Virus record (IMG/VR): IMGVR_UViG_3300044267_001940
Coordinates: 1-25,473 of that record
Length of the DNA: 25,473 bases
Origin: a virus
Taxonomy: Duplodnaviria > Caudoviricetes
Direction: 5' to 3' (one strand)
Shown: positions 1-25,473 of the stretch, in pieces
How positions within the stretch are numbered: the stretch's first letter is position 1
Layout: the number at the start of each line of letters is the position of its first letter
Translations under genes and position numbers: made by a program
The notes under the pieces: model-generated
What the model saw: only the letters and a program-made list of their open reading frames with translations
Databases searched by the model: none
What the model was told of the DNA's origin: nothing

Positions 1-2047
1 TTTACCAACAGCAGATGAACCGTTTAAACGAAGCGAAAAAAAAGCAGAACAATATTGGGAAAAACAAGAGTACCCAAAAGAGCTAAATAGAATTAAAAGC
101 AGGTTTGACTGGGAAGAATATCCATCAGATTTTAAAGAAAAATGGTACGATTATATTGACAATGAATTTAATAGACGAGAAAAAGGATTTTGGTTTTATA
201 ATGATGGTGTTGCTACTTACATTACTGGCACTCATTACATGTACTTGCAGTGGTCAAAGATTGACGTTGGAGCACCAGATTATAGAGAAGCAAATAGATT
301 CTTCTTTATATTTTGGGAAGCATGTAAAGCAGACAACAGATGTTACGGAATGTGCTACCTTAAAAACAGACGATCTGGATTCTCTTTTATGTCAAGCGCA
401 GAACTTGTTAACCAAGCTACAATATCTTCCGATTCTAGATACGGTATACTCTCCAAGTCTGGTGCCGATGCCAAAAAAATGTTCACAGATAAAGTTGTCC
501 CAATATCCGTCAACTACCCGTTCTTCTTTAAACCTATTCAAGACGGGATGGATAGGCCGAAAACTGAGTTGGCATATAGAGTTCCAGCCTCGAAGCTTAC
601 TCGTAGAAAGCTCCAAGAAAATATTAAAGAATTAGAACTAGAAGGATTAGATACAACTATTGACTGGAAAAACACAGGTGATAACTCATACGATGGTGAA
701 AAGCTAAAAATATTAGCTCATGATGAAAGTGGTAAATGGGAAAGACCTGACAATATATTAAACAACTGGAGGGTTACAAAAACTACATTACGTCTTGGTT
801 CTAGAATCGTAGGTAAATGTATGATGGGCTCAACTTCAAATGCTTTAGATAAAGGTGGAGACAACTTCAAAAAATTATACTACGCTTCTGATGCTACTAA
901 AAGAAATAGAAACGGACAAACATCTTCTGGGCTCTATAGCTTGTTCATTCCTATGGAATGGAACTATGAAGGATTCATCGATACTTATGGACTACCTGTA
1001 TTCGTTAGAAACAAAACTGCAGTTAAAGGAGTCGATGGCTATGAAATTACAACAGGAGTTATTGAGCATTGGGAAAACGAAGTTGAAGGACTTAAGTCAG
1101 ATCAAGACAGCTTAAATGAATATTATAGACAGTTTCCAAGAACAGAGCAACATGCTTTTAGAGATGAGACTAAAGACAGCTTGTTTAACTTAGTAAAAAT
1201 ATACGAGCAAATTGACTTTAATGATGAAATGAATAGTCAAGCTAGTATATCTTTAGGTAATTTTCAATGGAAAAATGGGATTAAAGATACTTTAGTTAGC
1301 TTTGTGCCAAATAACAACGGTAGATTTAGATTAACTTGGGTTCCTAGTGTAGGAATACAAAACAACGTAATATTAAAAAATGGAATTAAATATCCAGGTA
1401 ACGAACATATTGGAGCTTTCGGCTGTGATTCTTACGACATTAGCGGTACTGTTGATGGTCGCGGCTCTAAAGGAGCATTACATGGATTAACTAAGTTTTC
1501 TATGGAAGACGCACCACCTAACCATTTCTTTTTAGAATATATATCAAGACCTGAAACTGCTGAAATATTTTTTGAAGATGTACTTATGGCTTGTATTTTT
1601 TATGGTATGCCAATTTTAGTAGAAAATAATAAACCAAGATTACTATACTATTTTAAAAGAAGAGGTTATAGAGGATTTAGTATGAACAGGCCAGATAAAA
1701 TTTGGAATAAGTTATCAACTACAGAAAGAGAAATAGGTGGAATACCTAATTCAAGTGAAGATATAAAACAAGCTCACGCAGCCGCTATTGAGTCTTATAT
1801 AAACGAGAATGTAGGTCAACTAGAAAATTCTATGGGTAGTATGTATTTTCAGAAAACATTATTAGATTGGTCTAAGTTTAATATAAATAATAGAACTAAA
1901 TTTGATGCTACAATAAGTTCTGGTTTAGCTATAATGGCTTGTAATAAAAATAAGTATAGACCTATACCTAAAAGAGTTTCAACAAAAATAGATTTAGGAA
2001 TAAAAAGATATAACAACGAAGGAGTTACCTCGAAATTAATACAATAA
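1..2047 (+). CDS. terL: Terminase large subunit, 5'-truncated (frame is open from base 2, upstream of the ATG at 239)
   Basis: Frame reads LPTADEPFKRSEKKAEQYWEK...ITGTHYMYLQW with no stop from base 2. Walker A-like KNRRSGFS, Walker B LAHDESGKW, motif III-like GSTSN, RNase H-type nuclease acidic motifs FGCDSYD and KFDATISSGLA. Lies directly upstream of the portal gene. Confidence 0.93.
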   Translation, partial: LPTADEPFKRSEKKAEQYWEKQEYPKELNRIKSRFDWEEYPSDFKEKWYDYIDNEFNRREKGFWFYNDGVATYITGTHYMYLQWSKIDVGAPDYREANRFFFIFWEACKADNRCYGMCYLKNRRSGFSFMSSAELVNQATISSDSRYGILSKSGADAKKMFTDKVVPISVNYPFFFKPIQDGMDRPKTELAYRVPASKLTRRKLQENIKELELEGLDTTIDWKNTGDNSYDGEKLKILAHDESGKWERPDNILNNWRVTKTTLRLGSRIVGKCMMGSTSNALDKGGDNFKKLYYASDATKRNRNGQTSSGLYSLFIPMEWNYEGFIDTYGLPVFVRNKTAVKGVDGYEITTGVIEHWENEVEGLKSDQDSLNEYYRQFPRTEQHAFRDETKDSLFNLVKIYEQIDFNDEMNSQASISLGNFQWKNGIKDTLVSFVPNNNGRFRLTWVPSVGIQNNVILKNGIKYPGNEHIGAFGCDSYDISGTVDGRGSKGALHGLTKFSMEDAPPNHFFLEYISRPETAEIFFEDVLMACIFYGMPILVENNKPRLLYYFKRRGYRGFSMNRPDKIWNKLSTTEREIGGIPNSSEDIKQAHAAAIESYINENVGQLENSMGSMYFQKTLLDWSKFNINNRTKFDATISSGLAIMACNKNKYRPIPKRVSTKIDLGIKRYNNEGVTSKLIQ
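162..635 (+). CDS. Putative overprinted membrane/secreted protein in the +1 frame of terL (spanin-like candidate)
   Basis: 182 stop-free codons (87-632) in a frame that is normally stop-rich here. ATGs at 162 and 201/204 precede the hydrophobic segment FIMMVLLLTLLALITCTCSGQ. The terL codons over this span are atypically GC-rich. Confidence 0.55.
   Translation: MNLIDEKKDFGFIMMVLLLTLLALITCTCSGQRLTLEHQIIEKQIDSSLYFGKHVKQTTDVTECATLKTDDLDSLLCQAQNLLTKLQYLPILDTVYSPSLVPMPKKCSQIKLSQYPSTTRSSLNLFKTGWIGRKLSWHIEFQPRSLLVESSKKILKN
855..1115 (+). CDS. Possible second overprinted ORF in the +1 frame of terL
   Basis: 86 codons with GTG start and internal ATGs; LLGSIAC segment followed by a helical/coiled-coil-like C-terminus. 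Confidence 0.25.
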   Translation: METTSKNYTTLLMLLKEIETDKHLLGSIACSFLWNGTMKDSSILMDYLYSLETKLQLKESMAMKLQQELLSIGKTKLKDLSQIKTA

Positions 2048-2053
2048 ATATAT

Positions 2054-4441
2054 ATGATTTATACAACTAATAATAGTTCTTTTCCCGACCAGGTGGTACC
2101 TGACGCAGAGAAAGCTACCTTAGAATATGGTCTTGCCGTTGCTAGAGCGATTGAAGGTGAGTGGTTTAGAAACTACAGGTACGGAACTAATTACCCTGGT
2201 TATGCAGTAAATTATAATCAATATCATAACTTAAGATTATATGCTAGAGGAGAACAGTCAGTAAAAAAATATAAAGATGAGCTTGCTATTAATGGTGACT
2301 TAAGCTATTTAAATTTAGACTGGAAGCCAGTGCCAGTAATACCTAAGTTTGTAGACATTGTAGTTAATGGTATGTCACAAAGAAATTACGAAGTAAAGGC
2401 ATTTGCTGTTGATCCTTTTTCTACTAAGAAAAGAACTAACTATGCTAAAGAATTAATGAGAGATGTAAGAGAAAGGGAGTTAGCACAGAAAATTGAAGAA
2501 GTTACTGGTCAAAAACTTCAATCACCACAGTATAAAGAATTAGGTTTAGAAACAGAAGAAGAAATTAAATTACATTTACAGTTAGATTATAAACAGTCAG
2601 TTGAAATAGCTGAAGAAGAAGTTATTAATGACGTTTTAAATAGAAATAAATATGATTTAACTAGAAGAAGAATCGCACAAGATTTAACAGTATTAGGTAT
2701 TGCTTGTACAAAAACTAATTGGAATCAAGCAGAAGGTATTGTTGTTGATTATGTTGATCCAGCTGCTTTAGTATATTCATATACAGAAGACCCTAATTTT
2801 GAAGACTTATATTATGTTGGTGAAGTAAAGTCAATATCATTGGCTGATTTAAAAATGCAGTTTCCGTATTTAACAGATCAAGAGCTAGAAACAATACAGA
2901 AATATGATGGTAATGCTGAGTACTTAAGAGGTTATAATGGTAGAAATGATAATTTAACAGTACAGGTTTTATACTTTGAATATAAAACATATAGTGATCA
3001 AGTTTTTAAAATTAAAGAAACGCCCACTGGGTTAGAAAAAGCTTTAGAAAAGCCAGATACATTTAATCCACCTGAAAATGACAACTTTGAAAGAGTTTCT
3101 AGAACTATAGAAACGTTATACTCAGGTGCTAAAATATTGGGACATCCTTTAATGTTAAAGTGGGAACTGGCTAAAAACATGACAAGGCCATTTGCAGATA
3201 CCACCAGAGTTAAAATGAATTATAATATATGTGCGCCTCGTATGTATAAAGGACGTATTGAAAGTTTAGTTGGTAGAATAACAGGTTTTGCTGATATGAT
3301 ACAATTAACTCATTTAAAGCTACAACAAGTAATGTCTAGAATAGTTCCTGATGGTGTTTATTTAGATATGGATGGTTTAGCTGAAGTAGACTTAGGTAAT
3401 GGAACTAATTATAATCCAGCTGAAGCTTTAAATATGTATTTCCAAACTGGTAGTATAGTTGGTAGATCATTAACTCAAGATGGTGATCCTAACAGAGGAA
3501 AAGTTCCTATACAAGAATTACAGTCTAGCTCAGGAGGTGCTAAAATACAGTCTCTTATACAAACATATGAGTATTATTTAAAAATGATAAGAGATGTAAC
3601 CGGATTAAATGAAGCTAGAGATGGAAGTACTCCAGATAAAAATGCGTTAGTTGGTTTACAAAAGTTAGCTGCTGCAAACTCTAACACTGCTACTAGACAC
3701 TTACTACAAGCTATGTTATATATTACTTCTAGGACGTGTGAAAATATTTGTTTGAGAATATCAGATTCTTTAGAATATCCTTTTACAAAGTCAGCTTTAG
3801 AAAATAGTATATCAAGGTACAATGTTTCTACATTAGAAGAGATAACTAATTTAAACCTTCATGATTTTGGTATATTTTTAGACTTAGAACCAGATGAAGA
3901 AGAAAAGCAATACTTAGAGCAAAATATACAAATAGCTTTAAAAGGTGGTGCTATTGATTTAGAAGATGCTATTGATCTTAGAGAAATTAATAATATCAAG
4001 CTTGCTAATCAGATGCTTAAAGAAAGAAGAAAAAGAAAACAAAAGCGTGATCAGCGAATACAACAGCAGAACATGCAAGCTCAAGCTCAATCTAATGCAC
4101 AATTAGCAGAACAAACTGCGTTAGCTGAAACACAAAAGCAACAAGTATTAACTGAGCAAAAAATGCAACTAGCAAAAGCTCAAAGTGATTTTGAGATTTT
4201 ACAAATGCAACAAAAAGCTCAAATTGATCAGCAATTATTAGATCTTAGGTATTCTTATGATATGAAGCTAAAACAAATGGAAGTAGATTCTCAAGCTCAA
4301 AAAGAAAAAATGATTGAAGATAGAAAAGATCAAAGAACAAAATTAGAAGGTTCACAGCAAAGTGAGATGATCTCACAAAGGCAAATGGATGGACCGCCTA
4401 TAAATTTTGATGCTAAATACAGTGATTTATTATCACAATAA
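2054..4441 (+). CDS. Portal protein
   Basis: 795 aa directly after terL; WKPVPVIPKFVDIVVNG segment; long Gln-rich coiled-coil C-terminus resembling the P22-type portal barrel. Confidence 0.85.
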   Translation: MIYTTNNSSFPDQVVPDAEKATLEYGLAVARAIEGEWFRNYRYGTNYPGYAVNYNQYHNLRLYARGEQSVKKYKDELAINGDLSYLNLDWKPVPVIPKFVDIVVNGMSQRNYEVKAFAVDPFSTKKRTNYAKELMRDVRERELAQKIEEVTGQKLQSPQYKELGLETEEEIKLHLQLDYKQSVEIAEEEVINDVLNRNKYDLTRRRIAQDLTVLGIACTKTNWNQAEGIVVDYVDPAALVYSYTEDPNFEDLYYVGEVKSISLADLKMQFPYLTDQELETIQKYDGNAEYLRGYNGRNDNLTVQVLYFEYKTYSDQVFKIKETPTGLEKALEKPDTFNPPENDNFERVSRTIETLYSGAKILGHPLMLKWELAKNMTRPFADTTRVKMNYNICAPRMYKGRIESLVGRITGFADMIQLTHLKLQQVMSRIVPDGVYLDMDGLAEVDLGNGTNYNPAEALNMYFQTGSIVGRSLTQDGDPNRGKVPIQELQSSSGGAKIQSLIQTYEYYLKMIRDVTGLNEARDGSTPDKNALVGLQKLAAANSNTATRHLLQAMLYITSRTCENICLRISDSLEYPFTKSALENSISRYNVSTLEEITNLNLHDFGIFLDLEPDEEEKQYLEQNIQIALKGGAIDLEDAIDLREINNIKLANQMLKERRKRKQKRDQRIQQQNMQAQAQSNAQLAEQTALAETQKQQVLTEQKMQLAKAQSDFEILQMQQKAQIDQQLLDLRYSYDMKLKQMEVDSQAQKEKMIEDRKDQRTKLEGSQQSEMISQRQMDGPPINFDAKYSDLLSQ

Positions 4442-4453
4442 TTTTATATTAAC

Positions 4454-4470
4454 TATTATATTATATTATG
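4454..4470 (+). promoter_or_regulatory. (TATTA)3 repeat running into the scaffold start codon
   Basis: tattatattatattATG; the same motif precedes the gene at 7528. Confidence 0.45.
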
Positions 4471-5601
4471 TCAGAAATAAAAGAAGAAAAAAAAGAAGGT
4501 TTAAAAATAAAAAAGCCTTCTTATAAAAGACCTAATGATCAGGTCTTTAAAGTTGATTTAACTAAAAAAGAAGAAGATGCCGTTCAAGAGTCAAGCACAG
4601 AGGAAGTTCATGTACGCAACGAATCCGGAGATGGCGAAAAAGTGGGAGAAACACACGAAGAAAAAGTCGTTGCCACTGAGAGTAAAGAAGAAGAAGTAAG
4701 TCCAATAACGGAAGTACAAGAAGAAAAAGAAAAAGAAAAACAAGTTGAAGAAGTAAAAGCTGAAACTCCAGAGCTACCAGAAAATATAAATAAATTAATT
4801 GAATTTATGAAAGATACTGGTGGTAATATTGAAGATTATGTCAGGTTAAATACTGACTATTCTAAAGTAGATGCTGATGCTTTATTAGTAGAGTATTACA
4901 AGTCTACTAAACCTCATTTAAATAAAGAAGAAATAGAGTTTTTAATAGAAGACAGCTTTTCTTACGACGAAGATGAGGAAGATAAAAAAGATATTAAGAA
5001 AAAGCAGCTTGCTGCTAAAGAAGAGCTTGCGAAAGCAAGAAAGTTTTTTGAAGAAACAAAGCAAAAGTATTATGATGAAATCAAGTTGAAACCTAATACT
5101 AGCTCTGATCAACAAAAAGCCCTTGACTTTCTCAATACATACAACAAAGAACAAGAAATAGCTAAACAACGTCATGAGATGTTTCAGGAAAAAACAAAAG
5201 ATGTTTTCAATGATTTCAAAGGTTTTGATTTTAAATTTGGAGATAAAACTTTTAAATATAATGTAAACAACCCTGATGATGTTGCGGCAAAACAGTCTAA
5301 CTTAAACACATTCGTTAAGAAGTTCTTAAACAAAAATGGTGAAGTTGTTGACGCTGTTAACTACCACAAAGCTATTTATGCTGCTGATAATGCTGATGCT
5401 ATAGCTAAGCATTTTTATGAGCAAGGTAAGACCGACGCTACTAAAGATATTATGGCTAAATCTAAAAATATAACAAATGAAACTCGTCCACAAGACAATG
5501 GTGAAATTTATTTAAATGGATTAAAAGTGAGGGCAATTAGCGGTGCAGATAGTTCTAGGTTGAAATTTAAAGTAAAAAATAAAACAACAACTAAAACATA
5601 A
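4468..5601 (+). CDS. Capsid scaffolding protein (putative)
   Basis: 377 aa, very Glu/Lys-rich, acidic low-complexity N-terminus and helical C-terminus; lies between portal and capsid genes. Confidence 0.7.
   Translation: MSEIKEEKKEGLKIKKPSYKRPNDQVFKVDLTKKEEDAVQESSTEEVHVRNESGDGEKVGETHEEKVVATESKEEEVSPITEVQEEKEKEKQVEEVKAETPELPENINKLIEFMKDTGGNIEDYVRLNTDYSKVDADALLVEYYKSTKPHLNKEEIEFLIEDSFSYDEDEEDKKDIKKKQLAAKEELAKARKFFEETKQKYYDEIKLKPNTSSDQQKALDFLNTYNKEQEIAKQRHEMFQEKTKDVFNDFKGFDFKFGDKTFKYNVNNPDDVAAKQSNLNTFVKKFLNKNGEVVDAVNYHKAIYAADNADAIAKHFYEQGKTDATKDIMAKSKNITNETRPQDNGEIYLNGLKVRAISGADSSRLKFKVKNKTTTKT
4577..4699 (+). CDS. Overprinted 40-aa basic protein in the +1 frame of the scaffold gene
   Basis: ATG4577..TAA4699 = MPFKSQAQRKFMYATNPEMAKKWEKHTKKKSLPLRVKKKK; A-rich leader actaaaaaagaagaagATG; coincides with a GC-rich patch with atypical scaffold codons. 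Confidence 0.7.
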   Translation: MPFKSQAQRKFMYATNPEMAKKWEKHTKKKSLPLRVKKKK

Positions 5602-5604
5602 AAA

Positions 5605-7077
5605 ATGGGATTTGTAGGAAACAATTCTTTCCCTGCGTCGATAGTACCGATGCCTAGTAAAGTTACTGTACAAGATAATTACATTGACTTTCAGGCTGCT
5701 GGTTTCGAACAATGGGCACAACAATATCTACCTGAGCTTTATGAAGCTGAAGTAGAGAGATACGGAAACCGAACAATAGGCGGTTTCTTAAGAATGGTAG
5801 GCGCTGAAATGCCTATGACATCAGACCAAGTTATTTGGACTGAACAAAATAGATTACACATTGCGTATGACACTGTACAAGTTGCTGCTGGAGCTAATTC
5901 AACTGTGACTGTAACTATTACTCAAGGTGCTAATCCTGCTTCATCAGCTATTAGAAATGGTAATACAATTTTAATTTCAGATAATGCTACTGGATTAGTT
6001 ACTGCTAAAGCTTTAGTTACCGCTGGCGGTGGAACATACACACTAACTTGTATTCTTTATGAAACAACTGCAGCTGCTATTCCCGCTGGAATTGTTACAG
6101 GTGCTGCTACTAATAGCGTGTTTGTATATGGTTCTGAATTTCCAAAAGGAAGTCAGGGAATGTCTGGAGCAATTGAGCCAGGTGTAACTACTCATAAAAA
6201 TTCACCAATTATATTAAAAGATAACTATGAACTATCTGGTTCTGATGTTGCTCAAATTGGTTGGATTGAAGTAGCTACTGAAGATGGTCAATCAGGTTAT
6301 CTATGGTATTTAAAAGCTGAATCTGAAACAAGATTAAGATTTGAAGATTACCTAGAAACTGCAATGGTTGAAGGTGTAAGACAAGCTAACGTAAATGCTA
6401 ATACTCAGTTTGGTGCTCAATTTGGAGATGCTTCTGCTTCTCAAATAAAAGGTACTGAAGGTTTATTTTCGGCATTAAACGATAGAGGTAATGTATACTC
6501 TGGATTTGCTGGTGCTGCTGCTCCAGGATCTGGTGCTTTAGGTGATTTCGATGCTATTCTTAAGCAATTAGATAAGCAAGGTGCTATTGAAGAAAACATG
6601 TTATTCTTATCTAGAGCTACTGCTCTTGATTTTGACGATATGTTAGCTGCTGTAAATGGCTCTTATGCTTCTACTCAAGCTGCTTCTTATGGTTTATTTG
6701 AAAATGACGGTGATATGGCGTTGAATTTTGGATTTTCAGGTTTTAGAAGAGGTTCTTATGACTTCTACAAGACTGATTGGAAATACTTAAACGACATTAC
6801 TCTAAGAGGTTCTGATAACGAGATTGATGGTGTAATGATTCCTGCTGGAACTACTACAGTATACGATCAAATGTTAGGATCAAACATCAGACGTCCTTTC
6901 TTACATATAAGATATAGAGCTTCTGAAACTGAAGATAGAAAAATGAAATCATGGATCACTGGTTCTGTAGGTGGAGCTTTCACTTCAGATCTTGATACAA
7001 TGAGAGTTAATTTCTTATCTGAAAGATGTTTAGTCGTACAAGCTGCTAATAACTTCGTGTTATTTAAAGGAGCTTAA
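5605..7077 (+). CDS. Major capsid protein (HK97 fold expected)
   Basis: 490 aa after the scaffold; strongly biased codon usage (GCT/GGT/ACT); QQYLPELYEAEVERYG near the N-terminus and C-terminal FLSERCLVVQAANNFVLF. Confidence 0.85.
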   Translation: MGFVGNNSFPASIVPMPSKVTVQDNYIDFQAAGFEQWAQQYLPELYEAEVERYGNRTIGGFLRMVGAEMPMTSDQVIWTEQNRLHIAYDTVQVAAGANSTVTVTITQGANPASSAIRNGNTILISDNATGLVTAKALVTAGGGTYTLTCILYETTAAAIPAGIVTGAATNSVFVYGSEFPKGSQGMSGAIEPGVTTHKNSPIILKDNYELSGSDVAQIGWIEVATEDGQSGYLWYLKAESETRLRFEDYLETAMVEGVRQANVNANTQFGAQFGDASASQIKGTEGLFSALNDRGNVYSGFAGAAAPGSGALGDFDAILKQLDKQGAIEENMLFLSRATALDFDDMLAAVNGSYASTQAASYGLFENDGDMALNFGFSGFRRGSYDFYKTDWKYLNDITLRGSDNEIDGVMIPAGTTTVYDQMLGSNIRRPFLHIRYRASETEDRKMKSWITGSVGGAFTSDLDTMRVNFLSERCLVVQAANNFVLFKGA

Positions 7078-7107
7078 TTAATTATTAACATTTAAAAGAT
7101 AGAAATT

Positions 7108-7458
7108 ATGGCAAATTACATTAAAGCAATTACAGCAAATGCTACTGCATCTGCTGCTGCAGAATTTATATTAATTCCTGTAGACGGTGTTATGGCGTTA
7201 ACTTTTGGTGGTTCACCAGGTTCTTCGCATATTCTTAATATTTATTATTTAGAAGGTACTGGATCTAGCGCAAGCAACGGAAGACAATTCCTTGTTAACG
7301 TTACTATTCCAGATGCTAACACTACTACTGCTGCGGCTATTACAACAGCTTTTTATAAAGCTATGGCTGAGGCAATACAAAGTCCAGGAAGTTTACCGTT
7401 ATTACTTGAAAATGATACGGTTGTTACTTCTGCTGCTGCTGGATCAGCTGCATTGTAA
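7108..7458 (+). CDS. Small Ala/Thr-rich virion protein (possible capsid decoration protein)
   Basis: 116 aa directly after the capsid gene and before a terminator; capsid-like codon bias. Confidence 0.5.
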   Translation: MANYIKAITANATASAAAEFILIPVDGVMALTFGGSPGSSHILNIYYLEGTGSSASNGRQFLVNVTIPDANTTTAAAITTAFYKAMAEAIQSPGSLPLLLENDTVVTSAAAGSAAL

Positions 7459-7478
7459 TAAATTGGATTTACAATAAT

Positions 7479-7505
7479 AAGATCCCGCTTCGGCGGGGTC
7501 TTTTT
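7479..7505 (+). terminator. Rho-independent terminator
   Basis: aagatcccgc-TTCG-gcggggtctt stem with a C(UUCG)G tetraloop, followed by a T-tract. Confidence 0.9.
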
Positions 7506-7508
7506 AAT

Positions 7509-7530
7509 TATTATATTATATTATATTATG
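7509..7530 (+). promoter_or_regulatory. (TATTA)4 repeat running into the start codon at 7528
   Basis: tattatattatattatattATG, immediately after the terminator. Confidence 0.45.
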
Positions 7531-8313
7531 GAAACAAAAACAAAAAAAGCTCCTGCTCCCAAGCAAGAGGTTAAAAAAGATACTTGGGAATATAAAGATA
7601 GAAACTATTATCTATTAAACAATAAAACACCGTTAACTTATACTTTACCTAGTAGACACTCTAGAAGATACCCATTAGTTTGGTTTGATCCAAAAAAAGG
7701 TTACGAAAGAGAATTAAGATATGCTACAAACCAACAGTCAATATTTGTTGATGAGCAAAAAGGATCTGTTACTTTAAAGCATATTGTATTTGAAGAAGGT
7801 CACTTAATGGTTAAAAAAGAACAAAGAAATTTACAAGAGTTTTTACTTCATCATCCTCATCGAGATTTAATATTCGCTGAGTTTGATCCTGTAGCTAATG
7901 CTGTTGATGAGTTTGATTATTTAGAAGCTGAAATATCAGCAATGAATATGGCTTATGAAATGGATGTAGATAAAGCAGAAGCTATATTAAGAGTTGAAGT
8001 AGGATCAGGTGTTAGCAAATTAAGCTCAAAAGAACTTAAAAGAGATTTATTATTATTTGCTAAAAAAGATCCAGTGTTATTCTTAGATTTAGCTCAAGAT
8101 GAAAATGTTGAGTTAAGAAATCTAGCTATTAGAGCTACAGAAAATAGAATAATATTGTTATCAGATGATAATAGAACTTTTAAATGGGCAACAAATGGTA
8201 GAAAATTAATGAATGTACCATTTGACGAAAATCCATACTCAGCTATGGCAGCTTGGTTTAAAACTGATGAAGGTTTAGAAGTATATAACTCTATACAGAA
8301 AAAACTAAAATAA
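7528..8313 (+). CDS. Conserved hypothetical virion/morphogenesis protein
   Basis: 261 aa in the head-tail block, flanked by two terminators; no catalytic motif recognised. Confidence 0.6.
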   Translation: METKTKKAPAPKQEVKKDTWEYKDRNYYLLNNKTPLTYTLPSRHSRRYPLVWFDPKKGYERELRYATNQQSIFVDEQKGSVTLKHIVFEEGHLMVKKEQRNLQEFLLHHPHRDLIFAEFDPVANAVDEFDYLEAEISAMNMAYEMDVDKAEAILRVEVGSGVSKLSSKELKRDLLLFAKKDPVLFLDLAQDENVELRNLAIRATENRIILLSDDNRTFKWATNGRKLMNVPFDENPYSAMAAWFKTDEGLEVYNSIQKKLK

Positions 8314-8328
8314 CAAGTGATTATAATT

Positions 8329-8352
8329 AAGGCGGCTACTCGCCGCCTTTTT
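8329..8352 (+). terminator. Rho-independent terminator
   Basis: aaggcggc-tactc-gccgcctt stem followed by further Ts. Confidence 0.8.
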
Positions 8353-8365
8353 AATATATATAAAT

Positions 8366-9112
8366 ATGGCAATTAACGCAAATACTGTTTACCAAACTGT
8401 TTTGTTTATTTTAAACAAAGAGCAAAGAGGTTATATGACTCCAGCTGAATTTAATAGCTTAGCTACGCAAGTTCAACTAGAAATATTAGATAAGTACTTT
8501 GATGATTTAAATTTATTTTTAAGACAAGCTAATAACAGTACTGAATATGCTAATAAAGTTAAAACAGTTGAAGAAAAAATAGCTGTATTTGAAAGACAAA
8601 CTACAACTACTAATTTTGATTTAAATCAATTAACTAGATTTTATAAGTTAGGAACTGTAACATATGTAGGTACAAATGCTGCTGGTAATAATCCTTTTGG
8701 TCCAGAATACCCTACGGTTTTAGAAGAAATTACACAAGGAGAGTTTAACTTAATAAATAAATCTCCACTCACAAGACCTAGTGCTGCTTTTCCAGTATTC
8801 ACTATAAGAAATCACACATTATACGTTTCGCCTACTATAGCAGAAATTACTATAAACTACATAAGAAAACCCGCTGATGTTACTTGGGCTTATAGTGTAG
8901 GCTCTTTAGGTCAATACGTATATGAACCGACTAATACAGGAGCTGGTATTATTCCAACTACTGGATCTGTAGACTTTGAATTGTCAGAATTAGAACAAAC
9001 AGAAGTTACACTTAGAATACTACAATACGCTGGAGTTATAATAAGAGATCCACAAATAATACAAACTGCTTCTAGCCTAGTACAGCAAGATGATGCAATT
9101 GAAAAAACTTAA
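8366..9112 (+). CDS. Head-tail adaptor / tail ring protein (P22 gp4 or crAss ring-like, putative)
   Basis: 248 aa; helical N-terminus (VYQTVLFILNKEQRGYMTPAEFN), ITINYIRKP, helical C-terminus; position before the tail genes. Confidence 0.6.
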   Translation: MAINANTVYQTVLFILNKEQRGYMTPAEFNSLATQVQLEILDKYFDDLNLFLRQANNSTEYANKVKTVEEKIAVFERQTTTTNFDLNQLTRFYKLGTVTYVGTNAAGNNPFGPEYPTVLEEITQGEFNLINKSPLTRPSAAFPVFTIRNHTLYVSPTIAEITINYIRKPADVTWAYSVGSLGQYVYEPTNTGAGIIPTTGSVDFELSELEQTEVTLRILQYAGVIIRDPQIIQTASSLVQQDDAIEKT

Positions 9113-9115
9113 TAA

Positions 9116-10258
9116 ATGGGACTAATAACAGAAACTAATTACCAATATTACCAAGGAAGCCAATTGTATGTAGGTACTAACACACCTACTCAAGACTTAA
9201 CATGGACTGCTAATATAGTACTAAACGATGCTGATACTACTAGAATTGCTAACTATGTTGTAGAAACTAGAGCAGCTGGAGTAGTTGATTTTTCTTTATA
9301 TCCTTTAGCTAATTACTCTTTGATAAGTAGAAACGTAGTTAGATTAACTGTAGCTGTACCGGTTACTACTGAAATAAGAATTAGAGCTATAGATCAAGCT
9401 AAGTGGAATAACTACGGTGGTTATGAGTACGTAAGCTTAGATGAAATAATAACTAATTTTATGGCTATATATGTAGGTAGTGATAAAGTAATATCAAATG
9501 CTAGAAGATCTGATGTTATATTTCATGCTAAAAGAGGTTTACAAGAATTTAGCTATGATACTTTAAAATCTGTAAAATCACAAGAGCTAACTATACCTGC
9601 TAGCTTAACTTTACCTATACCACAAGACTATGTAAATTACGTACAATTATCTTGGATAGATACATCAGGTGTTAAGCATATTATATATCCAACTACATTG
9701 ACTAGTAATCCTACGCCTATAGTTCAAGACAGCGAAGGACTACCTACTCAAAATAGTAAAGGAAGTAATATAGAGTCAGCGCAAGCTTTTACTACAGAGA
9801 GATGGCATACTTTAGATCAAAAAGATTTAACAGGTCAGTTAGATATGGACAGTTCTAATGTTTATGATTTTGATTGGTGGAAACTAGCTTATGGAAGAAG
9901 ATATGGACTAGATCCTGAGACAACTCAAAAAAATGGTTGGTTTACTATAAATGAAAGAAAAGGTAGTTTTTCTTTTAGTAGTAACTTAAGAGACAGATTA
10001 ATAATAATAGATTATATATCTGATGGTTTAGCTTATGATGAGGATGTTAAAGTACCTAAGATGGCAGAAGAAGCTATGTATGCTCATATAATATATGCTA
10101 TTACTAGCGCTAAGTTAAATATACCAGAATATATTATACAAAGATACAAAAGAGACAGATCAGCTAAGTTAAGAAACGCTAAGATAAGATTATCTAATAT
10201 TAAATTAGAAGCATTTACTCAAGTAATGCGTGGTAAATCTAAATGGATTAAACATTAA
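9116..10258 (+). CDS. Second adaptor / tail ring structural protein (putative)
   Basis: 380 aa; LPIPQDYVNYV and IIDYISDG...KVPKMAEEAMYAHI segments typical of adaptor-type proteins; basic C-terminus. Confidence 0.55.
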   Translation: MGLITETNYQYYQGSQLYVGTNTPTQDLTWTANIVLNDADTTRIANYVVETRAAGVVDFSLYPLANYSLISRNVVRLTVAVPVTTEIRIRAIDQAKWNNYGGYEYVSLDEIITNFMAIYVGSDKVISNARRSDVIFHAKRGLQEFSYDTLKSVKSQELTIPASLTLPIPQDYVNYVQLSWIDTSGVKHIIYPTTLTSNPTPIVQDSEGLPTQNSKGSNIESAQAFTTERWHTLDQKDLTGQLDMDSSNVYDFDWWKLAYGRRYGLDPETTQKNGWFTINERKGSFSFSSNLRDRLIIIDYISDGLAYDEDVKVPKMAEEAMYAHIIYAITSAKLNIPEYIIQRYKRDRSAKLRNAKIRLSNIKLEAFTQVMRGKSKWIKH

Positions 10259-10260
10259 TT

Positions 10261-13200
10261 ATGCCAGAAACTAAAAATAACTTTATAAAAGCTAAGATGA
10301 ATCAAGATCTAGATGATAGATTGATTCCTCAAGGTGAATATAGAATAGGTCAAAATGTTACTATAAGTAGATCAGAGGGTGATGGTGTTGGAACATTTCA
10401 AAATATACTAGGTAATAATAGTTTATCAGACTTTGGGTTAACTGGAACTAAGTTAGAAATAATAGGATATTTAGTTGAAGAAATTAACAACATGCTATAT
10501 GTATTTATTACAAACTACAATGATTCTTCTCTAGATCAAATATCTAATAAAGCACCTAGCGATTCTAGTCATTATATATTACAGTATAATTTTACTACTA
10601 ATAGTTCTATAATTTTAGTACAAGGAAATTTTCTTAATTTCTCTAAAACGCACAGAATATATGGTGTTAATTTAATAGAAAATTTATTATTTTTTACAGA
10701 TGATAGAAATCAACCTAGAAAAATTAATGTAGATATTGCAGTTACTAATAGTTCATATTATAATAGTGAAGACAAAGTTTCAGTTGCTAAGTTTTATCCT
10801 TCAAATTCACCACAGTTTTATAAAGAAATAAAATTAAAAGCTACTAATTCGCAAACTGCTCCTGGTGGAACAGCATTAGTTTTGGATGTAAAAAGTACCG
10901 CAGCTGCTGAAGGTCTGTTTGTTGGTATGCCAGTATCTTTAACTCCTCAAGGAGGTACACTAGGTGAAAATATATATTTAACTAATGTGTCTAGTGTAAA
11001 TGGATCTGTAACATTAAGTGCTAATTGTACTTGGACAGCAAATGATGTTATAACATTTTCGCAATATGGTTTGAAAAACTGCGGTAATAAATATTTACCA
11101 CCAATACTTGAGTGTAATTTATCTGTAGTTGTCCAAAGTAGTGGTACTTATACTTTACAAAATGCCAATAGTGCGGCTCCTATATTAGATGGTTGGAACG
11201 CTGTATATAACGACTCTAAGCTTTATGTAGCTAATAGTGGGTCTTCTGCTCCTATAATAACAGAAGACGCAGAATATAAAATAGTAAATTATGCAGGAAG
11301 TGTTATAACAATAAAAGATTCAAATAACGCTGTGCCAGCTAATTTAGATGGAACTACAGTAAAAATATACAGAGAAAACCCAGATTATCAATCAGATTTT
11401 TCTGGGGATGCAGAATTTTTAAAAGATAAGTTTGTTAGATTTTCTTATAGATATAAATTTGATGATAATGAATATTCTTTAATAGCACCTTTTACTCAAA
11501 TAGCATTTACGCCTAAGCAATTTGGTAGTTTTGTTTTAAATGACGAAGAATTAGCTGCAAAAAGTTCTGTTGTAAATTTTTTTGAAAACAATATAGACTG
11601 TATTGATTTATTTATAAGAACCCCTTTTGAAGCTAATAGCGCAACTCCACCTGCTTACCCTACTTGGACAACAGCTTTTAATGATTTAAACATAAAAGAA
11701 GTAGAAATACTATGCAAGTTTGCAAATGAAACAAGTATAAAAGTTATAGATGTTTTAGACCAAACATTTGTAAATAATTTATCAAATAGTGGTAACGATT
11801 CTTACATTAAATACACATATAAATCCACAAAACCTATTAGAGTTTTACCAGAAAAAGATGTAACAAGAGTTTACGACAAAGTACCTATTAGAGCTTTAGC
11901 TCAAGAGGTATCTGGAAATAGGGTAATGTATGGTAACTATATTGACAAACACACTTCACCATTAAGCTTAGAATACAAACTAGCTGTAACAAAAAAAGTA
12001 GATATACCTTTGTCTCAAGATAAAAGAGTATTTAACAACCATACTTTAAAAGAAAATAGAAACTATCAAGTTGGTATAGTTTTATCAGATAGATACGGAA
12101 GGCAATCAGACGTTATATTGTCTAGTATACAAGGTTCTACTGAGGTTTCTGGTGATTCTTATGGAGCATCTACAATATATAATTCGTACTCTAACGCTGC
12201 TTCTTTTGCTGCTGCTGATATTTTAAATTTTACAGGTAAACAAATGCTTTTATATTTAGAAACTGCTATACCAGAAACAATATCACAACCAGGTTATCCA
12301 GGTTTATATAGTGCTAGCAATCCACTTGGGTGGTATACTTACAAAATAGTTGTTAAACAACAACAACAAGAATACTATAATGTTTATATACCTAGTTCTT
12401 ATAGAGAAGATACAGCTAACTACGATTATTTAAATAGTTATTTTTCTTTAGTAAATGATAATATAAATAAAGTTCCTAAAGATTTAGAAAATGTAGGGCC
12501 TGAAGAGAAAGAGTTTAGATCATCTGTAAATTTATTTCCAAGAGTAAATCCTACTACACAAGCGTTTAGTAATACTAATAGTTATTTTATAGAGCCATTA
12601 AGACAAAATGATGATATTAGTTCTATTATATACAACTCTCAACAATCTTTTGACGCTTCTGGCGTATTAATAAGTACAGGCTTAGAAGTAGATGTAACTA
12701 AATTATACAAAGGAAAAACTGCTACAATTGCTAATATTGTTAACAATAAGCTATTTGGTACAACCGACGCCAATAGTAATGTAGCTTCTTTTAATAATGT
12801 AGGTGTATATGAAACAGACCCTTTTGTGTCTAATTTAGATATATTTTATGAAACATCTACATCTGGTTTTATATCAGAATTAAATATATCTATAAATGAT
12901 GACAATTTAGGGCCAGTTTCATTAACAGCTGATACTTTAGATATATTTGAAAATTCTAGGCTATATGAAAAAGGAACAGGAACAGATGAAGAGCCGCAAT
13001 ATGGCCATGTAATATACACTATAGAGTTAAGAGATAAAGATAATATAGCTATACTAAGTACTAGTAACACCTGCACATTAGATACTGTTTTTTCAAGTTT
13101 AAATCCTTCAACGAACATTGCTAGTAAGTTTAAAATAACTAAACAAGTTAGTGGAAATCCAGCTGTAGCTACAGGTAGATTTAATGTTTGGGCTTTAGAT

Positions 13201-14463
13201 TATTTTTATTTTGGAAATGGTCAAAACTTTACGTTTAATATAACAGCTACAGCAAATAGTATAACTAATAGTACTTTAAGTTTTACTGGAGCTTTAAGTA
13301 ATGTTCAACCTCAGTATAACGAAGACACTAACAGCACTTCTACTGCTCCACCTACTACATTACCATACGCAATACCTACTATTGCCGAAAACTATAGAAA
13401 CTATAGTAGACAAACTAATGAAACACCTCCTTTATCTTTGAGACCTACTTATTATAGTGGTGCATTTGCCGGCAATAACACTGCTACTCAAGGTTTAGGT
13501 ACTAGAGGATCTTTACCTTATTTTTATAATACAGGTAGCTATTCTAATATTAGTAGTAAAACTATTGGACCTAACAATTTTATGGAACTAGATGATAGAG
13601 TTATAGGGCCACTACCGGGTGGGGCTACAACTTTTACTTTTGGTAAATTTGATAATTCAGCTGTTAATAATAGCTCATCTAGCACTGATAATTTTAGTAT
13701 ACTTTGGTCAGGTTATGCGGGGACTGGTGGTCCAATTAGTTTTGCAAGAAGCTTTTTATTTGGAGGTCAATCTATATCTAGTGTACCATCAAATTATCCT
13801 ACAGCGTTTCAAAGCAATGTTAATACTGTTATGAACTATTCTTTTAATGGTCCTAGTAGGTGGAGGTCTAGAATAGAGTATGTTCCTAATACTGGCGTGC
13901 AAGAGTCTTGGTCTGTCATGGAAGAAGGAAGAGATGTTTCAAGATTTATTAATATTAATGGTTTTATAGGCGCTATAAATGGCACATTAAATGAATCTCA
14001 AATTCAAAGCGATTTAGTATATTCATTTACTTCAGGATCTTATTTAAAACTACCCACAGCGTATGGCGCTGTAGCAGGCACTCCTGGTGATGGTATAGTA
14101 AGTTCTCCTTTTACAATAAATGGTTATTTTGGAGATGAATCTATTGATGGATCTTACGCGGATATAGACAACGCTTTAAGAGACTGTATATCTTTAACTT
14201 CTACTGGTAAACTAGTTATAAATGATAGCTTGTTATGGAATTATTTTAGTATTGGAGGATCAAAAGGAAATTTAATACCCAACAGTTATAATAACCAATT
14301 GCCTGATGGAACTACTTATAACTATGGATTGTTAATGAACGATAGAGTAGGCAACAATGATACTAACATGTATGGATTATTTTGGGTAGAACTTCCTATA
14401 ACAATAACGGATCAAGGTAATTTAACAACTGATATTATTCATACTATAATAATTTCTTTTTAA
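10261..14463 (+). CDS. Tail stabilisation/nozzle (muzzle) protein, N-terminal part, with inserted and C-terminal variable domains
   Basis: 1400 aa; N-terminal FIKAKMNQDLDDRLIPQGEYRIGQNV, LLFFTDDRNQPRKIN, RFSYRYKFDDNEYS, NRVMYGNY and YQVGIVLSDRYGRQS resemble P22 gp10 / crAss muzzle-like beta-propeller proteins. Confidence 0.65.
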   Translation: MPETKNNFIKAKMNQDLDDRLIPQGEYRIGQNVTISRSEGDGVGTFQNILGNNSLSDFGLTGTKLEIIGYLVEEINNMLYVFITNYNDSSLDQISNKAPSDSSHYILQYNFTTNSSIILVQGNFLNFSKTHRIYGVNLIENLLFFTDDRNQPRKINVDIAVTNSSYYNSEDKVSVAKFYPSNSPQFYKEIKLKATNSQTAPGGTALVLDVKSTAAAEGLFVGMPVSLTPQGGTLGENIYLTNVSSVNGSVTLSANCTWTANDVITFSQYGLKNCGNKYLPPILECNLSVVVQSSGTYTLQNANSAAPILDGWNAVYNDSKLYVANSGSSAPIITEDAEYKIVNYAGSVITIKDSNNAVPANLDGTTVKIYRENPDYQSDFSGDAEFLKDKFVRFSYRYKFDDNEYSLIAPFTQIAFTPKQFGSFVLNDEELAAKSSVVNFFENNIDCIDLFIRTPFEANSATPPAYPTWTTAFNDLNIKEVEILCKFANETSIKVIDVLDQTFVNNLSNSGNDSYIKYTYKSTKPIRVLPEKDVTRVYDKVPIRALAQEVSGNRVMYGNYIDKHTSPLSLEYKLAVTKKVDIPLSQDKRVFNNHTLKENRNYQVGIVLSDRYGRQSDVILSSIQGSTEVSGDSYGASTIYNSYSNAASFAAADILNFTGKQMLLYLETAIPETISQPGYPGLYSASNPLGWYTYKIVVKQQQQEYYNVYIPSSYREDTANYDYLNSYFSLVNDNINKVPKDLENVGPEEKEFRSSVNLFPRVNPTTQAFSNTNSYFIEPLRQNDDISSIIYNSQQSFDASGVLISTGLEVDVTKLYKGKTATIANIVNNKLFGTTDANSNVASFNNVGVYETDPFVSNLDIFYETSTSGFISELNISINDDNLGPVSLTADTLDIFENSRLYEKGTGTDEEPQYGHVIYTIELRDKDNIAILSTSNTCTLDTVFSSLNPSTNIASKFKITKQVSGNPAVATGRFNVWALDYFYFGNGQNFTFNITATANSITNSTLSFTGALSNVQPQYNEDTNSTSTAPPTTLPYAIPTIAENYRNYSRQTNETPPLSLRPTYYSGAFAGNNTATQGLGTRGSLPYFYNTGSYSNISSKTIGPNNFMELDDRVIGPLPGGATTFTFGKFDNSAVNNSSSSTDNFSILWSGYAGTGGPISFARSFLFGGQSISSVPSNYPTAFQSNVNTVMNYSFNGPSRWRSRIEYVPNTGVQESWSVMEEGRDVSRFININGFIGAINGTLNESQIQSDLVYSFTSGSYLKLPTAYGAVAGTPGDGIVSSPFTINGYFGDESIDGSYADIDNALRDCISLTSTGKLVINDSLLWNYFSIGGSKGNLIPNSYNNQLPDGTTYNYGLLMNDRVGNNDTNMYGLFWVELPITITDQGNLTTDIIHTIIISF

Positions 14464-14464
14464 T

Positions 14465-16213
14465 ATGGCAGCAAGAGTACCAATAAGTTATTACAATTCG
14501 TTTTGGATGAAAAGAACAGGGTCTATAATAGGAGCTAGCGCAGCTACTGGCTATAAACCTGTTTGGCCTGGTATATTTTGGTCACCTTATAATACTGGTG
14601 TTTTTCCAATAAATGCTAATACACTCTCTACAGAAATACAAGATCGTAACTGGTTTGTTGAAGAAGCTAGAATAAAAGGTGGATTTAATAATACTAGTGT
14701 TGATTTTGGAGTAAAAGCATATGTAAATGAAGATAATCCTGTACAGTTAAATAGATCAAATGCTATAATATATTCAGGTGTTTTTAATTCTAGAACTGGT
14801 TTTAATGAAACAAATGTGTTTTCAGTTGGAGAAACTATAAGTACCGCTTTAGATCCTAGTCATGGTTCTATACAAAGATTATATGCGTTAGATAATAACT
14901 TAACTATATTTCAAGAAAATAAAGTAAGTAAATCTTTAATAGATAAAGATGCTATATACTCTGCAGAAGGAGGTCAAACTCCAGTAAGCTCTTTAACTCA
15001 AGTGATAGGTCAAAACGTGCCTTATTTAGGCAACTATGGCATAAGTAAAAATCCAGAAAGTTTTGCTACATTTGGTTTCAGAAGATACTTTGCTGATAAG
15101 TATAGAGGTAAAGTTATGAGATTATCAAGAGATGGATTAAGTGAAATATCTGCAGTAGGTATGGAAGATTTTTTTAGAGATCAATCTGAATTAATAGAAG
15201 ATAATTTTAAAAGGTATAATGTAGTAACATCTAGTGGTACAGCACCTGGCTCTACTACAACTGTTGTTGTTACAGCAGCTAATATAGCAAATTTAGAATA
15301 TGGTATGACAGCTTCTATAGCTGGTTTAATTACTCAAGCTTTTATAACAGGTTTAAATACAACTACGAATACAGTTACATTATCTGAATCTGTTACAATA
15401 CCTACTTCAAATCCTCAAAAAACAGAAATAACTTTTTTTAAATTTGTTAAAGATACTATAGAAGGTGCTTGGGATGTTAGAGACAGGCAGTACACATTAT
15501 CTTACCAACAAGCCCCAACTGATATTGCTTTTACTGAAGAGTTTACATTTTTAAACGAGCCTTTAGCTATAAAAAATACTTCAACATTGTCTTTTGACGA
15601 GTCTATAAAAGGCTGGACTAGTTATTATACTTATAGACCTAATATTATTTTTAGTTCTAAAAACAACTTTTACTCGTTTAAAGACGCTAAAATATGGAAA
15701 CATTATGAAGAAACTGTGATTAATAATAGAGGAGTTTTTTATAACGTAGCTAATCCTTCTAGTGTAACTTTTGTTATTAACTCAAATCCTTCAATTAAAA
15801 AAGTTTTTCAAACTATTAACTATGAAGGCGATAGCGGCTTTCAGATAAATCACTTTAGATCTGACTTTCAAAGAGTCGATCCTGATGTGCCATTAACTTC
15901 TCCGCCATCTTATGTTAATAGTAATCAGTATCAAGATACAACACCTATTGTATATAGTTATGATCAAGGTTTGTATACTGACACTATAACTGGTCAACCT
16001 AAAAGAGCAGGTTTTAATAGAAAAGAAAACCTATATGTAGCTAACTTAATAAACAACAGTGTTGTTAGGCCAGAAGAAATAATATTTGGTAATGAAATAT
16101 CTGGTATAAAAGGATATTTTGCTACTGTAAAAATATCAACAGATAATTACACTAACGTAGGTGGTTTAAAAGAACTATGGAGTGTAGGTTCTAAATTTGT
16201 ACAATCATCTTAA
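14465..16213 (+). CDS. Tail stabilisation/nozzle protein, C-terminal part
   Basis: 582 aa; HGSIQRL, YGISKNPESFA, YFADKYRGKVMRLSRDGLSEIS, TLSFDESIKGWTSYY and KVFQTINYEG resemble the C-terminal half of that family. Confidence 0.65.
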   Translation: MAARVPISYYNSFWMKRTGSIIGASAATGYKPVWPGIFWSPYNTGVFPINANTLSTEIQDRNWFVEEARIKGGFNNTSVDFGVKAYVNEDNPVQLNRSNAIIYSGVFNSRTGFNETNVFSVGETISTALDPSHGSIQRLYALDNNLTIFQENKVSKSLIDKDAIYSAEGGQTPVSSLTQVIGQNVPYLGNYGISKNPESFATFGFRRYFADKYRGKVMRLSRDGLSEISAVGMEDFFRDQSELIEDNFKRYNVVTSSGTAPGSTTTVVVTAANIANLEYGMTASIAGLITQAFITGLNTTTNTVTLSESVTIPTSNPQKTEITFFKFVKDTIEGAWDVRDRQYTLSYQQAPTDIAFTEEFTFLNEPLAIKNTSTLSFDESIKGWTSYYTYRPNIIFSSKNNFYSFKDAKIWKHYEETVINNRGVFYNVANPSSVTFVINSNPSIKKVFQTINYEGDSGFQINHFRSDFQRVDPDVPLTSPPSYVNSNQYQDTTPIVYSYDQGLYTDTITGQPKRAGFNRKENLYVANLINNSVVRPEEIIFGNEISGIKGYFATVKISTDNYTNVGGLKELWSVGSKFVQSS

Positions 16214-16222
16214 AAATAAATT

Positions 16223-16918
16223 ATGCCAATACCTTTAATAATTCCTATACTAGCTGGTGTAGGTGCAGCAACTCAAATAACTAGTGGTATTATAGCAACA
16301 AGCAAAGCTAATAAAGCTAAGAATGACGCTAAAACTTTAGCTGATAATATAACTAAATTAGAAAACAATAGAACACCTATTATAAATCCTTATGAAGGAG
16401 CCGAAGATTTATCAAGTTCATTATCTAACCCTTATGCTAATTTAGGTGTAGCTACTCAAGCTGCTCAAATAGAAGCCGAAGAAGCAGATTTATCTTTAGC
16501 TAATACCTTAGACACTGTAAGAGCTGGGGGTTTTGGAGCTGGTGGTGCTACTGCTTTAGCTCAAGCTGCTGCTAGAAGTAAAAGAGGTATTGCAGCTGAT
16601 ATACAGAAACAAGAAGCTAATAATGAGCAATTAAAAGCACAAGGCGAACAAAATCTACAACAACAAATAATGAGTGAAAAAATAAGGATGCAAAATTTAG
16701 ATGCCGCTGGAAAACAGTTTGTATTCCAACAACAAGATGCTAGAGACATGCAGCAGCTAGATAGGGCTCAAGCGTTGTATGACAATCAACTAGCCCAACA
16801 AATGCAATACCAAGCTGATGCAACCGCTGCTTTTGCTGGTGCTGCTGGTAGCTTAACAAGCTTTGCTACAGGTACAGATTTTAGTGGTGGATTTTCTGAC
16901 TCACTTTTTAAATCATAA
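16223..16918 (+). CDS. Internal virion / ejection protein 1 (putative)
   Basis: 231 aa; hydrophobic Gly/Ala N-terminus (PLIIPILAGVGAATQITSGII), GGFGAGGATALAQAA, Gln-rich coiled coil. Confidence 0.6.
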   Translation: MPIPLIIPILAGVGAATQITSGIIATSKANKAKNDAKTLADNITKLENNRTPIINPYEGAEDLSSSLSNPYANLGVATQAAQIEAEEADLSLANTLDTVRAGGFGAGGATALAQAAARSKRGIAADIQKQEANNEQLKAQGEQNLQQQIMSEKIRMQNLDAAGKQFVFQQQDARDMQQLDRAQALYDNQLAQQMQYQADATAAFAGAAGSLTSFATGTDFSGGFSDSLFKS

Positions 16919-16921
16919 ACT

Positions 16922-18808
16922 ATGGGATCATATACACAACCAAGTCGAATATTAGACAAATCGCACTCAGTATTAAATGATGCTTTGGGTAAGATACAAA
17001 CTGATATAGCTACTAACTTAAAAAATAATAGAACTAGAGCTATAGAAGAACAAAAACTTTTAGAAAAGCAAAGAATAGAAAAACAAAAAGCTGATGTTAA
17101 AAGAGCAAAAGACAAAAGAACTTTAGAAAAACAACAAAGAAAAGCTGGTTTAAACGTGGTTCACTCAGTAAAAAATACTATGGTGGGTGAAGAAGAAGGC
17201 TATGCTAATGTTAGAGTAGGTGATGAAGTTATAAAAGTAAAAAAATCAAATGTAGATAAAGCTAGAGAACTTAGACAAAAAGCTTTAAAAGGCGAAGACA
17301 CTACTAAAGAGCTAGTTAAATTACAAGAAGAAACTAGCTTTGATGTAATGAGTGATTTAGACGAGCTAGATGATGACGACTTTGGAGGTATACAGTTTGG
17401 TATTGAAGAAGATTTAAAATATTTATATGGTGAATTAGCTAAATATGATCCTAATAGTGTTGAATACGAAACAGTATACGGAAACATAGAGCAAATATTA
17501 GATGAAGCACCTGTCTTAGTTGATTTAGTTAATAAAACTGTAGAAAGCAATAAAGGCGCTTGGAATTTAAATGGCGAATTACTTAATCCAGAAAGAGGCA
17601 TAAGTGGTATAGCATTGGATGACGGAGCTCCTGAATTTGATTTAAGATTAGAAGCTAGCAAACACATTATATTTGGAACTAAGCAAGGTAGGTTTAGTTT
17701 TGAATCTGTAGGTAATAAACAACCTGGGTTTAAAGGATCTTCTTATATATTGTATACTGCGGAAAACGGGAAACAACTTAAAATAGGTTATAACGAATAT
17801 AAAGAGCTTGTTGAAAATGGCGGCGGACTAATAGGCAGTACTGATGCTGATCCTTACGATAAAGGTATTAAGAAAATATGGGATCAAAATAAAAATGCTT
17901 ATAGTCAATTAAAAACTAAATCTACAAATAGTCTTACCAATGTGCAAGGTGATAGGAAAGTTACAGTTAGAACTATCGTACAAGATTTTGATAATGCTAA
18001 TGCTAATTTAGAAAAATCAATTACTGATTTTGTATATAACGGAGGTATGAATAATGTTGAAGGTAAAATACCTGGTTATAATTATGCTCAAAACTTTTGG
18101 CAAATGGCTGGTGGACCAGATGGATCAGAAGAAATGCGTAGATGGAGTAATACTAAAGAGCAAAAAGAAAGACTATCAAAGCTATTAATAGACGATGTGA
18201 AAAGAAAATATGCTTCTGAGACTAGTAGAACTACTTATGTTAATGACAGAGACGCAGGTGAAGCAAATGTTGATATTGTAAGCGATATAGTAAATAATAA
18301 TTCTATATTAGTTAATGAAGATATATCTAATAAATACTTTAAAGGTAAAAGTAAAATTGGAAATAATGAGCAAGCTAATTATGGTTATCAAGATATTTAC
18401 GATAATTACAATACTCTCTCTGATCAAGGATTTAGAGGTGCTGCAGAAGTACTTACTGATATTAGCGCAAAAAACGAAAGAACTCCTAGAAAATGGAAGG
18501 GCGGAACAGTTTTACAGCAAGAGCTTATAAAGTCTAAAGGTTATAAAATAGAAGACGAAGATGGTAATGCTTTACAAGATGTAGATCCTACTAAACTCTA
18601 TGTAGAAACTGCAGGTGGCTATCAAGAATTAGACATAGACAGCTTTGAAGACTTAATGAATCAAGTTAGGCCAGCAGCTGGAATAACTCCTACTAATCAT
18701 AAAAAAGCTATGGGCAAAGTAAATATGGATGTTAAATTAAAAGATACAGCTCAAGAAACTAATACAAATAAATTTAATCCAATAGAAACAGCAAATCAAT
18801 TATCATAA
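16922..18808 (+). CDS. Internal virion / ejection protein 2 (putative)
   Basis: 628 aa; charged N-terminal coiled coil; lies between the small ejection gene and the giant gene. Confidence 0.5.
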   Translation: MGSYTQPSRILDKSHSVLNDALGKIQTDIATNLKNNRTRAIEEQKLLEKQRIEKQKADVKRAKDKRTLEKQQRKAGLNVVHSVKNTMVGEEEGYANVRVGDEVIKVKKSNVDKARELRQKALKGEDTTKELVKLQEETSFDVMSDLDELDDDDFGGIQFGIEEDLKYLYGELAKYDPNSVEYETVYGNIEQILDEAPVLVDLVNKTVESNKGAWNLNGELLNPERGISGIALDDGAPEFDLRLEASKHIIFGTKQGRFSFESVGNKQPGFKGSSYILYTAENGKQLKIGYNEYKELVENGGGLIGSTDADPYDKGIKKIWDQNKNAYSQLKTKSTNSLTNVQGDRKVTVRTIVQDFDNANANLEKSITDFVYNGGMNNVEGKIPGYNYAQNFWQMAGGPDGSEEMRRWSNTKEQKERLSKLLIDDVKRKYASETSRTTYVNDRDAGEANVDIVSDIVNNNSILVNEDISNKYFKGKSKIGNNEQANYGYQDIYDNYNTLSDQGFRGAAEVLTDISAKNERTPRKWKGGTVLQQELIKSKGYKIEDEDGNALQDVDPTKLYVETAGGYQELDIDSFEDLMNQVRPAAGITPTNHKKAMGKVNMDVKLKDTAQETNTNKFNPIETANQLS

Positions 18809-18809
18809 T

Positions 18810-21800
18810 ATGAATTATAGATTTAACGGAACAGACTATACTGAAGATGAAATGACTCAAGTAGCTGATGTAAAAGGCTATACTTTAGAAGAATTAATTT
18901 CTAAAAATCCTAAAATAGAAACTATAACAGACGAAGAGGAAGATGAAGGAGTTAAAGTGGAAAAGCCGACACCTGTCGAGAGTGCCCCGACTGCGACAGA
19001 GATAAAAGGCAATGGGGTTTCCAAGCCGGAAAATACTTCATCGGTATTAGAAGAGAATAAAAAAGTTGAACCTATCAAAGTAGAAGAAAAGCCTAAAATT
19101 GAAAATGTAATATATCCTGAAGCAGATAATACAAAGGACATGAAAAAAGCTTTTAAAGACGAATATGGCGTTAAATATGAGAATATTCAAAAAGCTGTAG
19201 ATAGAGATGTATTAAAAGCAGAGCAAAATTTTCAAGCTGAATTAGATAAGTATTTTGTAGATGGTATTGATAAATATAAAAAAGTAAGTGAAGATGGTAC
19301 AGAATTATTAAATCTAAATGCTTTAGAACAAGACGCATATAATAAAGCTGTCACTAAATATAAAAATAATATAGATGCTATTAACAAAAAATATAGCAAA
19401 GAACGTTTAAATGATTATGTAAAGAGATATAACTCTTTTTTAGATGATGAATCTAAAAAACAAATAGACCAACTTTTAATAGATCAAGAAAAGTCTAAGC
19501 AAGATCTTATAGATTTTGAAGATAAAATATATTACAGATATGACAAAAGTGGTAAGCTGCTAGGAATACATAATTATGCTAGTATATATGATACGTACGT
19601 TGCGCCTGATAGACTTTCTTATGAAGAGTATGTAAAAATACCAGGAAACGAAAACAAGACAAAAAAAGAGTATAAAAATACATCTTACGCATTGCCTAAA
19701 TATGACAGCGTAGAAGATTACTTAGAGGATTACAACAAACATGGTAAAAGATCTGGATATATGCAAGAGGCTTCTACTAGTACTTTGTTAGACGAGTTTG
19801 AAATAGTAGTTCCTTCTAAAGAAACAGATACTGATAAACGTTTAGATTACTGGAAAAAGACTTTTTCTGGTCCTACAGAAGCTATATTTAACGATTTTGA
19901 TGATAATACTGTAGCTAGAATATTAAATAATTTATTACCAAAAAGTTTTGATGTTAATGCTTATGATCCTTTGCAAAATAGAATAGCAGTAACTAATACT
20001 AAAAATGACGAAGTAGAATACTTTGATGTTTTTGCTGATGGAAATAAAGCTAAAGCTAGATCTGAATCTATGCGACTAGCTAGTTGGTTAGCTGCTAATA
20101 CTATAAACGAAGAAGTAAAATTAACTGAAGATAATAAAAAATCACTTGACGATTACTTAACTAGCTTACAATCTAAACCTGCATACGATAACGAGGGTAA
20201 TCTTACTGGTGATGGTTTAAATGTAGATAATTTAAAAATACCTAAAACAAATAATTATTCTATAGGTCAAGTATCAGATTTAGAAAACTTTAGTGTAGAT
20301 TTATTTAAATTTGCTAATAAAACTACTCCAGCTTATATAGATGTACAGCCAGGTAGAAGATTTAGTTACGATGTTGCTGAAGATAATTTAGATGACTCTA
20401 GATATAGAAAGTCTCAACAAGCAGCTTTTAATACTTTTATACAAACACCAGGTTCAGACGGTAAATCTATAGGAATATCAGGCAAGATAAATTATTCTAC
20501 AATGCCTACTTACGAGCAAGATATACAAAGAGGAGGATTTGGCAGAAGTGATAAAAAACTAGATACCTATACTGAAATACCTAGCACATATGTCGGTGGT
20601 GAAATGGCTAGTCAAAAAGACAAAGACATAATAGAATACTCTAAACAAAACAAAGAAGCTTTATTTTATTATAATAAATCTAACGGTGAGAAAGTTTTAT
20701 TTGATACTAAAAAATGGAGTCAAGAAAATAACGGTAAAAACTTTACAGAATTTATAAGTAGAAAAGCTGTAAATGATGTATTAGTACCAGAAGAGTTAGT
20801 TGAAGAAGAAAAAATAGTTTTTGAAAAAGCTATTGGCATGGACTTTTTAGGAGACGCTGATTTAAACAAACAAGCTAAAATAATATTAGCTAGTTTAAAT
20901 GTTAAGCAAGATATTAAGAATAATATAACTTCTAATAAGTATGTTCAGAAAAAACTTGAAAATAAAATTCAAAACTTTAAAGGTTATAGTGTAGAAACTA
21001 CTCAAGCTATTTTAAATATTCCAGGTTATGAAGTAAAAATAAGACCTGGTGAAGATCTAGTAGAAGTGCCAACTAATTATGGTGAAAAAGTTATAGCTCC
21101 TAAAAGAATATTTGATAATGCTAAAGCAGAAATAACAGAGTTTACTGCTACTACTGAATTATATAAAAAAAATAACGCGTCTCAACTTAAGTTAATAGAT
21201 GACGCAGATAACGCTAATGATAAGTGGGAAATATACAAGTTAAATTATAGCGACACTGAAGCTAATCTGCAGAACTTTGTTTTATCTACTGCAGATTTTA
21301 TAAGTTCATCTCTCTATGGTGGTTATAAATACTTAACGCCCTACGGTTGGGCTATGAGTGCTTTGTCTGCTGGTGCTAACGTAAAAGATCCTTTAACAGA
21401 AGTTATGCTAGGATTTAAAGAGTATCAAGAAAAGCAAAGGTCTTATTATGTTGCTCCACCTAAATTTGGTGAGTTTAGAACAGCTGCTGATTTTGGTAGT
21501 TGGTTTTTCAATATGGCAGGAACACAGATACCTCAATATGCTACAATGTTATTTAGTGGAGGTAGCGCAAGTATACCATTGTTAATAATGGGTTCTTCAG
21601 CTGCAGGGTCTACTGACTTAGACTTTAGAAGAGAAGTTATAGCAGGTAATAAAGATTATAATGAGTTTGGTATATTGTGGAGATCCGCTTTATCAGGAGG
21701 ATCTGAAGCTTTATTTGCCGGTTTACCTACGTGGAAAATAATGAACAAAGGTAAAAGTTTAGTGTCTGGTTTAGGTGGCAATGCTACGTCACAGTTTTTC

Positions 21801-24800
21801 AAAGGTGGTAGAGATTATTTAAGAGCACAAGTACCTGGCATAATAAAAGATGTAACTTTAGATTCAGGATTTGAAGTTATTAATGGTGTTGTACAAAATG
21901 TTTTAGCTGAAAGACCTTTGACAGAAGGATTAGGAGAAATAGCAGCTACTAGTATACTAATGACTGGTCCTGTGTCTGTTCTTTCTCCAACTTATTATGC
22001 TTTGACTACTAAAGATTTTATTGGTGGAAATATAAAACAAAGAATAAATGAGAATACTTATAAGATAAGTGAAATAGAAAATCAAAATAAAATTTATTCT
22101 AAAAGTATACAAAAATTCATGGATGCTGCTACTAGATTAGCAGGCACTAGCGATGGTAGATATGCAAGACAAAAAGTACAAGAGTTAAAAACTAAATTAT
22201 TAGAAAATCTAAATATAAAAATGGAGTTGCAAACAGAAGTAACATCTGACTACAACTCTTTAGATAACACATTTAAAAATAAAGGTGTTAACCCTGCTGG
22301 ATCTGCGAATTATAATTTTATGCTAAGTAAATTGATTGAATTAAAAAATCAAGCTAAGCAAGTAAATCAAAATAATAATTTAACAGATAGCCAAAAGTCA
22401 AAACAACTTGATGATATTAATGCTCAATACGTTAGAATAGATCAAGCCAAAGAAAAGTATTTAGATCCTAAGACATATGGTGATGCTTGGCACGCGCTTA
22501 AAGGAGCTGGAGTTTTTAATTTTGCAGCTAAAAAACAGTATAAAGAATATGTAAATAAAGCTACTGAAAATCTACTTGAGTCTGGAGTAACTAATGAAAA
22601 CTTAACTACAGAAAAAGTAGAACAAGAAGCTAGAAAATTATATCACGAAAAAATAGCAGAAGATCAAATAGTTAAGGATCAAAAAGTAAACCCAAATTTA
22701 AGAGTCGCAAGAACACTTGAAGAAGCTAAAGATATAATAAACAAAAGCACTACATTAGGCGAAGAACAAAAGAAAAACTTAATAAGCAAGCTTGAAAAAG
22801 GAACTCAAAACGGATTCAGTATAGATGAATTTGAGTTTGCTTATACGCCTAACATGGTTAAAAATAGTATGTTTCATACAGGAGGTCATGAAACATCTCA
22901 TAGATCTTCTTCAATTTTAATTAGTAAAAATCCACAAGCTTTTAAAGGTTTTGCAGATCAATTAGTTTCTTTTATGGAAGCTGACCATGCTGAACTTTTA
23001 GAGTATGCTAAACAAGTAAATGGTAATTTATTTAAAGACGGTAAGTACGACTCTGAAGAAGTAATAGCTACGTTTATAGAATTAGTAGGAGCTGGTAAAA
23101 TAAAAATGAATAAGAACGGTAATATGCCTGCATTATTAGGGTTTTTATTTAATAAAAGCCTAAATAATGCTAGTGAAGGAGAGTATAACATACCTTTTAA
23201 TGGTCAAGATGATATTGTAAACTGGTTTATTGGTCTTGGAAAAGGTTTGACTGACGGCAGCGTGACAATAGGTCAATATACAGAATTATTAGCCGGTGCT
23301 TTAGACATAGATTTAGAAACTGGCAAAGTAGTTAAAATGACGCCTGAACAAACTTCTAAATTAGCGGCTAGTGAAGTAGAGATAAGTGATTCTGAAACTA
23401 CACTGTTAGATGCTATAAATAATTTATTACCTAAAGACATAGATACTAAAGAAAAGTATGATGACTTCATAAGAGATGAGAGAAAAGCTAAACCAATTGT
23501 AGACGCGTTAAATAAACCAGGTGGTGCTATAAATAACTATATAAGATCTAAACAAGTTAGTCCAGAAGAGGGTAACGAAATGATACAAAATACATTGTTT
23601 AGATTATTTAATTTTAATCCTGAAGAAACTAGAGCAGATGGCAGTGTTGTAGGTCCTGAAAGTTTTGGCGAAAGAATATTTGCTGATACTAGATTTGCTT
23701 CATTAGATGCTAGAAAAAAGTTAGCTAAAGAAGCAGAAAAGAAAAAGCAAGAGGCTAGAATTGACGATGAAGAAGCTAGACAAGTAGCTGCTCGTGACGA
23801 TTCTGAACCTACTGAAACAGCTAAAGATAGAGTTACTCCTAAATCTAAGATACCAAAAGAGTTTCCAGAAGTATTTGATCAAGACATTAAAGATGAATTT
23901 GAAACAGCTGGATTAGAAATATATGAAAGTGATCTTCCAGATATGTCTAAAAAAGAATTTAAAGCTGCTGTTCTTGATATTTTTAAAGGTAAATTAGGTA
24001 AAAAAGTAAAAGACAAGTTAGGTACTCGTAAAAATTACGAGTTTGTAGTCAAAAAAATGGCTCCTAAAATGAAAGATCTTTTACCTGTACAGTGGTTTGT
24101 TAGATTAGAAGCTCAAACAAAACCTGAAGATAGACTTTTTACTAATCCTCCAAAGCGTCTAACTAAGAAAGCAGATATAGATAAAGCTTTGTTAGATGAA
24201 AAAGTTTACGTAGAAAACTTAAAACAAGGAGTTAATATTTATGAATTTAAAGACTTTAAAGCTAAACAATTATCAGATTATTTATTAGCACCAGCTATAA
24301 ATCCTATCACTGGAGAAAAAAGTGGTCTTAGAGGTACTAGAAAAACTGCTTTAGTTGAAGGTATAACAGAAAAATTAGGTAGAGATGTTTCACCTTCTAC
24401 AGCTAAAGCTTCTGGTAGAACAACTAGAGAGATAGCTGAAATAAGTAAAAAGCTACAAGTAGATCCTAGAATTAAGTTTAGTGCTAGTTATATAAGCAAT
24501 TTTTTAAAAGAAATTAATGTAGATTATTTAAGAGGTTACAATAGTAAAGGTGATGTGAATAAAAAAGATGTTAAAAGATTTAAAGAAGTATTATTAAAGT
24601 TCTATCCTTTTAGTACTTCAACTATAAACTCTGGAACTTTTGCTAATATAAGTAGTGGAAAAGCAAAAGGTCAAAATTTTAATGATATTGATAGGTTAAG
24701 TATGCAATTGCTTTTAAATTTTGGCGAACAAGGAGACGTAGACAATATATATATACCTACTAAAAACGCTGAAGAAATATCTATTATTTCTAAAAAGTAT

Positions 24801-25473
24801 AATGGAGAAGTAGATGGTGCTGTAGTTAAAATAAATATAAATAAATTAAACAAAGACCAGCTTCAAGAATTATTAAAAAAATATTTAAAAAGATCTACTA
24901 AAGAGTTTTCGCTAAGTGAAGACAAGATGAATAGTGTTGCTGACACTTTTAAATCTTTAAGTTCTGCTTGGTTAAATTTAAATAAAAATATTAAAAACTT
25001 TCACAATGATTCTAAATATATAAAAGAAAGAAAAAGTAATTATGATGGTTTAGGTTTTATAATAGAAGAGTTTGACAGAGTGTATACTGAAGCTAAAGGA
25101 GAGGATAAGAAGCTAGTGTTACAAATGCTAGCTGGTATATTCTCCACGGCAAGTGCCAATAGCTCTCACATGTTTAGAATGGCTGCGTTTCCTAGTGGTT
25201 ATACTTCTACTTATTTAGATGGATCTGGAACTAGAAAAGAGCACGTAATACCTCAAGCAGATTTAGCAGATTTTGTGTTTACTGTTATATCTGATCCTTC
25301 TTTAAATACTAATTTAGCTATAGAATTAATAAAAGATAATTTTTTACAACTATATATAAGTGAAAATCAAGATAATATGCTTAAAGATCCTGGTTTTCAA
25401 AGTAAAATGCCTGAAGGTTATTGGGAGAGCTGGTACGATGCTATAAGAACTGGCGATTTATCTAAAGCTTTCC
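18810..25473 (+). CDS. Giant internal virion / ejection polyvalent protein, >2221 aa, 3'-truncated
   Basis: ATG at 18810 (TAA-T-ATG junction). Read codon by codon with no stop to the window end (MNYRFNGTDYTEDEMTQVADVKG...). Gly/Ala hydrophobic region about 21270-22010, HETSH at 22887-22901, EHVIP at 25239-25253. Confidence 0.88.
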   Translation, partial: MNYRFNGTDYTEDEMTQVADVKGYTLEELISKNPKIETITDEEEDEGVKVEKPTPVESAPTATEIKGNGVSKPENTSSVLEENKKVEPIKVEEKPKIENVIYPEADNTKDMKKAFKDEYGVKYENIQKAVDRDVLKAEQNFQAELDKYFVDGIDKYKKVSEDGTELLNLNALEQDAYNKAVTKYKNNIDAINKKYSKERLNDYVKRYNSFLDDESKKQIDQLLIDQEKSKQDLIDFEDKIYYRYDKSGKLLGIHNYASIYDTYVAPDRLSYEEYVKIPGNENKTKKEYKNTSYALPKYDSVEDYLEDYNKHGKRSGYMQEASTSTLLDEFEIVVPSKETDTDKRLDYWKKTFSGPTEAIFNDFDDNTVARILNNLLPKSFDVNAYDPLQNRIAVTNTKNDEVEYFDVFADGNKAKARSESMRLASWLAANTINEEVKLTEDNKKSLDDYLTSLQSKPAYDNEGNLTGDGLNVDNLKIPKTNNYSIGQVSDLENFSVDLFKFANKTTPAYIDVQPGRRFSYDVAEDNLDDSRYRKSQQAAFNTFIQTPGSDGKSIGISGKINYSTMPTYEQDIQRGGFGRSDKKLDTYTEIPSTYVGGEMASQKDKDIIEYSKQNKEALFYYNKSNGEKVLFDTKKWSQENNGKNFTEFISRKAVNDVLVPEELVEEEKIVFEKAIGMDFLGDADLNKQAKIILASLNVKQDIKNNITSNKYVQKKLENKIQNFKGYSVETTQAILNIPGYEVKIRPGEDLVEVPTNYGEKVIAPKRIFDNAKAEITEFTATTELYKKNNASQLKLIDDADNANDKWEIYKLNYSDTEANLQNFVLSTADFISSSLYGGYKYLTPYGWAMSALSAGANVKDPLTEVMLGFKEYQEKQRSYYVAPPKFGEFRTAADFGSWFFNMAGTQIPQYATMLFSGGSASIPLLIMGSSAAGSTDLDFRREVIAGNKDYNEFGILWRSALSGGSEALFAGLPTWKIMNKGKSLVSGLGGNATSQFFKGGRDYLRAQVPGIIKDVTLDSGFEVINGVVQNVLAERPLTEGLGEIAATSILMTGPVSVLSPTYYALTTKDFIGGNIKQRINENTYKISEIENQNKIYSKSIQKFMDAATRLAGTSDGRYARQKVQELKTKLLENLNIKMELQTEVTSDYNSLDNTFKNKGVNPAGSANYNFMLSKLIELKNQAKQVNQNNNLTDSQKSKQLDDINAQYVRIDQAKEKYLDPKTYGDAWHALKGAGVFNFAAKKQYKEYVNKATENLLESGVTNENLTTEKVEQEARKLYHEKIAEDQIVKDQKVNPNLRVARTLEEAKDIINKSTTLGEEQKKNLISKLEKGTQNGFSIDEFEFAYTPNMVKNSMFHTGGHETSHRSSSILISKNPQAFKGFADQLVSFMEADHAELLEYAKQVNGNLFKDGKYDSEEVIATFIELVGAGKIKMNKNGNMPALLGFLFNKSLNNASEGEYNIPFNGQDDIVNWFIGLGKGLTDGSVTIGQYTELLAGALDIDLETGKVVKMTPEQTSKLAASEVEISDSETTLLDAINNLLPKDIDTKEKYDDFIRDERKAKPIVDALNKPGGAINNYIRSKQVSPEEGNEMIQNTLFRLFNFNPEETRADGSVVGPESFGERIFADTRFASLDARKKLAKEAEKKKQEARIDDEEARQVAARDDSEPTETAKDRVTPKSKIPKEFPEVFDQDIKDEFETAGLEIYESDLPDMSKKEFKAAVLDIFKGKLGKKVKDKLGTRKNYEFVVKKMAPKMKDLLPVQWFVRLEAQTKPEDRLFTNPPKRLTKKADIDKALLDEKVYVENLKQGVNIYEFKDFKAKQLSDYLLAPAINPITGEKSGLRGTRKTALVEGITEKLGRDVSPSTAKASGRTTREIAEISKKLQVDPRIKFSASYISNFLKEINVDYLRGYNSKGDVNKKDVKRFKEVLLKFYPFSTSTINSGTFANISSGKAKGQNFNDIDRLSMQLLLNFGEQGDVDNIYIPTKNAEEISIISKKYNGEVDGAVVKININKLNKDQLQELLKKYLKRSTKEFSLSEDKMNSVADTFKSLSSAWLNLNKNIKNFHNDSKYIKERKSNYDGLGFIIEEFDRVYTEAKGEDKKLVLQMLAGIFSTASANSSHMFRMAAFPSGYTSTYLDGSGTRKEHVIPQADLADFVFTVISDPSLNTNLAIELIKDNFLQLYISENQDNMLKDPGFQSKMPEGYWESWYDAIRTGDLSKAF
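18959..19018 (+). other. Putative programmed -1 ribosomal frameshift signal (slippery site plus H-type pseudoknot)
   Basis: G_GAA_AAG at 18959-18965; 7-nt spacer; stem 1 CTGTCG(18973-78)/CGACAG(18994-99); stem 2 GCCCC(18984-88)/GGGGT(19014-18); A-rich connecting loop. Confidence 0.6.

Follow-up and report, generated by a model that had tools for sequence, protein, structure and literature searches.

A predicted lipoprotein gene nested in the +1 frame of the terminase large subunit gene of a marine tailed phage

The embedded o-spanin genes of phages lambda (Rz1) and T7 (gene 18.7) each lie wholly within the +1 frame of a late gene and encode lipoprotein-type proteins, in which an N-terminal Cys anchor is followed by a flexible, variable region, according to the available text of PMC6139136. 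The nested gene described here shares this arrangement and, by prediction, this protein layout. The same text also covers u-spanins of the T1 gp11 type, which resemble the nested protein in having an N-terminal lipoprotein signal and a similar size, and u-spanins have been annotated in flavobacterial phages (PMC8776804, available part). Nesting within a terminase gene has been described as well, in that T7 genes 19.2 and 19.3 (NC_001604.1), which encode hypothetical proteins of 85 and 57 aa, occupy the +1 frame of the gene for the terminase large subunit. Finally, overprinted genes that arose de novo commonly have a restricted distribution and a disorder-promoting composition, and in phiX174, where gene E lies within gene D, T-rich third positions of the host gene give rise to a Leu-rich membrane segment (PMC8227390, as far as its available text goes). 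These properties are also found in the nested gene.

We analyzed a DNA stretch of 25,473 nucleotides (the window), a 25.5-kb fragment of a tailed phage that carries the gene for the terminase large subunit (terL), a portal gene, a gene for a 377-aa protein, a gene for a major virion protein and other structural genes. Its source is a marine phage. The 5' end of terL is missing from the window; the TerL proteins of relatives have 736-748 aa. Among GenBank phages whose host is named, the nearest ones are phages of Flavobacterium, Cellulophaga, Maribacter and Tenacibaculum, which share at most 47% TerL identity with the window phage; we infer that the latter has a Bacteroidota host. The TerL of an uncultured spring phage is 65% identical to that of the window. 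The phage group is abundant, with an estimated 16,000 or so stored viral stretches matching its TerL patterns. In members of this group (L173-L241, MW202828.1), the packaging genes are preceded by genes resembling GroEL/GroES and by many short ORFs rich in Lys. Phage contigs of this group were also found binned with very different bacteria and archaea (L243-L315), which suggests mis-binning, and the bin labels are therefore not to be taken as hosts.

Table 1. Positions of terL, the nested gene and their parts in the window
Feature	Position	Strand	Remarks
terL, terminase large subunit gene	2..2047	+	PHROG 6681, E 1.4e-158; host frame of the overlap
Open +1 frame of terL, stop to stop	87..635	+	182 sense codons
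Nested gene, likely coding part	162..635	+	ATG162, 157 aa; TTG156 as alternative start; predicted lipoprotein precursor
Hydrophobic h-region, residues 16-26	207..239	+	T selected at TerL third positions
Lipobox-like L-I-T-C27 (Cys 240-242), alternative Cys29 (246-248)	231..248	+	Predicted lipidation site
Polar tail, likely disordered, no C-terminal membrane helix	249..632	+	Codon bias; low AlphaFold2 confidence
Walker-A-like motif of TerL	359-388	+	Inside the nested gene; label provisional

The open +1 frame and its state in relatives

The initial annotation of this DNA described an envelope-targeted protein overprinted on the ATPase region of TerL, in a long +1 frame for which terL turns away from TTA, ATA and GTA before purines, and these observations are borne out. 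Sense codons run from 87 to 632, between a TAA at 84-86 and the closing stop at 633-635. Recoding terL synonymously across this frame, at the codon usage of the window, produced a mean of 8.7 stops, and 0/20,000 trials were stop-free (approximate P 5e-7). In seven other genes of the window, the +1 frame ran open for at most 46-75 codons. Among the Leu, Ile and Val codons that stand before a purine, NTA accounted for 0/14 in the overlap versus 34/57 downstream, and this avoidance was restricted to codons before purines. The hydrophobic segment, the Cys residues and the D-S-L and D-T-V motifs that had been pointed out were all found in the translation. The ORF spans the Walker-A-like motif, a stretch in which TerL codons 121-128 are invariant in 49/49 open loci, and ends before 707-739, which we take to be the Walker-B-like motif. 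Both Walker labels are provisional, because a search of the PDB found no sequence match for TerL.

The +1 stops of relatives were placed on the TerL codon numbering of the window, in three samples that were all chosen by TerL alone; 80 loci retrieved with the +1 protein itself formed a biased set and were excluded from every count. In the first sample of 80 loci, codons 55-189 were stop-free in 58, none had one stop, and 22 had 2-7 stops. The +2 and three reverse frames contained stops in all 58 open loci, leaving the +1 frame alone stop-free, and an antisense or +2 ORF was thus rejected as the cause of the open frame. In an independent sample from genome bins, with 65 usable loci of 73, 35 loci were open, a single stop was present in 2, and 28 had 3-9. 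The merged samples comprised 219 loci covering codons 46-195, after omission of one 47% outlier, and were reduced to 149 by dereplication (<92% nucleotide identity). Among these 149, 88 were open, 4 had one stop and 57 had two to nine; stop counts among the relatives are bimodal. The frame thus stays open in most close relatives, and the open loci keep the hydrophobic N-terminus, as would be expected of the envelope-targeted overprinted protein that was proposed. All six GenBank phage records examined (6/6) have a closed frame, and none annotates such a gene. Judged from sequence data, the nested +1 frame very likely encodes a translated protein.

At least 14 switches between open and closed states were counted on a 135-row tree of the C-terminal part of TerL. 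A single clade of open loci was rejected, with p-AU of 0.0004 for the whole protein and 0.025 for the overlap region, in a 34-row subset that was picked after the 135-row tree had been seen. Our interpretation is that the gene was gained once and lost repeatedly, and that some recombination took place (L275-L277). In L275, L276 and L277, the N-terminal region of TerL and the nested gene cluster with lineage A and the C-terminal part clusters with distant closed phages, a pattern likely to reflect recombination of the overlap module. A test on supported independent open/closed pairs gave 3.4-4.3 in the same direction as the leader counts given below and at most 0.2 in the opposite one, which is not significant because the six pairs available are too few.

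Two proteins of 151-178 aa (P0119 and P0124) resemble +1 translations of more distantly related terL genes and have G-S-C but no hydrophobic segment; a search with P0119 gave lineage A loci only among its matches and did not place this distant form. A second +1 run within terL of the window, at 855-1115, has 86 codons, a GTG start and a short hydrophobic stretch that ends in I-A-C. It is open in 4/80 lineage A loci, 0/53 closed loci and 2/4 loci of lineage B (see below). The run is probably due to chance.

Start, signal region and tail of the predicted product

Starts cluster at TerL codons 49-61, and no one position is conserved. In lineage A, ATG, GTG or TTG was found between the last stop and codon 62 in 83/83 open loci, as compared to 39/57 closed loci, and where a stop occurred at codons 49-56, the frame restarted within four codons in 24/24 open versus 15/35 closed loci. 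From this placement of starts in relatives we take ATG162 as the likely start in the window. The initial annotation had offered ATG162 and ATG201. The former stands as one of several starts used in this interval, and the latter was not supported, as Met is present there in only 1/49 open relatives. No fixed slippery run was seen at codons 55-69. A conserved internal promoter was not supported; a Bacteroidota-type -7 word was not more frequent in open loci (24/83) than in closed loci (14/57). Contigs of relatives from RNA runs shared at most 0.11 of words and were uninformative on frame or start.

Three features of a lipoprotein signal are present, namely a short charged n-region, a hydrophobic h-region and a Cys within approximately 35 residues. 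The hydrophobic core comprises about 11 residues, often with Lys before it. It is Leu-rich because the third positions of TerL codons, which are the second positions of the +1 frame, are T-rich there. At four-fold sites of codons 70-79, the T fraction was 0.89 in open versus 0.50 in closed loci, and 0.79 versus 0.47 in a second sample. Similarly, Leu at h-region positions 75 and 77 was found in 48/49 open loci, as compared to 9/20 and 11/21 closed loci.

Cys80 is no evidence on its own, because Met-Tyr of TerL forces it in nearly all loci; its neighbours are free. In counts not corrected for kinship, a small residue preceded Cys80 or Cys82 in 80/83 open versus 30/57 closed loci. Where the first box was lost, the second was present in 18/21 open and 10/37 closed loci, and where the second was lost, the first was present in 15/18 and 15/42, respectively. 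Held-out loci gave 11/13 open versus 15/27 closed with a small residue before Cys. The consensus lipobox is [LVI][ASTVI][GAS]C, with G, A or S at -1 (PMC6139136, available text). The box of the window has Thr at this position, where TerL allows only Thr or Ile; it lies outside the consensus, yet Thr is selected over Ile.

In the 13 loci of lineage B (5 from the merged set and 8 later ones, after dereplication), the signal lies 14 codons upstream, and its last residues are (I/T)-G-(S/L)-C, with the Cys at codon 66. A hydrophobic stretch has been gained at codons 52-63 (KD 2.45 vs -0.3) and lost at 69-79, and TerL residues 57-67 are unlike those of other lineages. Gly is present at -2 and, in 11/13 loci, Ser at -1, the latter through TTC, the rarer codon, which was used in 52/241 cases elsewhere and in 2/11 closed loci with the same W-F-M in TerL. 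The Cys is retained also in loci whose TerL carries Arg in place of Cys. Lineage B is a single clade that falls within lineage A in the tree of the overlap region; 11/13 of its loci are fully open, and two stop at codon 165 or 170. The existence of two separate signal placements that both end in Cys favours a lipoprotein, and the precursor is probably lipid-modified at Cys27 or Cys29.

The 3' end of the tail varies among relatives, from TerL codon 190 to 265. Over codons 121-189, the T fraction was 0.32 in open versus 0.49 in closed loci and the hydropathy was KD -0.57 versus +0.16; over codons 218-252, the T bias (0.22 vs 0.51) was confined to loci whose ORF reaches that far. The third-position bias reverses from h-region to tail and stops at the end of each ORF. 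A scan for synonymous-site conservation, which had been suggested as a check, was positive in the signal region only, where four-fold identity was 0.58 in open versus 0.43 in closed loci. In the tail, variation was higher rather than lower, with a synonymous identity of 0.39 open versus 0.46 closed and no residue-level conservation. The Cys residues of the tail, previously listed as a feature, are either imposed by TerL or not enriched over closed loci. Pro makes up 4.5% of the tail versus 1.9% of closed shadows, with no proline run, and a basic tail was not supported as a selected trait (net charge +7.6 in open loci versus +6.8 in closed shadows). A C-terminal membrane helix, sought as a 17-residue window above KD 1.6, was found in only 1/88 open loci. 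AlphaFold2, run with 84 sequences, gave a mean pLDDT of 47.7 and a pTM of 0.19 and was confident only on the N-terminal helix. In some loci (L391-L393, L395, L225, L235, L401 and L410) the leader is intact and the frame is interrupted by a single stop at TerL codon 165-170; these early stops suggest that a tail of approximately 85-100 residues is enough.

Gene context, proposed function and rival readings

The nested protein had no family match in Pfam (best E 0.08), PHROGs or NCBIfam, and the best ESM Atlas score was 0.84, short of the 0.9 taken as a lead. Among the 15 matches inspected from each of two sets (22 and 154), there was no homolog outside terL; by inspection, these were +1 translations of terL or terL frameshift chimeras. 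A literature search restricted to papers available without subscription found no report of this nested gene.

With the use of our own pattern for free lipoprotein genes, and with 13 rows near the locus edge and two closed rows nearly identical, such a gene was found within 2.5 kb of the lysin gene in 6/19 closed versus 1/21 open loci (p 0.04, kinship ignored). The script-detected cases alone, five of them closed, gave p 0.085; in the sixth closed case, G002, the lipoprotein and lysin genes lie at opposite ends of a complete linear record. The lone open case (L023/L176) has lost both boxes and contains a u-spanin-shaped gene, and genes of this shape occur in some relatives that have no working nested gene. 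Among near-complete genomes, a tally that omits G051 (71% complete), any free lipoprotein gene (at least 60 mature residues) was present in 1/7 open versus 6/8 closed genomes (p 0.04), and a gene judged to be of lysis type in 0/7 versus 4/8 (p 0.08). In 13/19 closed loci there is no free lipoprotein gene near the lysin gene, so a lost nested gene does not always have such a substitute.

Three u-spanin-shaped genes (L176:6036-6482, L198:1794-2285 and L465:4073-4492) are unannotated, encode 139-163 aa of no named family, and have a lipobox and a C-terminal hydrophobic helix. A free lipoprotein family in two closed phages (L323:11104-11541 and L381:10-453) has a middle part rich in Tyr and Trp and a tail rich in Pro, Thr, Ser and Asn; in G002, a gene of this type precedes a TM-coiled-coil gene.

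In the close relative G056, genes for a holin-like protein, an amidase and a TM-coiled-coil protein are present, and a free lipoprotein gene is absent from that region. In close relatives, the gene for a protein with an N-terminal TM segment and an acidic coiled coil directly follows the amidase gene, which is the place of an i-spanin gene, and lies 4-17 kb upstream of terL; in others it is located downstream of the tail genes. This gene was found in open and closed genomes alike, often beside genes for thioredoxin-like or other exported proteins and not the lysin gene. At L318:11861-13784 and in many relatives, genes for an exported protein of 340-410 aa, a TM-coiled-coil protein and an exported thioredoxin-like protein adjoin a large tail-region gene.

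We propose that selection keeps the +1 frame from 162 to 635 open within terL, and that its product, a 157-residue precursor, would be exported, lipid-modified at Cys27 (or Cys29) and retained as a membrane-anchored lipoprotein with a polar tail. In E. coli, Asp at +2 affects the outer-membrane sorting of lipoproteins. There is no Asp at this position of the nested protein, and the mature lipoprotein may be sorted to the outer membrane. There its task, late in infection, would be to help disrupt the outer membrane in the manner of an o-spanin. As a partner, the small protein with an N-terminal TM segment and an acidic coiled coil, whose gene comes directly after that of the amidase in close relatives, is a candidate. 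The whole chain, from a selected nested gene through an exported lipoprotein to an o-spanin-like late role, is in our view plausible, if short of probable. A lysis role is tentatively put first among the possible functions, because gene context gives the sole functional lead. More speculatively, the lysis lipoprotein could have been born de novo over the catalytic core of the packaging ATPase, at a distance from the partner gene, replacing free lipoprotein or u-spanin genes; it would later have been lost repeatedly and swapped between TerL backbones by recombination, with its signal rebuilt 14 codons upstream via changes of TerL residues.

The initial annotation instead envisaged signal peptidase I (SPI) cleavage before Gln, together with O-glycosylation of the exported protein. 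Such a leader, or one left uncleaved as an inner-membrane anchor, would yield either a protein of the periplasm or a type II membrane protein, for instance an i-spanin or lysis regulator, and i-spanins are comparable in size to the nested protein. Thr at -1, not being a consensus lipobox residue, is in keeping with this, and the small residues at 79-84 suit SPI, with a compatible site before Gly84 in 72/96 and before position 85 in 53/96 loci of lineage A. Under the Q-rule, Gln directly follows the SPI site in Bacteroidota substrates (PMC5837995, available part), and Gln85, which the window itself has, is enriched in open loci (27/83 vs 7/57 closed). However, the remaining open loci have Pro (25/83), Val (15), Leu (9) or Ala (7) at this position, and the Pro in particular argues against cleavage there; the glycosylation sequon is likewise enriched (22/83 vs 5/57 closed) but absent from 61/83 open loci, and thus not conserved. 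Further points against SPI or an anchor are that the two Cys boxes compensate for one another, that the moved signal of lineage B again ends in G-S-C and keeps its Cys despite an Arg in TerL, that the core is short and often preceded by Lys, and that the tail is selected against the hydrophobic residues that a coiled coil needs. The structural model has a single short, low-confidence helix, not the N-terminal TM segment and coiled coils of i-spanin topology. Taken together, the data favour a Cys-anchored lipoprotein over SPI cleavage at Gln with glycosylation, and we consider an SPI-cleaved or inner-membrane-anchored product improbable. It is far less credible that there is no separate protein, with the frame reached solely by frameshifting from terL or open as the by-product of a DNA or RNA signal. 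The variable start position and the raised G+C across part of the overlap would fit such an origin, but the restart of the frame just after upstream stops, the flip of third-position bias that halts with each ORF, the avoidance of NTA only before purines and the results for slippery runs and the -7 word all speak against it.

The lipoprotein could also work without a spanin partner, as an exclusion or receptor-masking factor, for which the phage lipoproteins Cor and T5 Llp are models, or as a tuner of lysis timing. All the evidence for a lipoprotein fits this equally well; a fast-varying tail with a variable end and the many open/closed changes on the tree would be expected of an accessory, host-dependent gene, and the occurrence of the candidate i-spanin does not follow that of the nested gene. 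Nevertheless, free lipoproteins next to lysins, some of them u-spanin-shaped, are more common in loci with a closed or degenerate nested gene, and a tail without conserved residues is hard to square with binding to one receptor. We regard an exclusion or timing role as unlikely and keep the o-spanin-like role as the preferred reading.

Comparison with described nested genes and spanins

The locus offers a natural experiment on the birth of a gene, in which open, closed, lengthened and signal-shifted states can be compared. It indicates that an essential ATPase gene can host a second protein if selection acts on a short signal and on bulk polarity alone. Reduced synonymous variation, which is the usual test, would miss most of such a nested gene. 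If the lysis role is true, missing spanins should be looked for within terminase genes and other non-lysis genes, and if the lysis lipoprotein did arise de novo, it would represent a fourth spanin gene architecture and account for some apparently spanin-less phages.

In contrast to Rz1 and gene 18.7, which are embedded in the gene of their partner i-spanin (PMC6139136, available text), the host gene here encodes the terminase ATPase, and the mature part is longer, approximately 130 aa and up to approximately 185, with no sequence match between them. Relative to the o-spanin families covered in that text, the nested protein has no proline run, selected Cys or conserved interaction region. Its gene is nested in terL rather than embedded in, overlapping or beside an i-spanin gene. 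The nested gene resembles an embedded o-spanin in layout and differs from one in gene position and in the conserved interaction region. Unlike the u-spanins, the nested protein has no C-terminal membrane helix (1/88).

T7 genes 19.2 and 19.3 lie in the gene of an unrelated TerL, and by inspection their products have no lipoprotein-type leader; unlike them, the ORF described here covers the Walker-A-like motif, and selection on it is seen across many diverged lineages. Unlike phiX174 gene E, the nested gene belongs to a dsDNA tailed phage, and its predicted product has a cleavable Cys-ending leader and a long polar tail and is no cytoplasmic-membrane inhibitor. Genes nested in terL and nested lipoproteins were each already known, and their combination is unreported in the literature that we searched. 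As in overprinted genes generally, the frame is open beyond chance in diverged relatives, the codon choice of the host gene is shaped by the second protein, and the gene is confined to part of the terL family, with no free-standing homolog among the matches inspected.

Follow-up and report, generated by a model that had tools for sequence, protein, structure and literature searches.

Within the putative head scaffold gene of a marine phage we found a second, complete gene in the +1 frame (4577–4699, + strand), which encodes a basic peptide of 40 aa and is almost certainly real. Selection preserves this nested frame, whereas the overlying scaffold residues are merely kept open and acidic. The peptide gene is very probably the older of the two frames. 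The explanation that we favor as a whole, i.e., that a real, selected, and older gene was captured by the scaffold linker, is translated from its own start, and functions inside the phage head, has slightly better than even chances.

The window (the whole stretch of DNA analyzed here, 25,473 bases) is an entire virus record that is 42% complete, in which the terminase gene, the portal gene, a 377-aa ORF, a gene for a virion protein of 490 aa, and the tail genes follow one another. The 377-aa ORF (4468–5601, +), which hosts the nested gene, lies between the portal gene on its 5' side (2054–4441, +; phrog_6547, E = 2e-141) and a virion structural protein gene (5605–7077, +; phrog_13704, E = 5e-95) whose product is likely the major capsid protein based on position and size. 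Family and structure-database sequence searches with the 377-aa protein returned no known scaffold family and no PDB match. Its nearest cultured relatives are ‘structural proteins’ encoded at the equivalent position in Flavobacterium elemo podophages, so the host group of the phage is presumably Bacteroidota. Given the position of the gene between those for portal and capsid, the net charge of its product (−13), and an AF2 model with a helical core behind 99 low-confidence residues, we infer that it encodes a head scaffold with a disordered linker, which seems a fair label. The linker (residues 1–99; 4468–4764, +; pLDDT <50) is acidic and predicted to be disordered, and it houses the nested gene. 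Over the terminase gene, a long +1 frame of 176 codons (105–635, +) is open and host GC3 is raised (0.41 over part of it); this frame is largely open in four of five relatives and broken in one, and may be a shadow of the conserved gene.

Conservation and selection in the two reading frames

The earlier note on this DNA had described a 40-aa +1 ORF with A at −3, lying in a GC-rich patch and encoding a basic peptide within an acidic one. The coordinates and translation match exactly, and the ORF has its own start and stop and lies wholly inside the host ORF in a different frame. The GC content of the patch is 0.45 compared with 0.30 for the remainder of the host gene, and the net charge is +12 for the peptide and −10 for the overlying host residues. 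For the window alone, given the scaffold residues and the codon usage of the core, the +1 frame would be open with a probability of 0.19, and open with an ATG with a probability of 0.14. An open +1 frame in this single sequence is thus unremarkable, and it is conservation that lifts the nested ORF above chance. The scaffold core holds another Lys-rich +1 ORF with an ATG (4973–5089, +; 38 aa, without Trp or Pro), which is likely a shadow because its start and end positions differ between relatives, and which provides a useful contrast to the nested gene. The value of 0.14 and the presence of this other ORF both fit the reading that the nested ORF is likewise no gene but a shadow of the acidic linker, with Glu codons read as Lys. 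We consider this reading to have a negligible chance of being right: it is already refuted by 30 close called-gene homologues of the peptide (to E = 2e-11), by the codon-conservation counts, and by the selection on the nested frame, given below.

Conservation was evaluated in the best 80 of at least 547 confirmed scaffold-homologue loci. A Met-Pro-Phe/Leu ORF was present in the +1 frame at the equivalent site in 62 of these 80 loci (63 of 81 including the window); as the loci are redundant and related, such counts are not independent. The host codon beneath the nested ATG was GAT or AAT in all 59 distinct copies (window included) and never the synonymous GAC or AAC, and the next host codon was GCC in 59 of 59, against a background of 9%. 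By chance, 7.6 of the 59 copies would be open in +1 and 5.4 would be open with an ATG. Further evidence against a shadow comes from the 18 scaffold loci without the nested gene, where the +1 frame carries 9–16 stops, and from one locus with a visibly decayed copy (L028:2968–3350). There, the linker is kept in the scaffold frame while the +1 frame lacks the ATG and contains stops; the locus L056, with which it was compared, is intact.

To compare selection on the two frames, 83 nested copies supplied 22 disjoint pairs with equal ORF length and 2–25% difference. At scaffold codon positions 1/2/3, these pairs differed 155/51/43 times over 887 codons, most often at the wobble position of the peptide, the reverse of the pattern in the scaffold core (0.086/0.048/0.213). 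The overlap-controlled pN/pS was 0.19 for the peptide (Fisher p ~1e-37, with sites taken as independent) and 0.99 for the scaffold. Between the window and its homologue L001, the differences were 9/1/1, with the peptide 97% identical and the scaffold 76%. The scaffold frame was nonetheless open across the overlap in all 59 copies, against 0.18 expected given the peptides. Among 42 distinct non-nested copies, the same host-type frame was open in just five, each at a locus with a GC content of 0.56–0.66. The homologue search and the frame-specific selection analysis that the earlier note had proposed as checks both came out in favor of the gene. Its suggestion of a real gene placed in a tolerant, disordered, and acidic region is supported.

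Distribution of the peptide family and origin of the nesting

The nested peptide belongs to a family of 4,657 clusters or representatives (E ≤ 1e-3), a very large and as yet uncharacterised module that tailed phages carry at protein N-termini. Met1, Pro2, and Gln8 are invariant across 58 aligned members, partly reflecting how the members were selected. The family weakly resembles phrog_1375, whose profile matched 29 of the 58 members (E ≤ 0.05, best 3.7e-7) but the window peptide only at E = 0.041. No credible match was found in Pfam, NCBIfam, or PDB sequences, the PDB matches being designed repeat propellers. DUF3008/PF11450 was the nearest named cluster in the ESM Atlas (score 0.85), yet none of the 58 members matched it in Pfam and it is a distant lead only. 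Neither phrog_1375 nor DUF3008 has an assigned function.

Standalone copies occur in Synechococcus phage S-CBS2, phage C75C1, Streptomyces phages, and 023Pt_psg01, and that of Streptomyces phage Vorvolakos (gp48) has an Ala/Lys-rich tail. Annotation overlooks the gene even in this form: the copies in S-CBS2 (L082:3501) and C75C1 (L084:3501) are intact intergenic genes of 36 and 34 aa that were left unannotated. A family match in the public record of P-RSP2 (L265:4001) also lies, unannotated, between annotated genes. Among the matches listed, 117 of 120 and 139 of 150 have the module starting at their first residue, and the 74 long proteins that carry it at their N-terminus represent 62 unrelated groups. 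Peptides of phages with unrelated capsids and hosts are 70% identical. Among 80 peptide-centred viral loci, the gene was nested in the scaffold in 23, nested in +1 in ORFs of 1,260–1,700+ codons in 13, and neither in 44. The neighborhoods of 40 non-nested loci were scanned using hand-picked neighbors (96 proteins, 2.5 kb reach). A portal, terminase, scaffold, capsid, or head-tail gene was found within 2.5 kb in 16, a raw figure that late genes in general might match; the other loci had tail fibres (n = 2), a giant gene (n = 1), only non-structural genes (n = 7), or no named neighbor (n = 14). Standalone homologues, which the earlier note had suggested, exist and often lie in head modules. In two unrelated phages (L090 and L123) the gene order is portal, peptide, (scaffold), capsid.

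The giant genes represent a second type of host. The ten that were scanned encode phrog_32588 proteins and their relatives, one DarB-like protein, and three proteins without a match; at another locus (L093), a standalone peptide gene lies directly behind a phrog_32588 gene. A cultured example is Flavobacterium phage elemoF 6-3D, in which the peptide gene (MT497071.1:52379–52507) is unannotated and lies in +1 within the gene for a 3,694-aa structural protein; the scaffold gene of this phage lacks it. The same holds for ctfjg026 (MW202828.1:9590–9724, in +1 within a giant structural gene). In total, 68 elemo records matched under a ‘structural protein’, with the frame checked in one. Ten positive records searched whole had one match each, and in three complete records the scaffold family was present and the nested gene was found only in the giant gene. 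In the window, the positional counterpart is an ORF of 2221+ aa that runs off the end (18810–25473, +); judged by where it lies, it likely encodes an internal or ejection protein. Neither PHROG nor Pfam matched it, and the part present contains no nested copy. The elemo peptide is 92% identical to a scaffold-nested one (L038) and only 58% to the best standalone copy compared, which suggests that the nested gene may have hopped between giant and scaffold genes. Independent captures by the two would also be compatible with these sequences, given that a 169-aa protein (P0275) bears the elemo/L038 subtype as its tag. In a same-codon test for such hopping, giant and scaffold copies shared more codons (0.53) than standalone and scaffold copies (0.39), which is only suggestive because shared constraints confound it.

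The earlier note had called the peptide gene ‘overprinted’, i.e., born inside the scaffold gene, and this part of it was not supported. The peptide frame is far more widely distributed and bears the amino-acid constraint, and the overlying scaffold residues are thus the new frame. Under the distribution criterion given in PMC8227390, a frame that arose de novo is narrower in spread than that of its host; here the nested frame is neither narrower nor yielding (0.19 vs 0.99), and by this criterion it is the ancestral one. The gene might still have arisen by overprinting in the scaffold gene and spread later in standalone and fused forms, as internal de novo genes usually lie in the +1 frame (PMC8227390) and nesting is common in the scaffold clade (63/81). 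We regard this origin as improbable: the peptide far outspreads the scaffold family, whose distant members lack it, it is also nested in unrelated giant genes, and the constraint lies on the peptide rather than the scaffold, opposite to the pN/pS above 2.5 given for phiX174 B, E, and K in PMC9865509.

Since the small gene stands alone in other phages and is nested in another gene in relatives, the scaffold gene has probably taken it up. Comparison of codon usage indicated how this could occur. At third codon positions, nested copies have G at 0.52 and T at 0.05, and standalone copies 0.35 and 0.20; Glu makes up 20% of the host frame over nested copies vs 7% for standalone ones. A Lys-rich gene read one base back would give Glu, Gln, and Val, and tuning of third positions alone (T down, G up) would strip the stops and yield an acidic linker. 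All 47 standalone peptides could be opened in the host frame by synonymous changes alone. As wobble tuning suffices, a host gene could cheaply extend over the small gene or accept it in frame, and a 5' extension of the scaffold gene across an order like that in L090 and L123 would give the nesting seen here. In three GC-rich phages (L135:2320–4353, L102, and L125), the gene that follows the peptide gene (terminase in L135) has an open frame that reaches upstream across it, possibly an early stage of capture or chance.

The nested gene also turns over among related scaffolds. In a quick tree of scaffold cores (74 distinct sequences), absence of the gene and five subtypes defined by motifs were scattered, with 25 changes, and absence alone required at least four changes on well-supported branches. 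A test rejected the monophyly of a subtype that had been defined ahead of inspecting the tree (p-AU 1e-105), and two scaffold cores that are 97% identical (L067 and L073) carry different nested subtypes. The gene was absent from 18 of 81 scaffolds, and 10 of 10 such contigs searched whole (18–66% complete) had no copy elsewhere. Scattered absence, subtype swaps, decay, and the lack of a replacement copy in these contigs together suggest that the nested gene is accessory, not essential.

A second +1 gene of 39 aa, conserved and basic, with Trp and a Pro-His-x-Asn-Lys3 motif, lies further down the linker in 16 of 81 scaffolds (L067:1395–1511, L004:3197–3313, and 14 more loci) and is absent from the window. 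Its differences at its own codon positions number 16/19/57 over seven pairs, mainly at the third. It was nested in 78 of 80 loci, 76 of which have the Met-Pro-Phe gene upstream, and standalone in two (near L251:2001 and L253:2001). A weak similarity to DUF7230 (9 of 15 members, best E = 5e-4) was below the cutoff. These patterns lead us to propose, tentatively and as a view that may well prove wrong, a portable dual-coding cassette. An ancient, phage-wide gene for a head-loading tag, its wobble positions tuned to read as an acidic linker, would hop in frame between unrelated virion genes (scaffold and giant internal protein) and swap alleles, and disordered linkers would turn into hidden arrays with none, one, or two stowaways.

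Expression and predicted function of the peptide

The region ahead of the nested start (4557–4576, +) is A-rich, lacks a Shine-Dalgarno sequence, and probably serves for initiation, and its Lys/Glu codons are read in the scaffold frame. In Bacteroidota, initiation proceeds without Shine-Dalgarno sequences and is helped by A at −3, −6, −12, and −13 and by low structure (PMC6847099), and the window start has A at all four positions. Across 76 nested starts, A occurs at −3 in 0.84, compared with 0.33 of 1,320 other +1 ATGs, and at −12/−13 in 0.89/0.83 compared with 0.57 and 0.29. The folding energy of the start region is −2.2 for nested starts vs −7.1 for the others. The Lys/Glu codons of the linker account for part of the A-richness. 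The nested gene is likely translated from its own start on late mRNA, where the ATG at 4577 would be used for internal initiation by the mechanism of Bacteroidota. A promoter and terminator scan of 4300–5000 gave four promoter-like sites where 2.1 were expected, with no link between any of them and the nested gene, and a single 252-nt contig among RNA-run contigs spans 4448–4702, indicating presence in an RNA library rather than expression. The A-rich run could instead favor a ribosomal frameshift into +1, which would fuse the first ~36 scaffold residues to the basic peptide and leave no free peptide. This is very unlikely, since the ATG is invariant in 59 of 59 copies though GAC/AAC would be silent for the scaffold, almost every other form begins with the module at residue 1, and the adenines at −3, −12, and −13 are of the initiation type.

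The AF2 model of the peptide (pLDDT 83.6) has helices at residues 6–15 and 17–24 followed by a basic tail. A fold search with this model retrieved nothing in PDB and only uncharacterised homologues in BFVD, and a predicted complex of the peptide with the capsid protein scored 0.00, which carries no weight either way. By analogy to the capsid-targeting sequences of T4, the peptide may be a small two-helix anchor that ends up inside the phage head, with a basic tail in contact with DNA, a function to which we give a little more than even odds. The first ~25–36 residues would then act as a head-loading tag, which fused forms would employ to load cargo and to which standalone and nested forms would add only the basic tail touching packaged DNA. 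A motif after the module, considered as a possible prohead-protease site, occurs in 57 of 73 long carriers vs 207 of 887, although it was picked post hoc and its count is inflated by the Lys-rich tail. The 7 of 40 non-nested loci whose annotated neighbors are all non-structural, along with the 14 without annotated neighbors, were counted against head loading.

A capsid partner explains the 70% identity between phages with unrelated capsids and hosts no better than a conserved partner in the host or a nucleic acid would. The product of a real gene might act unpackaged in the infected cell, as a basic protein made late that binds a conserved target of the host such as nucleoid DNA, the ribosome, or a defence protein. 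We consider this possible, at rather more than one chance in a handful but well short of probable. The main argument for it (or for a DNA partner) is that the peptide stays highly identical between phages that infect Actinobacteria, Cyanobacteria, and Bacteroidota. Scaffolds that are nearly identical have swapped divergent subtypes, as conflict with the host predicts, the gene is dispensable, and some standalone copies adjoin nucleases, a ligase, or a ribonucleotide reductase. Set against this, every gene that hosts a nested copy belongs to the structural module, head modules house 16 of the 40 non-nested loci, a tag strictly at residue 1 of 62 unrelated carrier groups suits an address label better than an effector, and neither nested family matched ArfA in Pfam or NCBIfam.

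Comparison with known systems

Nested genes are a known kind, e.g., lambda Rz1 lies inside Rz and phiX174 E inside the scaffold gene, and they are usually explained as new frames arising in old genes. An embedded o-spanin such as Rz1 has a lipoprotein signal with Cys; the peptide has neither a cysteine nor a hydrophobic stretch, and it is therefore not a spanin or lysis protein. The likeness to phiX174 B, E, and K is that a complete out-of-frame gene lies in a morphogenesis gene and is missed by annotation. In those genes the nested frame is new and yielding, with a pN/pS above 2.5 (PMC9865509, PMC8227390), whereas here the nested gene is the older and constrained one, the host yields, and at least two unrelated host genes are involved.

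Among proteins of phage heads, the capsid-targeting sequence of T4 is a short, strictly N-terminal module of 10–19 residues on divergent cargo, and the internal proteins IPI–III are small, basic, dispensable, and variable between related phages (PMC9026906). The nested family is likewise an N-terminal module on unrelated cargo and is small, basic, dispensable, and variable. It differs in that its module has 25–36 residues and is predicted to be folded, occurs also standalone with only a basic tail, and spans unrelated phage groups; the likeness was drawn from descriptions of the T4 proteins, and the peptide had no PDB sequence match. The DNA-binding protein J of phiX174 (PMC9865509) resembles the peptide in having ~40 residues with a basic tract and an aromatic part and in being encoded among head genes. 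J runs from a basic N-terminus to a hydrophobic/aromatic C-terminus, and the peptide has the opposite polarity, with its aromatic core first and basic tail last, and belongs to a dsDNA tailed phage; no homology between the two was found. The peptide would at most work like a capsid-targeting sequence or a J-type protein, and we class it as neither.

A literature search that covered few subscription papers found no account of the peptide family or its nesting, and none in which an older gene was captured repeatedly, with swapped and decayed copies and a second passenger. Within the literature searched, what appears new is not nesting itself but the probable capture of an older gene, repeated across unrelated hosts. 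The Flavobacterium elemo phages (68 records) offer a cultured system in which the nested start codon could be abolished without altering the host protein. Natural examples of the gene as present, swapped, or decayed are available for comparison. Relative to the usual order of events in nested genes, the order here is reversed and repeated, with two or more unrelated genes having likely absorbed an existing gene into their disordered regions.

Follow-up and report, generated by a model that had tools for sequence, protein, structure and literature searches.

The question raised by this locus is whether the 5' end of the giant gene (18810..25472, plus strand; 2,221+ codons in frame 0, extending past the contig end) directs the synthesis of a second, short product by a -1 frameshift, as was proposed in an earlier note on this DNA, and, if so, what that product may be for. 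The label of ejection gene that the giant gene then received derives from gene order, in that within the window (viz. the whole analysed stretch of 25,473 nucleotides) it is the last of a trio standing where podoviruses have their ejection (internal virion) genes, but a family match does not back this label, since searches of PHROG and Pfam with the giant protein gave zero family matches, tape-measure and tail-chaperone families included. The gene order agrees with that in Pachyviridae, Pervagoviridae and Elemovirus, in which annotation assigns a structural role to the syntenic gene, and the Cellulophaga phage genes syntenic to the giant gene are likewise annotated as virion structural, in the case of phi18:3 gp123 by MS/MS. 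Upstream of it on the plus strand lie gene A (16223..16918, 231 aa), which was chosen as an anchor independently of the frameshift feature, and gene B (16922..18808, 628 aa), which stops 1 nt short of the giant gene and served as a negative control. The gene A product can be aligned with structural virion proteins from cultured phages; relatives of gene A made up 6,691 of the 8,000 scored candidates, and tblastn with gene A found no cultured phage matches. In the ESM Atlas, the giant protein matched unnamed clusters only, with weak LPD-domain neighbours (0.78-0.79). A virion RNA polymerase was rejected as a reading of the giant protein, as a DxDGD-type motif is absent, and so was recoding where the 1,400-aa and 582-aa genes meet, which shows an ordinary stop and an ATG.

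The signals at the 5' end of the giant gene, whose earlier coordinates were all reproduced to the base, are arranged on the plus strand as follows. The -1 frame is ended by a TAA at 18953..18955, as read from the sequence, shortly 5' of a slippery site, G_GAA_AAG, at 18959..18965, in which the core tetramer A_AAG occupies 18962-65 and AAG is Lys codon 52. This heptamer, as the earlier note had conceded, is not a perfect X_XXY_YYZ, and it permits only imperfect re-pairing in the P site. A spacer of 7 nt (18966..18972) separates it from a predicted H-type pseudoknot at 18973..19018, comprising S1 (CTGTCG 18973-78 / CGACAG 18994-99, with 2 more bp possible across a bulge), S2 (GCCCCG 18984-89 / TGGGGT 19013-18) and the 13-nt A-rich loop at 19000-12 that S2 spans. 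The -1 reading frame at 18962..19060 encodes a 32-codon tail (P0121; KADT...IRRE, stop TAA at 19058-60) with three Cys and an aromatic motif at 19013-19048; it is without a start of its own, ATG, GTG and TTG all being absent, and the predicted transframe product is 83 aa. The part common to both predicted products (18810..18962) consists of a small domain of ~40 aa and then an acidic linker. A run of A9 or longer is absent from the window, and no slip-site indels were seen among contigs from four runs. An SD-like GGAG is found in the window at 18948-51. Further, the RNA run X20 includes a related contig with 45 differences over 573 nt, which is not expression evidence.

The GC-rich island noted before is also real, as 18970-19029 is the richest 60-nt window of the contig (GC 0.583 vs a mean of 0.317), and so are the odd frame-0 codons, the three CCG among the 2,221 codons of the giant gene all lying within codons 52-84. 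A separate gene that overlaps the site in sense or antisense could in principle account for this island: an 87-aa antisense ORF (18878-19141) covers the site, and 24 called library ORFs bear the tail, mostly at the C-terminus of ORFs of 58-127 aa. However, a start codon preceding the motif is absent, as ATG, GTG or TTG occurs in just two of the 84 open -1 segments in relatives, late in both, and in 27 of 27 further loci the motif is likewise without a preceding start; all 10 of the in-frame fusions that were checked are singleton clusters, and IMG/VR relatives of two fusions have the tail in the -1 frame. An antisense gene was rejected, as in the three antisense frames the reading is unbroken in no more than 48, 47 and 4 of the 84 relatives. 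An overlapping gene is thus an extremely improbable explanation.

As regards the predicted pseudoknot in this genome, its stem sum of -25.0 kcal/mol, which is our own stacking score, is the top value among 872 in-frame Z_ZZN sites in 13 plus-strand genes, in keeping with the earlier proposal, and it was matched in 7 of 1000 dinucleotide shuffles and in 31 of 1000 shuffles preserving the -1 peptide. Plain minimum-energy folding at the site gave z of -0.55 to -1.42 on the plus strand, by a method that is blind to pseudoknots, and in Rfam nothing approached the gathering score there. The register of S2 in the window is offset from the family consensus, GGATGC/GCATCC; due to this, S2 of the window is supported by its own score and not by the aligned columns.

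If these signals have been maintained for recoding, then they should recur in related giant genes, and for this purpose 112 non-redundant giant genes were collected through gene A (58 of the 186 fetched loci reached <600 nt of the giant gene or were missing the anchor ORF). Among 88 extended positives, three (L013, L099 and L102, the last of which appears degenerate) were removed by eye as tail-less and the segments of L026, L055 and L149 were reassigned, and L022 and L045 were recognised late as members. The -1-frame tail is present in 85 of the 112 genes. A loose form of the -1 aromatic motif, a pattern devised post hoc, was found within the first 160 codons of 76 of the 112 genes, as compared with 2 occurrences in 123,546 downstream -1 codons and none in 141,507 +1 codons or 55,143 gene-B codons. 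In a motif-free test, -1 stretches open for 35 or more codons occurred in 81 of 112 first blocks, compared with 43 of 977 later blocks and 9 of 112 from gene B.

The homologs retain the slip site with unchanged spacing, as had been foreseen, but the conserved GGAAAAG/GGGAAAG that was expected in them holds only in its core: the heptamer varies, whereas the tetramer (A_AAG, or T_TTT) is the invariant signal. A Z_ZZN tetramer (Z being A or T) is present in 84 of the 85 tail-bearing genes, and in 59 of these 84 it is A_AAG; G_GAA_AAG occurs at 8 of the 84 sites, a perfect X_XXY_YYZ heptamer at 30 of them, and G_GGA_AAG, which is also the heptamer of lambda gpG/gpGT, in 18 relatives. The spacer measures 5-7 nt in 73 of the 84 relatives (within a searched range of 4-8), and in 48 the nearest preceding -1 stop is found 1-5 codons 5' of the chosen site. 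A pseudoknot at -20 or better follows 73 of the 84 sites, compared with 15 of 780 control A_AAG sites and 71 of 1,778 best-of-block controls. The covariation check likewise bears out the earlier proposal, as both S1 and S2 covary. In a sequence-only alignment of the 84, the stem columns are paired in 85.0% of cells, compared with 71.9% after shuffling and 27-52% in slid controls; compensatory changes are found at all 16 pseudoknot pairs (10 in S1 and 6 in S2), the main helices being 83-88% paired, and double changes in these pairs number 182 vs 61, covariation counts which kinship among the sequences inflates. An SD stimulator of the dnaX or IS911 type was rejected, as SD-like sequences are not enriched upstream of these sites (12 of 84, compared with 69 of 780 controls).

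The next consideration is whether the tail is selected as a protein, and the amino-acid conservation that had been predicted for the -1 frame is indeed seen as Y/W/F-G-I/F-x-x-G-x-Y/W-F-x-G under selection of a protein type. When 36 disjoint nearest pairs were compared in DNA alignments, the region 3' of the pseudoknot showed differences of 0.336 at the -1 wobble position vs 0.211 at the frame-0 wobble position, and gene A in the same comparison shows a normal 0.445 at codon position 3. This concentration of substitutions at the -1-frame wobble indicates that the tail is selected as a protein. In addition, G19 and G28 are invariant across 54 tails, the Cys codons are maintained with TGT/TGC wobble, and the Ile preceding Gly is encoded by ATA, which would create a frame-0 TAG, in 0 of 32 cases; frame 0 itself is open. 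The alternative that there is no frameshift, and that the -1 peptide simply reflects a Ser-rich acidic linker read in frame 0, or else an RNA element serving another purpose, draws on the recurrent frame-0 pattern S/L-E-D-x-S-S/L-E/D and on the Cys codons inside the stems, due to which part of the -1 pattern could stem from pairing. However, the variation in frame 0 (S/L and E/D/V/G/A) falls at codon position 2, which is the -1 wobble, also 3' of the pseudoknot; the tetramer with its 5-7-nt spacer recurs across several different heptamers; and the tail is kept behind A10 in relatives where the structure is absent. This alternative is therefore very improbable and has already been largely refuted.

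These more distant relatives form a second class, in which a related tail lies behind an A9-A11 run. They include the cultured phages phi38:1, Calle_1, elemoF, the Baltiviruses and Panino, as well as 9 of 10 held-out contigs; of Gundel_1, the two stretches covered, which left out 22,001-57,999, did not contain its giant gene. Conserved structure 3' of the run is not present in them, folding z ranging from -2.7 to +0.6 and being mostly ~0 in nine annotated genomes and eight held-out genes. The runs have the nine or more A at which slippage needs no 3' structure, and the lack of downstream structure points to the tail of this class being reached by polymerase slippage, an apparent exchange of ribosome for polymerase as in dnaX. 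In Panino, as in four Baltivirus/Bacelvirus genomes, the giant gene is annotated as split, which suggests either a homopolymer miscall or real recoding. In IMG/VR, the A9 Baltivirus site was found in four records only, which are as long as the four isolate genomes, and one query with Panino found no relatives there.

Based on the slippery site and the covarying pseudoknot, productive -1 recoding at the 5' end of the giant gene is the main reading, to which we give a probability of roughly 0.88, and, judged from the sequence comparisons, the gene likely yields, in addition to the giant protein, an 83-residue isoform with a selected aromatic hairpin end. By this mechanism, the pseudoknot 7 nt downstream would stall the ribosome while AAG (Lys-52) occupies the A site, and tRNA-Lys would re-pair onto AAA. 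How readily A_AAG slips depends on the tRNA-Lys content of the host. As the P site is GTA or GCA in many relatives, the slippage would mostly involve a single tRNA. The shifted ribosome would then translate 31 new codons and terminate, and the outcome would be a fixed ratio of short to giant product. In the poly(A) class, RNA polymerase would add one A on the A10 run and so lead to the same tail.

In the 84 genes the predicted products are of 67-125 aa, and their two parts differ in constancy. The N-domain of the window is predicted by AlphaFold2 (21-sequence alignment, mean pLDDT 83) to be a beta-hairpin, two helices and a strand, and a fold search in BFVD returned nothing at E<=0.001; its type varies between relatives and is unrelated across lineages. 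The tail falls into sequence classes (YGIxxGxYFFG, FxFWxW and GIGWFRW) which have their physical properties in common, viz. a mean charge of +5.9 (only +2 in the window) and alternating hydrophobicity, and it is modelled with low confidence (mean pLDDT 60, pTM 0.22) as a beta-hairpin of residues 17-22 / 25-30. The CxxCxxC described earlier stands as the window's form of a CCxxGCxC cluster, but it is not universal, being confined to the pseudoknot class and missing in L022, L045, L292, L303 and L310 as well as in the poly(A) class, which indicates that the aromatic hairpin is the core. Searches with the tail gave zero matches in Pfam and PHROG, a single match (E 0.74) to its profile in a PDB sequence search and scores below 0.9 in the ESM Atlas, and a word-indexed search did not find it inside longer proteins.

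As to function, the tail may be a cationic, amphipathic beta-hairpin that tethers the common N-domain to the membrane, which is the least certain step, and the short isoform so tethered might help to recruit or position the giant protein while the head is loaded or during ejection. The cluster of Cys, co-encoded within the pseudoknot stems, would then act as a metal or disulfide brace specific to its lineage. This membrane role is a tentative prediction, with the odds rather against it. Another interpretation dispenses with the membrane and has the product act as an adaptor similar to lambda gpG/gpGT, the N-domain binding the giant protein and the hairpin adding a strand to the portal or to the gene A or gene B product. 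A conserved tail on swappable N-domains suits a conserved binding partner, and phages are known, from excerpts of PMC5009743, to use frameshifting for fixed-ratio products of one gene. However, at least three sequence classes of the tail are hard to reconcile with a single interface, and we consider an adaptor somewhat unlikely. It can also be envisaged that the recoding is real but mainly throttles how much giant protein is made, with the aromatic tail as a protease tag that clears the by-product. Aromatic clusters serve as Lon degrons, the shift lies ~50 codons in, where diversion costs little, the product length is tight, the N-domains are unrelated between lineages, and the intact cassette is missing in 25 of the 112 genes, scattered on the gene-A tree with at least four forced changes. 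This scatter indicates that some lineages can do without the short product or replace it. However, for throttling a stop immediately past the shift would suffice, and the fixed Gly spacing and the Cys codons with TGT/TGC wobble resemble a fold rather than a generic tag; throttling as the main role is thus distinctly unlikely. Returning to the membrane-binding isoform, a wider proposal is that Bacteroidota podophages of several families have a fourth, unannotated protein of the ejection module, a mini-isoform with a membrane-binding beta-hairpin cap, which selection kept through swaps of the N-domain and changes of device between A10 slippage and pseudoknot frameshifting. This is plausible, if short of even odds.

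The frameshift mechanism itself is known, and the phage frameshifts described in excerpts of PMC5009743 and PMC10885494 mostly lengthen tail-chaperone, capsid or tail proteins. A literature search of article texts found no report of a frameshift in the context of a giant virion-type gene. If the present reading is true, then in a large group of marine phages a giant virion-type protein is shortened and given a selected tail that gene callers have overlooked, and a second clear dnaX-like case is at hand of interchange between ribosomal frameshifting and transcriptional slippage, the reason for it being the conserved peptide. In addition, ~70 natural bacterial pseudoknot stimulators with covariation are provided.

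Among known systems, the shift of the IS3 family extends OrfA into the transposase. The likeness to it lies in the A_AAG/U_UUY tetramers, which are ranked alike, and in a pseudoknot 5-8 nt downstream, the order measured in E. coli with a pseudoknot being A_AAG >> U_UUC > U_UUU (excerpts of PMC4066793). The window similarly has a shifty in-frame Z_ZZN, 7-nt spacing and covarying stems; however, here the shift shortens a long virion-type gene and adds a short selected tail, and there is no SD enrichment. In copA, the product CopA(Z) consists of the N-domain that binds copper, with hardly any codons read in the -1 frame before it stops. Both systems have a 5'-proximal -1 shift, in our locus a predicted one, in a long gene, which in copA leads to an N-terminal product of ~70 aa (parts of PMC5009743 and PMC9548414), and here the predicted products are of 67-125 aa, with an N-domain predicted to fold alone. 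However, the 28-53 new residues are here the conserved part and the N-domain is variable, and Pfam gave no match to an HMA metal-binding domain in the giant protein or the tail. With lambda gpG/gpGT the locus shares a morphogenesis gene giving two products with a common N-terminus in a set ratio, but, as far as the excerpts of PMC5009743 and PMC10885494 go, in lambda the shift comes at the 3' end of a short ORF, ahead of the tape-measure gene, and lengthens the product, whereas here it occurs at codon 52 of a giant ORF, shortening it, in a podovirus-type module without a tape-measure context. T7/T3 gene 10 and other capsid or tail extensions are similar in that a short-tailed phage has the frameshift in one of its virion genes, but there the full-length structural protein is extended (PMC5009743, in part) and here a mini-isoform would be made. 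Lastly, for dnaX tau/gamma, the relevant passages of PMC5009743 report a ribosomal shift in E. coli vs slippage on a 9-base run in Thermus thermophilus, and our locus is alike in reaching one truncated product, by lineage, either through ribosomal frameshifting or, apparently, through polymerase slippage on an A run; however, gamma stops about one codon past the shift, whereas at our locus the codons past the shift specify a conserved tail.

Each element of the candidate frameshift described in the earlier note is present in the window (plus strand, 18950-19060), viz. the slip site G_GAA_AAG with its tetramer A_AAG at codon 52 of the giant gene (18810-25472, running off the contig), the predicted pseudoknot with stems S1 and S2, and a -1 frame encoding an aromatic tail, which would give an 83-aa product. 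The GC-rich island and the unusual frame-0 codons are likewise borne out: positions 18970-19029 form the highest-GC 60-nt stretch on the contig, and the giant gene's three CCG codons all lie within codons 52-84. When pseudoknots were scored by stacking energy (H-type, starting 4-8 nt after the tetramer), the window site, at -25.0, ranked top among the 872 in-frame A/T tetramers of the window, a value reached by 7 of 1000 dinucleotide shuffles and by 31 of 1000 shuffles preserving the -1 peptide. Ordinary folding of this site gave no significance, and Rfam yielded no family for the element.

The window is an entire contig of 25,473 nt and carries a virion module with PHROG family matches for terminase, portal, capsid-type and other structural genes. 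The nearest annotated relatives of the matched genes are from Maribacter phage Panino, Elemovirus, Callevirus (Pervagoviridae) and Baltivirus/Bacelvirus (Pachyviridae), and seawater metagenome runs contain near-identical DNA, with 12 of the runs being possible sources of the contig. The last three genes (gene A, 231 aa; gene B, 628 aa; the giant gene, at least 2,221 aa) occupy the podovirus ejection-gene position; the giant protein gave no PHROG or Pfam family match, and its ejection label rests on gene order. The syntenic gp123 of phi18:3 is annotated, from MS/MS, as a virion protein. Some giants contain lineage-specific domain inserts, viz. a tRNA-methyltransferase-like PHROG in Panino (L187:27536-33025) and DUF3293 in elemoF (L188:25720-36804), in line with polyvalent virion-delivered proteins. 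Separately, phrog_14478, a single virion protein of ~1,470 aa in some cultured phages, is represented at window 10261-16213 by two genes (1,400 aa and 582 aa), which meet at an ordinary stop codon and an ATG one base apart; no slip site was seen there.

Relatives were collected via gene A, blind to the feature, giving 186 loci. Counting the window, 128 have at least 600 nt of the giant gene, and 112 were left after redundancy removal. The whole of frame 0 is open, as all 112 giant genes start within 49 nt of the gene B stop. In 76 of the 112 genes the -1 frame contains a loose aromatic motif, devised after inspection of the data; this motif matched twice in 123,546 downstream -1 codons and had no match in gene B or the +1 frame. 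Independently of any motif, a -1 stretch of at least 35 open codons was seen in 81/112 first blocks versus 43/977 later blocks. A wider rule gave 88 tail-bearing genes, of which 3 were removed by eye, leaving 85, and 3 segments were reassigned. The conserved slip site that the earlier note proposed to look for is found as a tetramer in 84 of these 85 genes (A_AAG 59, T_TTT 12, A_AAA 10, others 3), with a spacer of 5-7 nt in 73 of the 84; the expected GGAAAAG/GGGAAAG form holds in part, as G_GGA_AAG (18) and G_GAA_AAG (8) are both used, but A_GTA_AAG (21) is commoner and G_GAT_TTT (8) also occurs. The tetramers rank as they did in E. coli measurements that used the IS3 pseudoknot (A_AAG >> U_UUC > U_UUU; PMC4066793). 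A pseudoknot score of -20 or better was reached at 73 of the 84 sites, versus 15/780 control A_AAG sites and 71/1,778 best-of-block controls. Two further loci (L022, L045) have site and pseudoknot with Cys-free tails, making 87 of the 112 genes. A Trp-rich tail subclass, with F-x-F-W-x-W-x-I instead of YGIxxGxYFFG in the first 100 giant-gene codons (L010, L031, L033, L050, L085, L098, L140, L145, L157, L158), shares the A_AAG site, mostly as GTA_AAG, and the pseudoknot, and is clustered on the gene-A tree.

The covarying stems anticipated earlier were recovered from a MAFFT alignment based on sequence alone: 85.0% of cells of the consensus pseudoknot are paired (71.9% shuffled, 27-52% slid), and double changes number 182 versus 61, with two-sided change in 16/16 pairs, although kinship inflates such counts. 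The S2 register of the window is off the family consensus, and its support is therefore its own score. Conservation of the -1 amino acids was likewise found. In 61 gap-free tails entropy peaks at the -1 wobble (1.25 bits, the other two positions giving 0.72 and 0.56). Of the single-base codon differences, 64% are synonymous in the -1 frame and 17% in frame 0. This test is partly circular, the rows having been picked by motif. In a less circular test, with 36 disjoint nearest pairs aligned at the DNA level, differences 3' of the pseudoknot concentrate at the -1 wobble (0.336 versus 0.211 at the frame-0 wobble; 0.445 at the normal third position in gene A). ATA, which before Gly would create a frame-0 stop, encodes none of 32 such Ile residues. 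Among the variants listed from near-identical populations, no stem variant occurs; 19039 C>T changes Ser to Leu in frame 0 but is synonymous in the -1 frame, and 19032 A>G replaces Lys by Arg. A common start codon occurs in 2 of 84 open -1 segments, both times near the segment end. An antisense gene was considered and rejected, antisense frames not being maintained open among relatives.

A conserved feature in the giant gene is thus well supported by this comparison, which demonstrates the signals, their conservation, selection, and a tail without a start. On these sequence comparisons, productive -1 shifting is very probable (about 0.88), in which the ribosome would slip at A_AAG and the pseudoknot would stimulate slippage.

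Annotated relatives have at the same place an A run and no pseudoknot. The run is A10 in phi38:1, Calle_1 and elemoF, and A11 in MW202828; in these the giant is read in frame and the -1 frame encodes a basic aromatic tail. It is A9 in phi19:3, phi18:3, phi46:3, phi13:2 and Panino. In the region fetched for each of these nine genomes (10-41 kb), no other A run is as long as 9. A held-out set of 80 loci was collected by way of a different virion gene; 27 contained gene A and 10 extended to the giant gene. A10 is found in 9 of these 10 giant genes and the strict motif in 2; one locus (L256) has the same YGIxFGRWFFGF pattern directly behind its run. Of the 16 runs of at least 10 A in 899 kb, 14 lie, as judged by eye, at a giant-gene start. 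Sequences 3' of the run mostly fold no better than shuffles, which favours polymerase slippage as the putative source of this tail; slippage of bacterial RNA polymerase on nine A's is described in PMC5009743. In a quick gene-A tree, limited by sampling and long branches and implying no order of events, the pseudoknot class and cassette-less rows group together (support 97), with the poly(A) class outside this group. In all five A9 genomes the run leaves the giant one base off the ATG frame, which ends early; phi19:3, phi18:3, phi46:3 and phi13:2 have a gene of its own, 87-103 aa long, annotated for the N-terminus (L190:11056-11376, L191:10310-10633, L192:10619-10939, L195:10119-10394), and Panino's giant from a downstream GTG (L187:27354-27536). 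One more A gives the A10 pattern. A homopolymer miscall is the simplest, unproven, reading; otherwise recoding would be required for making the giant protein. Past the run phi19:3 (L190) and phi13:2 (L195) are near-identical, with unrelated N-terminal domains upstream, so the N-domain is exchanged at the proposed recoding site.

Predicted short products are 67-125 aa, with mean charge -6.5 in the N-terminal part and +5.9 in the tail. The window N-domain gave a good model, a small beta-hairpin/two-helix fold with no significant fold match, and N-domains of other lineages are unrelated. The tail model is a low-confidence hairpin, whose first strand alternates in hydrophobicity. Tentatively, the tail may tether the shared N-domain to the membrane, and an N-domain so held would recruit or position the giant protein; that the short product is a protein-binding adaptor is a doubtful alternative, and that recoding throttles the giant, with the tail a degradation tag, is improbable. 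As the cassette was lost in 25 of the 112 genes, the short product would be helpful and not universal. Cys codons within the stems keep TGT/TGC wobble and resist compensatory flips, suggesting selection on Cys within the pseudoknot class; the Cys-rich tail claimed earlier stands to this extent, but the cluster is absent from several members and from the poly(A) class. In a profile search of 1.84 billion proteins, the tail was found in 24 called ORFs, mostly preceded in frame by an N-domain. Ten in-frame ORFs checked were all singletons, and of 43 loci fetched with two of them, 27 have the motif; in every one of the 27 the tail lies in the -1 frame and has no start codon. Most in-frame ORFs are therefore probably indels, and a few could be genuine short genes. 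Three library ORFs (P0126, P0136, P0142), with N-domain and tail in a single frame and the first stem-encoded residues absent, are possibly real stand-alone genes. An N-terminal motif type, IVQRMIDAGEPEENI, also begins ORFs of phage contigs without the tail motif (L293-L308, L312, around 1501-1600); it resembles a mobile module at the N-terminus of virion-delivered proteins.

No prior report of this proposed frameshift was found in mostly open-access literature, in main text including PMC5009743, PMC8776804, PMC10386132, PMC10885494, PMC10172136, PMC8008677 and PMC9548414. The tetramer-pseudoknot shift itself is known; the one proposed here would work as in IS3, its layout is that of copA/CopA(Z), and it is not a member of the lambda G/GT type. 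The putative swap of devices between pseudoknot and poly(A) classes is like that of dnaX, with ribosomal shifting in E. coli and slippage in T. thermophilus (PMC5009743); what is apparently unreported is the occurrence in this giant phage gene.
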